A DNA stretch of 58,485 bases, the filler included, from Limisphaerales bacterium (GTDB lineage Bacteria > Verrucomicrobiota > Verrucomicrobiia > Limisphaerales > SIBE01): the NCBI GenBank assembly GCA_044225505.1. It is 3 parts of 2 records of this genome, joined end to end, with 100 filler letters (N's around TTAATTAATTAA, not from the genome) between each part and the next. Parts side by side here need not be neighbours in the genome. Positions count along the whole stretch, not along the records: positions 30,764 to 58,485 come from JBGAIN010000009.1; 2 more parts are not named here. One strand, 5' to 3'. The notes beneath the pieces were generated by a model that made no database searches, was not told where the DNA came from, and saw only the letters and a program-made list of their open reading frames with translations. How positions within the stretch are numbered: the first letter of the stretch is position 1; each line of letters opens with the position of its first letter. Shown piece by piece: positions 1-58,485 of the stretch. Made by a program: the position numbers and the translations under genes.

Positions 1-89
1 TGGCATTAGGATTTATCCCGCAGGAATGTCCGCAGGCACGACCGCGATCGCGAAGGATTCGAGCGCTGCTGGCCGCATCGGACGGTCCG

Positions 90-105
90 GCGGACTCAAG
101 TCCGC
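90..105. repeat. REP-like short palindrome GCGGACT-CA-AGTCCGC
   Basis: Perfect 7-bp inverted repeat with a 2-nt loop, downstream of the first minus-strand operon. Confidence 0.45.
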
Positions 106-170
106 GCGCCAACAAAGGGTGGTACTGTCGAGATGCACCCCTGTGCGTCCATGGCGAACGTCCGGGAAAG

Positions 171-2081
171 TCAAAGACTGAGCAGGTATTCGACGAGATC
201 AGTAATCTGAGTGTCGTTCAAGTGCGAGGTGCGTCCGTGCTGATCCGTGCGGTTTTTGGACTGCAACACGTCCCGGAGATTGGCTGCGGAACCGTCATGC
301 AAGTAAGGAGCGGTCCGCCACAGTTCGAGAAGCACCGGGGTGTCGAACAGTGTCCCTGGGGAATCCGTGTCCGCAGCTGTGCCGACGTCGTAAGCACTTC
401 GGTTGGTGAATAAGTCCGTGCTGTGGCAACTGGCACAACTTGTTTCCCGGTCCTGGAAGATCTCTCGACCCCGGGTCGCGGCCGGCGAGAGTTTCCCGTT
501 CACCAAAAACGGGCTGGGGAGCGGGTTGAGGCTCTTCAGCCACGCATCCATGGCCTGGGGCGCCTCCTCAGGTTGCGCGGTGTAGAGGATATGCGTGATC
601 CCGGCTCGCACGGCGGTCTCGGCGGTGTCCCGGATGCCCATACTCATCGATGGTGCCGTTAAATGGGCACGCAGCAGCGACTTGGTATTCTTGGGATTAC
701 CGATGCCGTCGTTCAGGAGGTCCCAATTCAGTCCGTCCGCCCGCGCATCGGCAGAATGGCAGCTGGCGCAGCTCTGCCAGCTTTGCAGGCAGAGCCGGCC
801 GTCGTTGAAGAGCGCCTCGCCCTTGCGCTCCGCGGTCCAAGCTCGCGAAGGGTGCAGGCAAATCTCAGCCGAGCCCGAGGCTGGTTGGCGGAGGTCCATC
901 CGTTCCAGAGTCTCTGAGAAATAATTCCCGACGCAGACGTGGTCGCCGTGGATCGCGACGGGGCGTGGTCCATGCCCTTTCAAAGCAACGAGCTGGCGGG
1001 ATTCTCCGAGAAAGCCAAGATCTTGCGACACGTCGGCTTTGATCTGAGAGACGACATAGCCGAGCTGTCCGGCCTTAGGCCCGCTCTGGAGTGGGAGTCC
1101 CTGGATCTTGGTTAGAAGACGAGTGAAATCGATGATGCTGAGCTCATGTGATCCGGCGTGAGCGATGACCAGTCGAGTGCCATCGCCGTTCCAGGTGACT
1201 CCCCACGCGGTGGCGCAGCCTCGTTCTGGCGCATCCAGTAGGACGGTATTCAGAATGTCCCACGTTGACAGATCAATCAGTGTGAAAGCGTTGGCGTTCA
1301 TCCAGCCGCGCTCGACCTGAGTTGTCGGCAGGTAGAACCGTGCCATCGTGTGGGTCACACAGGCATAGCGTCCGTCCGGTGAAATCGCGAGTCCTTGCAA
1401 GAGATTGGCTCCATTGGGCAGAACAATTTGCCGAATGACTTTGCGGTCTATCACATCCACGACTGTGACATGGGCCGAGACCATGCCGACGTCGGCGCGG
1501 CCAACGGGAAGGTGATTCGCCACGAGCAGGTGTTTGCCATCGAGCGTCAAAACGGCCGCTACCGGCTCGCGTTCGACAGGAATCCGGGCGGTTTCCTTCC
1601 CCTGTTTCAGGTCGATCACGGAGACGTCGCTGTGATGCCTGTTACAAACGAAGGCGGTGGCACCGTCTGCGCTCAGGACAGGCGACAGGGAACTATGACC
1701 AGTCGCGACCGTTTGCACCACACGCCTCGCTTGGACGTCGATCACGTTGAGCTGGCTATGACTGGAGGCCGTGGTTGCAAGGAGCCAACGACCGTCGCCA
1801 GACAGCGCTAGGCCCGATGCTTCGTCAGGCAGTTGGAGCCGTTGCACGATAGCTCCGCTCGCGAGGTCGACAAAGAGGACTTCCTTGGAGGTCGCGCTGG
1901 CGACGTAGGCCATGGCGCCATCGGGCGACAAGGCGAGCGCCGTGGGCGAGATCCACGGATCTCCATCATCCGCTCCGGCGGCTCCGGAGATGGCCACGGT
2001 GGCTTGCACCAACCACATTGCCACAGCCCAAATGCTGCCGCGTGACAGAGAACGAATCCTGGGGAGAGTCGGATAACGCAT
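171..2081 (-). CDS. Secreted YVTN-type beta-propeller protein with C-terminal di-heme cytochrome c (CcP/MauG-like) region
   Basis: Hydrophobic N-terminal signal; repeated SPDG/SGDG/LTLDG propeller turns; two CxxCH motifs (CASCH twice); TAPYLHDGS peroxidase-like motif. ATG 2081 preferred over TTG 2144. Confidence 0.8.
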   Translation of the reverse strand: MRYPTLPRIRSLSRGSIWAVAMWLVQATVAISGAAGADDGDPWISPTALALSPDGAMAYVASATSKEVLFVDLASGAIVQRLQLPDEASGLALSGDGRWLLATTASSHSQLNVIDVQARRVVQTVATGHSSLSPVLSADGATAFVCNRHHSDVSVIDLKQGKETARIPVEREPVAAVLTLDGKHLLVANHLPVGRADVGMVSAHVTVVDVIDRKVIRQIVLPNGANLLQGLAISPDGRYACVTHTMARFYLPTTQVERGWMNANAFTLIDLSTWDILNTVLLDAPERGCATAWGVTWNGDGTRLVIAHAGSHELSIIDFTRLLTKIQGLPLQSGPKAGQLGYVVSQIKADVSQDLGFLGESRQLVALKGHGPRPVAIHGDHVCVGNYFSETLERMDLRQPASGSAEICLHPSRAWTAERKGEALFNDGRLCLQSWQSCASCHSADARADGLNWDLLNDGIGNPKNTKSLLRAHLTAPSMSMGIRDTAETAVRAGITHILYTAQPEEAPQAMDAWLKSLNPLPSPFLVNGKLSPAATRGREIFQDRETSCASCHSTDLFTNRSAYDVGTAADTDSPGTLFDTPVLLELWRTAPYLHDGSAANLRDVLQSKNRTDQHGRTSHLNDTQITDLVEYLLSL

Positions 2082-2185
2082 GATGAAAAGGGTGGGCGTG
2101 ATTAGGCAACACTCGCGACCGGACGCTGCCGGGGAGAAGCGCAACTGGCTTCCACCCTGCGCCCGGGAGGCTTGGCTTAAATGGG

Positions 2186-3064
2186 CTACTTGGCTTGTTT
2201 TAATGTTTGATAAAGCTGGAACGCATCTGCGGGCTTGAAACCCTTGTGCACCACCGCGCGTATGGCCTGGATCATGGCCACGGGGTGTTCGGCCTGGAAG
2301 ACGTTCCGGCCCATGTCGACACCAGAGGCGCCTTCCTGGATGGCGCGGTAGGCAAATTCCAACGCTTGGTCTTCAGGAAGCTTCTTTCCGCCCGCAATCA
2401 CAATGGGAACGGGGCACGTCGCCGTGACTTTCTCAAAATCTTCCTCACAGAAGTAAGTTTTGACGAAAGTGGCGCCATTCTCGGCACAGACGCGACAAGC
2501 CAGCGCCAGGTACCGGGCATCGCGGGTCAATTCTTTGCCAACGGCGGTAACGCCGAGAGTAGGAATTCCGTAGCGGTTACCCAGATCCGCCGTCCGCACC
2601 ATATTGCTGATCGTCTTTGCCTCGAATTTGCTTCCGACGGCCACCATGACGGCCAGGGCCGACGCGTTGACTCGGATGGCGTCTTCGATGTCGAGGGTGC
2701 ACTCGTCGTTCAGATCCGTTAAGACCGTGGTTCCCGCAGAATACCGGAGAGAGACAGGCTTATTCGAAGTCGGCGGGACAATCGACCTTAAGGCTCCGCG
2801 CGTGCACATGATGCAGTCCGCATGCTCGATCAACGGCGTAATGGTCAGGTCCATCCGCTCCAGGCCAGAGGTGGGGCCCATGATGTAGCCATGGTCAAAT
2901 GCCAGCATGACGGTATTGCCGGAACTCGGATTGAAAATTCGCGAGAGTCGGTCTTTCATTCCCCAATCCAGATGCTCCAGCCCCTTGAGAAAGAAGCCAG
3001 TTTTCTTGACCGGGATGCCAAATCCATAGTCGGCGGCATCCTTGTTGGTATCGTTATCTGCCAT
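2186..3064 (-). CDS. lsrF: LsrF-family thiolase/class I aldolase (3-hydroxy-5-phosphonooxypentane-2,4-dione thiolase-like)
   Basis: LDWGMKDRLSRIFNP, MLAFDHGY, VKTY, PIVIAGGKKLPE and GVDMGRNVFQ are LsrF hallmarks. Confidence 0.9.
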   Translation of the reverse strand: MADNDTNKDAADYGFGIPVKKTGFFLKGLEHLDWGMKDRLSRIFNPSSGNTVMLAFDHGYIMGPTSGLERMDLTITPLIEHADCIMCTRGALRSIVPPTSNKPVSLRYSAGTTVLTDLNDECTLDIEDAIRVNASALAVMVAVGSKFEAKTISNMVRTADLGNRYGIPTLGVTAVGKELTRDARYLALACRVCAENGATFVKTYFCEEDFEKVTATCPVPIVIAGGKKLPEDQALEFAYRAIQEGASGVDMGRNVFQAEHPVAMIQAIRAVVHKGFKPADAFQLYQTLKQAK

Positions 3065-3162
3065 AGTTTTTGTTAGGTTAATCGTGATCGTAGAGCATGG
3101 GTTTCGTGACTCGCAGGTCGGGTCTCGTCTGGAGCGGTCCGATAGAATGGCGAGGGCCAAGT

Positions 3163-3792
3163 CTAGAGCGAATCGCTGAATCCTTTCAGAATGATTGACA
3201 CCGAAACGGCCCCGGGGTCCGGATGTCCAATGACCCGATCTCCCAGATTGCGAGCGCGACCAAAGCGCGCCTTCATCGTTCGGGTGCCATCTGCGCCTTG
3301 GGCGGCAGCTTGGGCGGCTCGTGCGAGGAGAGGTTGGAGACCGCTGGAAAGGTCTTTGGCCGACAAGACATCCAAGGCTGGCAGAAAGGCGTCCATCATT
3401 GTCTTATCGCCGACGTTGGCGCGACTTTGCTTATGCAACGATTGGATGCCAGCGATCAGAGCATCGACCCACTGTTCGGCCGTGAATTCGGTTCTGCCCT
3501 CGCCGACCTCACTCAAGCCCATGAAGAACGCCCCGAGAAGTGGTCCGGTTGAACCCCCGTCGCAGGACATGATGGCCCAGGCCAAATTAGAAAAGAACTC
3601 TTTCAAATCCTGACCGGAAGGCTCTGCGGCCGCCTTCGCGACGGCTTCCATCGTCCGCAACATGGTAGTGCCATGATCGCCGTCGCCCACCGCCGCATCG
3701 AGGCGCGAGAGATTTTCATGATTTTGTCGAATCTGCTCCACGGCTCCATGGAGCATCCGACTAACTTCTGCGAATCCGATCGTTCCGGTCAT
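3163..3792 (-). CDS. dhaL: Dihydroxyacetone/ketose kinase DAK2 (DhaL) subunit
   Basis: LDAAVGDGDHG, GGSTGPL, GDKTMMDA, ARFGRA and GHPDPGA motifs. Confidence 0.9.
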   Translation of the reverse strand: MTGTIGFAEVSRMLHGAVEQIRQNHENLSRLDAAVGDGDHGTTMLRTMEAVAKAAAEPSGQDLKEFFSNLAWAIMSCDGGSTGPLLGAFFMGLSEVGEGRTEFTAEQWVDALIAGIQSLHKQSRANVGDKTMMDAFLPALDVLSAKDLSSGLQPLLARAAQAAAQGADGTRTMKARFGRARNLGDRVIGHPDPGAVSVSIILKGFSDSL

Positions 3793-3825
3793 ACTGTGCT
3801 GCGTTGATTCCGCGTCTTGTCTGCA

Positions 3826-3855
3826 CGAGGGCCGGGGCTTTTCCCCAGGCCCTCG
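3826..3855. terminator. GC-rich stem-loop between dhaK and dhaL (terminator or mRNA-stabilising hairpin)
   Basis: CGAGGGCCGGGG ... CCCC(A)GGCCCTCG inverted repeat just after the dhaK stop; no clear U-tract on the minus strand. Confidence 0.4.
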
Positions 3856-3863
3856 ACTGAGGT

Positions 3864-4842
3864 TTACTTAGTCAGGGCGGGCGTGGTGCAAGGGGCGTTC
3901 CAATAACCGAGCAGTTCGTCATCCATCTTGGCGACGAACATTTGGAATCCAGCCATTTCCTGCACGGTTAGCCATTCNNNNNNNGCCTTGGGCGTCGAGG
4001 ACTTTCTTGCATCCGCGAAGCACGATGTACATCTCCATCAAGGTTGTGGCGCCGGCGCCATTGATAACCACCATGACCTTGTCGCCGGACTTGGCGTTCA
4101 CGGCCGCCAATAGACGCGTGAGCATCAATTCGGCGGTCTGATCCGCGGTGAGAAGCTTGCATGGCCCAGTGCCTGCCTCCCCATGTTGGCCCATCCCGAT
4201 TTCCATTTCGTCGTCGGCGAGTTCGAAGATGGCTTGACCGCTGGCCGGATGAGTCGCCGTCTTCATCGCGACGGCCAGAGTTGCCATCCCATCGTTGAAG
4301 CGCTGAGCGATCGCGTAGATTTCGTCCAGGCTCTTGCCCGCCTCCGCGGCGGCGCCTGCGATCTTATAGAGCGGAATGCAACCGACCAACCCACGGCGAT
4401 GCTCGGCCGGCGCGTTGGCACCCGGCGCGATATCTTCGTGAGTGAGGAGCATCTTGTGCCGGATGCCCTCTTTGGCGGCCATTCCCTGAGCCATGTTGGC
4501 GCTGAGCACATCGCCCGCGTGATTCAACACAATGAAGAGCGTGCCCGCGGGACGTTTGGAAAGGCGGAGGGCTTCCAGAACCTTCGGCGGACCTGGTGCG
4601 GCAAAGATGTCCCCGACGACGCTGTAATCGAGCATTCCCTGTCCCACGAATCCACTTAGGGCCGGTTCGTGTCCGGCGCCGCCCAAGGTGACCAGCGCCA
4701 CTTTGTCGGACGCCTTCGGAGTGGCGCGGCAGACGATCTTTTCCGACTGGATGCGGATGGTCGCTGGGTTGGCGATGGCAAAACCCTCGAGTAACTCACG
4801 GGCCAAGTTCTTGGGGTCGTTGATAAATTTCTTCATGCTCAT
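3864..4842 (-). CDS. dhaK: Dihydroxyacetone/ketose kinase DAK1 (DhaK) subunit, spanning a 7-N gap
   Basis: MKKFINDP, GGAGHEP, RRGLVG and EIGMGQHGEAG motifs. After the N gap the expected C-terminus EWLTVQEMAGFQMFVAKMDDELLGYWNAPCTTPALTK* continues in another frame to TAA at 3864. Confidence 0.88.
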
Positions 4843-4859
4843 AAGAACCTTCTCGTGCC

Positions 4860-5189
4860 TTATCGGCCGGTCTTGGCAAACTCCAGGAACTCAACGGGCG
4901 CGCCGCCGTCTTCGATAAAGGCGACTCGCAGTCCATCCATGGGAGCGAATGGCGGCACGATGACTTTCTGTCCGGCCAAGGCCGCTTCCAGGTTGTCGAC
5001 GGTAAAGGCGACATGGGCCGTCTTTTGCAGCAGCGGAGGCAGAGTGGTATTCGGCTCGAAGCGCAACCACTCAATGCGATGCGGGTGCTTGGTTGCGTCG
5101 GTGATATAAACTCGAACCGACGCCAGGAAGATTTCGTTGGGCTGCTTGGAGCCTGTCGGAATTCCGATATGGTGGAATTCTTTTTTCAT
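4860..5189 (-). CDS. VOC/glyoxalase-fold small protein
   Basis: FHHIGIP ... HVAFTVDNLEAAL ... VAFIEDGGAPVEFLEF pattern; GGAGG-type purine-poor leader not assessed, but the ORF sits tightly in the operon. Confidence 0.7.
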   Translation of the reverse strand: MKKEFHHIGIPTGSKQPNEIFLASVRVYITDATKHPHRIEWLRFEPNTTLPPLLQKTAHVAFTVDNLEAALAGQKVIVPPFAPMDGLRVAFIEDGGAPVEFLEFAKTGR

Positions 5190-5224
5190 AGGTATCCCGG
5201 AGGTAAATGGCGGTGGAGAGTCGC

Positions 5225-5923
5225 TCAGAACTTGACCCCGGGATTGGTGAACCGGAGGCCATCCCCATCGTGGAATGTCGCATACTCGCTGACGATGGCA
5301 CCTTGCGGGCCGCCCATCATGAAGTGCTTCGCTGTCACCCGGTTCAACGTGCGGATTTCACCGGGCTGCATTTCGTAGCATTTCCGGACGGTGATAAACT
5401 GTTCCTGGCTTTTCGGGAGAGTCACGCCGGCGGGGATGGGGCCGCCTTCTTCGCCGAAGGTGTAAATGCTGCCGTGACGAACGTGCCAGCTCTCCATCTT
5501 GGGTTTGCCTTTGTCGGTGGCCTCATGGCCATGCTCGACGATCATTTGCCCTGGCAGCAGAAAGATTTCGTGAGCGAAGTAGCCTTGCTCTTGAAAGTTG
5601 ACCCAGAAAATACCGGCCATGCCCACCCGCGTGAAATCGCCCAGGCCGAAGTCTGTCGCCCACATGTTGGTGCGCAGGAATTCCGGAATGGGATAGCCAT
5701 GCGCGGTCATCATGTCGAAGTAGACCTGCTTGGCCTTTTCCACCTGGAACTTGCCGTTGACGTAAAAGTCTTCGTTTTTGTATTTGGGTAGGTTCACTTT
5801 TCCTGAGGTTAAGGTTGAGCCGCTGGGAGTGTTCTCTTTGCCTAGCGTCGCGCTGGCGAGGATCCCTGCCACCGCCAGGGCAGCGGCAACGAGGGCCAGG
5901 GGTCGGAGGGGTATTGCTTGCAT
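5225..5923 (-). CDS. D-lyxose/D-mannose isomerase-like cupin with N-terminal signal peptide
   Basis: TDFGLGDF, LLPGQMIVEHGH, KMESWHVRHG, KHFMMGG and VSEYAT..DG..FTNP cupin motifs; Ala/Leu-rich N-terminal leader. Confidence 0.7.
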   Translation of the reverse strand: MQAIPLRPLALVAAALAVAGILASATLGKENTPSGSTLTSGKVNLPKYKNEDFYVNGKFQVEKAKQVYFDMMTAHGYPIPEFLRTNMWATDFGLGDFTRVGMAGIFWVNFQEQGYFAHEIFLLPGQMIVEHGHEATDKGKPKMESWHVRHGSIYTFGEEGGPIPAGVTLPKSQEQFITVRKCYEMQPGEIRTLNRVTAKHFMMGGPQGAIVSEYATFHDGDGLRFTNPGVKF

Positions 5924-5965
5924 AGGTGTATGGTTCGTTTTCTTTCTTGTTCAGATCAGTTGGAG

Positions 5966-6940
5966 TTAGCGCAGTAACGGTCCTGGCAACGCGCGCGCGT
6001 CGGGGGTTAGCCGTTGAACGGGCATCATGGTCGATTCGCCAGTTGGATTGACATAGCGCCAGACGCTTTTTCGGGAACGCGTCACTTCCAGCAGCGCCGC
6101 CCCTTGGTCGTCGACGTAAGCCTGGTAACAACCCACCACCAGGTTCCCGTTTCCCAGGAGATGCATCCCGGTCATGTTGTGGACAGCTCCGCCTTCTATG
6201 TCCGCCGCTCGGCATTCCCAAATCACTTTCCCGTCCCGGTCATACTCTCGGATTTCGTCCAGGCTCGAAACCAGGGTGGTGTTCGCCGGCGTGCGAATGG
6301 CGGCGAAGGCCAGCTTGCCCTCAATGCGAAGTACCGAAACCACCGCGCCGGTGGCGGTGTACTCTTTCACCCGTCTCGCTCCGGAATGGCACGCCAGGTA
6401 ATGGCCGTTCGCCAGCTTTCGCACCATGCGCAGATTCTGGTGATCCCCCGCCGTGAACGGAGTGGTTTGAATGGCAGCGACGATCGCGCCCGCCGGATTG
6501 ATCTCGAGGATGCGCCCGGTGGAGTTTTCTCCCACCATCGTGTTCCCATCCGGAAGCCGTTGGCACGCATAGGCACCTCCACCCTTTCGAACGCTCGGGC
6601 GATACTGCCAAACGATGGACTTTCCCGGTGTGACTTCCGTGACCGTATCGCCGTCGGCAAACAGCACATTGCCAGAGGCCAGCAACCACGCGTCGTGGGT
6701 GAGGCCTGTGGGATACTCCCAAAGGACCGTGCCCTGCGCCGAAAGCATCAGGACTCGGTTCTTGCCCGCGGTAAAAATAGCCCCACCTGGTAGCCCGACA
6801 AACAGGTTCGTCGCGGCGGCAACCGATCCCGCCCAGCTCGGCGTCCAGGAAAGAAGCACAGCCAGGAGAAGCGGCCAACCGCTTCGTCCGGACCCTCGCC
6901 GCTTTTTCCCTGGCTCGTAGATTGGAGTGATGACGTTCAA
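5966..6940 (-). CDS. Secreted beta-propeller protein (arylsulfotransferase/PQQ-like repeats)
   Basis: Signal peptide; repeats of the type HDAWLLASGNVL, CQRLPDGNTMV, RKLANGHYL, HLLGNGNLVV; G.xVW turns. Confidence 0.7.
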   Translation of the reverse strand: MNVITPIYEPGKKRRGSGRSGWPLLLAVLLSWTPSWAGSVAAATNLFVGLPGGAIFTAGKNRVLMLSAQGTVLWEYPTGLTHDAWLLASGNVLFADGDTVTEVTPGKSIVWQYRPSVRKGGGAYACQRLPDGNTMVGENSTGRILEINPAGAIVAAIQTTPFTAGDHQNLRMVRKLANGHYLACHSGARRVKEYTATGAVVSVLRIEGKLAFAAIRTPANTTLVSSLDEIREYDRDGKVIWECRAADIEGGAVHNMTGMHLLGNGNLVVGCYQAYVDDQGAALLEVTRSRKSVWRYVNPTGESTMMPVQRLTPDARALPGPLLR

Positions 6941-9900
6941 GGCAGGGCGGCGACTTTGGGTGAGGAATCCTCACCGCGGATCATGACGCGGAATCCGACG
7001 TTATAGACGCGCTGCCAGCTCGGGTAATCCACCCGAGAGCTCGCTCGGGATTCCTTCGGCCGCTCCGCCCACGATCCGCCGCGGGCGACCTTCCGGCCCG
7101 TCAGGGTGGGATGGACGGATTGGTACGGATAAGGCGCGTAGTCATCCAGCGTCCATTCGGCGACGTTTCCGATGGTGTCGCGCAGGCCCCAAGCATTGGG
7201 TTCGTACTTTCCACATTCCGCCAGGTGGAGCACTCCGTCGTTGAAACGACCTTCTTTCGGCACGAAATCCCAGAACTTATCCGGCTTGGAGATGGGCTGG
7301 GGATCCACGCCCGAGACGGCCAGTTGCGCGATGGTGGCATCGGAGAGATTGGCATAGCGCGAGAAGTCGGTGTTCAAATCTCCATAGAACATGGGAGTGC
7401 TCGTTCCGGCGCGGCAGGCCCATTCCCACTGCGCTTCGGTCGGCAAGGTCATGGATCGACCGGACCGTGCGGAGAGCCATTCGCAAAAGGCCATCGCTTG
7501 CTGCCAGGAAACGCGGATGACCGGCTTTTTCGGCGAGTCCATCAGGTATCCCGGGCGGACCTGGTCCTTGTAATGCATATCGTAATATCCGTTGCGATGG
7601 TTGGGATCGAATTGCTGATACTGCTCCAGCGACACTTCGGTTTCTGCCATCCAAAAGGGATGATCGATTTTGACTTGGGCCATCGGGAACTCGTCGTTTT
7701 CACCGTTCACATCGCCCATGGCAAACTGTCCGGCGGGTATCTTTCGGAAAACCATCTGAATGCCATTGCCCAGGTCGACCGGGACGACGGCGTCCTGGCC
7801 CGCGGGCTGGATACGGCCGGCTCCGACTGCTTCCAACGGCCATCCGGCGATCTGGAGGCGCGGGGGCCGCGGAGCTTCGGCTTCGGGTTTCACGAAGGCC
7901 GGTCGGGCGGCCGGAGTTGGCGGGATGGCCTCGATATCCTCGTCGACGCCCGCATACTTGAGCTTGGTTTCATAGCGTCGCGTCCAGGGCGACGCGGTGA
8001 TGTCCTTTGCGGAGCATTTGGACCAGGCGGCTGGTATCGGCATGGAATTCCAACGGCGTTAACGTGTGGTAATCTCCTTCCGGCCCGTTCCGGCGCACGT
8101 AGGGATGCAGTTCCAGATACGACTTGGGCAGGTCGGAAATGCCGCCGCTCGTGGGAACGATCGTGGCGTCGGCCAGATTGAGGCGGCCTTCTTTCCCGTC
8201 ATGACAACCGGAACAGTACTTGTCGAGAACGGGTTGGACTTCGCGGACGAAGCTGAACCCGCGTTTGGGCCCATACCACGGAGTCGGCTCCGCCGGTTTT
8301 TGGCGCGAGGCCAGCGCCACGCTGAGCGATGCGGTCGTGTTCAGGCGTTCGTGACATCCGACGCACGCGACGTATTCGCCGGGCATTCCCACAAACCAAC
8401 TGCGCATTTGTTGGAGTGCTTTGCCTTCCTCATCGAGCGGCTGGATGGCCACCGGCGTGTTCGCTGGAATCCGGAACATGGCCGACCCGTCGCTGAGCAC
8501 GGGCACGGTGCCAATCAGCCGGCGCAAATCCCAGCCGCCTTCCATTCCTACGAAATAGTGGCCGCCTTGGTTGCGGTAGGAGTATTCATACTGAAAAACT
8601 CTCAGGTTCTTGACCGTTCCCCGGGGCACATCGGTCAATCCGGATCCGACGTAGACGTCCTGCATGAAGACCGTGGCCGTCTTGTCGGCCAGCGTCACGC
8701 GGTCCTGCAGAGCCGGAGGCGGTGGCGTCTTTCGCAGCGGGATGGGCTCGAGCAGGGCGTAGCCAGGCTCTTCGTCCAACAGCAGGAGATTGTCGAACAC
8801 GTCAACGAGATAGATTCCCCACTTCGCCTCGGGCGTTGGCTTGCACGCGGTCAGGAAATATTTGTCGCTGAGCGGAAAAGGATGCAGAAACTTGGGCCAG
8901 GATTCGTCCACCAGGGTGTCCTTGATGATTCCGTGAAACGGCTTGCCATACCCCGGGATCCGCTGCAGTGCGCCGGAATCTTCCTGCCGGCCTTTGGACG
9001 CGTCGAACACGATGAGCTCACCCATGCGCGGGACACCGTGGTGCCCAGTGACAATGCCCACAAACCGCGTGCTGCTCCCGGGAATAGGACGGGCAAAAAA
9101 GAGGCTGTTCGGCCAGTAAGAATTGCTTCCGTAAAACTCCATTTGCCCGGTGCCGTCCGGGTTCATCGACATCAGCACGCGGCTGAAGTAATGCGCGGAG
9201 TCGGTGTATTCCCAGCGAAGGTAAAGCACGCGCCCGTTCGGAAGCATCGTTGGGCACCAGTCGTTATCCTGGTCAAAACAAAGGCGGCGCACCTTCGAGC
9301 CGTCCGCATTCATGATATGCAAATTGGCGACGTAATCGCTCCCGCCAACACAGGGAACCCCTTGGAACGTGCTCGTCGAATCGAAGATGATGCGCTCGTC
9401 CGGGAGATACATCGGATCGTAGCTGTCGATATCGGACTCGTCGGCCGATGTCACCTGGCGGAGACCCGTTCCGTCGGTTTTGACTTCAAACACTTGCCAT
9501 CGGCCATGGCTGCCAATGGAGGAAAAGAGCATCCGGTCGGCGTTAAAATGCAGATCGACATCGCCCACAAACTGGCGTGAGGCCGGCCGATAGACCGTGC
9601 TCAAGCCTCCCGAACCCTCGCGCAGCGAGAGACTGGCAATTTCATTGTCCGTCCGGGCATCCATGCTGGAATTGCCCTGCCAGTTCTGGGGCAGGCAGAG
9701 GTTTTGTTCGCTGCGTTTGACCAGGAGCACCCGGTCGAAATCGAGCACGGGATTGGCCAGGAGAGCGGTCCGGCGGAGCGCGCGGAATTTGTCCAACGCC
9801 CCGATTCCTGTGAGATCTCCCGCGTCCAACGCGGCCTTGAGCGACGGCAGGGACGCTTCGAAAGCGGTTAGTTCAGCCAGATACTGGGCTCCATTGGCAT

Positions 9901-10861
9901 ACCGTGGACCGTGCGTGGCGCATAAATCTTCAATGGCCCGGCGCAGCGGTGCGGTGTCCAGCTTCTCCAGCGCCGCGCGCGCCGTGCTCACGCGGTCTGC
10001 CTGCCTGGCCAGGCCCAGCGTTAATTCCAGCCAGGCGGGGTTTTCACCAGACGTTTTGTCCTCCACGAGCTGCGCCAGCCGCGTTCGTTCGCTCAGCGCC
10101 CCTGGCAAACCCTTCAACAGACCGCGAATGGCCTTTTCTTCCAGATCCGTTCCTGGCGCTTGCTGCAACCACGTTTCCAGGGAGAGGTGCTTCGAAAAGA
10201 GGGCGGCCTCTGCCGGATACTGACGCCGGATTCCAGCGACGATCCCGGCCTGCGAACCGACCAGGTTGTAGTAAATCCCACTGTCCCCGCTCCGGTTAAA
10301 GATCTTGATCAGGACCTGGTTCGTCCCCGCCACAAGGTTGGCCTGCACCGCATCCTGGCCCGGACTGGCCCCCCGAGGCACATCTTGCGAAAGCAGTTTC
10401 TGGCCGTTGCACCAAAACTCCATGCCATCGTCGCTGCCCAGCGAGAATGTGATCGGACAGGCGGCGTCGGACTGGATGGTCCGGTAAAAGTAAGTGGAGG
10501 TGCTGTCGCCGGCTTTCAACGGGGTGACCACGCCGTCGGCTAGTTCCTTGGTTTTCCAGACCTTCCGGCCGCTCTTGGCCTCTTCTTCCAAGTTCACGGC
10601 GCGCTCGGGAAACAACGCTTCCGAGAAGGCCGAAGCGCGGAGCGGCCCCGTCGTCGACCAGGCGGATTGGACCAGGCGCGGTGTGGCGCCGTTCGCCCGG
10701 AACGCCGCGCGTTGTGCTAACAGATATTCTACAAATGGGGATGAAGGCTCCGCCGCCCGGCTGGTCCAGGCAAGCAGTTGTGCGCTGACGATGGCCAGGG
10801 ACATCCCTTTCAGAACGCCCCGTTGGATCCCATGCCGCTGACCGGTTTTATACATATTCAT
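6937..10861 (-). pseudogene. Large secreted protein: HZS-alpha-like propeller/middle domain + two c-heme motifs + C-terminal FGE-sulfatase (SUMF1) domain, split by a frame break near 7985
   Basis: ORF 7970-10861 has a signal peptide, YLRWEYTD, MNPDGT, DGSAMFRIPANTPVAIQPLDEEGKALQQMRSW, CVGCH and CSGCH. ORF 6937-8043 supplies the FGE domain (PVIRVSW, LPTEAQWEWACRAG, PNAWGL, GNVAEW, RGGSW, VGFRV). The frames switch at GHHRVALDA|RRYETKL. Confidence 0.75.
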
Positions 10862-11699
10862 GAGCAGAATTCGTCATTCCGTTATTCTCACCGCGTTCGT
10901 GCCTCTCATCGCGCTCGTAGCCAAGCCGCTGTGAAATGCGCAGGGCATGGGTGCGGACCTGCCCGCCAATCCCGGGCAGATCCCCCTCGCCAATTCGATC
11001 GGTCGGACCGGTCGTCCAAATCGCGGCCAGCGGATATCCTTGCCCATTGAGAATCGGTGCGGCCACGCAATGGATTCCGGTTAACTGTTCGCCCCGATCC
11101 AAGGCGTAACCCGTCGCCACGACGCCCTTGAGTTCGTCTTCAAACGCGCTGCGGTCCGTGATGGTGCGGTCTGTAAATCGTTCGAAAGAAAGCCGTTTCA
11201 GCATGGCACGTCGCTCTTCCTCCGGGAGAAAGGCCAGGATCGCTTTGCCCGGCGCGGCGGTGTGAAGTGGCAGCCGGGTCCCCAGGTCGAGGGAGAACTT
11301 AAAGGGATGCGAACCCAGCACCTGTCCCAGGACCACCAGTTCCGTCTCGATGGTTGTCCCGAGCAGGACCGTTTCCCGGACCTGATCGCGCAACGCCCTG
11401 AGCACATCGATCGCCAGCGTTTGCAGATCTTCTTCCGCCAACACCTTGCTGCCCATCGCTAACAACTTCCGACTCAAGCGCAGTGTCTTCGTCTCTTCAT
11501 CCCGGATGAGGTAGCGGCGGTCCACCAGCGTCATGGTGATGCGATAGACGCTCGTTTTGCTGCACTTGAGATAATTGGCGATTTCCGTCTGCTGCAGCCC
11601 GCGGGGATGGTCCAGGAGAAGCTCGAGGATTTGGATGCCTCGTTCCAGGATAGGCACGTTATAACGCGATTCGCGCGGCAAACGGTGGCAAGACTTCAT
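10848..11699 (-). CDS. IclR-family transcriptional regulator
   Basis: N-terminal HTH (VPILERGIQILELL...KTSVYRI); PLHTAAPGKAILAFL; GYALDRGE..GIHCVAAPI. Confidence 0.92.
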   Translation of the reverse strand: MKSCHRLPRESRYNVPILERGIQILELLLDHPRGLQQTEIANYLKCSKTSVYRITMTLVDRRYLIRDEETKTLRLSRKLLAMGSKVLAEEDLQTLAIDVLRALRDQVRETVLLGTTIETELVVLGQVLGSHPFKFSLDLGTRLPLHTAAPGKAILAFLPEEERRAMLKRLSFERFTDRTITDRSAFEDELKGVVATGYALDRGEQLTGIHCVAAPILNGQGYPLAAIWTTGPTDRIGEGDLPGIGGQVRTHALRISQRLGYERDERHERGENNGMTNSAHEYV

Positions 11700-11972
11700 C
11701 TGATAGTGCCGACCAATTTCATGGGTGGAATCTTATTTCGTCCGTAGCATTAGAACAACCGTTGTGTAAGTCAATAGAGAATAAGTAAAAGCGTTCCAGA
11801 AGGGTGGATCTTGATAGTGCCACCAGGATCGCGGGATCTATCCTAATGCCATTCGGTAATTGCCTCCTGGCGCCCCGGATGGGGCAACTCGAGAATAGCG
11901 TTTTAACGCCGAGGTTGAATGGGCGCGATTCCAAGTCCCGACGGGACGGCCGAGGACGTGGCATTGAACGGA

Positions 11973-12072
11973 NNNNNNNNNNNNNNNNNNNNNNNNNNNN
12001 NNNNNNNNNNNNNNNNTTAATTAATTAANNNNNNNNNNNNNNNNNNNNNNNNNNNNNNNNNNNNNNNNNNNN
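11973..12072. other. Artificial contig linker (N44-TTAATTAATTAA-N44)
   Basis: N runs flanking a six-frame stop 12-mer at 12017-12028. Confidence 0.97.
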
Positions 12073-12127
12073 CTCCGATATCCGGTGCAGGTCGATCTTC
12101 CAGGGCAAGGGCTTATCCTCGCAAGGT

Positions 12128-12688
12128 TTAACGAGCCACAGCTTCCAAGGCTGAAACGACTGCTTCGGGAATTTCTGTGTGCTGATCCGTGGCCGCCACC
12201 GCTTCGACATTAACGGAACGCATTGCCAAACTCGTTAAGAGTCTGTCCATCTCCGCTTCGTCATCCAGCGTTTGCTGAAGAATTCGGGCGGCGTCACGCT
12301 CTCCCAGAATCTCGGCAAAAGTTCGCGCACAGCCATAACCAGCAATCTCGAAATGCTCGATTTTCTGCGCCGCGGCAATGAGGGCGGCGTCGAGAACGCC
12401 TGGGTCTGCCCACCTTTCCTCCTTGAGCAGGTCGTTGCACTCGGCGATGAGTCCAGTCATCGTTTTGCATGGATTACCCGTCGGCTCTGTACCTAAGGCC
12501 GCGAAAATGTTCCCAAGGCGATCGACGTGCGTTTGGGTCTGTTCAAGATGCCGGGCGAAGGCGTTCTTTAGCTCGGGCAGAATTGCGGACTCAGCGACCA
12601 GGGCCAAAGCTTTGAGTAATTGCGTCTCCGCATCGTATAGGTCACGGAGCTCTTCGATGTAAAGATGCTTGAACGAGTCGAGTTTCAT
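12128..12688 (-). CDS. YciF/DUF892 ferritin-like stress protein
   Basis: LYIEELRDLYDAETQL, HLEQTQTHVDRL and DAALIAAAQKIEHFEIAGYG motifs. Confidence 0.9.
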   Translation of the reverse strand: MKLDSFKHLYIEELRDLYDAETQLLKALALVAESAILPELKNAFARHLEQTQTHVDRLGNIFAALGTEPTGNPCKTMTGLIAECNDLLKEERWADPGVLDAALIAAAQKIEHFEIAGYGCARTFAEILGERDAARILQQTLDDEAEMDRLLTSLAMRSVNVEAVAATDQHTEIPEAVVSALEAVAR

Positions 12689-12935
12689 AAGCCAGTGAAA
12701 TGACGGTAGTGTTTAGCGGTCGGTTCCAAGACGGAACAATTCATTGACCGCAATTAAACCAACGCCATACGCGGAACTCCTGCAAGAGAGGTCACCCCTT
12801 CTTGTGGCCTCAGGCTTCGCCTGTGAAGGATGGCCGGTGACGGTGAAGCATCAAACGAAGGTTGGGCTTAAGGTGTTTAAAACTGCAAAAGCGCCGTCCG
12901 AATTGACGGCGCGAGGATACAACAGAAAAAAGGGC

Positions 12936-13637
12936 CTAGGCCTCTTGCCATTGGATGGCGTGCTGCACCAGTTCCATGGCGTTTTTCAGATTGAGCTTTT
13001 CCTTGATGTGCGCACGGTGAGATTCAATGGTTTTGATGCTGAGATGAAGTTCTTCGGCAATTTGACGGGTGCTATACCCCTTGCCGATTAAGCGAAACAC
13101 TTCTAACTCGCGATCACTGAGATCCTCGAGCGGTGAGCCAGTCCGGGCAGCGCGTCCTCCGACCAGCTGCTTCATCATCTTCTTTTCCATGTTTTCGCTC
13201 AACGAAATCTCGCCGTTCAGCACTTGGCGAACTGAAGCAAGAACCCGTTCCGCTGGCTCTTGCTTCATGATGTAGCCGGCCGCACCCGCGCGAAGCGCGC
13301 GCAGCGCGTAGAGCGTCTCGTCATGCATCGAAAGGACCAAGACCAGCAATTTTGGATAGCGAACCTTGATATTTTTCAATACCTCGATCCCATTGCTCCC
13401 TTTAAGTGAAATATCCAAAACCACCACGTCAGGCTTTAGCTTCTCGATGTGGTCCAGTGCCTGGTTCATTTCTTCGGCCGTCCCGCAAACGGTCAGGTCC
13501 TCCTCGTGATTGATCATTTCGGTGAGCCCCTCTCTCACGATCGGATGATCATCAACTAACAAAACCCGGCGCTTGGTTTTCTTTGGTCCGTTCGTGCGGT
13601 CCGGTTCTCGCTGAACTTTCTTAGTGATGGTGTCCAT
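12936..13637 (-). CDS. NarL/FixJ-family response regulator (REC + LuxR HTH)
   Basis: LLVDDHPIVREG, VVVLDISL, LSMHDE, LSDRELEVFRLIGKG and KTIESHRAHIKEKL motifs. Confidence 0.93.
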   Translation of the reverse strand: MDTITKKVQREPDRTNGPKKTKRRVLLVDDHPIVREGLTEMINHEEDLTVCGTAEEMNQALDHIEKLKPDVVVLDISLKGSNGIEVLKNIKVRYPKLLVLVLSMHDETLYALRALRAGAAGYIMKQEPAERVLASVRQVLNGEISLSENMEKKMMKQLVGGRAARTGSPLEDLSDRELEVFRLIGKGYSTRQIAEELHLSIKTIESHRAHIKEKLNLKNAMELVQHAIQWQEA

Positions 13638-13893
13638 GAAAGAGTCTTTGAACTGAGAAAACTTACGCAAGTTGCCCGGGTCTGTAAATCCGGTTGCGAC
13701 TGGAATGCCGCCTAGTGGAATCACGTAGGCGCAAAGCCGCTCGGCGGCTAAACCCCGATTCAATGACGGCCTTATGGATATAAAAGGTCCTGGCACCTTC
13801 GGTAAAATCTCGGTCGGGCTCGCCCTGAACGCAAAATCAGGTTGGGGAACTGATCCCCGCGGCGGAATAATACTAGTATACCATAGCTTCAAC

Positions 13894-14130
13894 ATGATGA
13901 CACACGAAGAAATCAGTAAGAAGGCACGCGAGATCTGGGAGCGTGAAGGCCGGCCAATCGGCCGTGACATCGAACATTGGCTCCAGGCTGAATTGGAGAT
14001 GCGCCAAGCTCCTGACGGCGACCAGGCTCATCAAAACCTCACCTCCCAAGACGCCGCGATGCTCCACGTTCCAGCGGCCCTAGCTCGCGAAGACTCGGGG
14101 CGTAAACGTTCCGCCCGGCGTTCGCGCTAG
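13894..14130 (+). CDS. DUF2934-family small protein
   Basis: EEISKKAREIWEREGRPIGRDIEHWLQAE matches the DUF2934 signature. Confidence 0.85.
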   Translation: MMTHEEISKKAREIWEREGRPIGRDIEHWLQAELEMRQAPDGDQAHQNLTSQDAAMLHVPAALAREDSGRKRSARRSR

Positions 14131-14145
14131 GCTCCACGACTCGCG

Positions 14146-14976
14146 TCACTGGAGTTTGACGCTCGTTCGATCTTTGAGCCACTCGTAGTCGGTCCGGGGG
14201 GACGCGGGGAATGTTCCTCCAACTCCCCCTTTCTGGGCTGGGCGGATGGTGTTGGCTAGAATCCAACGATGGATTTCCGTGTGGCCGTCCGCGAATGATA
14301 GGCAGGTAGCTCCGTTGTGATACGAGGCGGGTAGATTGCCCCAACTATACGTCTCCAGACGGTTCATAAAGAAACCGTCGTTGATCGTATCCTGGTGTTC
14401 GTCAAGAAAGACGAAAATACGGGACGGATCGAGTAGTTGGGTCGATTTGAAGAACTGGACGTAGCCCGGGTTAAACTGATTGGTCAGGACTCCGGGGTTG
14501 CCCACCAGGGAGTTCATGGCCATGCTGCGGTTTCTCGGGCCGGCGCCCTCGGCGACCGATCGGTCGGAAGGGCACTTAAAAACTGCAGCCGATTTTCCAG
14601 CATACCCGCCCAGCTTGGCCTCGGTCAGCAGGACGTTATTCGTGTTTTCAGCACTCCCCGTCCAATCGAGCACGTTGTTGACCCAGTTTTGGCGAGTCAG
14701 GCGCGTTTCGTCGATTCCATGGTTGTTCACGTACTCGTCCGCGTTGTCATCGGCATACAAAAACCAAGCCAAGTTCAGGTGCTTGATGTTGTTCATGCAC
14801 ATGATCGCTTGAGCCTTGGCTTTTGATTTGCTCAGGGTGGGGAGGAGAAGTCCCGCTAAAATGGCAATAATCGCGATGACCACCAACAATTCAATCAAGG
14901 TAAACGCTTTGCAGCCTCGTCTCGCTGCCGCGCTGATCAGGCAAGATCCGCCGCGTAACCAAAGCTGTTGATTCAT
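14146..14976 (-). CDS. Prepilin-type N-terminal cleavage/methylation protein with H-X9-DG domain
   Basis: [43 protein letters not shown]. Confidence 0.88.
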
Positions 14977-15135
14977 GAAAAACCAATTCACCGACTTACG
15001 ACGGCTTTTGTCAAGGGCCGCGTCAGGCGTGCGGCGGGACGTCCGACATGGCCGGCAGGGACGGTGCCTCTCGAATTGGCCGAGGGGCGCCGTGGCTAGC
15101 TCTAGCGCCGGCCCCACCTGGACCGCGGCTGGTGC

Positions 15136-15588
15136 CTATCCCGTCGCTGGCTTAAACATTGCCAACAACTTGGCCTCGCGAAAGGCGAAGATCCGTTCCA
15201 CGTCGCGTGCGACAAAAAGTTTCTCGATTAACCAACCCCCTGGAGCCGCATAACGGACGCGATCCTTCGCGACTGTTCCGCCGTCTCTTTCCTCAAAAAT
15301 GTGTTCGTGAATCCACCGTCGATAAGGTCCGCGCCGCTGTTCGTCGACAAACCGATAGGGCGGATCCCACGCGGTGATTTCGCTCTGCCACCTCAGAGGG
15401 ATGCCATGCACGGAAAGGCGATAATCAATACGCAGGCCTTTCGCCATCTGGATAGGTTCCGGCGTGAGAATCGAAAAATGCAGCCACGGCGGCGTAATCT
15501 CCTCCAGGTTCGCCGCTCGTGAAAAGTACTCGAATACTTCCTCGCGCGCTCGAGGTAGCCAAATCTCACTTTCAAAAGTTCTTGCCAT
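15136..15588 (-). CDS. SRPBCC (START-like) family protein
   Basis: VFEYFSRAANLEEITPPWL, FVDEQRRGPYRRWIHEH and DVERIFAFR motifs. Confidence 0.85.
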   Translation of the reverse strand: MARTFESEIWLPRAREEVFEYFSRAANLEEITPPWLHFSILTPEPIQMAKGLRIDYRLSVHGIPLRWQSEITAWDPPYRFVDEQRRGPYRRWIHEHIFEERDGGTVAKDRVRYAAPGGWLIEKLFVARDVERIFAFREAKLLAMFKPATG

Positions 15589-15603
15589 GATTCACCCTAG
15601 CTC

Positions 15604-18018
15604 GTGCCAAAACCAAGCCGTCCCACACGCCGGCGCCCAGTCTCTTTGGAGCCGCTAAAGAGTCTGGCCGTCCATTCTTGCGCCGGTCCGTCGGTCCGAG
15701 TGCACAATCCTTCGCTGATCGCAGAAATCTCGGTCCTTGCGCCCGATCTTTTCCGGATTCGAGTTTCCCGGGGTGCCCAGTTGTCACCCGTTGCCTCCTG
15801 GGCTGTGGTGCCACACTTGCCGCTTGGCGTCCCCGCCGAGGTGATCACGCGTGCCGGGAAGGTAACCGTTCGCACTGAGCAAGGTCAACTGCGGCTGGAT
15901 TTGAAGAGCGGCGCCTGGCGATTGGAAGACAGATCCGGCGTGGCTGTTTTCGAGAGTCCGACCGAATCCACCGGATTCGCTGCGACCGAGGCGCGGGTCA
16001 CTCTGGCCTTGGCGGATAATGAAAGCATCTTCGGCGTCGGCGAATCGAGCGGCACTTTCAACAAGCGCGGGTTGATTCGGGATTTCTGGAACATCGATGT
16101 TGGAGGCCACAGCCGCACCGTTTATGCCGGACTTCGCCACCTGTACGTATCTGTTCCGTTCGCTCTCTCGTTGCGACACGGGCGAGCGGCCGGGATCTTC
16201 TGGGATAATCCCTCCCGTCAATCGTGGGACATCGGTCAGACCGAGTTCACGCGGTGGAAGTTGAGCGCGTCGGTTGGGGAAATTGATCTTTATCTGTTTT
16301 TGGGGCCGACCTGTGAGGCCGTGCTTAGCCGATTCACAGATTTAACCGGACGCATGCCGTTGCCACCTCTCTGGGCTCTGGGCTACCAGCAATGTCGCTA
16401 TAGCTACGAGACTCAGGCCAGGGTCGAAGAAGTCGCTCGCACCTTTCGGCGTCGGAAGATCCCGTGTGATGTTCTCTACCTCGACATTCACTACATGGAT
16501 GGCTACCGCGTCTTTACGTTTGGAACGCGTTTTCCGCATCCGGAAAAGATGCTGGCCCGACTGCGTGCGCAGGGATTTCACGTCGTGGCGATCGTCGATC
16601 CCGGAGTCAAGGACGACCCTCGATTTGCCGTGCTCCGTCGAGGCTTGAAGCACGATGCCTTTGTCAAAGCGGCGGATGGGAAGAAGGACTACCTGGGCGA
16701 AGTCTGGCCGGGCCGTGTCCGATTTCCCGATTTCTTAAATCCTCCTGCCCGCGCTTGGTGGGGGGAAGAACAGGGCCGATTCCAAGCGCGCGGGATTGCT
16801 GGATTCTGGAACGACATGAACGAGCCCGCGGATTTCTCAGCACCGGGAAAAGACTTTCCGGGCCGCTGCGTGCATCGGACCGCCAAAGGCCACCGGCCTC
16901 ACGCGGCCGTGCACAACGTTTACGGCTCCGAGATGGCCCGCGCCTCCTATGAGGGGGCATTGGCTCACGCCCCAAACCAACGTCCGTTTGTCATCACCCG
17001 TGCTGGCTATGCCGGGCTGCAACGCCATGCCGTAGTCTGGACAGGCGATAACGATTCTTCCTGGGAGCACTTGGCAGACTCCGTGCAGATGCTTCTGAAT
17101 CTGGGGCTGAGCGGCGTCCCGTTCTGTGGAGCGGACGTGGGCGGCTTCCACCATAATGCGACGGGAGAATTGTTGGTGCGCTGGACTCAGTTGGCAGCAT
17201 TCACCCCTTTCTTCCGTAATCACTCCAATATCGGCACGATCGACCAGGAACCGTGGGCGTTTGGTCCAGAGGTCGAACGCATCTGTCAGCGCTACATCGA
17301 GCTGCGTTATCAGCTTTTACCGTATTTCTACGGACTCTTCAGGCAGGCGCACCGTCAGGGCACGCCTATCATCCGACCGTTGCTTTGGCACTACCCCAAC
17401 GATCCCCTAGCCGTGGCCGCGGGCGACCAATTCTTGCTCGGGGCCGATTTGCTCGTCGCGCCCGTCCTGCGACAAGGGGCGGCCGCCCGAAGCGTCTATC
17501 TCCCTTCCGGAACTTGGTTCGATTTTTGGACCGGGGAAAGGTTTCGTGGTGGACGGCATATTCTGGCCGAAGCGCCTTTGGTCCAACTGCCGCTCTACGT
17601 CCGAGCAGGGGCCATCTTGCCGTTGGGACCTGTGCAACAATATGTAGGTCAACGGCCTGTCGACGTTATAAATCTGCACATTTGGCCAGGCACACGCGGC
17701 GAGCTAGGTTGGTACGAGGACGACGGACTCTCCTTGGATTACAAGGCGGCAGCCTTCTCGGACCGGCGGATTTACCATTCGATCCGCAACGGAACAACTC
17801 GTTTGCAGTTCGACGCTCCGGTCGGAGCATTCCCAAGCACGGTCAAGACATGGCGAGTGATCCTGCGGGCGGTCGCGCGTCCAATTCGTCCAAAGCTCGG
17901 CAAGACGCCGATCCAAGCGCTGTTTCACTCCGGCCAAAAGATTTGCGTTTTCGAAGTGCCCAATCCATCGGACCGAGTGGAAGTTTCCTGGAGAGCCTTG
18001 TCTGAGGAGAGGGGCTGA
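15604..18018 (+). CDS. Glycoside hydrolase family 31 (alpha-glucosidase)
   Basis: PLWALGYQQCRYSY, DIHYMDGYRVFT, catalytic WNDMNEP, WTGDN and GADVGGF motifs. Confidence 0.93.
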   Translation: MPKPSRPTRRRPVSLEPLKSLAVHSCAGPSVRVHNPSLIAEISVLAPDLFRIRVSRGAQLSPVASWAVVPHLPLGVPAEVITRAGKVTVRTEQGQLRLDLKSGAWRLEDRSGVAVFESPTESTGFAATEARVTLALADNESIFGVGESSGTFNKRGLIRDFWNIDVGGHSRTVYAGLRHLYVSVPFALSLRHGRAAGIFWDNPSRQSWDIGQTEFTRWKLSASVGEIDLYLFLGPTCEAVLSRFTDLTGRMPLPPLWALGYQQCRYSYETQARVEEVARTFRRRKIPCDVLYLDIHYMDGYRVFTFGTRFPHPEKMLARLRAQGFHVVAIVDPGVKDDPRFAVLRRGLKHDAFVKAADGKKDYLGEVWPGRVRFPDFLNPPARAWWGEEQGRFQARGIAGFWNDMNEPADFSAPGKDFPGRCVHRTAKGHRPHAAVHNVYGSEMARASYEGALAHAPNQRPFVITRAGYAGLQRHAVVWTGDNDSSWEHLADSVQMLLNLGLSGVPFCGADVGGFHHNATGELLVRWTQLAAFTPFFRNHSNIGTIDQEPWAFGPEVERICQRYIELRYQLLPYFYGLFRQAHRQGTPIIRPLLWHYPNDPLAVAAGDQFLLGADLLVAPVLRQGAAARSVYLPSGTWFDFWTGERFRGGRHILAEAPLVQLPLYVRAGAILPLGPVQQYVGQRPVDVINLHIWPGTRGELGWYEDDGLSLDYKAAAFSDRRIYHSIRNGTTRLQFDAPVGAFPSTVKTWRVILRAVARPIRPKLGKTPIQALFHSGQKICVFEVPNPSDRVEVSWRALSEERG

Positions 18019-18083
18019 GCAGAACTCAAAATGACCGGCGCCATCGGGAGAATGCAGCGCCGAAAAGCGGCACGGGCCCGGCA

Positions 18084-18584
18084 CTATGTGTCCAACGCCA
18101 GGCTGTCCTGCAGCACCGCCGAATCAATTCGCCGCTTTGCCGCTAGTTGGAAGATTACCCCTGTCTGAGCGTTCAACAGGGTGCTTGTGGCGTCCAGATC
18201 ACCTTGGAACTGTACGCGCCACGCGGATTGTAGGAGCCGCTCCAAGCTCCGCTGCAGCGCTCCGCGGTGAGCCCGCCGAAGGCGTCGGAGTTCATCGGCG
18301 CTCACCGGAAAGTTCGCCGAGAGATATCGCAGATCCGCGTCCGTCAAGATTTGCCGTTCGATGTCGTCAGACTGGTACAAACCCGAGGCATAGCAGTAGG
18401 TCAGAAGTGTGAGCAATACCCTGGGCAGCCCAGCCGGCACCGACCCGGTGGAGATGGGATCCTCACTTTGGACCGTTGCCACAGCGTCTAACGCGAGATC
18501 GAGCAACGTTTTGCCGCCCACCCATTCGCGCAAGTTCTCGGGCAACTCAAACAGCTCCGGACGGTAGTCGATGAATTCGTTCAT
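18084..18584 (-). CDS. Stand-alone transposase N-terminal (DUF772/IS1182-like) domain protein, no DDE domain
   Basis: PRVLLTLLTYCYASGLYQSDDIE...DADLRYL...LRRLRRAHR resembles the IS1182 N-terminus; only 166 aa. Confidence 0.65.
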   Translation of the reverse strand: MNEFIDYRPELFELPENLREWVGGKTLLDLALDAVATVQSEDPISTGSVPAGLPRVLLTLLTYCYASGLYQSDDIERQILTDADLRYLSANFPVSADELRRLRRAHRGALQRSLERLLQSAWRVQFQGDLDATSTLLNAQTGVIFQLAAKRRIDSAVLQDSLALDT

Positions 18585-18771
18585 ACGTCACTGCACTTTC
18601 AGTCCGTGAACCCTGCCTTGGGTTCCTAATTCCTGTGAAAACTATGGACCCTTAATATCTCGGTGGCGTGTCGCTAATGTTACATTTAGGTAAACCTTGG
18701 TTGGTCCAAATCTTCCGCGTGGATGGGGCCAACCGGCCCTTCCTTCGCGGGTTCTACGCTGGAAACGGGTT

Positions 18772-18852
18772 GAGAACAGGATCTGAACAGGATGAGACCA
18801 GGATCACGATGCTGGTCTCATAGGGGTCTCATCCTGTTCTCATAGGGTTCCG
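18772..18852. repeat. Palindromic array of 11-bp units (consensus GAGAMCAGGAT)
   Basis: Forward units GAGAACAGGAT, CTGAACAGGAT, GAGACCAGGAT; 4-nt spacer CACG; inverted units ATGCTGGTCTC, ATAGGGGTCTC, ATCCTGTTCTC, ATAGGGTTCCG. Confidence 0.8.
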
Positions 18853-19927
18853 AGCGTCCAAACTCCCTTACATTATGGGGCGCGGCTGTCATCGGAGGTT
18901 TAGCCGTAAGGCGCGGGCTGGCTCTATCAGGAAGCGCAGTTTCGGGAGCCGTTGCCGTGGTTCAGCGTCTGTAAAGCCCGGCGCTGGTGACGATTGTCAC
19001 CAGCGGCATTAGGTTAAGGCGGTCCCTAACAACCGTTGGAGAGGCCAAGATTTGTCGCACACTCTGTCCGCAAATTGTGGACGACCTGTAAGTTTCTCCA
19101 CCGGAGATGGATCCGTAAAGTCTGGCTCCGTTATCGATCACCAGCACCAGACACGTGGGCCTCAACCGGTTTTCCAGCGGCCCTGTTTATCGTTCGTTGC
19201 TCTTTGGCGGCCTGAGGACAGCGTGTAAACAGCCTGCTCACAGCGTCGCGACGCTGTGACGAAGCTGTGAGTAGCGAGCGACCAGGGGCCAAAAGGCGGC
19301 GGCGGGCGCCGAGGCAAGGGGCTCCGCCTTGGCCCCAGGATCTTGCGAATCTGGAATGGCTCTTAACCATTGCCCACCAGCATATTGGAGTGCACCAACC
19401 CACTCTCATCCTGTGGCGCTTTTTCCGTGGATTGCCCACGGGGCGCCTAGCCCCAATCCCAAAGAACATTCAGATGTTATCAGTCGTTAATATCGACGAG
19501 AATCCGAACCGGATGGAGAGAGTATGGCTGACCGCTGTGACGCAACGGCGAGAAATCAGCGACCCTCACGGCGCATAAACGAGCTCGAAAAGCTAATTTG
19601 AAGAGTGTGCTTTAACGATACCGAAATATGCAACTCAAAGAGCGGCAATATCTTACTCTGCCCAAAACAGCGCAAAAACCATCTCGGCGCAAGAATCCAA
19701 CGCCAGCCCTTTGGCGCTATTCCATCCAACGCGTGTGTAGCAATCCAAAATCGGCAACAGGTCACCGGTCTCGCGACTTCACTATTTGCCCTCGTGACAT
19801 AGGCCGACGGAAATCTGTGGATAGATTACTGAGTGTTAGGACATCCCCTCCTCGCGGATAACAAAGTTGTAAATAAATTATTAAAACTAATTGTATATTA
19901 ATTATAAAGTAGATATGTTGTGCTTCG

Positions 19928-21400
19928 GTGAACTCAAGAGTGTTGCGTGGAAGTTTATGGATTCTTCTCGTTCTCATCGGAACTGCCTTAGCCATTTTGC
20001 CGCTGAGTGCCCGCTCTAGACCAACTCAAGTTCAGGCGAACAACGGTTCGATTCTCCGTCTCGAAGGAATCAAGTATAAGTCGAAATCGACTGCATTACG
20101 CTGGAATCGATGGATTGAACGAGGACGCCAATGGCTCGCAGAAAGCTTGGGCCGCACTCCGTTAAATGATGCTTTCGCGCCGCCAGATTCTCTAGTCTTC
20201 TGGATTTCCCTCTTGGACAAAGGGACCGGTAAGGCCTTGACGACTCTACCGATTTGGTCCGTGGTCGCCGTGGACAGTCACGGTTGCGAATTCTCAACAA
20301 CGGTTACCGGGTTTGGGCCAGGAACGTTGCGCCTCGTTGGGACAGGGAATCCACTCGCCGCGGCAGCACTCACGGGCTTCCCCCGGCGTGACCGTTTCTT
20401 CACCCTTCGATTCGTAGAGCGCGGCAATGTCGAGGCTGAGCTCAAAGTGCCGAATCCGGCATATCGACGGTATCCAACTTGGACGACAGAACCTCTTCCC
20501 GCGATAAGACCTTTAGGGACTTCGAACGTTACCCTTGTCAACTTCGACAACGTCTGGGGCACTAGTCCGTTCGCGAATCCCTTTCCGGAAAGGCAATTTA
20601 CTCTTACTCCTAAGTTCCAATTGCCCCCCGAATGGGAACTCGACGACATCAAAGTCGAAGATGCCACCGGAAATTCTAGTGCGCCGGCGTGGGCTCCGAA
20701 CTATGGACCGTCACCCTCTATGTTCCGCCGTCGTCGGCCTTGGGAACCGATGTTCGCGCAATTTGAGCTCTGCACCAATGAATCAGCGTGGAAATTGATC
20801 GCCAGTCTGCGCAGGACCACGGACGCGAAGTTCGCGCCTAATGAAGTCTGGACGATTCGCGATCTGCAAATCCCAGCGGCTGGGAAGTTGCGCAATCTGT
20901 CTGTCTCAAATAGCTGGCAGGGCGTTACGGTCAGGCTCTGCGCCATTGCCGGTCCGGCGGAAGTCACATATTCGAATGGCGTTCCCGTTCTGGTGTCGCA
21001 GGTTAAACCGAAAAGCGAGAGGATACTGGCGAATCGGTTCCCAGGCGCTGCCTCGGTCCCTTTCTTGATTCCGGTGCGCAGTGAGAAACCTCAACTGTTA
21101 ATTCAGGTCTCAGGCCTAGACGGCTCGGTTCGCCTTCAGACGACCGCTAGGACACCAAACGGGAACGAGCCATGTGGACAGCGGATGCGGTCGGGTGATT
21201 ATTTCGTTATCGAACTCACTCCTGCTCAAGACGCCCCATCCGTGGATCTTTCGTTCATCGCGCAGCGCCCCCAGACGGTGACATTCTTCATCCCTCCTAG
21301 AGCAAGAGTCGAGGATTCCCCGGCAGATAGCATGGCAAGACCACTCCCTAGTCCATCCCAAATGAGGCGCTTTTCGCATTTACAATCGACGCTCCAATAA
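19928..21400 (+). CDS. Hypothetical membrane-anchored/secreted protein
   Basis: 490-aa ORF with an N-terminal hydrophobic helix, preceded by a very AT-rich tract (19860-19915). Confidence 0.65.
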   Translation: MNSRVLRGSLWILLVLIGTALAILPLSARSRPTQVQANNGSILRLEGIKYKSKSTALRWNRWIERGRQWLAESLGRTPLNDAFAPPDSLVFWISLLDKGTGKALTTLPIWSVVAVDSHGCEFSTTVTGFGPGTLRLVGTGNPLAAAALTGFPRRDRFFTLRFVERGNVEAELKVPNPAYRRYPTWTTEPLPAIRPLGTSNVTLVNFDNVWGTSPFANPFPERQFTLTPKFQLPPEWELDDIKVEDATGNSSAPAWAPNYGPSPSMFRRRRPWEPMFAQFELCTNESAWKLIASLRRTTDAKFAPNEVWTIRDLQIPAAGKLRNLSVSNSWQGVTVRLCAIAGPAEVTYSNGVPVLVSQVKPKSERILANRFPGAASVPFLIPVRSEKPQLLIQVSGLDGSVRLQTTARTPNGNEPCGQRMRSGDYFVIELTPAQDAPSVDLSFIAQRPQTVTFFIPPRARVEDSPADSMARPLPSPSQMRRFSHLQSTLQ

Positions 21401-21628
21401 CAGTCGCAAGAACCACTTCGCCTTGCCAACTTGAACGGCATCGGTCCATACAGCTGTTGGGCTGCAATCGGAATGCAGTCCGTCTGCAACGTGCCAGCAG
21501 TAGCACAGTAGTTTTTCGACGACCATGCGGGTGAACTGGAGCAACTATGTCTATTATCACTGGGCGCGCCTTTGTTCTCCTTGCGACTCTTGAACGTTGC
21601 GGCGGCAGCGACTGTCCATTAGGCAACG

Positions 21629-21997
21629 ATGAAACGTCGCGCCATCCTTTTCGCGGCAGCGTTCCTATTGACGGGGATCTTGCACTGGTTTGTCGGCCCT
21701 GGGTCGTATCGGACGTCCCAGTCTACAGGCGCCGATCAGAATCGAATTTTGGCCGCGTTAAATGATTACGTGCAGACCTTGGAGCAAAAGCACGTCCCTC
21801 TCGCCCCAGCGGTCACGTTAGATGAGTTGATCCAGAATGGTTTCCTGAAACGTCACGAGGTTGTGGATTGGGATGTGAAAACAAGGTTTCCCCTGACCGC
21901 CCGTGGAGGGATGGGCCGCCATTTTCAACGTCACGCTCCAGCGCCGCAAGTTCCCGTTGGTCAAAGCGACCTCGCGCCTGCATCCGCATCCAGGTAG
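21629..21997 (+). CDS. Small hypothetical protein with N-terminal TM helix
   Basis: MKRRAILFAAAFLLTGILHWF leader; VTLDELIQNGFL segment reminiscent of pilin-like globular domains; C-terminus may be degenerate. Confidence 0.5.
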   Translation: MKRRAILFAAAFLLTGILHWFVGPGSYRTSQSTGADQNRILAALNDYVQTLEQKHVPLAPAVTLDELIQNGFLKRHEVVDWDVKTRFPLTARGGMGRHFQRHAPAPQVPVGQSDLAPASASR

Positions 21998-22015
21998 AGA
22001 CCGTTTTCCATACAA

Positions 22016-22915
22016 TCAGAGGCGTAGTTTACCGGCTTTTTTCCAATCCAACAGCAACTCGCGAAAACGTTGGACGGGAGGGCCATCGTCCTCCTCACTC
22101 CAGACGAAAACTAATGGAACAGTTTGCGCCGGACGGAGCAGGACGAACCGGAGTGTTTCCGATCCTGTAACCACGGAATCGGTCACTACGCCTATCCCAG
22201 CTCCAGCTTCAACGTAGTTTAAGACGGTGCCGATGAGGCTGGGCGTATAGGCCAGGCGCGGTGTCAGACCGGCCTGGCGACACCCCGCAAGCACGGCGTC
22301 GTGGAGACCCATCCCTTCGCGCCGGGCCAGTACGATCAACGGCTCGCGGGCGAGCGCGGTCCAGCGCACCGTCCGTCGACGGGCCAGCGGATGATCTTTT
22401 GGCACGACAATACCCAGCGGTTCGTGCCGCAGGATGATCGTATGCAGGCCGGCACCTTGAGGCGCCGCGACAGGACGGGTGAGAGCTGCGGAGAGGCGGC
22501 CCCGGACAACCATTTCCCAAACGCGCTCTGGGGTCCGCTCTTCCAAATGCACCGCCACGAGGGGGTAAAGGCGACGGTATTCGCGCAGGATCGGCGCCAG
22601 AAATGCCTGGGTGGGGGGACCGATGTAGCCAAGGCGTAACTCCCCTTCTTCACCGGCGGCCGTTCGACGCACGCGACGCATGGCTTCCTGCCAACGTTCC
22701 AGCAAGATGGCGGTTTCGCGCAGCAGAACCGCTCCTGCGGGTGTGAGCCGCACGTGATGGCGCGAGCGTTCTAGAACGGCGGCGTGCAGTTCCGCCTCCA
22801 TCTCTTTAACCGCGCGGCTGAGGGCGGGTTGAGCCACATGCAAGCGCCGTGCCGCGCGGGAGTAACTGAGCTCCTCCGCGATTGCTTGAAAGTAGCGCAG
22901 ATGGCGAAGTTCCAT
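22016..22915 (-). CDS. LysR-family transcriptional regulator
   Basis: MELRHLRYFQAIAEELSYSRAARRLHVAQPALSR HTH; LTPAG; VEAGAGI. Confidence 0.95.
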   Translation of the reverse strand: MELRHLRYFQAIAEELSYSRAARRLHVAQPALSRAVKEMEAELHAAVLERSRHHVRLTPAGAVLLRETAILLERWQEAMRRVRRTAAGEEGELRLGYIGPPTQAFLAPILREYRRLYPLVAVHLEERTPERVWEMVVRGRLSAALTRPVAAPQGAGLHTIILRHEPLGIVVPKDHPLARRRTVRWTALAREPLIVLARREGMGLHDAVLAGCRQAGLTPRLAYTPSLIGTVLNYVEAGAGIGVVTDSVVTGSETLRFVLLRPAQTVPLVFVWSEEDDGPPVQRFRELLLDWKKAGKLRL

Positions 22916-22921
22916 AAAGTC

Positions 22922-22942
22922 GTGATACCACAATGGCATCAC
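22922..22942. promoter_or_regulatory. LysR recognition site (T-N11-A dyad)
   Basis: GTGATACCA-CAA-TGGCATCAC near-perfect inverted repeat just upstream of the lysR ATG, between divergent genes. Confidence 0.7.
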
Positions 22943-23235
22943 GGAGATAGCGAGCTTTTATTTCCGTTCACACCGATCGCGTGCCACGTTGGGCCGTGAC
23001 GAACCAGTCCCTGGCCATACATTCATTTCTGGAGCTCGGAGTCACGGTGGGCACGCAGGATGCATTGGTGCTGGCGAGCAACGACAAAACTTGCCTGACG
23101 CGCCGTTGGACCGTGAGGACTCGCCCATTCTTCGACTGGGCGATGGGCCCTGTGCCTCTCCAGACTAAGCCCGAACTGGCGTTTGCCGTAGATTTCAGGA
23201 TGGCCCACAACACCGGACGTTAACGCAATTGTTGT

Positions 23236-24552
23236 ATGAACCAAGATTACGACACGATTCTCATTGGAGGTGGTCCTGCCGGAGCCTCCGCGGCGGCGGT
23301 GCTAGCCGAATACGGTCACCGCGTGCTCATTCTCGAACGCGAGAAATTTCCGCGGTATCACATTGGGGAATCGCTCATTCCCTTCACATTCCAGCCGCTG
23401 GAACGTATTGGGATGATTCCCAGGATGAAGGCCTCTCACTTCGTCAAGAAGTACAGTGTGACGTTCGTGCAACCGGATGGGCGTCGTTCTCAACCGTTTT
23501 ACTTCTTCACCCGTTACGACCGTGAAACGGTCGCGCAGACCTGGCAGGTCCTACGTTCGGAATTTGATCAGATGCTCCTGGACAACGCCCGGGAGAAGGG
23601 AGCGGAGGTGCGCGAAGAGACCACCGTGAACCGTTTGCTGATGGAGGGTGACAAAGTCGTGGGAGTGGAAGCGATGGACAAGCGCGGCAAGGTTTATTCC
23701 CTGCACGCGCGCATCGTCCTCGATTGCTCTGGCAAAGAGGCGTTTACGTCCAACCGTTTGGGTTGGCGCCTGCGCGATCCGTACTTGAACAAAATTGCGG
23801 TCTGGACCTATTACCGTGGTTCAAAACGCGAAGCGGACATCGACGAAGGTGCGACGACCGTCGCCTACGTTCCGGATAAAGGCTGGTTTTGGCACATTCC
23901 TCAACACGACGACATGGTGAGCGTGGGGGTTGTGGCCGAAGGCAAATACCTCACTCGTGACGATGTTCGGGATCCGAAACTGATTTTTCAGAGGGAGATT
24001 CATGAGAACGAGTGGATTAAGACGCATTTGGATCTCGGAGAACAGGTCGGCGAATACTTCCTCACTAGCGAGTATTCCCGCCATTCGCGATATTGTGCCG
24101 CCCGAGGATTGCTGCTCGTCGGCGACGCCTTTGCCTTTCTCGATCCGGTGTTCAGCAGCGGCGTGATGCTCGCCTTAAAGAGCGGCGTTCTCGCCGGCGA
24201 GACGGTGCATCAAGGGTTGCTTGCCAATGATCTTTCCCCAGCCCGATTTTCCCAGTACGGAGCAGTGATACGTCAAGGGGTGGAGAATATGCGGAAGCTC
24301 GTCTACGCATTCTACGACCCCCGATTCTCGTTCCGTGAAGTCATAAAAAAGCATCCTGCCGCTGCCGGCCTCATCACCGATTGCCTTTCCGGCGATGTGA
24401 ACAAAGATTTTACCGAGCTTTGGTCCTGGGTAGAGGAATTCGTGCCCCTGCCAAAGGATCTGCCCTACGGCGAACCGCTCTTGAGTCCGAACCACGAAAT
24501 GGCGTGCGCTTCCGGAGGAGGATCGCCGGGCGAGGACCTCAAACTTTCGTGA
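23236..24552 (+). CDS. Flavin-dependent halogenase-like / geranylgeranyl-reductase-family FAD oxidoreductase
   Basis: GGGPAG FAD motif, FPRYHIGESL, WFWHIP (WxWxIP) and GDAFAFLDPVFSSGV. Confidence 0.85.
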   Translation: MNQDYDTILIGGGPAGASAAAVLAEYGHRVLILEREKFPRYHIGESLIPFTFQPLERIGMIPRMKASHFVKKYSVTFVQPDGRRSQPFYFFTRYDRETVAQTWQVLRSEFDQMLLDNAREKGAEVREETTVNRLLMEGDKVVGVEAMDKRGKVYSLHARIVLDCSGKEAFTSNRLGWRLRDPYLNKIAVWTYYRGSKREADIDEGATTVAYVPDKGWFWHIPQHDDMVSVGVVAEGKYLTRDDVRDPKLIFQREIHENEWIKTHLDLGEQVGEYFLTSEYSRHSRYCAARGLLLVGDAFAFLDPVFSSGVMLALKSGVLAGETVHQGLLANDLSPARFSQYGAVIRQGVENMRKLVYAFYDPRFSFREVIKKHPAAAGLITDCLSGDVNKDFTELWSWVEEFVPLPKDLPYGEPLLSPNHEMACASGGGSPGEDLKLS

Positions 24553-24553
24553 T

Positions 24554-27484
24554 TTACGGAGTCCCGCGAACGCTGAGAATGAACGGTCCAGCGATGCGAC
24601 AGGCTGACGGAGCGCCGATCTCACGGCGCAGCCGCCCTAACCAGAGGCCCTGGACCCTAGACAAAGCGCGAGCCGGACTGCCCAGTCGGTGTGCGGTATC
24701 GTAGAAATCGGCTATGAAGTCGGTGGTCTGCGTGTCGTCGATCGACCAGAGGGTTAAGAGCAGGTTCCTGGCGCCGGCGTGAATGAATCCGCGCCGCAGG
24801 CCAAGCACGCCTTCGCCGCTGAGTGCCTCACCTGCGCCCGTATCACAGGCAGAGACCACGACGAGTCGAGTATTCGTCAAATTCAGCAGAGCAATCTCTG
24901 CAGCCGACAGAATGCCGTCGTTGTCCGGCGAGACAGATTCGCCGCGAGTCCACGCGGCGATGGTCCGATGCGCTGAGGCCAAGGCCAAGCCGCTGCGGAG
25001 CATTGGATTGTTGGCGACGCGGAGTGTCTGAGCTATTGAGCCCGGGTGACCGACGGAAGTGCGGTTTTCCTTTTCCGTGAACTCCGGCAGGACGAAGCCA
25101 TGAGTGGCCAAGTGAATCACCTCGGCCTCATCCGTGTGGCGCAACTGGGCTTCGGTGGCTGCTGGTCCGGCGTAAAGATTGACCTGGTTAAAGCCCGGGC
25201 GATGACCTTCGTCGCGCAGGCGTTCTCCTTCCTGGGCCGCCCCAGCGAGCGGTTGAAAACGTCGATTCTTAAGCAGATGCATCGTTCCGGACTGATTAGC
25301 CATCGAAGAGTTCGTTGCCACACTGTGGGAAGTGCCCGTGGTGTCGAAGTCCGGGTTAGCCCAGATCGCCAGCGTCCCGACGTTCGAGGGAGGTGGGCTA
25401 TCCTCCAACAGATCGCGGGCCGCCGAGACATAACTGAAGCTAAAGTCCTCGCCTAGGAAACGGCCGTTCGGTTGAAGGAGCGTCGCGAGAGAGACGAAAT
25501 TGAACTGAGCGTCGGGACTAAAAACAATGTTCGTGGTGGTCAGGGCGTTTTGAATGGGGCGCCAGATTAAATCGTGAAGATCTTTGAGCGTGGTGATGAG
25601 GTCATCCGGGTGCTCTGGGTGGTTCACAGCATGTTGGTAAAGGCGGATCTTGTGTTCGATCGCATTGGCCTCTCCCAGCTGGATCCAGCGTGGCTCCCCT
25701 TCATGCGCAAACACCAAAACACCGTAGTGATTTGTCCATTGGTACGACCCCAAGTAACGCGGATAACAGAGGCCTTCGAGCACGATGGTGTCCTTAGGGA
25801 TGGCCTGTTGCAGGTCTTCAAACGTCGTGTGCAGAATCCGGCGTGTCCACCCGGCACCGCTGATTTGACGAGCTCGAGTCCGTTCCAGCAATTCAACTTC
25901 TTCATGGGCCCGAGCCAGCTCTTGAGTCCAATAGAGCGTGAGATTGGTATTGCTTCCGGAGCTGGCGAGCGCGGTCCGCAGGCCAACAACCCGTTGGCGC
26001 GCGACTTGAATTCGTTGGTTGAGATCCTGGGTTTCGGAATCCCCGCCCTGACTCGCGATGGTTCGCTCTTCGATCAGCGCGTCCAAAACCAGCCCCTTGG
26101 TGCGCAGCAACGCTCGGGCGAGCGGGCGAACTGTGCCGGTACTGGCCCATGGAGAACAACGGTCAGCGACGAAGTTCACCATGACTCCCAAGCGTTGTTT
26201 TTCCGATGTGAAAGAAAGCACATCGTTGATGTAGTTTTCCTCGGCGTCTTGCAACCTCTCCGCGTTGGCCAACGCGGCGTCTTTCTTTCCCATCGCAAAT
26301 TGCACTCGAATCAAATCCCTCAGAGCGCCACACAGCCCATTAAGATAGGGCCCAGGTTTCACGTCGAAGAGCGCGCACGCTTGCAAAACGAATTTCTCCG
26401 CAGCTGCGTAGTTTCCACCTCGTTCTTCGAGCTGCGCCCAAAGCAACAGGCCTTCAAATTGTTTGGTCAATGGCAATGGCACGCCGTCAGGCATGGCCAG
26501 GACGGGCGGTCCGAACACGCGTTGCGCTCGCGCAAGGTCGCCCTCGTTCAAGTAAAGGTCTGCCAGCCCTTGGCGTGTGGACCAGATTGCCTCACCGTGC
26601 TGATCTCCAGTCGCGGCCGATCCTTCCAGAACTTCCAAACGCTGGAGCAGAGTTTTTTCTGCACGAGCGATGTCGCCACGCGCTCGATACACTCGGGCCA
26701 CGAGGTCGGAGGAAGTGGCTAAGGGGTCCGGGAGGGTTTTACCGAGCCGAAGCGCTTTCTCCACGCAACGCTCGGCTCCGTCTGTGTCGCTAATGCTCTG
26801 ATAGAGCCAGCCCAACGCAATCGACGATTTCCACCCAAGGAGATGCCGGTCATCGGACAGCTTCTCGGCAATCGCGATCGTTCGGCTAAAACAGTCCTCA
26901 GCCGCATTGAACTCGCCGACCATCGCTTCGAGTTGTCCGAGTTCATAAAGAACGTAACCAGTGAGGATGTGGTCCGGGCCTAACTCGCGCATTCGAATCG
27001 CCAGCGCGCGGGAGAGATAACTCCTGGCTTTCGGGAAGTCACCCTTCGTTCGGTAAAGGCCACCCATCATATTCAAACGTCGGGTCGTCGCGAGTGACTC
27101 CTTGCCATGGAGGGCTTCGTCGATGGTCAGCGCTCGTTGCCAGAGCTTCTCGGCCGATTCAAGGTCTCCAGCGAGTTGATGAAAAAAGGCCAGAAAGTGC
27201 ACGGCGGTGGCAGTAGCGTCGTCGTTTTCACCACGCAATTGTTGGGCGCGATCGACAAATTGAGCGGCTGCTTTCATGCCCTCGAAATAGTTCGACTCTT
27301 TCACCAGCTGCAGGCACCGATCTTCAAACAGGCCAAGGTCACCTTTGAGTTCCACATCCGCGGAAGTCGCGTTTGGGTGGCACAAAAGCACGAGCAGCCC
27401 GACCAGTCCGGCCAGAATCGATCTCCTGAATGCGGTTCCAGGGAATGCGCAGTGTCGTGAAACCTTGATTCCAATCTCGAACAC
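24554..27484 (-). CDS. Secreted TPR-repeat CHAT (caspase/separase-like) protease
   Basis: Signal-like N-terminus; TPR repeats (ALAIRMRELGPDH); CHAT motifs SPDAQFN, HLATHG (His), VVSACDTG (Cys), GVLGLRRGFIHAGA, TLWSIDD. Confidence 0.9.
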   Translation of the reverse strand: MFEIGIKVSRHCAFPGTAFRRSILAGLVGLLVLLCHPNATSADVELKGDLGLFEDRCLQLVKESNYFEGMKAAAQFVDRAQQLRGENDDATATAVHFLAFFHQLAGDLESAEKLWQRALTIDEALHGKESLATTRRLNMMGGLYRTKGDFPKARSYLSRALAIRMRELGPDHILTGYVLYELGQLEAMVGEFNAAEDCFSRTIAIAEKLSDDRHLLGWKSSIALGWLYQSISDTDGAERCVEKALRLGKTLPDPLATSSDLVARVYRARGDIARAEKTLLQRLEVLEGSAATGDQHGEAIWSTRQGLADLYLNEGDLARAQRVFGPPVLAMPDGVPLPLTKQFEGLLLWAQLEERGGNYAAAEKFVLQACALFDVKPGPYLNGLCGALRDLIRVQFAMGKKDAALANAERLQDAEENYINDVLSFTSEKQRLGVMVNFVADRCSPWASTGTVRPLARALLRTKGLVLDALIEERTIASQGGDSETQDLNQRIQVARQRVVGLRTALASSGSNTNLTLYWTQELARAHEEVELLERTRARQISGAGWTRRILHTTFEDLQQAIPKDTIVLEGLCYPRYLGSYQWTNHYGVLVFAHEGEPRWIQLGEANAIEHKIRLYQHAVNHPEHPDDLITTLKDLHDLIWRPIQNALTTTNIVFSPDAQFNFVSLATLLQPNGRFLGEDFSFSYVSAARDLLEDSPPPSNVGTLAIWANPDFDTTGTSHSVATNSSMANQSGTMHLLKNRRFQPLAGAAQEGERLRDEGHRPGFNQVNLYAGPAATEAQLRHTDEAEVIHLATHGFVLPEFTEKENRTSVGHPGSIAQTLRVANNPMLRSGLALASAHRTIAAWTRGESVSPDNDGILSAAEIALLNLTNTRLVVVSACDTGAGEALSGEGVLGLRRGFIHAGARNLLLTLWSIDDTQTTDFIADFYDTAHRLGSPARALSRVQGLWLGRLRREIGAPSACRIAGPFILSVRGTP

Positions 27485-27564
27485 AGACTCTTGAGTGCGA
27501 GCACCGGTCTAACGGTTTTTCATGCAACTGACAATCGATTTGCCAGAACAGCGTGCATTAATTC

Positions 27565-28236
27565 ATGATCGATGGCATGGACCGTCCGTTCCCTGCCATC
27601 GCGAGCCTAAAGGCTGGCGATGAATCCGCGTGGAGTGCGGCGTTTTCCTGTCTCTGGCCCGTTGCGTTGCACATCGCCAAGACGTCTCCGGGAAAATTGA
27701 CCTTATCCGACGCCGAGGAAATCGCCTGCGACGCGGTCCGGCTGGCCATCCGCGAGATCGCCCACGTCGAGAGCGAACGAGAATTGCGCGCCTTGGTGGC
27801 GGTCATTGCGAGGAGGCGAGCCATCATGTTGTTCCGCAAGAACTCCGCCGGAAAGCGAATTCACGGAAATGGAGTTTTAACCTCGTTTGACACTGGCTGG
27901 GACGAAGCGACGGCCGACCTGATGCATTCCTCGGATCCAGCGGTTTTCTTGATGGAAGCGGAAACACTGCTCCTGCTGGAGGACGCAATGAAGAAGCTGG
28001 ACCCGGTCACGCGGCAGTTGGTCCATGACAAGTATGTGGTCGGGGATTCCTACGAAGAGATCAGCGCCACCCACAAGATTCCCGTGGGCACTCTCTGCCC
28101 TAAAATCATGCGGGCGTTAAAACAGATCCGCGCTCGCCTGCAAGCATCACCAACACTGTTGAAAGAGCTGGGGCAGATTTTGCGACGTTATTCGGGTGAA
28201 AAGGGCGACGAGTGGGATGGGCGCTCGATCGCCTGA
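27565..28236 (+). CDS. ECF RNA polymerase sigma factor
   Basis: Region 2 (GDESAW...DAEEIA...IARRRAI) and region 4 (SYEEISATHKIPVGTLCPKIMRALKQIR). Confidence 0.85.
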   Translation: MIDGMDRPFPAIASLKAGDESAWSAAFSCLWPVALHIAKTSPGKLTLSDAEEIACDAVRLAIREIAHVESERELRALVAVIARRRAIMLFRKNSAGKRIHGNGVLTSFDTGWDEATADLMHSSDPAVFLMEAETLLLLEDAMKKLDPVTRQLVHDKYVVGDSYEEISATHKIPVGTLCPKIMRALKQIRARLQASPTLLKELGQILRRYSGEKGDEWDGRSIA

Positions 28237-28249
28237 GTGTATCTGGAAA

Positions 28250-29536
28250 ATGGATCAGGAATTCGAAATTCTAGCGGCCAAAGTCCTTGCGGGGGAAGCG
28301 TCCCCGGAAGAACGAGCTCGCTTGGACGAATTGCTCATGATCGATCCGCGATTAGAAGATACCCTCGCGGGGTGGGATGAAGCGGGTCGTACGCTCCAAG
28401 GGTTAGGGCCAATTCTTGCCGCGCTGGACGCTCCCCGTCGGACGGTGCCACCGAAACATCTGCGGTCGCTGGAAGATGAGGTCAAAACGTGCTTTGGGCA
28501 CTCTCATATCAACGCGGTTCACGAACCTTGGCGCGAAGAAAAAGCGGAACACTCCGAACCGTTGCCCGTCTGGCTTGGCTTGCTGTTTGGGAAGGGGCAA
28601 TGGGCGGCGGGAGCAATCTTGGGGGCAATCGTGGTCGGCTCGATCCTTTGGTGGTCGCATTCCACGTCGCGAGCGCCCGCGGCGGAGCGAAGCTCCTCCG
28701 TGGTGCATTTCGTTTTGCGCGAGGGTCATGCTCAGCTCCGTCGAAACGGGAGAATCGAGGTCATGCATCCCGTAACGCGACTTCAACAGGATGATCAGCT
28801 GAGCTTGGCGGCCGGGGCCAAGGCTTCGGCGTTCACCCGTGGGGGCACGATTGCGCTTGCGGGTCCTCGCGACGTTGTGGCGGCTGAAATTTTCTCTTTA
28901 CCACCCCAACTGGGGGGGGAAAAGAAAGGCGACGGGGTCCAGACCACCGAATATCTCACGGCCCTGTTCGGCGCCGCCACCGAACTCGAGTCGGCTCGCT
29001 TGCTCCTAACTATCCGCGGTGGGGACCCAATTCACATTTACTCGCCCATCGGCGCCACCAAATCTCTCGTGCCGACCTTCGTTTGGGCGGCCGACCCTGG
29101 TCTGTCCTACGAGATCACTGTCCAGGACGAGCTCGACTCGAGTCAACGACCGTGGGCGCTTACGGCCATTCGTCCACCCGTCGAATTTGCCCAACTCACC
29201 AACGGACCAGCAGCGGAGTTGTCACCGGATGGCCTATACCGAGTAAGCATCGTCGCCTCCGATACTCCATTGTCTAGGTGCACCGCGACCTTTCGCACTC
29301 TCAAAGACGCCGATCGGGCGCGCCCGCCGACGGGCTCGGCCTCGCTCATCCTTGCTGCGGAGATGCTTGCTGCGGACAAAGGACAGACCGGCGACGCGCT
29401 CGGGCAGCTTCTCAATCTCCCGGCGCCTTGGGCGACTTCGGAACTGGCGCTTCGCCTCAAGCTTTTGGCGTTTGGCCGGGCAGGATTTCGCGATGAGTTC
29501 GAATTGACGCTGCGCCAGATTCAAGGAGCGAAATAG
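28250..29536 (+). CDS. Putative transmembrane anti-sigma factor with extracytoplasmic domain
   Basis: N-terminal LAGEASPEERARLDELL (anti-sigma-domain-like); one TM helix (WAAGAILGAIVVGSILWW); C-terminal RGG...SP.G.T...PTFVW segment (DUF928-like); directly follows the ECF gene. Confidence 0.65.
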   Translation: MDQEFEILAAKVLAGEASPEERARLDELLMIDPRLEDTLAGWDEAGRTLQGLGPILAALDAPRRTVPPKHLRSLEDEVKTCFGHSHINAVHEPWREEKAEHSEPLPVWLGLLFGKGQWAAGAILGAIVVGSILWWSHSTSRAPAAERSSSVVHFVLREGHAQLRRNGRIEVMHPVTRLQQDDQLSLAAGAKASAFTRGGTIALAGPRDVVAAEIFSLPPQLGGEKKGDGVQTTEYLTALFGAATELESARLLLTIRGGDPIHIYSPIGATKSLVPTFVWAADPGLSYEITVQDELDSSQRPWALTAIRPPVEFAQLTNGPAAELSPDGLYRVSIVASDTPLSRCTATFRTLKDADRARPPTGSASLILAAEMLAADKGQTGDALGQLLNLPAPWATSELALRLKLLAFGRAGFRDEFELTLRQIQGAK

Positions 29537-29982
29537 CCTTTCTGGGGGGTGGACGACCGATTGTCGCTGGGTTTCAGCGGCTCCCAAAAATGATGCAATA
29601 AGAATCCCGCATTCCGCGACTACTCTGCTGCGCAGTATTATTGCTGGCGCTGGGGCGAAGCGTGCCCGCGTGCCGGTCGCAGGGTGCGGCCGGCTTGAAA
29701 TGGGGCGGGCATGCTTCGACCCAGACGTCCTCGAGACGCTTCTTCCAACTGGGTCGCCGCGGCGCGTTGAGCACGGCTTTAGAGAAATATGCTCGACCCT
29801 CACACCGCAACGGCATCTTTGTGTCGTTGCTCGTTCCTCAGATGCCCTTGCGCTGACGGGCTTTGGCGTCAAAAAGTAAGGTTTTTGCCCAGATTGCCGA
29901 TGTACTCACTGTCGCCCGGACGGCTTTCGCAGCGTTGGCGAAGCTCGGAAGTTCCGGTTTATGTGACGATCATGGTGTTGTT

Positions 29983-30663
29983 ATGGGAAAACGTGACCAC
30001 AGCTCCAACGGGAATCATTCTCTAGAATTCGAGCACGAGCACAAACACGAGCTCGAAGAACTCAAGAACAAGACCTATAAGAAAGAGCTCAAACGGCTCC
30101 AGATCGAATTGGTCAAGCTCCAGGAATGGATCAAGCACAAGGGCTTGAAAGTGGTCGCGCTCTTTGAAGGACGCGATGCCGCTGGCAAAGGCGGCACTAT
30201 CAAGCGGATCTCGCAACGGATGAATCCGCGCATCTGCCGTGTCGTCGCTTTGGCGGCGCCGACCGAGCGGGAGAAGTCCCAGTGGTACTTCCAACGGTAT
30301 GTGGCGCACCTTCCTGCCGCCGGCGAAATGGTTCTCTTCGACCGCAGTTGGTATAACCGCGCTGGGGTGGAACGCGTCATGGGTTATTGCACGGACGCCG
30401 AGTATGAAGAGTTTCTCCATTCATGTCCGGCTTTCGAGCGGATGTTGATTCGCTCTGGGATTATCCTGGTGAAGTATTGGTTTTCGGTGAGCGATCGGGA
30501 ACAGGAAAAAAGATTTCAGGATCGAATGGAGGATCCTACCAAACGCTGGAAGCTCAGTCCCATGGATCTCGAATCCCGGCGTCGTTGGCAGGCCTATTCT
30601 CGAGCCAAGGACACCATGATGGCTCATACGGATAGCAAACAGACGCCCTGGTTCGTGGTGCAC
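29983..30663 (+). CDS. ppk2: Polyphosphate kinase 2 (3' end cut by contig end)
   Basis: FEGRDAAGKGGTIKR, WYFQRY, FDRSWYNRAGVERVMG and WKLSPMD motifs. Confidence 0.95.
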
Positions 30664-30763
30664 NNNNNNNNNNNNNNNNNNNNNNNNNNNNNNNNNNNNN
30701 NNNNNNNTTAATTAATTAANNNNNNNNNNNNNNNNNNNNNNNNNNNNNNNNNNNNNNNNNNNN
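30664..30763. other. Artificial contig linker
   Basis: N runs flanking TTAATTAATTAA at 30708-30719. Confidence 0.97.
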
Positions 30764-32472
30764 AAATCATTGTTCATGAGCGCAATCGTCGCGCTGTGAA
30801 TGGCGACCTCGCTGCCGGCGGCGCCCATGGCAATCCCGAGATCGCCAGCAGCCAAAGCTGGGGCATCATTGACTCCGTCTCCCACCACCGCTACTCGATA
30901 CCCTCGGGCCCGGAGCTTACGCACAAACTCCACCTTGTGCTGGGGAAGACAGCCACCCAGAATCTCATCGCAGCCGATGTCCTGGCCCACACGAAGTGCG
31001 ACCGGTTGCCGGTCTCCGCTCACCAGGGCAACGCGCCGAGCCCCAGCTGTTTTGAGGGCCGCCAGGGCATCTTTCGCTTCTCCGCGAGTCTGGTCCTGCA
31101 ACCCGACCCAGCCGATGCACTCCCCGTTAACGGCCACGAACACCAAGCTCCACCCCTCAGCCTCACGGATGTCCACCGGGGTGGCGAATGTGTCTGGAAC
31201 GTTGTTCTCGAGCAGCCACTGCGCACGGCCGATCACAACCGTATCTCCATTCAAAGTCGTCCTCACACCCCGACCGGCGGCTTCCGAAAAGTCGCTCGGC
31301 TTGACGAGGGGAATCCCTGCTTCTTCGGCGAGTTGCGCCAACGCCTTGCCTGCCGGGTGGTTGCTGAATCGCTCTGCCGATGCTGCCACACGCAGCAGTT
31401 CGGCTGGGGTCGTTTGGCCGAAAGGCGCCAATCGAGCCACGCTCAACTGCCCAGTGGTCAGCGTGCCCGTCTTGTCAAAGACGAAGGCGTTGATCCTTGA
31501 AGCCAGTTCGAGATTAGCGACGTCCTTAATAAGGATTCCCAGGCGCGCCGCAGCCGAAAGTGCTGCGACAATGGCTGTCGGTGAAGCCAGCACGAAAGCG
31601 CACGGACAAGACACGATGAACACAGAGACGACTCGGCTCAGGTCGTGAGTGAACATCCAGACCAGCGCGCCGATGGTCAGGACCAGCGGGGTGTAGAAAC
31701 CCATGTACTGGTCCATGATGCGTGCGATTGGCAGCTTGGTCTGTTCCGCCGCCAGGATGAGATCGCGCACCCGCCCAAGCGTCGTATCCTGCCCCGCTCG
31801 GGTGACTCGGATGTCGAGCAGTCCAGTGAGATTGCTGGTCCCGGCGAACACCTCATTGCCTGCCTTCTTGTCCACTGGCAGCGACTCTCCCGTAATATTG
31901 GCTTCGTTGATTGAGCTTTGCCCTGCCAAGATGACGCCATCGGCGGCCACACTATCACCTGGCCGAATGCGGACAAGGTCTCCCACCGTGAGTTGGTGCA
32001 CAGGCACTTCTTCCTCCTCTTCAGCCATGATCCGCCGAGCTTTGGTGGGCGTGAGTCGGATCAGGGAGTGAATGGAAGCAAGGGCGCCTTCAGCGGTTCG
32101 TGTCTCGATGATCTGACCCAGCAGCATGAAAAATGAGACGATGCCCGCTTCGGCGTAGTGCGCTGAGGCGACGAGCGCAAGGAGCGCCAGTGCGACCAAA
32201 ACGTTGGTGTTTAGCGAGCCGCGACGCAGATCCTTGAATGCAACCCGCACGATGGGAAAACCGAGCAGAAGGGCGCCCGCCAGGGCGCTGAAGCTGGCTA
32301 CGCCGCTGTTGGCCTCTACGAGCCATGTGTAGAGGAAGGAATTGAACGTGAAAACCAAACCAACCAATGTCTGCTTGAGTTGGACTGTAGCGTGCGAATG
32401 GTGTCCCCCACAAGAGCATGTGCCATCATGACTATGTTCATGCAAGAGCTCCGCATGGGAAGTGACTCTCAT
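30764..32472 (-). CDS. Heavy-metal P1B-type ATPase (3' end cut by contig end)
   Basis: His/Cys-rich N-terminus HEHSHDGTCSCGGHHSH; TGES, CPC, DKTGT, HP and GDGVNDAP motifs. Confidence 0.93.
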
Positions 32473-32477
32473 GGTCC

Positions 32478-33002
32478 TTATTCAAGAGGGCGACGACTCT
32501 GCGGAGGCGGCACTTTGTGACAGCTATCTTCGGAGAACCTGCCGTCCGCGACGCCCGATCCACGGCCGGCCGCATACCACCCGACGCGGCTAATACTAAA
32601 AACATCGAAGTCGGGCACGTAGGGTTTAATATCCAACAACGGGGTTGCATCCAGCACGTCCAGTTCAGCCACATGGAGCCGTGCTCCTTCAACAGCGAGC
32701 AATCGCACACAGGAAAGTCCAATGGGATTAGGTCGACTGGGCACCCGTGTGGCGAACACGCCACGAGGTTCGTTGTCCAGATAAGGGATAACAGAGAGTT
32801 CCTTCCCACGAGGAACTCGGTGAAACCAATAGACCAGCCAAATGCGCTCGAACCCGTCCAGGTCGGTGACGCCCTTGACGAACTCCGGGTAGATCTCGAT
32901 CACACCCGTTACCTCTTGGGCCCACCGCGGCTGAATTGGCGTGGCTTCCTGCTCTTGAAACGGCGAGTGAATCATGCCAATGGAGTTTATTTCGAAGTTC
33001 AT
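32478..33002 (-). CDS. tsaA: TsaA/TrmO (YaeB) family tRNA methyltransferase-like protein
   Basis: IGMIHSPF, DLDGFERIWLVYWFH, GVFATRVPSRPNPIGLS and DATPLLDIKPY motifs. Confidence 0.88.
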   Translation of the reverse strand: MNFEINSIGMIHSPFQEQEATPIQPRWAQEVTGVIEIYPEFVKGVTDLDGFERIWLVYWFHRVPRGKELSVIPYLDNEPRGVFATRVPSRPNPIGLSCVRLLAVEGARLHVAELDVLDATPLLDIKPYVPDFDVFSISRVGWYAAGRGSGVADGRFSEDSCHKVPPPQSRRPLE

Positions 33003-33070
33003 ATCCGGCTCTCGAGCTTTGGCGCGGCTACAGGAGGAACAGGAGTTCTTTCCCGCATTGAATACCTCAT
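32999..33070 (-). CDS. 23-aa mini-ORF (MRYSMRERTPVPPVAAPKLESRI) coupled by ATGA overlaps on both sides
   Basis: ATG 33070 overlaps the upstream TGA; its own TGA overlaps the tsaA ATG at 33002. Confidence 0.45.
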   Translation of the reverse strand: MRYSMRERTPVPPVAAPKLESRI

Positions 33071-33447
33071 GCCCTAACTGCGTTCGAGACCGCTTTGACC
33101 ACCTGGTCTGTGCGGCGCGATAGGGCATCGAAGATCGCCTTCAGTTCGCGCCGAGGGAGAATCCCCATCGCTAAGTACAAGACGACTTCATCGCGTAGCA
33201 CAACCAAAGCCGGAATCGAGCTGATACAAAAGCGCTTCAGTAGGTTCGCACCTCCGTGTGGGCTGACCCATTGGAAACGCAATCGGTCGCGGTAAGCGGG
33301 AGCGAGTTCGTGGATCGTCCGCTCTAGCACGTGCGACGCCATAGATTGTCCATCAGCGAAAAGCAGAACGACAGGACGCCCACCGTAAGGCGCCTCGGAT
33401 TTGAAGCCACCTGTGGTGAATTCACAAACAGTTGAAGCAGTTTTCAT
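33067..33447 (-). CDS. Thioredoxin-fold protein lacking CxxC
   Basis: RPVVLLFA...ELAPAYRDRLRF...FCISSIPALVV (cis-Pro loop)...G..PRRELKAIFD; active-site Cys pair absent. Confidence 0.6.
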   Translation of the reverse strand: MKTASTVCEFTTGGFKSEAPYGGRPVVLLFADGQSMASHVLERTIHELAPAYRDRLRFQWVSPHGGANLLKRFCISSIPALVVLRDEVVLYLAMGILPRRELKAIFDALSRRTDQVVKAVSNAVRA

Positions 33448-34049
33448 GGCTTAACTCTCATCCCTGGCGAACGGCGCTTTCGTTGTTCGAGCAGGACTGA
33501 CGGCAATGCGAGTTCGCAGGTGCCGCTGCACTCGAGCGCTGGACGTCCGTGGTCGCAGATCAAAACACCGCTGAGATGGTCGAGTTCGTGCTGAATCACT
33601 CTCGCCCAAAGGCCGGTCGCGCCGAACCGACTCCTGCGCCCATGCGCATCGTATCCGCTCACTTGGATACGCTCCGGACGTACCACTCGGATCTGAACCT
33701 TCGGCAGACTGAGGCAGCCTTCCACCATGCCTTTCGGTTCACCTGCGTCGTGAATTTTGGGATTGGTGAGGCAAACCCGCCGGCCTTCAATGGCGCAGAC
33801 GAGCACCTGTCGTTCAACAGCGACTTGCGGGCCGGCCAGCCCGACGCCTCCGTTGATCTGCAGGAGGGAGAGCATCTCCTGAACCAGATCGCGAAGCGTG
33901 CTGTCGAAGCGGTCCACAGGCTGACAGACCGCGCGCAGGATGGGATTGGGGTAACAGACGAGGCTGAGACTGGGCGGCCAGTGTTGAGCGGAAATGTCGC
34001 CCTCAGAGACCTGGATCTGTTCGGCGGAAAGGCGTATCGGTGTTTTCAC
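33444..34049 (-). CDS. def: Peptide deformylase
   Basis: GVGLAGPQ, EGCLSLP and QHELDHL motifs; GTG 34049 overlaps the upstream stop. Confidence 0.9.
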   Translation of the reverse strand: MKTPIRLSAEQIQVSEGDISAQHWPPSLSLVCYPNPILRAVCQPVDRFDSTLRDLVQEMLSLLQINGGVGLAGPQVAVERQVLVCAIEGRRVCLTNPKIHDAGEPKGMVEGCLSLPKVQIRVVRPERIQVSGYDAHGRRSRFGATGLWARVIQHELDHLSGVLICDHGRPALECSGTCELALPSVLLEQRKRRSPGMRVKP

Positions 34050-35122
34050 GGCACAGATTCCGTATTTGCGTGCGCCTGCTTGCGCGCGTTCTCCGATCTC
34101 CCTTGATGGTGCAAAACAAGGCTGCCGCGAGGCCACCCGAGCGATTCCGCAAGGACGGGGCACTTGACCGTCAGCAGGAAGAAAATCTCTTGGTCCACCC
34201 CGATCAGCGATTCGTAGTTGCCCTGGCCTTTTGCGATGACTAGGTCGGCTGCCGCGAAGAGAGTGCGAAACTCCGGTGAGCAATCTTCAAGCAGCGTCCC
34301 GGGAGCATCCGAACCGTTGGTGGCCAAGTCACAGAATTCAGCAAGCCCAGCTTGTCGGGCGTCGGCAAGGGTCGCATCGTTGAGCACCGGCCCGCCGCGC
34401 ACAACAACGGTGAAGCTGCCCAAGGGCAGATGGGAGAGCAGATCGCGATCGAACACGATCTCGCCAGTGTTGTCAGTGAGATAAACGATCTGACGCGCCT
34501 TTCGAATCGCCTGCTTGAACTCGGAGAGCGAGCCCCGTAACGGCGCCACTAGGATCGCTGTGTAGCCGCCAAGCAGGAACACCTCGAGCCAGTATTGACC
34601 AGGGAACTCATCTCGGAACGCGATTAAGCCTTCAACCATGCGCTCGAAGGTGAGGCACGGGTGTGGGCGGTTGATAAACGCAAATTTCAATCCATTACCA
34701 GCATCGAGGGAAGGCAACACCGCGTCAGCGAGAGCCAACTCCTCACGGACCTCTTTCTGCCAGAGCAGAGATCCATTTGTCAGGACCGCGACAGGGACAT
34801 CAGACATCGCTTGGATGTGCTCGATGGTTTCTCCCAACCGCGAATGCAGTGTTGGTTCTCCGGAGCCGCTGAGCGTGACGTAATCAGGACGACAGGCGAG
34901 CTTCACCTTGAGTTCGTCCAAGACGGCATCCATGGGCACCCATTCCTTACGTTCTATCGTCTGATTGGTGGTGCGCCCGACTTGGCAGTAAATACAGTCG
35001 TAGGAGCAGGTCTTGAACGGGACCAAATCCACGCCCAGCGAGCGCCCCAGTCTTCGGGAGGGGACCGGGCCAAAGACATGGCGTGGCGAACGGCAATCCA
35101 GGGGTGAAGTCGCGACTCTCAT
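34046..35122 (-). CDS. Chimeric ORF: radical SAM N-terminal part fused to the C-terminal half of a DUF89/ARMT1 phosphatase
   Basis: FGPVPSRRLGRSLG, CSYDCIYC and GSGEPTL (radical SAM), then YLTDNTGEIVFD, GGPVLNDAT, AKGQGNYESL (DUF89); junction near 34553. Confidence 0.8.
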   Translation of the reverse strand: MRVATSPLDCRSPRHVFGPVPSRRLGRSLGVDLVPFKTCSYDCIYCQVGRTTNQTIERKEWVPMDAVLDELKVKLACRPDYVTLSGSGEPTLHSRLGETIEHIQAMSDVPVAVLTNGSLLWQKEVREELALADAVLPSLDAGNGLKFAFINRPHPCLTFERMVEGLIAFRDEFPGQYWLEVFLLGGYTAILVAPLRGSLSEFKQAIRKARQIVYLTDNTGEIVFDRDLLSHLPLGSFTVVVRGGPVLNDATLADARQAGLAEFCDLATNGSDAPGTLLEDCSPEFRTLFAAADLVIAKGQGNYESLIGVDQEIFFLLTVKCPVLAESLGWPRGSLVLHHQGRSENARKQAHANTESVP

Positions 35123-35325
35123 AAGCTCGAGATCGTGGAGGGTTCAGCTCCGCCATGCTTTACCCCCTCCGTGCGCCTGAAGCTGCAATCCGCTCGTCCA
35201 AAAGCCGGCATACCGAGTAGAGCTCGTTTCCAACCCGGCAGGCCTGTCAGGCGAAACCAATGGCGATGCCCGCTCCGCCGTTTAATATCTTGCATCCTTG
35301 CCGCGTGGGCCGACGTTGTCTTCAT
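35119..35325 (-). CDS. Small basic protein, DUF5320-like
   Basis: GHRHWFRLTGLPGWKR motif; ATGA overlaps on both ends. Confidence 0.55.
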   Translation of the reverse strand: MKTTSAHAARMQDIKRRSGHRHWFRLTGLPGWKRALLGMPAFGRADCSFRRTEGVKHGGAEPSTISSL

Positions 35326-35525
35326 TCTGGAGCCCCCCTTGATATTCCGGTTGCGCCAGTCTGCACGGATGCGACCTGCGAAAGGATAGAGTTGACGATC
35401 TGGTCGAAAGCCTGTGCAGTTCCGCTCTCATCCGTGGCTCTCCGGACCAGCGAGGGAGCGCTGGGCTGGGGCTTAACTGCTTTGCCTGGAGCAGCGGTTT
35501 GACTTTCCGAGGGCGCCGAATTCAT
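35322..35525 (-). CDS. Small hypothetical protein
   Basis: ATGA-coupled to both neighbours; AGAGGA SD-like sequence upstream. Confidence 0.45.
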   Translation of the reverse strand: MNSAPSESQTAAPGKAVKPQPSAPSLVRRATDESGTAQAFDQIVNSILSQVASVQTGATGISRGAPE

Positions 35526-35722
35526 GTTCCAATCCTCTCGTGTGCTTGGCGCCCATAAACCCGGGCGTAAGCGCGGCAAAAAGGACACACGCGAGTTTCA
35601 ACTCGTTTGACCCAGGCATGGAAGAGACCAGACTGGCGCCGGCGCGCCGTCCGGCACGCGGGGCAATTTCTGCAGAAGGTCGCTAACGCGCGGTCTAGGC
35701 GAGAAATCGATTTGCTTCTCAT
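35522..35722 (-). CDS. Small Cys-rich (putative metal-binding) protein
   Basis: CRNCPAC ... CPFCRAY; ATGA-coupled. Confidence 0.65.
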   Translation of the reverse strand: MRSKSISRLDRALATFCRNCPACRTARRRQSGLFHAWVKRVETRVCPFCRAYARVYGRQAHERIGT

Positions 35723-36120
35723 AATAGTGTGTGTCTTCCAGGCGTGGCCCGTGTTCGGCGACAGCAGAGGCCATGAGTGTGATAACCCCAACACCCCGGC
35801 ATCCGAAACTCCGGTTGTTGAAGTTTACCCGAGTAGAAGGCCCTCAAGACCTTCTCAGCCTCGCCGCACACGTGCGGTTTCACCCGCACACCTTTCCGTT
35901 CCAGGTCACGGCAAAGCGGCTCCGAGATGGCGGCACAAAGCAGCACATCCACGCGCAGTTCAGCGATGCTGCGCGCCAGCGCCTCGATCGAGAGCGGTCC
36001 CAGGAGAATTTCCCGGCGCTCTCCTTGCCCAAGATCCGAACCGCTCACCAGAAGCAGGCGCGTAGCCGTGTCGAGCACAGGTGAGACGTGTCCCTCCCAA
36101 ATGGGCAGTGCAACAGTCAC
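35719..36120 (-). CDS. NifB/NifX-family (Fe-Mo cofactor-binding fold) protein
   Basis: VALPIWEGHVSPVLDTA, VDVLLCAAIS and FRMPGC motifs. Confidence 0.75.
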   Translation of the reverse strand: MTVALPIWEGHVSPVLDTATRLLLVSGSDLGQGERREILLGPLSIEALARSIAELRVDVLLCAAISEPLCRDLERKGVRVKPHVCGEAEKVLRAFYSGKLQQPEFRMPGCWGYHTHGLCCRRTRATPGRHTLL

Positions 36121-36132
36121 GGACCCATTGGG

Positions 36133-36147
36133 GCATGAAGTGTGCCG
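36133..36147 (-). promoter_or_regulatory. sigma54 (-24/-12) promoter
   Basis: CGGCACACTTCATGC on the minus strand (GG-N10-GC). Confidence 0.6.
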
Positions 36148-36223
36148 GGAGGGGTTCGGGCTAGTTTGCCAATCTTTTATCCACGCTTCCCCTCAAATTC
36201 AACCACCAGCGCGTCAACCACCA

Positions 36224-36269
36224 TGGCGATATGCGATGTCCGAACCCCGTGAGCCATGGCGATTTGCCT
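36224..36269. promoter_or_regulatory. Paired enhancer (UAS) sites for a sigma54 activator
   Basis: TGGCGATATGCGA (36224) and TGGCGATTTGCCT (36257), 33 bp apart, between divergent sigma54 promoters. Confidence 0.6.
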
Positions 36270-36321
36270 TCAATTGCAGCCTCCACATTCTCTCTCCAAG
36301 CATTTCCATCTCGCTTCTGGA

Positions 36322-36337
36322 CGGAACACCTTCTGCT
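36322..36337 (+). promoter_or_regulatory. sigma54 (-24/-12) promoter
   Basis: CGGAACACCTTCTGCT (GG-N10-GC) upstream of ATG 36383. Confidence 0.5.
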
Positions 36338-36382
36338 CGTCCCGTCCACACACGCCCAGCACGAATGGGCCAAAAACATTCT

Positions 36383-36766
36383 ATGCGAATTTGTATTCCA
36401 ACCTCGAACACTGCAGGACTGGAGAGTCTCCCTTATGCCCATTTCGGCTCGGCTCCGTATTTCATCATGCACAATGTCGCCAACGGGCAGACCGAAGTAC
36501 TCATCAATAACGATCAGGAACACGCCCACGGCCATTGCCATCCAATCGAAGCGCTCCGCGGACGAGGTGTCGACGTGGTTGTGGTGGGTGGAATCGGGGC
36601 TCGCGCGCTTGAGCGACTGAATGTAGCCGGAATCAAGGTGTTTCAAGCAAAAGCAGGGAGCGTGCGCGAAAACATTGAAGCGCTTCAGCAGGGTCAACTT
36701 GGCCAATTTACGTTGGAAGCTGCCTGTCGCCAGCATCAGCACCCCGACGGCACGTCCGCTTGCTGA
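36383..36766 (+). CDS. NifB/NifX-family protein
   Basis: MRICIPT...HFGSAPYF...HAHGHCHP...VDVVVVGGIGARA...GIKVF. Confidence 0.88.
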   Translation: MRICIPTSNTAGLESLPYAHFGSAPYFIMHNVANGQTEVLINNDQEHAHGHCHPIEALRGRGVDVVVVGGIGARALERLNVAGIKVFQAKAGSVRENIEALQQGQLGQFTLEAACRQHQHPDGTSAC

Positions 36767-36816
36767 CTGGAAGAAGAAAAACCCTTCAAATCCGACGCCA
36801 TTCGTGAAGCGGCCGA

Positions 36817-37266
36817 TCAGGCTTCCGTAGAAATGTCGTAGAACTTCGCCGTTGCGGTGGCTTTTATCTCCCCGTTTTGCTTCAGCTCGGCCTTGAGAAG
36901 ATGCAATGGACGGTGGGATTTGATGATCCACGCCCGAACGATGATCTCTGTGGTGGTGGCGACAGGATGCCGGTATCTCACCGACAATTCAGCGGTGACC
37001 GCTGGTCGCTTGTGAGCAAAGAGGCAGTTGGCCATCGCGCTGTCCAGGAGGGTGGCCACGACACCTCCATGCAATTGACCGGAGTATCCCTGGAGCAGCT
37101 CATTACTCCGGATCGAAGCTTTCACGCCGCCGTCCGACTCGAGCGAAAATTCTAAGCCCAGTCCCAAAGGGTTGGTAGGGCTGCAAGCAATACAACGCGG
37201 ATGAAGTTTGCGCCGCAAGGCACTCCAACTCTCGATGTCTGGGTCGCCTAAACTATCGGTTGTCAC
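36817..37266 (-). CDS. PaaI-family hotdog thioesterase
   Basis: CIACSPTNPLGL, QGYSGQLHGGVVATLLDSAM and VTAELSVRYRHPV motifs. Confidence 0.85.
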   Translation of the reverse strand: MTTDSLGDPDIESWSALRRKLHPRCIACSPTNPLGLGLEFSLESDGGVKASIRSNELLQGYSGQLHGGVVATLLDSAMANCLFAHKRPAVTAELSVRYRHPVATTTEIIVRAWIIKSHRPLHLLKAELKQNGEIKATATAKFYDISTEA

Positions 37267-37291
37267 ACGTTTTTGAAAGTAGTGCTCTGAG

Positions 37292-37306
37292 GCATGGACC
37301 GTGCCA
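37292..37306 (-). promoter_or_regulatory. sigma54 (-24/-12) promoter
   Basis: TGGCACGGTCCATGC on the minus strand, just upstream of the thioesterase. Confidence 0.7.
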
Positions 37307-37625
37307 CAAACTACGACCCCCCGGGCTGCTCCTCACCTCTCGTGGCTTGGCCATCGCCTCACGCCTGGTTTGCTCAGACCTTGGCCAGGATTGGTTCACC
37401 CTAGATTCGGCCGCTCCTGAACGAAGGGTGGCGAAGGCCGAACAAAGGACGGATTAACCCCGGACCAGGCCGAGCGGAGACCGCCACGACTAGCCACCGG
37501 AAGTGGTCGACATGGCAAGAAACGGCGTGAACACTCGCGGGGTCAGCGCTCCCCTGACTGGATAATGGGTACCTTAGTTGAAAGCAGCCAACAGATTGTT
37601 TTTATAGGCGGGGGACCGCAGTGCC

Positions 37626-38996
<1,371 letters not shown>

Positions 38997-39179
38997 GTTG
39001 AGATGATACCTCTGCCCCAACGCATTTGGCCAGCTCTTCACACCCGAACGGTTCGCGCAGAGTGGCATTTCGCCACGCGAGGGTCTCATCGGGGCGTTTT
39101 CCGGGACTCGAACTTCTCCATTTGCTCCATTCTACCCCGCAAAGGAGACGGTTCACCCAACTTGGAAGCGTTTAAGTCA

Positions 39180-39195
39180 TGGTACTGCCGCTGCT
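39180..39195 (+). promoter_or_regulatory. sigma54 (-24/-12) promoter
   Basis: TGGTACTGCCGCTGCT (GG-N10-GC); UAS-like TGGCATTTCGCCA at 39063-39075. Confidence 0.6.
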
Positions 39196-39224
39196 ATCCG
39201 TTTATATCCGACACGCAATCAGTT

Positions 39225-40235
39225 ATGAAAACGACCGCCGAGAAGGCCAGGTGGACGCTCCCAAGCCACTGGGCGTGGTGGTGGGGGCATGATGCAGACA
39301 CAACGTCCCCATCTAGCCACAACGCCACTTCCTCACACCGGGCCGAAGCCTCGGAAGCGATGGTGCTCCCTGATCCACTGCAGCAGTCTTTGCCAAAATC
39401 GCGCCCTGCGATCTGGGTAACCGTGTTGGTCGAGAACAGCGTTCAAGGGCGCGATCTTCAAGCGGAGCACGGCCTGGCTTTCCACATCCGGACAGACGGC
39501 CATGCTCTGCTCTTTGATACGGGCCAGACGGATCTGCTGGTGAGGAACGCACGCACGTTGGGGATCGACTTGGGCGACATCGAGAGCATCGTCCTGAGCC
39601 ATGGACACTACGACCACACTGGCGGACTGGAGGCGGTTCGGGCTGTTGCTCCCGGTGCGCGCATTTATCTGAACAGGGCCGCCTTGGCGCCGAAATACGC
39701 GGGCAACAAAGACGGTAGCAGCCGATTCGTCGGCATGCCCGAGACTACCACCGCATTTCTTGGCAAGGGTGCCACTGCCGTGGTTTGGACGGCCAAGCCC
39801 ACGGAGATCCAGGAGGGGATTTATGTCACGGGAGAGATTCCGCGGAGGAACGATTTCGAGGACACTGGTGGAGCCTTTTTTCTCGATCCTGCCTGCAAAG
39901 AACCCGATCCGTTATTGGATGATCAAGCGCTTTTCTTCGATACTCAGCAGGGGTTGGTGATCCTGTTGGGCTGTGGTCATTCAGGAGTCATTAACACGGT
40001 AGAGTACATTCGCCAGCTCACTCGAGGGCGTCCGGTCTACGCTTTGATCGGTGGACTTCACCTCTTGGCCGCCTGCGAAAAGCGGATGCAGAGAACAATC
40101 GCTGCGTTAAGAGAGTGGAACGTGCAGAGAATCGTGGCGGGGCACTGCACCGGCAGTGCCGCGCTCGCTCAGATCTGGACCGCCTTTCCAGGCAGATGCT
40201 CGCCTTGTTCGGTTGGGACAACTTTGCAGTTCTGA
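39225..40235 (+). CDS. Metallo-beta-lactamase-fold hydrolase (MJ0448/dihydropterin synthase-like)
   Basis: AEHGL, LLFDTG, LSHGHYDHTGG, DDQAL, GCGHSG, GGLHL and GHCTG motifs; start could be 39360. Confidence 0.88.
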   Translation: MKTTAEKARWTLPSHWAWWWGHDADTTSPSSHNATSSHRAEASEAMVLPDPLQQSLPKSRPAIWVTVLVENSVQGRDLQAEHGLAFHIRTDGHALLFDTGQTDLLVRNARTLGIDLGDIESIVLSHGHYDHTGGLEAVRAVAPGARIYLNRAALAPKYAGNKDGSSRFVGMPETTTAFLGKGATAVVWTAKPTEIQEGIYVTGEIPRRNDFEDTGGAFFLDPACKEPDPLLDDQALFFDTQQGLVILLGCGHSGVINTVEYIRQLTRGRPVYALIGGLHLLAACEKRMQRTIAALREWNVQRIVAGHCTGSAALAQIWTAFPGRCSPCSVGTTLQF

Positions 40236-40258
40236 TACAAGGGGTTCGATCCGAAGCA

Positions 40259-40939
40259 TCATGGCTGTTGGCCCAAGCGTCTCTGCTGCCTGGCGCCCCA
40301 GCCGTTGCCTTGGCCAACTCTTCCCTGTCGCAGACAACCTGGTCCGGCCTGCTGGCCTGCGCCAACCCGATTCTGTCTCATGCACCCGGCCTGAGTACAC
40401 ATCTCGACGGTAACCGTGCCGCCGTTGGCGGCCGCTAATTTCAAGGCGGGAAGGTGACGATTCAACGAGGCAGCCTGCAAGTGTGTGAAGACCCGCACCA
40501 GGCTGGGGTAGCCTTGCGCGGCTTTCAACAGTTCATCGTACATCTTGGCATTGGCTTCTTCGGCCAGGATGCCGGCGGCGGCGGCATCAGTCAGCGACTC
40601 TGGCGCCTGGACCTTTGCCAAGTAGGAATCCTCTGGGACGGACACCCCGAAAGCCTCACACTGCCGTTGGAGGGCCGCGATGTGGTTTTCTTCAGCCCGG
40701 ATGAGGTGAGCGTAGGGCAGCACCTTCTTCCCAAACTTGTCCAGGATAGCCTCATATTCGGCACGGGCAGCGTACTCGCCATCTGGCCCAGCCAAAGCGG
40801 TAGTTAAAGCTGCTTTGGCGATGTCCGTCAGGGCTGGGTTTGAATTTGGACCGGCGAGACGGCGTCCCTGGGCCAGGCTGGTAAGAGCCGCTGCGCACAC
40901 CAGGAGAGCCGATGTGATCTGGATTAGATTTCGTTTCAT
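40259..40939 (-). CDS. Secreted ferritin-like (DUF2202-like) protein
   Basis: Signal peptide; EYAARAEY, AEENHIAAL, AEEANAKMY and ASLNRHLPA motifs. Confidence 0.75.
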   Translation of the reverse strand: MKRNLIQITSALLVCAAALTSLAQGRRLAGPNSNPALTDIAKAALTTALAGPDGEYAARAEYEAILDKFGKKVLPYAHLIRAEENHIAALQRQCEAFGVSVPEDSYLAKVQAPESLTDAAAAGILAEEANAKMYDELLKAAQGYPSLVRVFTHLQAASLNRHLPALKLAAANGGTVTVEMCTQAGCMRQNRVGAGQQAGPGCLRQGRVGQGNGWGARQQRRLGQQP

Positions 40940-41056
40940 AATGTCGCTTCTTTCTTGAGTGGCTGTTCACTTCGCCACTCCAACATGAATGGACCCGAGA
41001 AACATGAACGTTCTCCCTCAGCTCAGATTACAGTTTGTTCATGTGTTCACAGGCCC

Positions 41057-42088
41057 TCAGTAGCTCATGGGAGTGATCTTCACCTTACCGCGAAAAATCC
41101 AATAAATGCTGATCGTATACGCCAGGACAATCGGTAGGCCGGAGAGGGCGATCGTGAGCATAATCGCGAGAGTTTTGGCCGATGAGGAGCCGTTCCAAAT
41201 GTTGAGGCTGTTGCGTGGATCGGGATGGCTCAATACGAGGTTCGGATACATCTCCATCCCAAAGAGCATCATCAGCGCCGCCATGGCCAGACAAGAAGAC
41301 ACAAAGGCTCGGCCATCGCGACCGTGGTGAATCTCGCGAGGGACGTTGGCAATAGCCAGCATGTTGATGACAGCGACACTGAAAAGCCACGGCTCGGCGC
41401 GCACTCGCGCTGCCATGTGCGGCACGTAGAGGAGCGTGGCCATCGTGGTCACGGCATAGCAAATGATGAAAAAGATGATGCAGTTGCTGATCCAACCGCG
41501 CAACTTGTCGTGCAGAGGTCCCTCCGTTTTCATGAGCGCGTAAATGGCTCCATGCATCATGAAGAGCGCCAGAGTGGTGATTCCCAGGAGAAATGCGTAC
41601 GGGTGCAGCAGGTCCATAAAGGTCCCGACGTACTCGTGGCGATGATCCAGTGGAACACCCCAAGCGATGTTCCCCATCGCCACGCCGATGAGCAAGCTGG
41701 AGAGGACACTGCCTGCGCTGAAACCGACATCCCAAGCCTGACGCCACCAACCCATGGGCTGCTTGCTCCGAAACTCAATAGCAACCGCTCGAAAGATAAG
41801 GGCAACGAGCAAGAGAACAAATGCCATATAGAACCCGCTGAACACCGTTGCATAGACCATAGGGAACGCAGCGAAAAGGGCTCCACCTCCCGTGACCAGC
41901 CACACCTCGTTGCCATCCCATACCGGGCCGATCGCGTTCAGCATCGTGCGGCGGTCCTCGTCCGTGCGGGTGAAGAGATGTAGCGCGCCGATCCCCAAAT
42001 CGAAGCCATCCAGCATGGCGTAACCGGTAAAGAGAACGCCAATCAGGACGAACCAAACCGTATTCAGATCAAGGTTGCCGAAGTTCAT
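41057..42088 (-). CDS. cydB: Cytochrome bd ubiquinol oxidase subunit II
   Basis: LDGFDLGIG, IGPVWDGNEVWL and YWIFRGKV motifs. Confidence 0.95.
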   Translation of the reverse strand: MNFGNLDLNTVWFVLIGVLFTGYAMLDGFDLGIGALHLFTRTDEDRRTMLNAIGPVWDGNEVWLVTGGGALFAAFPMVYATVFSGFYMAFVLLLVALIFRAVAIEFRSKQPMGWWRQAWDVGFSAGSVLSSLLIGVAMGNIAWGVPLDHRHEYVGTFMDLLHPYAFLLGITTLALFMMHGAIYALMKTEGPLHDKLRGWISNCIIFFIICYAVTTMATLLYVPHMAARVRAEPWLFSVAVINMLAIANVPREIHHGRDGRAFVSSCLAMAALMMLFGMEMYPNLVLSHPDPRNSLNIWNGSSSAKTLAIMLTIALSGLPIVLAYTISIYWIFRGKVKITPMSY

Positions 42089-43451
42089 AGGCGGGAGCTG
42101 AGGGGATAGCCTGTTGGCAGACCGGCACCAGGTCAGCATTGTCGGGCCCATGCTGAATCTTATCGTTTAAGAGGTAAACGAACACTGCGAAAAGCAGTAA
42201 ATAAATGAAGGTAAACAGGACCAGGGACGAAAGAACCATATTGGCGCTGACGACTGCTGAGAGTCCTTCCGACGTCCGGAGCAGTCCTTGGACAATCCAT
42301 GGCTGGCGGCCCACTTCTGCGGCAAACCAACCCGCTTGGTTGGCCAGTTGGGGACCGAGCACCGACAGCACCAGCAACCATAGCATCCATCGCTTCTCAA
42401 ACAGAGAGTTCCGCCAGAAGTAGAGAAAACCGAGGCCAGCGATCAGAAGCATAGCCAGACCGATCGCGACCATGCCGTGGAAAAAGAAAAATGACCACCG
42501 AACAGGGGGGCGGTCCTGGGGCGCAAACTCGCGCAAGCCTGTGACCGGTTGTGTGGTGTTGCCGTGGGCCAGGAAACTGAGCAAGCCCGGGATGGCGAGA
42601 CCGCGCGTTCTCTCAGCCTTCTCGTCCACCCAGCCAACCAGGATAAGCGGCGCGTTCATGGTCGTTTCATAAAGTCCCTCGAAAGCTGCCAATTTTGCCG
42701 GCTGATTCCTGGCCACTCCCGTTGCGCTATCGTGACCAGTGATGATCTGGAGGAGCGAAGCCGCCAAGCCGACAATTAGGCCGAGCCGTAACGAGGCGCG
42801 CGCGAACTCGACAAATCGTCTTTTGAGCAGATACCACGCGCTGACGCTCACGACCAGGAAGGCACCTGCCTGCCACGCGCCGCAAATCGTGTGCGCGAGA
42901 CGGTCCATGGACGACGGGTTGAACACCATGGCCCAGAAATCCGTTGTCTCCGCCCGGGCCCGAATCCCTTCGCCGACGATGTGGAAGCCGGCGGGGGTTT
43001 GCATCCAGGAGTTCGCGACGACGATCCAAATGGCGCTGAAGTGCGCGCCAAGACAAACCATGCAGGTGGCGAAGAAGTGCATCCTGGGCCCCACCCGATC
43101 CCAGCCGAACAACAGCACCGCCAGAAACCCGGATTCCAGGAAGAAGGCAAAGATCCCCTCAGCCGCGAGAGCGCTGCCGAATACGTCGCCCACATAGCGC
43201 GAATACGCGGCCCAGTTCGTGCCGAACTCGAACTCCATAACAATCCCCGTAGCCACCCCAATAGCAAAGGTGAGAGCAAACACCCTGGTCCAGAACCGAG
43301 CCATTTGATGGCAGAGCGGCTCTCCGGTGCGAAGCCAGATGGCTTCCATGACCACCAACATGACGCCGAGCCCAATACTCAGCGGCGGGTAAATGTAATG
43401 GAATGAGATCGTCGCTGCGAATTGCAGGCGAGACAGGCTCAGCACGTCCAT
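42069..43451 (-). CDS. cydA: Cytochrome bd ubiquinol oxidase subunit I
   Basis: SRLQFA...HYIYPPL, EFEFGTNW, FFLES, ANSWMQTP, QPAKLAAFEG and EVGRQPW motifs. Confidence 0.96.
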   Translation of the reverse strand: MDVLSLSRLQFAATISFHYIYPPLSIGLGVMLVVMEAIWLRTGEPLCHQMARFWTRVFALTFAIGVATGIVMEFEFGTNWAAYSRYVGDVFGSALAAEGIFAFFLESGFLAVLLFGWDRVGPRMHFFATCMVCLGAHFSAIWIVVANSWMQTPAGFHIVGEGIRARAETTDFWAMVFNPSSMDRLAHTICGAWQAGAFLVVSVSAWYLLKRRFVEFARASLRLGLIVGLAASLLQIITGHDSATGVARNQPAKLAAFEGLYETTMNAPLILVGWVDEKAERTRGLAIPGLLSFLAHGNTTQPVTGLREFAPQDRPPVRWSFFFFHGMVAIGLAMLLIAGLGFLYFWRNSLFEKRWMLWLLVLSVLGPQLANQAGWFAAEVGRQPWIVQGLLRTSEGLSAVVSANMVLSSLVLFTFIYLLLFAVFVYLLNDKIQHGPDNADLVPVCQQAIPSAPAYELRQP

Positions 43452-43609
43452 AAGCTCCTCGGGTTGTCGCGAGCCCCTATACTGGCCAGACAGGACATGG
43501 CCGCCCCGCCAGTGCGGTTCAGTTCCCTCGCTGCGCGATCTGTCAACTCACCCACATCCGCCGCCCCGGAGCAGACGAGAATCAACGCACTCACCTTTTT
43601 CTCATTCAT
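43439..43609 (-). pseudogene. Truncated DGC-domain (zinc-binding) protein
   Basis: CSGAADVGELTDRAAREL...MSCLASIG is the N-terminal half; the DGC motif itself is missing and the ORF runs into the cydA start. Confidence 0.65.
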
Positions 43610-43712
43610 GCTTTTGAAAAGAGTTGTCCAGGCCGCACAAGACATATGGCGCCGAGCACCAGCCCGGGACGGTCTCCCAAGTTGGCTTGGCTAAAGTCCC
43701 ACCCACGGGCTC

Positions 43713-43728
43713 TGCAGGGAATATGCCA
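43713..43728 (-). promoter_or_regulatory. sigma54 promoter of the DGC-cydAB unit
   Basis: TGGCATATTCCCTGCA (GG-N10-GC) on the minus strand. Confidence 0.7.
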
Positions 43729-43804
43729 CCCGACACCAGTCTGGGTTCTGGGTTCACTCCAGTCGTTTGAATGGAAATTTCAAACGTTAACTCGGCGGCA
43801 AACG

Positions 43805-43849
43805 TGGCGAATTGCAATTGGGAGAGCGCTCGAGGGTGGCGAATTGCCA
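43805..43849. promoter_or_regulatory. Paired enhancer (UAS) sites
   Basis: TGGCGAATTGCAA (43805) and TGGCGAATTGCCA (43837), 32 bp apart, about 80-120 bp upstream of the sigma54 promoter. Confidence 0.7.
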
Positions 43850-44002
43850 TCACTCAGCAACAGGCGAATGAGTCCCACGAGTCACCGGTTACCACCGAAG
43901 GCCGCCCGCGGACTTTCACAGTCGGTCTCAACGTCTCCAAAGCCCACGGAAGCAGCCCGATTAGGAATGGACCGTGCTGAGGGCGCGAAACAACCTGGCA
44001 AA

Positions 44003-44701
44003 TCAGGACCGCAGCCGCCCGTCTTCCATCTTGAGCGTTCGATCAAACACGTCGAGTGAGCGGTGATCGTGCGTCACAACGATGACCGCAGCGCCTCGGT
44101 CACGTGCAACTGTGCGGAAGAGTTCCATTACCTGTCTTCCGCGATGACTGTCGAGCGCGGCAGTAGGTTCGTCCGCCAGAATCAGGCTTGGTTGATTAGC
44201 GAGTGCCCGCGCTACCGCGACTCGCTGCTGCTGACCTCCGGACAACGCGTCGGGCAAGTGATGCGCTCTATCACCGACACCGAGGTACTCCAGGATCTCC
44301 ATTGACTGATGGCGTGCCCCACGTGACGGAACGTCGTTGATCTCAAGTGCGATTTGGACGTTGCGCAATGCGGAAAGAAACGGAATCAGGTTTGCCTTCT
44401 GGAAGACAAATCCGAGGTATTTGCGGCGAAACGCCGCGAGGTTCACCAGGGCGCGATCTGCTTCCATCACGGCAACTCCGTTAATCGTGATACGGCCATA
44501 GGTGGGTGGGTTAATCAGACCGACACTGCTCAGCAACGTCGACTTGCCCGCTCCGCTGGGCCCGAGCAGAGCGACCACCTCACCATGTTCAACGCGCAAG
44601 GAGATATCCTCGATCGCCACCACTTCGGTGTTGCCGCTGCCGTAGATCTTGGTCAATCCAATCACTTCGAGCGCCGGGGTTGTGGCAGTGGTGACTTGCA
44701 T
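44003..44701 (-). CDS. ABC exporter ATP-binding protein (LolD/MacB-like)
   Basis: GPSGAGKST, LSGGQQQR, LADEPT and VTHD motifs. Confidence 0.93.
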   Translation of the reverse strand: MQVTTATTPALEVIGLTKIYGSGNTEVVAIEDISLRVEHGEVVALLGPSGAGKSTLLSSVGLINPPTYGRITINGVAVMEADRALVNLAAFRRKYLGFVFQKANLIPFLSALRNVQIALEINDVPSRGARHQSMEILEYLGVGDRAHHLPDALSGGQQQRVAVARALANQPSLILADEPTAALDSHRGRQVMELFRTVARDRGAAVIVVTHDHRSLDVFDRTLKMEDGRLRS

Positions 44702-45912
44702 CAGGAAAGCACTTTGTTCGGTTCAACACGCATCGCTTTCCAGATCCCAAGCAGACTGGCTGACATCGAAATCGCGAGGACGATAACAGCCAGTGACCAG
44801 AGGTCGGAGCTAGTAACCATCACACGCCGCGGAAATAGCGGGAAAAGCCACTGTCCGATGACGTAAGCCACACCAAACCCAAGTGCCCCCAGCAGTAGGG
44901 CTTGCTGCAGAATGAGACCGATCACCACTCGATTCCGAGCTCCCATCAACTTGAGCATGGCAATGTCGTGGGTTTTGTCCAAGGTGAGCGTGTAGAGGAT
45001 AAGCGCCATGATAATGGCGGAGACTACGACGAGGATAGCCCGAAAGAGCCCAAGTTGCCTTCGAGCTCGATCCACGTTCCCACGGAGGAGCAACTGGCGC
45101 TGGCCTTCGTGAGTGTGCACAGTCACATCAGGCCACCCGGAAACGATTCTGGCCACCGAAGCAATTTCAGTCCCGGGTCTGACTTTGACCAGGATCGCGC
45201 TCAGGAAAGGGGTCGCGAGCGCTGGCAGAGAGGATGACGGTCCTGCCGCCCGTTCCAGCAACTCGGGTTGAGCACGACCAAAATCCTGGTTGGCTGCACG
45301 CTTGCGTCGGGCAGTGCGCTCGAGCCTCTGAGCTTCAGCGGGAAGGTCGAATTGGATGGCCCTGGCATCAGTCACGGTGAAGAAAGCCGTTCCATCACCC
45401 GAAGATGAAGCCATTCCCTTCGTCAGTCCCACGACCGTGTATGTGTCTTTGCCCAGAAACACGCGCTCCCCAAGCTCCAAGCCAAGGACTTGATCTGCGA
45501 TCATCTCCAAATGCGCCTGCCCCAGAGCACGGCCCGCCGTTAGCGGCAGCCACTCGCCCCGGTCGTCCGGCCAGTCCAAGCCTTGAACAAACATGCGGAA
45601 CGGCTTTCCCTGCCGTTCCCTCTGCACAGTATGGGAGATGAAGCTCCTTGCGCTGTGCACTCCAGGGATGCTGAGCAAGCGGAACTGAAGGTTCGATGGG
45701 AGTCGTGACACCTCGGCGAACGGACCTCGCGTTTCCCTCTGCACGATCCAGAGATCTGCTCCGATCTCATCCACCAACTGCGTCGCTTCAAACACCAGGC
45801 CCTGATAGATCCCACTCATGCCGAGCACCAGCATGAGCAGCAGGCCGAGTCCGAGGGCGGTCAGCAGGAATCGGCCGAAGTTGTGTCGGATATCCTGAGC
45901 GGCCAGATTCAT
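44701..45912 (-). CDS. ABC exporter permease (FtsX/MacB-type)
   Basis: N-terminal TM, periplasmic domain, IAMLKLMGA and three C-terminal TMs. Confidence 0.9.
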   Translation of the reverse strand: MNLAAQDIRHNFGRFLLTALGLGLLLMLVLGMSGIYQGLVFEATQLVDEIGADLWIVQRETRGPFAEVSRLPSNLQFRLLSIPGVHSARSFISHTVQRERQGKPFRMFVQGLDWPDDRGEWLPLTAGRALGQAHLEMIADQVLGLELGERVFLGKDTYTVVGLTKGMASSSGDGTAFFTVTDARAIQFDLPAEAQRLERTARRKRAANQDFGRAQPELLERAAGPSSSLPALATPFLSAILVKVRPGTEIASVARIVSGWPDVTVHTHEGQRQLLLRGNVDRARRQLGLFRAILVVVSAIIMALILYTLTLDKTHDIAMLKLMGARNRVVIGLILQQALLLGALGFGVAYVIGQWLFPLFPRRVMVTSSDLWSLAVIVLAISMSASLLGIWKAMRVEPNKVLS

Positions 45913-47132
45913 GGTGTGCGCACTCGCCGCCCGTCCGTGAGGGCTTGCTTACCAGTCGCTACCGCTCGAAAAACCCTTTCTCCTGCGGCCAAGCCCTCCA
46001 GCACCTCCACCGTCTCAAGCCCTCGGAGGCCCAGCTGTAGCTGCCGCCATTTAGCTCGTCCGTCCTCCTCAGCGAATACTCCGGGCTTTCCCTGGCGCCA
46101 TGACACGAAAGTGAGGGGGAGTGCCAGAGTCGATGCTTTACGCCCGGTTTCGATGAACACCTCTGCCCTTTGTCCAACGGTCCAGTTCGTCGGCAGTGCC
46201 TTCACTCTTACATCCACGAGGAACTCACGAGTTTCACGGTCGGTTTCACGGCTAATCCGCGCAACGACACCTGGGTAACACTTGGCCGGTTCGGAGCGGA
46301 ATACCACTCGGGCGGGCTGATCGGGCATCAGAGGTCCCATGGCGGTCTCATCGACCCAGGCGGACACCCAGAGTTCGTTGGTGGAAATCAGTTGCAGAAG
46401 GGAACTTCCCGGGACCACGACTCCGCCTGGGTCTCGGTCGCGTCGGGTGATCAGGCCGTCATAGGGACTGGTAATGAGCGTGAAACTCAGTCGCTCCTTT
46501 TGATAACTGAGATTCTTTTCTGCCGTTATCACCTGGGCTTCAGCTTCCGCAACAGCGGCTTGCGTTCTCCGAATATCCGCCTCTGCCACGTGCAACGCCT
46601 CCACGGCCCTGTCTAACTCATCCTGCGAGGTCACTTTTGTGGCGAGCAATTCGGAGAGGCGCTGGTAGGACAAACGGGCCTGCCTTTCAACGGCGCGCGC
46701 ACGGTCCTGATCGGTCTTGACCCGCTCCAAGCTGGCCCGTGTGGTAGCGACCGTGGCTGAGGCCACTTCGACTTGCTGCTTCAGCTCACCGTCATCGAGC
46801 CGCGCAAGCAACTGCCCCTTAGCGACGGAGTCATTCTGATCGACCAGGACATTGGCAAGACGCTCCTGGATCCGGGAGCTAATCGTCGTCTTGACTCTCG
46901 CTTCCAAGGTTCCGGTTCCCATCACCTCCGAAGTCACTGTCGCTTGCGCCACGGTGTACGCCAGCGCAGGAACGGGTGCAACCCTCACCTTGTAGGCTAC
47001 AGCCACTCCGATAATGCCCACAAGAAGCCACTTCCCCGTGTTCAGCAGCGAAGACCACCATCTTGTCGGTGCGCCATTTCGGTTCTGCCGCTGTGGCGGA
47101 CCCCGTTGAGCGCCGCCTTGTTGAGTTTGCAT
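45909..47132 (-). CDS. Efflux periplasmic adaptor (MFP/HlyD) subunit
   Basis: GTGTLEAR, lipoyl halves (KGQLLARLD; ITSPYDGLI), coiled coil, VDE. Confidence 0.9.
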   Translation of the reverse strand: MQTQQGGAQRGPPQRQNRNGAPTRWWSSLLNTGKWLLVGIIGVAVAYKVRVAPVPALAYTVAQATVTSEVMGTGTLEARVKTTISSRIQERLANVLVDQNDSVAKGQLLARLDDGELKQQVEVASATVATTRASLERVKTDQDRARAVERQARLSYQRLSELLATKVTSQDELDRAVEALHVAEADIRRTQAAVAEAEAQVITAEKNLSYQKERLSFTLITSPYDGLITRRDRDPGGVVVPGSSLLQLISTNELWVSAWVDETAMGPLMPDQPARVVFRSEPAKCYPGVVARISRETDRETREFLVDVRVKALPTNWTVGQRAEVFIETGRKASTLALPLTFVSWRQGKPGVFAEEDGRAKWRQLQLGLRGLETVEVLEGLAAGERVFRAVATGKQALTDGRRVRTP

Positions 47133-47143
47133 TTGCTGATACA

Positions 47144-47169
47144 GAGCCTCGGATTTCGCAAAAGTTACA
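47144..47169 (-). promoter_or_regulatory. ECF-type promoter TGTAAC-N15-GGCTC
   Basis: TGTAACTTTTGCGAAATCCGAGGCTC, 11 nt before ATG 47132. Confidence 0.65.
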
Positions 47170-47295
47170 CGCAAAAAACGGGTATCCCGAGACGAACCGT
47201 TGCGACAGGATGAGTCCGTCCAGACACAGGCCATTCCTGAAGATTACTGAAATCCGGCCGCGACGCTGGACGTCACCCGACGTCATGCTGTCGCG

Positions 47296-48663
47296 CTACT
47301 TCAAACTGACCTTCGGCTTGGAGCGGATCGCGATCAGCTTCTCCGTCGTCCGGAAAAACAGGGCGCCATCCGAAACAGCCGGGGTGGCAAGGCAAAGACC
47401 ATTGAGATGGTTCGTTGCAACGACCGTCAATCTGTTGCTGGCACCAATGACGTAGACATCTCCAGATTCGCTGGTGAAATAGAGGTGGTCCTTTGCCGCA
47501 ACCCCCGAGGAGGTGAAGGCTTGGCCGCCGGAATTCAGTCGCTGGCTGTAGTGCAGGTGACCAGACTGGAGATCGAGGCACGATAAAATTCCGAGCCAGT
47601 CGCAGCTCCACAGGTTGGACTTGATCGAGATCGGAGTCTGCATGTAGCTGCCAAGTCGAGGATGACACCAGGCTATGGCGGTATTTGTCGATTCCAACTC
47701 GGCTGGCGTAATGTCACCCTGCGCGGCAGAAATGCGAACAGCTCGCAGGGGACGATACCTTCCGTGCGCGCTGGTGAACACGGCGAGGCCGTCGCCGACC
47801 AAAGGTGCCGGAACCGGAATGTCACCACCTCCCGAAAGAGTCCACAATTGCTTTCCGGTTAAAAAGTCGTAGCCGCCGAGCTGTTTCCAGCCGTTCACCA
47901 CGATCTGTGTGTGGCCGTGGCTCTCCGCCACTGCTGGCGTGCACCAGTTGGCGACTTCCTTGCGCGGTGTTCGCCAGAGCTCACGCCCGCTCTGCGCGTC
48001 GAATAGCGCCAGAAATTGTTCACTGAGCACGTCGCATTGGATGATGATTTTGCCAGCGTGCAGTAGAGGCGAACTCGCAAAGCTCCATTGCAGATCGGGC
48101 GCATTCCACGGTCCCGCATCCATCTTGCCGAGGTCCCTCTTCCAGAGGAGCACCCCTTCCATGTCGAAGCAAAACAGGCCTTCTGAGCCAAAGATTGCGA
48201 CGATGTGTTCGCCGTCGGTGGCAGGAGTGGAATTGCAGTGGCTGGCCTTCGTATGGCGTTCCTGGCGCGGCACAGCCTCGTGGGCGAGCTTGTCCCATAA
48301 CAGACCGCCTGTTCCTTTGTCGAAACAGAGCAGGCGCCACTGATGAGGCTCCCTCTCCTTGTAAGAATCGCCATCCCCGTAAACGCCGACCTTGAGCTCT
48401 GCTTTGGCTCCAGGCCGCACAGCAGTGGCGACATAGATGCAGTTGTTCCAGACAATCGGGCTGGAATGTCCAAGGCCTGGAACTTCCCGTAGCCACTTGA
48501 CGTTCTCCCCGGTTTCTAAGTTCCAGGTGGTCGGTGCGGCTACGGTCGATACGCCTCGTCCGTTCGGCCCGCGGAATTGAGGCCAATTTTGCGCGAAGGC
48601 CTCAGTAGCCGTCATCGCAAAGATCAGAAACGCCAGCCTGTACTTGAGTCTTCGAACATGCAC
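47296..48663 (-). CDS. PQQ-like (BamB-type) beta-propeller secreted protein
   Basis: NWPQFRGPNG, GHSSPIVW, STPATDG and G..LW repeats. Confidence 0.85.
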   Translation of the reverse strand: MHVRRLKYRLAFLIFAMTATEAFAQNWPQFRGPNGRGVSTVAAPTTWNLETGENVKWLREVPGLGHSSPIVWNNCIYVATAVRPGAKAELKVGVYGDGDSYKEREPHQWRLLCFDKGTGGLLWDKLAHEAVPRQERHTKASHCNSTPATDGEHIVAIFGSEGLFCFDMEGVLLWKRDLGKMDAGPWNAPDLQWSFASSPLLHAGKIIIQCDVLSEQFLALFDAQSGRELWRTPRKEVANWCTPAVAESHGHTQIVVNGWKQLGGYDFLTGKQLWTLSGGGDIPVPAPLVGDGLAVFTSAHGRYRPLRAVRISAAQGDITPAELESTNTAIAWCHPRLGSYMQTPISIKSNLWSCDWLGILSCLDLQSGHLHYSQRLNSGGQAFTSSGVAAKDHLYFTSESGDVYVIGASNRLTVVATNHLNGLCLATPAVSDGALFFRTTEKLIAIRSKPKVSLK

Positions 48664-48826
48664 CTGGCAATTCTCCCACCAGCCTTCCGAATTCGAAAGA
48701 ACACAATCGCGCTCTTTTCAAACGATCACCAGTGTCATGGCCGCATTGGCAGTCCGACCCAGCCGCTCGAAGAAGGCCGGCCCTTTTGTGTTCACTGAGG
48801 CCGGATGACTGAGGAGTCCGCGCGTT

Positions 48827-49225
48827 CTACGAGATGGTCGATGTCAGTCCGGACTCTAGGGAGCAGTTCGAAGTAATCCGCTGGGCTCGCCCAAGGGACC
48901 CCAGGTTGTGCACGTGGAGATAACCCTGGGCTCTCAAGCGTTGTCGCGCCACTGCGCTACGGCCGCCTCCCAAACAGTGCAACAAGATCACCTGGTCCTT
49001 TTTCGGAAACTGTGCAAGCACGTTCCGCGGCAGATCAGGTAATGGCAGGTTGATCGCACTCGGCACATGGCCTTTGCTGAACTCCTCCGGAGTGCGGACA
49101 TCCACAATCACTGCTCCCTCTCGGAGATAGCGGTGCGCGTCCGTGGCAGAAAGTAACGCGACTCTCCGGGCCAGGAAGATCACCACAATCATCGCGACGA
49201 TGAACAGCAGTGGCGTCCAGTTCAT
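48827..49225 (-). CDS. Membrane-anchored rhodanese
   Basis: N-terminal TM; VDVRTPEEF..GHVPSAIN; HCLGGGRS. Confidence 0.88.
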   Translation of the reverse strand: MNWTPLLFIVAMIVVIFLARRVALLSATDAHRYLREGAVIVDVRTPEEFSKGHVPSAINLPLPDLPRNVLAQFPKKDQVILLHCLGGGRSAVARQRLRAQGYLHVHNLGSLGRAQRITSNCSLESGLTSTIS

Positions 49226-49235
49226 ACGATGGCTC

Positions 49236-49895
49236 CTAGTGCGACGCTCCTCGGCGCGACCGCCCAAGAGTGCTGGCTGGAAAATCAATCCGCCATGCCC
49301 CTCTGAGGTCGCCGAGGTGAAAGCCCGCCGCCTCGTCTTGTGGGTAGAGCTTGCGGATCACTTCGAAATCCTCAGGCAGGATGTCTTTCCCGAGTTCGCC
49401 ATGGCACTTCAAACAGAGCGAATTGGTAAGCACGATCGGCGCAAAGAACGTCACGGTCCCCTCTACTAGATTCGTTACCACAGGATTCAGTACCTTACCC
49501 TGGCCAAGCTCATCATGATACCGATCGAGAATCGCTATTTCGACGGCATTGGCTTTACCTTTCGGGTTGCGAGCCCGATGAGTAACCCGGCGAAGAGTCA
49601 CTCCATATTTCTCACCCACTGACGCTGTCAGTGGGGATGCAGCCAGGGAGCAATAAGGCAGCGCGTTAGTAACGCCACCTGAGGTGAGCGCTGACTGCAG
49701 ATTGGAGCTGAGCAGGCTGAATGTTTCGCGGGCAATCGCTTTGCCCTGTGCAATGACGCCTTCCCGAAGCTCTAGGGTGGTTATCAGAGCGGCAGTTGTA
49801 GGCGTGGGTCTTTGCTGGTTCGTGACCGTGTCTGATCTCGAGCAGCCTGTCAGCAGCGAGGCGGCGGCAAACGCGAGGACGCAAAGAGGCTTCAT
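49236..49895 (-). CDS. DUF3365 (Tll0287-like) c-heme lipoprotein
   Basis: Lipobox LTGC; RNPKGKA; CLKCHG; YPQDEAAGFHLGDLRGAW. Confidence 0.85.
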   Translation of the reverse strand: MKPLCVLAFAAASLLTGCSRSDTVTNQQRPTPTTAALITTLELREGVIAQGKAIARETFSLLSSNLQSALTSGGVTNALPYCSLAASPLTASVGEKYGVTLRRVTHRARNPKGKANAVEIAILDRYHDELGQGKVLNPVVTNLVEGTVTFFAPIVLTNSLCLKCHGELGKDILPEDFEVIRKLYPQDEAAGFHLGDLRGAWRIDFPASTLGRSRRGASH

Positions 49896-51577
49896 TTGGC
49901 CGCTCCTCCTGCGGCGGCTGCCTGATAGGTGCGCCAGGAACCGGTCAGGTTTCGGACCTTGAACCCGCGCTGCACCAGTAGGCGACAGGCGAAATAGGAG
50001 CGCTGGCCGGATTGACAGTGGACGACGATCTCTCGGTCCCGCGGCAACTCGTCAGACCGGGCTCGCAGCTCATCGAGAGGAATATGAACCGAATTCGGTA
50101 TCGCCCCTTTCACACGCTCATCGAGCCGACGGACGTCCAGAACCAGCGACCCGGCCGTTTGGGCGCGCGAAAGCTCGTCCCATTGAATGAGTTGGACGTC
50201 ACCGGCAAGCACGTTTTGCCCAGCCATTCCTGCCAGGTTAACTGGATCCTTGGCCGAGCCGTAAGGAGGAGCATACGCCAGCTCGAGCTCGGCCAGATCG
50301 TGCACGGTCATGGCGCCTTTTAGGGCTGTCGCCAGGACGTCGATCCGCTTGTCCACACCATCACGACCGATGGCTTGAGCGCCAAGCAGGCGGCCGCTGT
50401 GAGGCGCGAACAAAACTTTGAGCGCGATTGGCTCCGCCCCCGGAAAAGACCCCGCGTGCGAATGAGGGTGAAGGTGGAGCGCCTGGTAGGGCACGCCGGC
50501 CTTGCGCAGGGCTTTCTCACTTGCCCCTGTGCATCCCGCTGAAAGATTGAAAAGGCGCAAGATGGCTGTGCCCCAGGTCCCACGGTACACGGAGTTGCGG
50601 CCGTAGATGTTATCCGCCGCAATGCGTCCCTGCCGATTGGCCGGCCCGGCCAGCGGGATGACGACTTGCTGACCGGTGACAGCATCCCGGACCTCAATCG
50701 CATCCCCCACGGCCCAAATATGCGGATCACTCGTCTGCAGCCGTTCGTTGACTCGAATCCCCCCCAGCTTGCCAATCTCGAGCCCTGCGCTCTTGGCCAG
50801 ATCCACGTTTGGCCTGACACCCAACCCCAGTATCACCGTGTCGGCAGGCAAGCGACGACCGCTCTTGAGGACGACCACGGACGCGCGAGCCGTTTCCCCG
50901 GGACTAGGCGCTTCAAATCCTGCCACAGAATCGTTCAGATGAAGTTCGACTCCGTTGGCTTCCAACTCCAAGTGTAACCAAGCCGCCATTTCCGGATCGA
51001 GCGGTGCCATTACCTGATCCGCCGCTTCGACCAGAGTAACGGACAGCCCGCCACGGCGAACCAGTTGCTCGGCCATTTCCAGGCCAATATAGCCGCCTCC
51101 AACCACCACAGCTCGGCAGCCAGGGCAGTCCGTAACCCAGTTCATGATCTGCTGCACATCAGGAATATTGCGGACCGTAAAGTGCCCAGGACGATCAATT
51201 CCTGGAATCCGAGGTAGTAGCGGCACCGCACCGGTCGACAGCACAAGATCGTCGAAGGCTTCTGTATACTCGTGACCAGTCGTCAATTCGCGAACGCGAA
51301 CCTCACCCGCGACACGGTCGATGGCGAAGACCTCCGATCGCACTCTCACGTCCAAGTTAAACCGAGACCGGAGGGTTTGCGGCGTTTGCAGCAGCAGTGC
51401 GTCCGGTTCTTCGATCTCTCCACCGACAAAGTAGGGGAGTCCGCAATTCGCAAACGAGACGTGTGGCCCGCGTTCGAACACGATGATTTCGCATCGTTCG
51501 CAAAGACGGCGCGCCCGGGCGGCCGCACTGGCCCCTCCCGCAACACCGCCAACCACAATGAGACGTCGTGAATCCAT
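49892..51577 (-). CDS. CoA-disulfide reductase-rhodanese fusion (NADH-dependent persulfide reductase-like)
   Basis: GGVAGGASAAARARR, SFANCGLPY, GGGYIGLEMAE, YAPPYGSAKDPVN; C-terminal rhodanese HCQSGQRS. Confidence 0.92.
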   Translation of the reverse strand: MDSRRLIVVGGVAGGASAAARARRLCERCEIIVFERGPHVSFANCGLPYFVGGEIEEPDALLLQTPQTLRSRFNLDVRVRSEVFAIDRVAGEVRVRELTTGHEYTEAFDDLVLSTGAVPLLPRIPGIDRPGHFTVRNIPDVQQIMNWVTDCPGCRAVVVGGGYIGLEMAEQLVRRGGLSVTLVEAADQVMAPLDPEMAAWLHLELEANGVELHLNDSVAGFEAPSPGETARASVVVLKSGRRLPADTVILGLGVRPNVDLAKSAGLEIGKLGGIRVNERLQTSDPHIWAVGDAIEVRDAVTGQQVVIPLAGPANRQGRIAADNIYGRNSVYRGTWGTAILRLFNLSAGCTGASEKALRKAGVPYQALHLHPHSHAGSFPGAEPIALKVLFAPHSGRLLGAQAIGRDGVDKRIDVLATALKGAMTVHDLAELELAYAPPYGSAKDPVNLAGMAGQNVLAGDVQLIQWDELSRAQTAGSLVLDVRRLDERVKGAIPNSVHIPLDELRARSDELPRDREIVVHCQSGQRSYFACRLLVQRGFKVRNLTGSWRTYQAAAAGGAAK

Positions 51578-51589
51578 CTTAACGAGACT

Positions 51590-51615
51590 GAGCCGCTCAC
51601 TCAGCAAAAGTTACA
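51590..51615 (-). promoter_or_regulatory. ECF-type promoter TGTAAC-N15-GGCTC
   Basis: TGTAACTTTTGCTGAGTGAGCGGCTC, 12 nt before ATG 51577. Confidence 0.65.
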
Positions 51616-51740
51616 GGTGAATCGTTAATCCCATTCCAACCCGACTTGACATTCCTGCCGCTGCACAGTTAGTTCCTCCGCGTTCTCATGAGGCCTGGGG
51701 TGTTTAAGAAACGGGCTGCGCTCTCTCACTCGTCGCGCTG

Positions 51741-52100
51741 TTGTTGATGGTGGGGGCCCACTGGCACGTTCTGCAATCCGTCGCCTGGATTCGCCTGCTG
51801 GCTTCGTACTCTCTCACGGATACCTTCGCTACCGCTGTCGTAAAGACCTTTGACGGCAAGCATCCATGCGCCATGTGCCTGAAAATACGCGATGGCCGTC
51901 AGCAGCAGGAAAACGAGCAGAAGGAATTCCCCCTGGCGGAACGGGGGCGAGGCCCAGATCTGTTTTGGGAGTGCCATTGCTCGTTCACTCCCTGGGTTTC
52001 AACGGTTGCCTGGCATGCCGTCCCGTTTTCCCCTTCTCGATATTCCAACTTCATTAGCTCTCCTCCAAAGCCGCCTCCTCGCGCTGGTGCCCATGTCTGA
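51741..52100 (+). CDS. Small Cys/His-motif membrane protein (DUF2946-like), 5' end possibly frameshifted
   Basis: GAHWHVLQSVAW...KTFDGKHPCAMC...PPKPPPR; the upstream ATG 51688 is out of frame across a CT repeat. Confidence 0.6.
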   Translation: MLMVGAHWHVLQSVAWIRLLASYSLTDTFATAVVKTFDGKHPCAMCLKIRDGRQQQENEQKEFPLAERGRGPDLFWECHCSFTPWVSTVAWHAVPFSPSRYSNFISSPPKPPPRAGAHV

Positions 52101-52254
52101 ATCTCCGCGATTAAGGCGCAAGAGCGCTTTGATTTCTTCATTTGGTGGCTTGAGTGAGCCACTGATAACCATTCTCGACTGAAATTGGAGCTGCTCTCCG
52201 ATGGGACAAATTGCCCCCGGGCAGAGCAGTTAACCTTCATACTTTGACAACCTT

Positions 52255-52767
52255 ATGCTGAAATATTCCCAGTTCTTCATCTTTGCTGCTGCTTTGCTTT
52301 TCGAGTCTTCGCTGACCGTCTCCGGCCCGATCCTGTCCAATGTCCCAATGCAAGGGAGCATGGTCATGCCCATGGTGAAGCACGACGCTGCTGCCGCAGC
52401 GTTGCGGGTGACGGTTGATCCAATCGTTCCTGAACTTGTGCCTCTCCGATCCAGCAATCCAGGGGACAGCTTCATCGCTACGGATCCCTGGTTCGAGTTC
52501 CTGGATCCTGCCGCACAGGGGCTCGCCTTCAGCCGTCGCTACGGATTTGTCATGGATACCATGACCGATCCGCTCCCTCCTGAAACTCATAGCATGATCC
52601 GGAAGCTCTCTAGTTCGCCCGGTCTCGGTATCTACCGTTGTCGAGCTACGAACCCCAAGAGCTGGACCCCGATCTTTGGGACCGATAACTCCTCCGTTTC
52701 CATGGCGTGGGACGGAATCACGCGGTTCTGCTTGATCCCAGCCCGGAGAGGAGCTTTTTCCGAATGA
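52255..52767 (+). CDS. Secreted Met-rich hypothetical protein (possibly truncated)
   Basis: Signal-like N-terminus, PMQGSMVMPMV segment. Confidence 0.5.
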   Translation: MLKYSQFFIFAAALLFESSLTVSGPILSNVPMQGSMVMPMVKHDAAAAALRVTVDPIVPELVPLRSSNPGDSFIATDPWFEFLDPAAQGLAFSRRYGFVMDTMTDPLPPETHSMIRKLSSSPGLGIYRCRATNPKSWTPIFGTDNSSVSMAWDGITRFCLIPARRGAFSE

Positions 52768-52785
52768 AGAGGGTTCCCTAGCCGT

Positions 52786-53289
52786 ATGCACTCTGAGTCT
52801 AGACTCCGCTCCGGGCCACCAAAACCAGAAGCGAAGGCTGCCTTCACTCTGATTGAACTACTGGTGATCGTTGCGGTCATAAGTTTGATTGCAGGGCTGT
52901 TGATGCCAGCCATGCCGAAGGCAACACAGGCGGCCCGCCCGGTTCAGTGCTTGAGTCAGATGCGCCAGATCGGAATGGCGGTGCGGCTCTACGCCAATGA
53001 TAACGAAGACCATGTTCCGCGCAGCCAGCATTCGGCGTTTGCCCACAACCAAATGCCTTGGGGCCGAGCTATCGCCGAATACGTTGGAGCCAAACCGAGC
53101 TCCTGGACGAATCTGCTGAACGGGCTTTACCGATGCCCAAAGGATTTGAGGAAAGAACCCTGGCTCTGGGGTTACGGGCAAAAGTCAAACTACTCCTTTG
53201 CTGACGGACATGCGCAGCTTCGTGAGTTTTCCCAGACGAACCATCCGGAGAGCCAAACCGACCTGTGGAACCCATCGAAGGCTCAATGA
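52786..53289 (+). CDS. Prepilin-type N-terminal protein with internally deleted H-X9-DG domain
   Basis: [29 protein letters not shown], then almost directly SNYSFADGH with the upstream His missing; much shorter than the paralog at 14146. Confidence 0.7.
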   Translation: MHSESRLRSGPPKPEAKAAFTLIELLVIVAVISLIAGLLMPAMPKATQAARPVQCLSQMRQIGMAVRLYANDNEDHVPRSQHSAFAHNQMPWGRAIAEYVGAKPSSWTNLLNGLYRCPKDLRKEPWLWGYGQKSNYSFADGHAQLREFSQTNHPESQTDLWNPSKAQ

Positions 53290-53308
53290 GCTCACGCATC
53301 CTTATCCT

Positions 53309-53581
53309 ATGAAGAACCGGCATGAACTTGGTGATGCGGAGTTGGTCACATACGCCCAACGGGGAGACTTCGGTGCCTTCGACACTCTGGTCACCCGTTA
53401 CGAGAGGCTGATCTTCTCCTATGCCCTCGCAATCAGCACAAGCCCACGCCAGGCAGAGCACTTTACCGAATTAATCTTCCTGAGGGCAATGGACGACCTT
53501 GGACCATTCGACGCCCGGCTCGGTTTTCAAGCTTGGCTCTGGGCCGCTGCGGCGGGGTCGGATGCCAATGGCTTAAGGTGA
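53309..53581 (+). pseudogene. ECF sigma factor fragment (region 2 only)
   Basis: DAELVTYAQRGDFGAFDTLVTRYERLIF...FQAWLW, then stop; no region 4. Confidence 0.75.
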
Positions 53582-53593
53582 GAAAGAACGGTT

Positions 53594-53619
53594 TGTAACT
53601 TTCCTGGCTTTGGTGGCTC
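53594..53619 (+). promoter_or_regulatory. ECF-type promoter TGTAAC-N15-GGCTC
   Basis: TGTAACTTTCCTGGCTTTGGTGGCTC, third copy with identical spacing. Confidence 0.65.
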
Positions 53620-53691
53620 AATAGCCGACGTGAAACTGTTGCACAACGGAATGCTTGCGTGCCCTGCGTTGGCCAGCCACAAGGAGATGCT

Positions 53692-53997
53692 ATGTGGCCT
53701 GCGTTAATACCTATCGGCGTGGGCGGTTTGCTCGGAGCGGCACTGGGATACTTCGGCCAGTGCTCCTCAGGAACATGCCCCTTAACCTCAACCTGGTGGC
53801 GCGGGGCACTCTACGGTGCTGCGTTGGGCGCCATGTTTGGCTTCGGCTCGAATCGGCGTGATTACGCCGAGACCACCGGAAACTCGACCAACGTGCTGCA
53901 CATCGCTCAGTCAGAGTTCGAAGCCGTGGTCCTGAATTCAGACCAGGCCGTCGAAAGGGTCAGGCCCGCAGAATGCAATATAGATGTTGACGCTTGA
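53692..53997 (+). pseudogene. DUF6132-like membrane domain + truncated thioredoxin
   Basis: AAGGAG SD; GYFGQCSSGTCPLTSTWWRGALYG; then the thioredoxin start (HIAQSEFEAVVLNSDQAV) breaks off before the WCxxC motif. Confidence 0.7.
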
Positions 53998-54159
53998 GGC
54001 GAGGCAGCGGCAGGTTCTTGGAATGGCGTGGAAACCGGGGGTGCAGTATCCTCAGCGGACGATAGAATGCGTTGCCGGTGGACGGGAGCGGCAACAGAAA
54101 CTTGAGAAGGGCTTGTGATTACAGGCCCTGGCCATGAATCGCCGCTTCCTGGATGATGG

Positions 54160-54418
54160 GCGCAGCAGACTGGCAACTCTGTCTGCTTCCGGATGAGTGT
54201 CACCCATAGTCGTTTCTAGGTGCGAGTGACCGAGAACAACCTGGTGCCAGCAGCTTGAGGGTTTGGCTTCCGTGGTCAGGAGGGGTTTGGGGTGAGGACT
54301 CTGTAGGAAGCGTGTTGGTGGCGAGCACACCGGACATAGGATTTTTTTCGGTGTTGGGCGCGGTATGGTGAAGAGAGCAAGCTCCATCTAATAAACGGAT
54401 TGCGAGGCCCTGTTTCAT
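54160..54418 (-). pseudogene. Collapsed IntI-like tyrosine recombinase (integron integrase remnant)
   Basis: The N-terminus can be rebuilt across frameshifts as MKQGLAIRLLD...HTAPNTEK|SYVR(W)...RFLQ. It joins the C-terminal box II QVVLGHSHLETTMG-D-THPEADRVASLL (54243-54163), where the catalytic Tyr position reads GAC. Divergent from the cassette array. Confidence 0.75.
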
Positions 54419-54485
54419 TCTAGATACGCGAACGGACGGTCAGGGTATAAGAAAAACGGGTCGATGGAGTCGGCTTTCTTGGAAG

Positions 54486-54518
54486 TTGACATTAGGCCTG
54501 GTAACTGAGTAATGTCAA
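54486..54518. promoter_or_regulatory. Symmetric bidirectional sigma70-type promoter (candidate Pc/Pint)
   Basis: TTGACATTA-N15-TAATGTCAA; each strand reads TTGACA-N18-TAATGT. Confidence 0.6.
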
Positions 54519-54575
54519 TAACATGAGGAGATTGAATGCTTCGGCCGTGAATTTACATATCCGAACCATTGGTTT

Positions 54576-54594
54576 GCATACCCAATAGTTCGCT
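54576..54594 (+). mobile_element. Candidate attI site, crossover G|TT at 54588
   Basis: GCATAC-CCAATA-GTTCGCT; GTTCGCT is the exact reverse complement of R'' (AGCGAAC) of the first attC, and no attC hairpin precedes it. Confidence 0.75.
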
Positions 54595-54600
54595 CAAAGA

Positions 54601-54628
54601 TCGACATTCCTGGCATTTTCGGTAGATT
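54601..54628 (+). promoter_or_regulatory. Cassette-internal promoter of the TA module (likely leaderless mRNA)
   Basis: TCGACA-N16-TAGATT ending 6 nt before ATG 54635; no SD. Confidence 0.5.
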
Positions 54629-54634
54629 CTCCCC

Positions 54635-54829
54635 ATGAGTGCGCCAACGCAGTATTTGACAGACGCCAACGGCGCTAAAGTTGCGGCGGTCATCCCCATC
54701 GACGAATATGAGGAATTGATGGAGGACCTCAACGATTTGGCCGTCGTCGCCGAGCGCCGCGACGAGCCGCGGGTTTCCTTCGAGGAGGTAAAACGACGTT
54801 TGAAGGAAGATGGCTGCCTACCGAGTTGA
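54635..54829 (+). CDS. Type II antitoxin (RelB-like), cassette 1
   Basis: QYLTDANGAKVAAVIPIDEYEELMEDLNDLAVVAERRDEP..SFEEVKRRL; overlaps the toxin start. Confidence 0.8.
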   Translation: MSAPTQYLTDANGAKVAAVIPIDEYEELMEDLNDLAVVAERRDEPRVSFEEVKRRLKEDGCLPS

Positions 54830-55069
54830 GTTCCGAGGCTCTGCTGATCGAGAGTTGTCGCGCCTCAATCGGCAGGTGCTCCAGAGCTGGTTGAGGCGAT
54901 CGATGCACTTGGCGAGCAACCCAGGCCGGTCGGGGTGCGGAAGCTGGCCGGAGCAGAGCACACTTACCGGATTCGAGTTGGAGACTATCGGGTTATTTAC
55001 ACGATCGACGAGGCGGGCAAGATTGTAACCATTGAGCGTGTCCGCCACCGGAGCGACGCATACCGATGA
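54810..55069 (+). pseudogene. relE: RelE/ParE-family toxin with a 1-nt frameshift near 54886, cassette 1
   Basis: MAAYRVEFRGSADRELSRLNRQVLQ|LVEAIDALGEQPRPVGVRKLAGAEHTYRIRVGDYRVIYTIDEAGKIVTIERVRHRSDAYR*. Confidence 0.85.
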
Positions 55070-55079
55070 ATACCCAAAG

Positions 55080-55168
55080 AGCGAACCACCGACTGCAATG
55101 AACAGCGGGACAGCCAAACCGTGGAGTGGAGCCCATTGGGTCGCTGTCATTGAGTCGGACCGTTCGGC
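55080..55168 (+). mobile_element. attC site 1 (89 bp)
   Basis: R'' AGCGAAC; arm CCGACT(G)CAATGA(A)CAGCG pairs with CGCTGTCATTGAGTCGG; R' GTTCGGC. Confidence 0.92.
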
Positions 55169-55188
55169 GGTGACCATGCGATGCATCT

Positions 55189-55803
55189 ATGAATGAGAAA
55201 TGCAATGTTCTCGTGGTAATGGCTATTCTGACGGGCTTTCTCGCCGGTTGTGGCACAGCCACGCATTCGAAATCGGTGTCGGCGTCGACGTGCGGGACCG
55301 CCCAAGTGAGGGAGTTAGCAATAGGTATGGCGGATGTCGATGCTCAAGGCATTTTGTTCCTTGATCTAGATCGTAATCGGAGTCTCAAAGCGCCCGTGAG
55401 AGTGCGTTTCTCCCAACTGGGGGGACTGGAGATCACTCCCGCATTATCGCAGTGGCTGCGGGGGAACGGGATCGATCTGTTGGTGCAGTTGGTGCCCGAG
55501 GTCAAGGTGGCTGGATCGGCAACGACTTTTCCTGGGGCGCATTTGAGGGGCGTTAATCTGCGGGGGGTAACGGTTCTGGAGGACAAGATTCGGAGGAGAT
55601 CCAAGGCAGATTCGCTGCAAAAGAGTTGGCCGAACCCGGATCCCGAATGCGATGTCTCGAGCAGCCGTTTGGTTGGTCTAGGGGTCGAGGTGTACCGCGT
55701 CCTGTTGCGAACGCAAGAGGGGCGCGTGTTTGCACTTGAGGAAGAGGAACGCCTTCCTGACGGTGTTAGGATTCGCTATGAAGAAGTGGCGACGCTTCGG
55801 TGA
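55189..55803 (+). CDS. Hypothetical lipoprotein, cassette 2
   Basis: Lipobox FLAGC after a hydrophobic leader; stop 4 nt before attC2. Confidence 0.7.
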   Translation: MNEKCNVLVVMAILTGFLAGCGTATHSKSVSASTCGTAQVRELAIGMADVDAQGILFLDLDRNRSLKAPVRVRFSQLGGLEITPALSQWLRGNGIDLLVQLVPEVKVAGSATTFPGAHLRGVNLRGVTVLEDKIRRRSKADSLQKSWPNPDPECDVSSSRLVGLGVEVYRVLLRTQEGRVFALEEEERLPDGVRIRYEEVATLR

Positions 55804-55807
55804 GAGT

Positions 55808-55900
55808 GCTGAACAAGCCACTCCAGCGGATGCCGGGAGAACGTTCCGGTTGCAGAGCGGGGCGTCTTTGGCCCGGCACCGCTGAGTTCCGTCGTTACCC
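55808..55900 (+). mobile_element. attC site 2 (93 bp)
   Basis: R'' GCTGAAC; ACTC(C)AGCGG(A)TGCCGGG pairs with CCCGGCACCGCTGAGT; R' GTTACCC. Confidence 0.92.
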
Positions 55901-55907
55901 CTGAATC

Positions 55908-56408
55908 GTGAGCACTTCGGAACTTTGGAATACTCTACTGCTCATCCTAACGAGGATCGTGCTACCGCTCGTCGTGATTTTTGCAATCGGCTCGGGAATT
56001 AGTGGGTGGGTTCTCTTGGCGCGCAAATACCCGGAACGTTCATGTGCGATGGAGGAGACCTTTCCGTCTACCTCAGGCTATTTCGGAGGTTTGATTGCAT
56101 GTTACAGAAGGTCGATTACGGTAAGCACCGGTTCATCTGGCTTGCGCCTTTCTACTACACGTTTACTCAGCCTGTTTCATTCGCCGATCTTTTTGCCTTG
56201 GACAGCCTTGACTTGTTGTTCCGTCGCCGATTTTCTGGGGTTGCGGCGTGGCATAAGGCTGGACATTGCTGGCCGGAAGAGGCCGATTTATTTGTATGGA
56301 TTCCTCTGGAAATACGGGGACGCCCCAGCCCGAATTGTCAATAACTGGCAACAACACCGTCAGAGCGGGGTAACCACCGAGTGCAATGAACGGCGAATCA
56401 AAGCATAA
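55908..56408 (+). CDS. Hypothetical membrane protein, cassette 3
   Basis: N-terminal TM; GW..LARKY, LFHSPIFLPW; the stop lies inside attC3. Confidence 0.7.
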   Translation: MSTSELWNTLLLILTRIVLPLVVIFAIGSGISGWVLLARKYPERSCAMEETFPSTSGYFGGLIACYRRSITVSTGSSGLRLSTTRLLSLFHSPIFLPWTALTCCSVADFLGLRRGIRLDIAGRKRPIYLYGFLWKYGDAPARIVNNWQQHRQSGVTTECNERRIKA

Positions 56409-56459
56409 GCGACAATCTATTAGCAGCTTCGTCGCCGTAATTGACTCGGATTGTTCGGC
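56368..56459 (+). mobile_element. attC site 3 (92 bp)
   Basis: R'' GGGTAAC (exact complement of the preceding GTTACCC); CCGAGT(G)CAATG(A)ACGGCGA pairs with TCGCCGTAATTGACTCGG; R' GTTCGGC. Confidence 0.92.
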
Positions 56460-56460
56460 A

Positions 56461-57048
56461 ATGAGAGGCTCCTTGCGCGCTGTGCGCAAAATCTTTGGGT
56501 CGCTGGTCCTGACTGGTTGGGTGCTAGTCTCCGCCTTTGCTCAGAGTTCGAATTTCCTTTCTTTAACGGTCACCGTCTTGGCCCCTGAGCAAAATGAGAA
56601 GTTCTCGCGGTTAGCGTTTGACCTTTGCAATAGCTCGAGCAAAACACAGGAGTTCGTCATACCCTTGACCAACGTTTTCCCCGGGACTGTTTCGCTGCTT
56701 TTGCCAAACGACGAAGTCCGAGAGTTCGTCCATACCAACTATTGGAATCGGATAATGACCACTTATTGGTTTCGGCCGTCGGTTGTCTTACGGCCTAAAC
56801 AATGCCTCCGTTTCGAGACATCAACCGCGGACTTCATCGATCCCGAAAGGCCGAGCCCCCTCAGACACCCCCGTAAACTCCCCGCGTCCATCGCTCCCGA
56901 TTTTCCTACGCTTGCATCGGAACTTCGCTTGGGATGTTGGCTCAGCTCCCGAGTTGAAATCCAGCGGCAAAAGCATCTGCCGGGAGGCTACGTCACCAAT
57001 GTGGATATTGGGTCAATCGTCTCTCCGCAAATCCGATACGTAAAGTGA
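56461..57048 (+). CDS. Hypothetical secreted protein, cassette 4
   Basis: ATG 1 nt after R'; signal peptide ending SAFA|Q. Confidence 0.7.
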   Translation: MRGSLRAVRKIFGSLVLTGWVLVSAFAQSSNFLSLTVTVLAPEQNEKFSRLAFDLCNSSSKTQEFVIPLTNVFPGTVSLLLPNDEVREFVHTNYWNRIMTTYWFRPSVVLRPKQCLRFETSTADFIDPERPSPLRHPRKLPASIAPDFPTLASELRLGCWLSSRVEIQRQKHLPGGYVTNVDIGSIVSPQIRYVK

Positions 57049-57052
57049 AATG

Positions 57053-57145
57053 GCCGAACCAGCCGATTGCACCGAACCCGGCGAAGACCGTCCGGTTCCA
57101 AATCGATTACCACATCTGCCGGGTCGGTGACCGGCGTTGTTGGTC
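57053..57145 (+). mobile_element. attC site 4 (93 bp)
   Basis: R'' GCCGAAC; GCCGATTGCACCGAACCCGGC pairs with GCCGGGTCGGTGACCGGC; R' GTTGGTC. Confidence 0.92.
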
Positions 57146-57149
57146 GCGT

Positions 57150-57434
57150 ATGAGCACGCCGACTCGATTCTCCTCAACTGGTTGGCGCTGGGCGCTCATC
57201 ACCTCGCAGTTACTGGTGGTGACGTTCTGTGTCATGGACCGCATCTTGATAGCCGAGGCCGGTCATCGGGCTCATTTTGCCACGGCTCCGTCGCTCATCG
57301 TCGGCATCCTGGTTTTCCCGGCACTGCTGTTCCTGCTTTTCGGCAGCCCTTTTCTTGTGAGATTGCTCGGGCCGGTTGCGATTACCGGTTGGTGCGTGGG
57401 CGCTGCGGCGCTCGTATTCTCCCATGGACTATGA
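57150..57434 (+). CDS. Small 3-TM membrane protein, cassette 5
   Basis: ATG 4 nt after R'; three hydrophobic segments. Confidence 0.65.
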   Translation: MSTPTRFSSTGWRWALITSQLLVVTFCVMDRILIAEAGHRAHFATAPSLIVGILVFPALLFLLFGSPFLVRLLGPVAITGWCVGAAALVFSHGL

Positions 57435-57447
57435 ACTCAAAAGGAGC

Positions 57448-57573
57448 GACTAACCAAACGCCGAAAGCGAACTGGCGCAGCCCCGATCCGTGTGATGCCT
57501 TGAGGCAGCTTGGCCGTCGCTTGCCCCTTTGGAGATTCCTCTTCAGCGCCAGTCGCTTGGCTTATTGTTGGCC
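57448..57573 (+). mobile_element. attC site 5 (126 bp, long variable terminal structure)
   Basis: R'' GACTAAC; GCCGAAAGCGAACTGGCGC pairs with GCGCCAGTCGCTTGGC; R' GTTGGCC. Confidence 0.88.
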
Positions 57574-57584
57574 GTAACCGTGTC

Positions 57585-57863
57585 ATGCGCTACCTCGCAG
57601 TCCAGTGGCACCAGAATTGTCCGGACGATCCAATTGCGATATTGTCGGAAATTGACGACGATGGTTGGGAGCAACGAAAAGTGGAAATCTACGCTGATGG
57701 TCGGACCGACTACGCTAACAAGATCGAGCAGACCAGAACGACTGAGCTTGGCCTTTCCCCCATTCCATCGCTAGCTGAGATCGAAGCTGACCCGCAGTTC
57801 GGTCCTCGCGACATTTCGCGAGAAGAGTTTGAGACGTCATGGAAGAGAGCAACAGGATACTAA
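57585..57863 (+). CDS. Acidic DUF6881-like protein, cassette 6
   Basis: MRYLAVQWHQNCPDDP..ILSEIDDDGWEQRKVEIYADG...IPSLAEI...F.PRDISREEFE..W. Confidence 0.75.
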   Translation: MRYLAVQWHQNCPDDPIAILSEIDDDGWEQRKVEIYADGRTDYANKIEQTRTTELGLSPIPSLAEIEADPQFGPRDISREEFETSWKRATGY

Positions 57864-57864
57864 C

Positions 57865-57957
57865 GGCCAACAACGCCATGCACACGAGCTCCGCGATAAC
57901 GACCAGGTTACAAATCGAAAGCCACCGGCGCGGAGTCGGTGATGGCGACCGTTGGGC
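57865..57957 (+). mobile_element. attC site 6 (93 bp)
   Basis: R'' GGCCAAC; CGCCAT(G)CAC(A)CGA(G)CTCCGCG pairs with CGCGGAGTCGGTGATGGCG; R' GTTGGGC. Confidence 0.92.
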
Positions 57958-57980
57958 GGTAACAAGCAGCACCCCGATCT

Positions 57981-58382
57981 ATGCCGCGAACAGATATTGA
58001 GGAATTCGGGCGACTACTGATCAAGCAGGTCAGAGATCAAGCGATCGCGAATTGCGATCGAAGACTGCAAGCCCGTAGGACGGACCCTATTTCGAAGCGC
58101 TGGCAGGCAGCCTTGAGTACCAGGAGCTCAGAAGAGATCCTGAAGGTCGCCATACCGGACATCGTGGATACGGTCATCGCCGAACTGCTCCGAGGCATCG
58201 ACCAGGAGACCCTCCCTTTGGCTTTTACAGCCTCCAACGGAGCCACAGTTGATCTCTCTCGTGATGGGCTAGGTGAACTTTGCGGCTGGTTCATGGGCGA
58301 GTGGCGTTTCAGGCACTCCGACGAGCGGGTGGTGGACGATTTTGCGGACCTCCGAGGCCCTCCAGACGATACCCAAAAATGA
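57981..58382 (+). CDS. Hypothetical helical protein, cassette 7
   Basis: EEFGRLLIKQVRDQAI...IPDIVD...DGLGELCGW; fills the space between attC6 and attC7. Confidence 0.75.
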   Translation: MPRTDIEEFGRLLIKQVRDQAIANCDRRLQARRTDPISKRWQAALSTRSSEEILKVAIPDIVDTVIAELLRGIDQETLPLAFTASNGATVDLSRDGLGELCGWFMGEWRFRHSDERVVDDFADLRGPPDDTQK

Positions 58383-58395
58383 GAACCAACAGAAC

Positions 58396-58485
58396 GCCCA
58401 ACAAGCCAGATGCAGTGAACCCGGCGATAGCGCTCTGGTTGACAATCGAGTGCTAGGCGCGCCGGGTCACTGATCTGGATCGTTA
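58396..58485 (+). mobile_element. attC site 7 (R' cut by window end)
   Basis: R'' GCCCAAC; CCAGAT(G)CAGTGA(A)CCCGGCG pairs with CGCCGGGTCACTGATCTGG; R' GTTA... Confidence 0.92.

Follow-up and report, generated by a model that had tools for sequence, protein, structure and literature searches.

The intI relic and its surroundings

Close to the end of contig C330 of a Limisphaerales bacterium (∼4 kb from it), the minus strand carries both ends of an integron integrase gene (intI) in correct order and orientation, divergent from an attI site and from seven attC-bounded cassettes on the plus strand. The locus was analyzed within a window, i.e., the whole stretch of DNA under study (58,485 nt), which joins contig C328 to two parts of C330, its first 18.6 kb and its last 27.7 kb. 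The window is not one continuous DNA (joins at 11973-12072 and 30664-30763), and its end is the end of C330. Since the assembly is a bin (9.0 Mb in 342 contigs, completeness 95%, contamination 4.7%), "same genome" here means "same bin." The features of the locus are given below, where P0060 is a metagenome IntI of 337 aa, and R1 is a covariance model of attC built from the seven window sites.

53941 to 54171, plus strand: truncated MITE-like repeat retaining its initial ∼225 of ∼315 bp and adjoining, at the cut on its right, the 3′ end of the relic
54160 to 54418, minus strand: whole intI relic, 259 nt replacing a gene of ∼1 kb
54160 to 54243, minus strand: C-terminal 28 codons of IntI with the box II region, QVVLGHSHLETTMGDTHPEADRVASLLR; 23 of 28 residues identical to P0060
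54244 to 54261, minus strand: 18-nt junction, reading PSSCWH, which matches neither side of the gap of ∼237 codons
54262 to 54418, minus strand: N-terminal 52 codons of IntI; 35 of 52 residues identical to residues 1 to 52 of P0060
54419 to 54556, plus strand: spacer from the intI start to attI; together with the first 17 codons 75% identical to the C273 platform
54557 to 54594, plus strand: attI core, ..CCGAACC..N..AATAGTTCGC.., crossover at 54587/54588
54588 to 55172, plus strand: cassette 1, with RelB-like antitoxin (54635-54829), frameshifted ParE (54810-55069), and attC (55074-55172)
55803 to 55904, plus strand: attC 2, R1 76.3 bits, hairpin fold
56362 to 56463, plus strand: attC 3, R1 66.1 bits
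57048 to 57149, plus strand: attC 4, R1 86.6 bits
57439 to 57574, plus strand: attC 5, long form, R1 44 bits
57861 to 57961, plus strand: attC 6, R1 81.9 bits
58391 to 58485, plus strand: attC 7, cut by the contig end, R1 90.3 bits

The relic retained ∼80 of ∼337 codons, matching residues 1 to 52 and 290 to 317 of P0060. The absent ∼237 codons include the catalytic core and the additional domain specific to IntI (the insertion around the I2 helix). At the junction left behind by the gap, relatives read IEAFLT after TTEAK on the one side and AFVRDL before QVVLGH on the other. The N-terminal part had to be read in three frame pieces. Of the minus-strand frames, one gives MKQGLAIRLLDGACSLHHTAPNTEK, starting with the ATG at 54418, another gives SYVRCARHQ, and the third gives TRFLQSPHPKPLLTTEAKPSSCWHQVVLGHSHLETTMGDTHPEADRVASLLR. 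The first frame break falls at a run of seven T on the plus strand (T7/A7, 54342-54348), and the second lies near 54315. The C-terminal piece is in frame with the third N-terminal piece. In the C-terminal piece, the codon of the catalytic Tyr is GAC, coding for Asp (54201-54199). With ∼237 codons gone, Tyr changed to Asp, and two frameshifts present, the catalytic set of a working enzyme is incomplete. The peptide stretches, the GAC codon at the Tyr position, and the extent of the remnant (54160-54418) that had been reported in the first-pass annotation were all correct when read in the minus-strand frames. Its rebuilt Trp behind SYVR proved to be superfluous, as P0060 and P0021 natively read SYVRC at this place.

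The last codons of the relic are replaced by the truncated MITE-like repeat, with up to ∼13 nt shared between the two. A DNA search of the genome revealed 13 full copies of this ∼315-bp family (e.g., C252:19413-19725 and C82:54013-54327), a short form of ∼220 bp lacking the middle, and fragments. The family is short, non-coding, present in many copies, and bounded by terminal inverted repeats of ∼25 bp, all of which are features of a MITE; the copy in the window is without its right-hand ∼95 bp. Many repeat copies were found near contig ends, and the copy on C132 sits between two attC matches of the same orientation. The genes to the left of the relic (52786-53997) appear truncated. Within this region are a 167-aa DUF1559/prepilin-type fragment and a frame holding only sigma-70 region 2, and a DUF6132/thioredoxin-like frame left of the relic is cut by the MITE-like repeat. 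The ∼2-kb stretch at 52786-53997 looks like decayed DNA.

The relic begins at ∼170 bp from attI, the distance that had been claimed previously (ATG at 54418, crossover at 54587/54588). The spacer in between contains TTGACA (54486-54491), the strong Shine-Dalgarno motif GAGGAG (54525-54530), and a mini-ORF of 4 codons (54536-54550) just before attI. The latter recalls the short leader ORF in the attI of class 1 integrons. The 75%-identical stretch comprises window positions 54367-54538 (spacer and first 17 codons), and its counterpart belongs to a second decayed platform on C273. The C273 spacer (C273:14817-14960) has the same layout, except that its mini-ORF is 8 codons long; the intact platform on C60 is without the ∼130-nt spacer. 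A consensus promoter scan called no site in the relic or the spacer and a single one past attI, at 54601-54628. A TTGACA...TAATGT pair had been noticed by eye, but fell outside the criteria of the scan.

The attI core emerged from an alignment of the sequences that lie upstream of the intact intI, the window relic, and the relics on C60, C311, C162, and C273. The core shared by the intact intI and 3 to 4 other relics reads ..CGAACC.., ∼25 nt, ..A(A/G)T(A/G)GTT(R)GCGC... The crossover was fixed by the homology of cassette 1 (71% identity) in two genomes of two other genera, G007 and G008. There, homology begins exactly at 54588 (GTTCGCTC) and is preceded by an attC. As in an integron platform, attI adjoins and diverges from intI, and the cassettes are inserted at the GTT crossover. 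In cassette 1 of the window, ParE is frameshifted and the RelB-like antitoxin is whole, while the copies in G007 and G008 have a whole ParE of 86 aa. Besides these two, the cassette products comprise a DUF6881 protein and several products without a Pfam family.

The seven attC sites form imperfect hairpins at cassette spacing, and their alignment has 19 consensus pairs, 12 of which show compensatory changes. R1 scored 44 to 90 bits on its own seven sites, and elsewhere in the 58-kb window it matched only the last site read on its reverse strand and, at 10 bits, one further place (E 1.2). A strict search for RYYYAAC...GTTRRRY found no attC, because every site deviates by about one letter from the textbook boxes. 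A repeat search yielded short pairs only. The homology described below, the attI alignment, and the seven hairpins bear out the proposal of the first-pass annotation that an IntI relic, divergent from attI, heads a real attC array.

Similarity to IntI and independent assemblies

For comparisons across frame breaks, we wrote a frameshift-aware aligner and used 400 random segments of the same genome as the null. Against P0060, the N-terminal part of the relic scored 163 (null, 32.2 ± 4.7) and the C-terminal part scored 108 (null, 25.5 ± 4.5); neither score was reached by any of the 400 segments. The C-terminal piece was also identical to the intact IntI encoded on C60 at 20 of 27 positions (74% over 27 aa), and tblastn of the C60 IntI against the 9-Mb genome retrieved it at E 4.3e-5 (76% over 25 aa). 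At the DNA level, the relic and the C60 intI shared 56 nt at 77% identity. Other tyrosine recombinases of the genome (Xer-like paralogues) matched the C-terminal piece with 8 to 12 identities over 17 to 23 aa.

Additionally, a profile was built from the best 120 database relatives of the intact C60 IntI. In a six-frame search of the window, it recovered the C-terminal piece at an i-E of 1.1e-7, and its other row was an unrelated site (E 1.7). Searched frame by frame, the profile recovered the C-terminal piece alone and no N-terminal piece. In combination with the frameshift aligner, it matched codons 1 to 26 with a score of 37.6 (null, 18.9 ± 3.0; reached by 1 of 2,000 random segments), and a continuation beyond these codons was unsupported. 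The continuation past codon 26 became clear only with the closer relative P0060. Because the match of the N-terminal piece to the C60 IntI was weak (31% over 42 aa, E 1.3 in a 900-base search), the assignment of this part is founded on closer metagenome relatives and on our own aligner. A further metagenome relative, P0045, was identical to the N-terminal piece at 15 of 21 positions. RHQHASY was also considered as a form of the RHAFATH motif, but at 19.7 the score lay within the null range, and this reading was dropped.

In Pfam and NCBIfam scans, the three ORF pieces matched no recombinase family; the lone row (PLAC, E 0.018) was under the cut-off. PF00589 and PF13495, which are on record for the relatives, were absent from the relic in the Pfam scan. 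A six-frame search of the genome with TIGR02249 at E ≤ 10 gave 19 matches, none of them on C330, and an Rfam search over 51500-58485 returned nothing relevant (one row, E 0.71). Hence, the expectation that standard profiles would miss the relic was confirmed for Pfam, NCBIfam, and TIGR02249, and since the relic is invisible to all three, the array would be called an integrase-less attC cluster (CALIN). The locus has at least two close attC sites and no detectable intI, where the attC sites were called by R1, a model trained on these same sites. Both parts of the relic resemble IntI rather than other tyrosine recombinases, and judged by its sequence the relic descends from an IntI. It demonstrates that the identity of a relic far below the screening threshold is still provable.

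For comparison, we examined contigs over 53700-54900 that had been assembled independently in four public runs, one from each of four studies. Contigs of run X1, which is possibly the source sample, covered 54188-54586 with zero differences. Run X6, which is from a different study and represents a related strain, covered 54163-54346, i.e., across the deletion junction, as well as 54329-54491, and run X2 covered 54236-54316 and 54318-54900. Since contigs of X1 and X6 cover it, the internal deletion is no assembly artefact. The X6 contigs differed in length exactly at the two frame-break sites: a G was inserted behind 54315 (depth 5.9), and 2 letters were omitted at 54344 (depth 2.8 of 8.7). With one low-depth X6 contig per site, these differences are hints that the deletion is older and the frameshifts are younger. 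The junction between the MITE-like repeat (53941-54171) and the relic was bridged by none of the public contigs listed, which stop at the repeat; loose contig ends at 54165 in all four runs continue like other repeat copies. On the other side of the relic, contigs of X1 and X6 either end at 54586 or begin at 54557, and a variant of the stretch 54439-54586, 93% alike, likewise ends at 54586. Contig ends at this place would be expected if sequences branch at the attI crossover, with neighbours that differ across the community. Among the 20 relatives searched for the orthologous locus, one of the two same-genus genomes being 63% complete, there was neither a copy of the relic DNA nor a locus with an intact intI.

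Integron platforms of the bin and full-length relatives

The bin contains one intact intI and at least four other decayed intI genes, each near attC sites. The intact IntI on C60 scored 267.6 to 268 bits on TIGR02249, above the cut-off of 265; given the 4.7% contamination of the bin, it may come from another strain. Genome-wide, R1 found 35 sites at E ≤ 0.01, including the 7 training sites. Sites lay in the expected place by the intact intI (C60, 71201, 71758, and 72049) and others accompany an N-terminal intI fragment 5 kb upstream on C60, the broken intI of C311, and the relics of C162 and C273. The region C60:64385-72350 comprises two tandem integron platforms. In the first, the N-terminal intI fragment (58% identity to the intact gene over 133 aa) is followed by an attI core and by attC sites at 65573, 67064, and 68778; the second has the intact intI (69282-70256), attI, and attC matches reaching the contig end. 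The relics on C273 and C162 scored weakly against the profile (21 to 35); the N-terminal relic on C162 was recognized by tblastn (E 1e-4) and the relic on C273 by DNA identity. Two tyrosine recombinases of 379 to 381 aa with a long N-terminal extension were observed within C201:46-4466 and C122:45409-46551. They gave partial matches to TIGR02249 (94 and 67 to 74 bits, respectively), and the one on C201 is flanked by attC-model matches at 46-147, 3411-3477, and 4366-4466.

In the first-pass annotation, the recombinase was suggested to be a possible member of a divergent clade, marked by TTMGYxH, which could escape standard profiles. The part concerning the profiles was upheld, for one standard model, by the full-length relatives. 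TIGR02249 was the top NCBIfam family for all 22 relatives tested, 13 of which fell below its cut-off of 265 bits (5 of 14 wider relatives and all 8 nearest ones). The 8 nearest relatives reached 242 to 260 bits (5 to 23 under the cut-off), matching model positions 2 to 313 in a single stretch, and 9 of the 14 wider relatives passed. The relatives are often named "integron integrase" by their source, and many are named "XerD." Given the shortfall of 13 of 22 and the XerD labels, the risk of missing relatives is real for this model.

The box II motif, however, defines no clade. Among the best 120 relatives, it read TTMLYLH in 36, TTMGYLH in 32, TTMRYLH in 11, and TTMNYLH in 8, and the pattern was unmatched in 8. 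The intact C60 paralogue has TTMGYLH, and the nearest relatives of the relic have TTMKYLH or TTMNYLH. As the motif varies among relatives in this way, it marks a broad group. The C-terminal form in class 1 IntI is ..IYTH, in contrast to the TTM(K/N/G/L)YLHPE of the nearest full-length relatives of the relic. Neither could the novelty of a clade be maintained, as 5,781 of 8,000 scored candidates were relatives at E ≤ 1e-20, many already bear the name integron integrase, and the best solved relative of the intact paralogue is the Vibrio IntI4 2A3V (E 8.8e-49). The alignment of the paralogue to 2A3V runs in one stretch over residues 10 to 308, through the KYP..W..FPS insertion region. Together with the TIGR02249 span of the 8 nearest relatives, this indicated that the relatives carry the IntI-specific insertion in the I2 region, a point that had been raised as a check on their identity.

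The genomic surroundings of relatives were studied in 80 metagenome loci, which were pulled with an alignment of the 8 nearest relatives and kept from 564 confirmed ones. R1 gave 23 matches in these loci, 22 of which were on the strand opposite intI. An upstream match was present in 10 of the 45 loci having at least 600 nt upstream; when only relatives of 47% identity or more with this much flank were counted, the figure was 7 of 16, including the sole relative of at least 60% identity with enough flank (L034). Since R1 was trained on the sites of one genome, these counts are lower bounds. The case in which full-length homologs would be unrelated to cassette arrays was not encountered. A search of genome contigs with P0060 retrieved distant relatives only, with at most 39% identity over most of the length.

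Probable decay in place and its alternatives

The relic is very probably what remains, in its original position, of a dead intI gene heading its own cassette array. According to this interpretation, the locus would once have been a complete integron, with an integrase of the same subclade as P0060, and would have decayed stepwise, by the internal deletion first and by the frameshifts later. The relic would be without activity of its own, because the catalytic core and the Tyr are lacking and the frame is broken, and the array would now be an integrase-less cluster. Its cassettes, if mobile at all, would presumably be moved in trans by the intact IntI on C60, which is a candidate for this role because its attI core and attC family are alike.

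Alternatively, the relic might never have worked at this site, if a partial copy comprising attI and the intI ends had arrived already truncated by duplication or rearrangement of another platform. The genome does hold several partial platforms, i.e., the 133-codon N-terminal fragment on C60 and the 75%-identical spacer plus 17 codons on C273, and many pseudo-integrons are attributed to intragenomic duplication in the account of Nemergut et al. (2008, PMC2426708). However, both ends are present and collinear here, for which a single internal deletion is the simplest explanation. Moreover, no paralogue in the genome is as close to the relic as P0060 is (35/52 and 23/28), so the relic is no recent copy of any of them, and even a duplication would still mean descent from a complete intI. 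Although we regard such an arrival as improbable, it is a better candidate than the idea that the short frame has been kept for a use of its own, either as a mini-protein made of the N-terminal helix and the C-terminal tail or as a carrier of promoter or regulatory DNA for the cassettes. The deletion did not shift the C-terminal piece out of frame with the third N-terminal piece, X6 seems to be free of both frame breaks, which would yield one open frame from the ATG, and the spacer with the first 17 codons is 75% conserved with C273. Yet, an in-frame deletion has a one-in-three chance, the X6 reading comes from one low-depth contig per site, and in the window two breaks interrupt the frame and the Tyr has been lost. 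As the catalytic residues outside box II are also gone and no promoter-like site was called inside the relic, a retained function of this kind seems very unlikely.

Least credible of all, and close to negligible, is that the resemblance arose by chance or that the pieces stem from a tyrosine recombinase from outside integrons, such as a phage integrase or Xer. Box II is common to all tyrosine recombinases and the pieces are without a Pfam or NCBIfam match, but none of the 400 random segments reached either score, and the best matches were to IntI (20/27 and 23/28), against the 8 to 12 identities over 17 to 23 aa of Xer-like proteins. In addition, the N-terminal piece matches residues 1 to 52 of the same IntI proteins, and the attI and attC array are in the canonical place.

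The reading as an intI gene that died in place fits into a known framework. Loss of intI is one of the four origins of CALIN proposed by Cury et al. (2016, NAR, PMC4889954), and their screen, for which more than 50% profile coverage was required, counted recognizable pseudogenes near 15 of 279 CALIN. In the sense in which that paper uses the term, the locus resembles a CALIN in being an attC cluster without a functional integrase nearby; with ∼80 of ∼337 codons and no IntI-specific region, the relic would fall among the 95% described there as being without a recognizable pseudogene. In the survey of Nemergut et al. (2008, BMC Genomics, PMC2426708), nearly one third of intI genes were inactivated by a stop codon, a frameshift, or a major deletion, more than one-fifth of the integron-bearing lineages had more than one intI, and decay was frequent. 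Compared to the pseudo-integrons counted in that survey, which kept the additional domain, the relic is much more decayed, and its bin contains at least five decayed copies, this one included. In comparison to intact IntI (TIGR02249, 2A3V), both of its ends match, and the catalytic core and the Tyr are missing. The first cassette, with its RelB-like antitoxin and ParE, is reminiscent of sedentary chromosomal integrons with toxin-antitoxin cassettes, as portrayed in a 2024 report (Sci Adv, PMC13108822); relative to that portrayal, the toxin is frameshifted here, and the array is cut by the contig end, so that seven attC sites are its visible part.

The relic is a further example of the known decay of intI and constitutes neither a new mechanism nor a new kind of element. 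Its value lies in being a clean worked example of intI loss in place as an origin of CALIN, from a remnant that is too short for the published pseudogene screen. The nearest full-length integrases lie 5 to 23 bits under the TIGR02249 cut-off and are often named XerD, so that surveys relying on this cut-off may undercount integrons in the lineage. On a broader and distinctly tentative note, which we hold to be possible but doubtful, the relic and the intact paralogue might belong to a large environmental IntI subclade lying just under the TIGR02249 cut-off, the complete integrons of this lineage might be routinely under-called, and, with sub-threshold relics such as this one added, a sizeable share of the CALIN without a recognizable pseudogene might be integrons that decayed in place. 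If this were true, the one intact platform of the bin and its decayed ones, at least five in number, would represent a natural series of integron decay.

Follow-up and report, generated by a model that had tools for sequence, protein, structure and literature searches.

Does the run of repeats at the end of the window (the whole 58,485-nt stretch analysed here) form a genuine integron cassette array, and what could still move its cassettes once the neighbouring integrase has been lost? The DNA derives from an uncultured wastewater bacterium, probably of the Verrucomicrobiota, whose ~9 Mb genome was assembled from metagenomic data. Seven attC sites, all on the plus strand, were identified between 55080 and 58485. 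A covariance model made from these seven (R1; such models are thus not independent of the sites) recovers them at E-values of 3e-7 to 2e-17 and yields no further site in the 58 kb window. R1 also gave two weak hits on the reverse strand that echo these sites. Further attC copies, for which a preliminary description of the locus had suggested a search, were matched on other contigs beside intact and broken integron integrase genes. As had also been proposed, the array extends past the window: positions 58346-58485 are identical to C201:1-140, and contig C201 completes attC7 (C201:51-143) and carries about four more cassettes, giving a whole array of about 11, of which the seven attI-proximal ones lie in the window. 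An alignment of 17 attC rows was fitted to the model and represents 16 distinct sites, attC7 having been entered once from the window and once from C201. In it, 87.3% of cells are paired and 15 of 23 pairs carry compensatory changes, values reached by none of 500 shuffles. The region is a real integron attC array, and we hold with high confidence that it constitutes the attI-proximal stretch of an integron in the chromosome whose cis integrase has been destroyed.

The 14 R'/R'' heptamers were all found where the preliminary description had placed them, and the chain of complementarity it reported was reproduced. R'' boxes differ from the opening of their own cassette at 0, 1, 0, 0, 1, 0, and 0 positions in cassettes 1-7 (five exact and two single-mismatch pairs, total 2), compared with 2, 3, 3, 2, 2, 1, and 1 (total 14) for the R' box physically located in the same attC. 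Of the 5040 possible orders of the openings, just 2 keep the total at or below two mismatches: the actual one and the one in which the two identical GTTCGGC openings trade places. On other contigs, 17 pairs of neighbouring attC sites show the same tendency, with a mean mismatch of 1.35 to the own opening, 2.41 to the physical R', and 2.27 over all combinations. GTT/AAC is invariant in the attC sites, whereas the full GTTRRRY consensus fits 2 of 8 R'-type heptamers, in line with the many deviating cores noted before. Excision and reinsertion as established in integron biology, which we infer for the window array, would account for this arrangement. Each unit would comprise an ORF, promoterless or self-promoted, followed by an attC whose bottom strand adopts an R/L-box hairpin carrying extrahelical bases; IntI would cut the folded site in the conserved AAC triplet, corresponding to G/TT on the top strand (the slash marks the crossover), and cassettes would leave as circles and reinsert at attI or another attC. 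As exchange occurs at G/TT, the first six bases of an integrated cassette would be the other half of its own R' and hence complement its R''.

Bottom-strand folding bore out the structural part of the preliminary description: all seven attC sites form R/L-box hairpins with two to three bulge positions on the 3' ('') arm, and the R boxes pair in five of the seven minimum-energy folds, remaining unpaired in attC2 and attC3. Folding-energy z-scores against shuffles are -3.6, -2.0, -3.1, -1.2, -1.2, -3.2, and -4.7 for attC1-7, so the folds of attC4 and attC5 are not clearly better than shuffles. The extrahelical bases lie on the '' arm and are separated by six pairs, an arrangement that Nivina 2016 (PMC5027507) describes; attC6 has three such bases. 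Most sites display T-N6-C instead of the usual T-N6-G, which attC2 has, and in 13 of the 17 aligned rows C is the extrahelical base adjoining L''. Engineered T-N6-C attC sites, which share the two extrahelical bases six paired bases apart and the distal T, were recombined at least as well as T-N6-G by several integrases (Larouche and Roy 2011, PMC3053210). That study terms C at this position rare in nature, giving the blaVIM-2 cassette as its sole example, whereas C is the majority state in the present genome.

Table 1. Coordinates of the integron platform remnants, cassettes, and attC sites (positions in the window)
Feature	Coordinates	Strand	Details
Truncated MITE	53948..54168	+	copy of ~310-bp MITE (genome BLAST and copy alignment)
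intI C-terminal remnant	54243-54169	-	25 codons, residues 308-332 of intact C60 IntI
intI 5' stub (probable)	54388..54418	-	first ~10 codons, MKQGLAIRLLD...
Platform region, intI stub to attI	54367..54587	+	homologous to C273:14767-14985
attI-like site	54545..54594	+	crossover at G/TT of GTTCGCT (54588)
Cassette 1	54589..55162	+	574 bp, toxin-antitoxin pair; opening 54588
Promoter-like site of cassette 1	54601-54628	+	promoter scan
Antitoxin, RelB/Phd-like	54635-54829	+	Pfam PF18506, 1.2e-7
Toxin, ParE/RelE	54810-55069	+	Pfam PF05016, 1.8e-11
attC1	55080-55168	+	78.3 bits; R'' 55080
Cassette 2	55163..55894	+	732 bp; opening 55162
ORF	55189-55803	+	204 aa, signal-peptide/lipobox-like N-terminus (by eye)
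attC2	55808-55900	+	77.9 bits; R'' 55808
Cassette 3	55895..56453	+	559 bp; opening 55894
Candidate ORF	55908-56408 or 56006-56344	+	two alternative reading frames, no family
attC3	56368-56459	+	55.5 bits; R'' 56368
Cassette 4	56454..57139	+	686 bp; opening 56453
ORF	56461-57048	+	195 aa, signal-peptide-like N-terminus (by eye)
attC4	57053-57145	+	80.9 bits; R'' 57053
Cassette 5	57140..57567	+	428 bp; opening 57139
ORF	57150-57434	+	94 aa, hydrophobic, no family
attC5	57448-57573	+	long 126-nt form, 40.4 bits, E 3.4e-7; R'' 57448
Cassette 6	57568..57951	+	384 bp; opening 57567
ORF, DUF6881	57585-57863	+	92 aa, PF21812, 6.4e-33
attC6	57865-57957	+	78.2 bits; R'' 57865
Cassette 7	57952..58485	+	531 bp to its G at 58482; opening 57951
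ORF	57981-58382	+	133 aa, no family
attC7	from 58396, cut by window end	+	82.3 bits in window, 91.2 bits on L011; R'' 58396

The cassette content (toxin-antitoxin pairs, DUF6881, GNAT, and proteins of no family, with the ORFs of cassettes 2 and 4 lacking any Pfam, PADLOC, or NCBIfam match) is typical of chromosomal integrons. The window array resembles sedentary chromosomal integrons such as the Vibrio cholerae superintegron (VCR attC, VchIntIA) in being chromosomal and same-stranded, in combining self-promoted toxin-antitoxin cassettes with mainly uncharacterised small ORFs, and in that the attC sites within the lineage belong to one sequence family. Unlike the superintegron, it is much shorter, belongs to a genome with several platforms and mostly broken integrases, and has attC sites of about 90 nt with the predominant C beside L''.

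The adjacent integrase, previously described as dead, is in fact nearly all deleted, leaving a 25-residue remnant and a probable 5' stub. The remnant was detected by tblastn (76% identity, E 2.9e-7 for the window and 4.5e-5 for the genome), and alignment to VchIntIA (2a3v) beside this match puts a D at the catalytic tyrosine position; the TIGR02249 profile gave no match at the locus at E ≤ 0.01. The 5' stub is probable, though only tentatively assigned: it has 12-15 bases in common with intI 5' ends on C60, and 64 bases are homologous to the corresponding stub on C273; it returned no protein-level match in a tblastn search of the window. The platform (blastn 74.6% over 173 nt to C273) holds, by eye, TTGACA-N18-TAATGT, a candidate cassette promoter Pc, together with a ribosome-binding site, GAGGAG, and an ORF of four codons; a consensus promoter scan called no Pc there, this site included. 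The attI-like site consists of an inverted repeat, CGAACC..GGTT(T/C)G, about 15 nt, and then TAGTT. This architecture recurs immediately next to the intact intI of C60 and next to truncated intI fragments of C60 and C162; C273 and C311 are less alike. Full copies of the neighbouring MITE carry the terminal inverted repeats GGGGTCAG(G/T)CCCGCAGA. In the window copy, an intact left end disrupts a DUF6132/thioredoxin-like ORF (53659-53997), and the right ~95 bp are absent, with the breakpoint abutting the intI remnant. The element has 28 BLAST matches in the genome (15 of them at least 190 nt, about 89-95% identity), and its summed contig depth is 240-312 compared with about 7 in the flanks (runs X1, X2, and X16); in run X6 it reaches 86.7, with little or no cover alongside. 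The cis integrase has been lost by deletions, one ending inside the MITE.

With its cis integrase destroyed, the locus is therefore formally a CALIN (attC cluster without integrase) that has an intI pseudogene next to it. Cury et al. 2016 (IntegronFinder, PMC4889954) report intI pseudogenes near 15 of 279 CALIN, list Verrucomicrobia among the phyla with integrons, and discuss cassette capture by integrases encoded elsewhere. The window locus agrees with their CALIN in pairing an attC cluster that lacks a functional adjoining integrase with an IntI encoded elsewhere in the genome, but differs in that the pseudogene, 25 codons and a probable stub, falls far below their detection rule (>50% profile coverage) and in that an attI-like site is retained. 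The genome carries several integron platforms, most with broken integrases. A candidate for the trans-acting integrase that had been considered possible is the one intact integron integrase in the assembly, on C60 (267.6 bits against a 265-bit cut-off), which aligns over its full length to VchIntIA (PDB 2a3v, E 8.8e-49), has the catalytic tyrosine, and is accompanied by cassettes with the same attC type as the window array. C60 carries another copy of a multi-copy repeat also present on C330, the contig of the window array, which favours a single genome; the bin comprises 342 contigs and is 4.7% contaminated, and the intact IntI may therefore sit in another cell.

That cassettes move as units at G/TT is supported by relatives and population variants. 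Copies of cassette 1, 71% identical, occur in two other genera (G007 and G008) within the same GTTCGCT...AGCGAAC bounds and are preceded by unrelated attC sites; homology begins exactly at GTT (54588), and their intact 86-aa toxins reveal a -1 frameshift near 54878-54885 that breaks the window toxin. Two independent metagenome studies (runs X6 and X2) yielded contigs from which cassette 3 is exactly absent: the joint 55893->56453 removes 559 bases, with 3 ambiguous letters (GTT). The X6 contig (1054 nt) has a shorter side of 192 nt and 1-2 other letters per piece; the shorter side of the X2 junction is only 27 nt. X2 also contains a contig with cassette 3, and the depths of the junctions having (3.8) and lacking (5.2) cassette 3 sum to roughly the flank depth; a contig with the same stub-attI-cassette 1-2 arrangement (99.3% identical) has a depth of 7.6 in that run. 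In X6 only contigs of 95-97% identity cover the platform region, which leaves the stub and the cassette 3 deletion unlinked there.

These boundaries, exactly at G/TT in relatives and variants, leave scarcely any room for other intergenic palindromes (REP/BIME-like elements or terminator hairpins) with heptamer complementarity arising by chance; folding energies are unremarkable in two to three of the seven sites and none matched an Rfam family, but Rfam returned no attC match for any site, so this null says little, and such palindromes are contradicted by the permutation test, the canonical spacing of asymmetric extrahelical bases, and the presence of the same elements beside bona fide integron integrase genes. 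A chimera of similar repeats from different organisms, produced in assembly or binning, is slightly less remote, yet still very improbable. The window consists of pieces from two contigs with Ns between them, the bin is fragmented into 342 contigs, and public-run contigs break at attC R' boxes, as expected from cassette polymorphism in the assembly graph. The array nevertheless lies within a single contig piece (C330:82592-110313), and independent-run contigs bridge attI-c1-c2 (54557-55896), c3-c4-c5 (56026-57231), and c6-c7 (57539-57952 and 57924-58485) with 0 to 3 differences each.

A much more serious alternative, to which we give somewhat less than an even chance, is that the array was built under a working cis integrase and has been immobile since, the chain being a historical scar and the cassette 3 variant an old polymorphism or derived from a lineage with a working cis integrase. 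By itself, the chain records past events only. Two of the seven R'/R'' pairs are mismatched, the cassette 1 toxin is frameshifted, very little of the integrase is left, and the flanks have decayed (MITE, truncated sigma-factor gene, truncated thioredoxin-like gene). A genome-wide comparison found no duplicate of the array's cassettes, other arrays included, and thus no sign of recent within-genome movement. About one third of intI genes were found to be pseudogenes by Nemergut 2008 (PMC2426708). In Xanthomonas an ancestral chromosomal platform persists as an array while its integrase decays, as here; a preprint reports that intI inactivation there accompanies stable arrays (Colombi et al. 2025, 10.1101/2025.06.18.660453), whereas the window array has an exact presence/absence variant of cassette 3 in natural populations. 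Also speaking against immobility, the X2 stub-attI-cassette 1-2 arrangement coexists with junctions having and lacking cassette 3, all seven attC sites are still high-scoring, and the bin has an intact IntI that uses attC sites of this type.

The R'/R'' chain is the textbook signature of integron cassettes and no new phenomenon; chain, departure from GTTRRRY outside its GTT, intI pseudogenes by arrays, and possible trans-mobilisation are established (PMC4889954, PMC2426708, PMC5027507). The locus is a genuine but ordinary integron, which the preliminary description over-valued. Trans-mobilisation of the window array is plausible, and any recent cassette turnover would be catalysed in trans by the C60 IntI, for which we consider the chances about even.

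The seven attC sites of the window, spaced 0.3–0.7 kb apart, were modelled as structured elements. RNAalifold, applied to a plain MAFFT alignment of the seven, returned the inner stem only, and the R/L-box structure was therefore set by hand in a first covariance model (R1) built from the aligned sites. R1 recovers all seven with E-values from 3e-7 to 2e-17 and otherwise yields only weak reverse-strand echoes in the whole window. It also detects new attC sites on contig C60, beside the intact integron integrase gene, and on C311, beside the broken one, and two more on C201, the contig on which the array continues. A second model (R2), built from 17 model matches, was scored against 150 of 3861 first-look candidates and gave at least 50 matches on at least 22 of the genome's contigs. 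No Rfam family reached its gathering threshold anywhere in the window, nor did any reach E ≤ 1 within 53500–58485.

Covariation was counted in a 17-row alignment (16 distinct sites, attC7 being present twice) after it had been fitted to the covariance model. Paired cells amount to 87.3%, and 15 of 23 pairs carry compensatory changes; none of 500 shuffles reached these values, and slid controls drop to 25–44% paired. The L-box helix is 88.5% paired, with compensatory changes in 14 of its 18 pairs. Pairing at the fourth R-box position is lacking in 11 of 17 rows, as a hybrid nature of the R' box physically present in each attC would predict. AAC and GTT are invariant in all rows, those of the seven window sites included; the deviation of many cores from GTTRRRY, remarked on in the preliminary description, lies outside GTT and is as expected for attC. 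Folded as DNA, all seven bottom strands form the expected hairpin, and its '' arm bulges at two or three positions, in line with the two or three extrahelical bases initially proposed; z-scores of the folding energy lie between −1.2 and −4.7, and at five sites, all but 2 and 3, the minimum-energy fold pairs the R boxes. A six-pair stem separates the first and last extrahelical bases on the '' arm, and the unpaired model columns 17, 21, and 25 correspond to positions 16/20/24 in the site description of Nivina 2016 (PMC5027507). The distal base is T in 15/17 rows, and the L''-proximal one, read on the bottom strand, is C in 13/17, A in 2/17, G in 1/17, and T in 1/17. Sites of this T-N6-C type, as opposed to the T-N6-G usual in studied integrons, include sites adjoining the intact integrase. 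Larouche and Roy 2011 (PMC3053210), in their account of engineered sites, describe T-N6-C as fully active and call C at that position rare in nature.

All fourteen heptamers of the proposed complementarity chain are present where they were described, and its five exact and two single-mismatch pairs were recovered: compared with the opening of its own cassette (the first GTTNNNN), R'' shows 0, 1, 0, 0, 1, 0, and 0 mismatches, vs. 2, 3, 3, 2, 2, 1, and 1 when compared with the physical R' lying in the same attC (2 vs. 14 in total). Permuting the openings gave 2 of 5040 orders as good as the real one, of which one merely exchanges two identical openings. Across 17 adjacent attC pairs on other contigs, some with a missed site or intI in between, mean mismatches at the four variable positions are 1.35 for the own opening, 2.41 for the physical R', and 2.27 for all combinations. 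On C60, inspection by eye likewise places a chain directly at attI, where opening GTTGCGC is matched by R'' GCGCAAC, at a site outside the scored candidates. It has long been established that the circular intermediate leaves the start of a cassette complementary to the cassette's own R''. The R'/R'' chain is the expected scar of the known integron mechanism. R' and R'' are defined, and the AAC cleavage triplet is given, in Larouche and Roy 2011 (PMC3053210) and Nivina 2016 (PMC5027507).

The window, though not the array, ends where contig C330 ends, in a genome bin of 9.04 Mb (342 contigs, 95% complete, 4.7% contamination). Genes of ordinary chromosomal kinds lie upstream of the array, among them those for cytochrome bd oxidase, a MacB-type ABC exporter, and a CoA-disulfide-reductase/rhodanese cluster. 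Immediately before the array, three ORFs look decayed. The coordinates of all features are collected in the table.

Positions of the array, its surroundings, and related loci (window coordinates unless a contig is named)
Feature	Position	Strand	Remarks
Window piece, C328	1–11972		
Window pieces, C330	12073–30663; 30764–58485		C330:1–18591; 82592–110313; N runs between pieces
C328 end repeats	1–147; 11801–11972		both contig ends
Three upstream ORFs	52786–53997		167-aa DUF1559/prepilin-type, sub-threshold matches; ECF sigma factor, region 2 only; DUF6132/thioredoxin-like, MITE-cut
MITE	53948–54168		
C-terminal intI remnant	54243–54169	−	residues 308–332
Probable 5' intI stub	54388–54418	−	
Platform sequence	54367–54594		homologous to C273:14767–14990
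Candidate attI-like site	54588-GTT region		
Cassettes 1–7	54588–58485	+	
Cassette 1, promoter-like site	54601–54628		
Cassette 1, ParE/RelE toxin	54810–55069		
Window/C201 overlap	C201:1–140		identical to last 140 window bases
GNAT acetyltransferase cassette	C201		first in C201 order
Recombinase/IS91 unit, 2.7 kb	C201 ~704–3405	opposite	0.7–3.4 kb past window end
Recombinase/IS91 unit, second copy	C122:45389–48033		
Orphan 293-aa cassette	C201		chain GTTAGGC/GCCTAAC exact
Second antitoxin/ParE pair	C201		after orphan cassette
By-eye attC-like sites	C201 ~696–803; after 5012		
Intact intI	C60:69303–70238		
GGAATCG-repeat first cassettes	C162:16534–16712; C273:14986–15245; C311:24704–about 24960; C60:64728–64908		

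An intact integrase was sought throughout the assembly, and a single gene, on C60, exceeds the TIGR02249 cut-off (267.6 bits vs. 265), covering model positions 2–313 of 315. Its product aligns with VchIntIA (2a3v) over residues 10–308 at E 8.8e-49, catalytic Tyr included, and is thus predicted to be a full-length integron integrase with the IntI-specific inserted domain. Among integrases of other genomes, those most similar to the integron integrase of this one come from MAGs titled Verrucomicrobiota, Verrucomicrobiia or Limisphaerales (45–52% identity). TIGR02249 also finds a broken intI copy on C311 and has no match at E ≤ 0.01 on C330, the contig carrying the array. The integrase beside the array is indeed dead: tblastn with the C60 protein recognizes in the window only the C-terminal remnant (76% identical), and the position of the catalytic tyrosine, by the VchIntIA alignment, is occupied by D. 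A short ORF starting at 54418 on the minus strand resembles the first ten intI codons, having 12–15 bases in common with the C60 gene, and is probably the 5' stub. Since only 25 residues are left at the other end and these abut a cut MITE, at least two deletions have removed ~300 intI codons together with the 3' end, and “dead” understates the state of this gene.

The MITE meets the remnant at 54168/54169 and is a ~310-bp element copy without its right ~95 bp, whereas other copies have 17-bp terminal inverted repeats and 15 of 28 genome matches are near full length. Its intact left end interrupts the DUF6132/thioredoxin-like ORF, and its summed contig depth is ~35–40 times that of its flanks in three of four metagenome runs. 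On C132 and C252, MITE copies were seen a few bases past the R'' box of a short attC. Elsewhere in the window, the two ends of C328 recur on other contigs in dozens of copies (85–100% identical), many of them where a contig ends; these are probably insertion sequence ends breaking the assembly.

Two more intI fragments were found by tblastn: C60 carries 150 residues of the N-terminal part and C162 carries 45 residues, and attC sites follow both. The genome thus carries several integron platforms, mostly decayed, a situation described for other phyla in Nemergut 2008 (PMC2426708) and Cury et al. 2016 (PMC4889954). The 35 bases before 54594 comprise an inverted repeat CGAACC..GGTT(T/C)G, ~15 bases, and then TAGTT. 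This architecture resembles the sequence beside the start codon of the intact C60 intI and that beside the C60 and C162 fragments; the C273 and C311 platforms are less like it. Homology to copies of cassette 1 begins at the GTT of this sequence, which we regard as a candidate attI-like site. The homologous platforms of the window and C273 both contain a TTGACA-type hexamer, a GAGGAG site, and a tiny ORF. A candidate Pc promoter, TTGACA-N18-TAATGT, was noted by eye and is kept on C273; a consensus promoter scan did not call it. In four platforms the first cassette is the same ~180–260-bp unit with short GGAATCG-type repeats, in which no obvious long ORF was noticed by eye; it is perhaps a non-coding or micro-ORF cassette that has been retained in first place.

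As Cury et al. 2016 (PMC4889954) define the terms, the locus is a CALIN beside an intI pseudogene: a CALIN has at least two attC sites, spaced within 4 kb, and lacks a functional adjacent intI, and here seven sites accompany an intI reduced to stubs. A complete integron would require an adjacent full-length intI, which the remnants do not provide; in the terms of the same source, this genome also has a complete integron, on C60. Cury et al. 2016 (PMC4889954) report intI pseudogenes near 15 of 279 CALIN, list Verrucomicrobia among the integron-bearing phyla, and already raise the possibility that integrases encoded at other loci capture the cassettes of a CALIN.

All cassette ORFs run with the attC top strand. 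Cassette 1 encodes a RelB-like antitoxin and a ParE toxin behind a promoter-like site of its own. The antitoxin is intact (PF18506, 31.9 bits vs. a 27-bit cut-off), whereas the ParE/RelE toxin has a −1 frameshift near 54878–54885 and matches PF05016 in the second frame only, so that the cassette would not encode an intact type II toxin-antitoxin pair. Cassette 6 encodes a DUF6881 protein, and the five others have no Pfam, NCBIfam, or PADLOC family. PADLOC assigned no defence family to any of 11 cassette proteins, and NCBIfam added toxin-antitoxin and GNAT matches below threshold only. The array had been expected to run beyond the window, and it does so on C201. No resistance function is assigned to its GNAT cassette, which scores far below every aminoglycoside-acetyltransferase cut-off. 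Past the second antitoxin/ParE pair the model finds no attC on C201, and a fragment of a type I restriction gene follows (by eye, ORF translation). Two attC-like sites picked by eye on C201 were not called by the model even with filters off, and the one at ~696–803 folds no better than shuffles (z −0.87); both are treated as degenerate, or as part of the recombinase/IS91 unit. From the contents of the window and C201 together, the whole array is about 9 kb long with ~11 cassettes.

The recombinase/IS91 unit on C201 encodes an Xer/IntI-like tyrosine recombinase (369 aa) and an IS91-family Y2 transposase (377 aa), and nine copies occur in six genomes of the order, with transposase identities of 54–78%. 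In the left-flank comparison, which covers eight of the nine copies, a full host heptamer yyyyAAC (yyyy varies) stands four bases before the conserved part in seven; in the eighth, the available sequence reaches no further than the AAC. At the start of the conserved part stands a short attC-like hairpin, then GTTGAAC, and all nine copies end in GTTCAAC, self-complementary with the left end, then CAG (or CAA, CAT, AAG) and a variable host attC body. Every copy lies inside a host attC, inverted relative to the array, with the crossover in the host R'' (AAC) box. R2 detects the right-hand attC at seven of eight loci, always antisense to the two genes, and the unit's own hairpin weakly (E 0.07–1) at three of eight, on the gene-sense strand. 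Viewed along its own strand, the unit resembles a canonical cassette, and systematic entry on the “wrong” strand may account for its inverted position. Alternatively, it may be an element that targets attC, a habit comparable, in published descriptions, with that of IS1111-attC elements and group IIC-attC introns. A full-text literature search for IS91, tyrosine recombinase, and attC gave no paper on such an element among the matches listed.

The preliminary description took the cassettes for units excised as circles and reinserted, a reading supported by relatives and metagenomes. A DNA search of 40 related genomes (one per species) found no syntenic copy of the array; window 54588–55070 recurs in two other genera of the family at 71% identity. 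In both, the homologue of cassette 1 starts at GTTCGCT directly after an unrelated attC, where the window has attI, and ends with R'' AGCGAAC and an attC; the toxin is intact in both. Parts of the stretch were furthermore found in public metagenome runs from 12 studies, and contigs of four runs were aligned to 52000–58485, coverage gaps not being taken as absence. A 1054-nt contig from wastewater (run X6), >99% identical on both sides, joins 55893 to 56453 and so skips 559 bases, exactly cassette 3, with GTT alone shared at the junction. One contig from activated sludge (X2) has the same joint, one of its sides being just 27 letters long. Of two more X2 contigs, one contains cassette 3 and the other, 1669 nt long and 99.3% identical, spans the MITE end, the stub, attI, and cassettes 1–2. 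Past 57141 (the R' of attC4), the X6 contig and one X2 contig continue in sequence unlike that of the window; contigs of X2 leave 57642–58292 uncovered, and those of X6 leave several bins uncovered.

With three bases common to both sides, homologous recombination is excluded as the cause of the missing cassette 3. A site-specific crossover at G|TT is the simple explanation of the joint. Cassette 1 with identical boundaries in other genera and the exact loss of cassette 3 in two runs show that the cassettes behave as discrete mobile units with a G|TT crossover. Depths in X2 (3.8 and 5.2 for the two cassette-3 junctions, 7.6 for the platform) suggest that both cassette-3 forms sit behind the stub. 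This coexistence of the stub platform with both junctions in activated sludge is the ground for proposing that, in wild populations, an integrase from another locus of the genome still remodels an array whose own integrase is deleted, a proposal we put forward tentatively, at slightly less than an even chance. If true, the locus would offer a natural case in which trans-mobilisation of a CALIN can be tracked, and a lineage-specific attC “code” (T-N6-C) would be common to the donor array and the integrase platform.

The understanding of integrons is unchanged by these findings. They add a well-delimited chromosomal integron to Verrucomicrobiota, a phylum with few integron descriptions, complete with an attI-like site, ~11 cassettes, a decayed integrase, and a candidate acting in trans. 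They also provide two natural demonstrations of mobility: one cassette follows different attC sites in three genera, and independent metagenomes show the deletion of exactly one cassette. For specialists, two modest points may be of interest, the predominance of C as the L''-proximal extrahelical base and the prospect of following here, through wastewater time series, whether CALIN cassettes move in trans.
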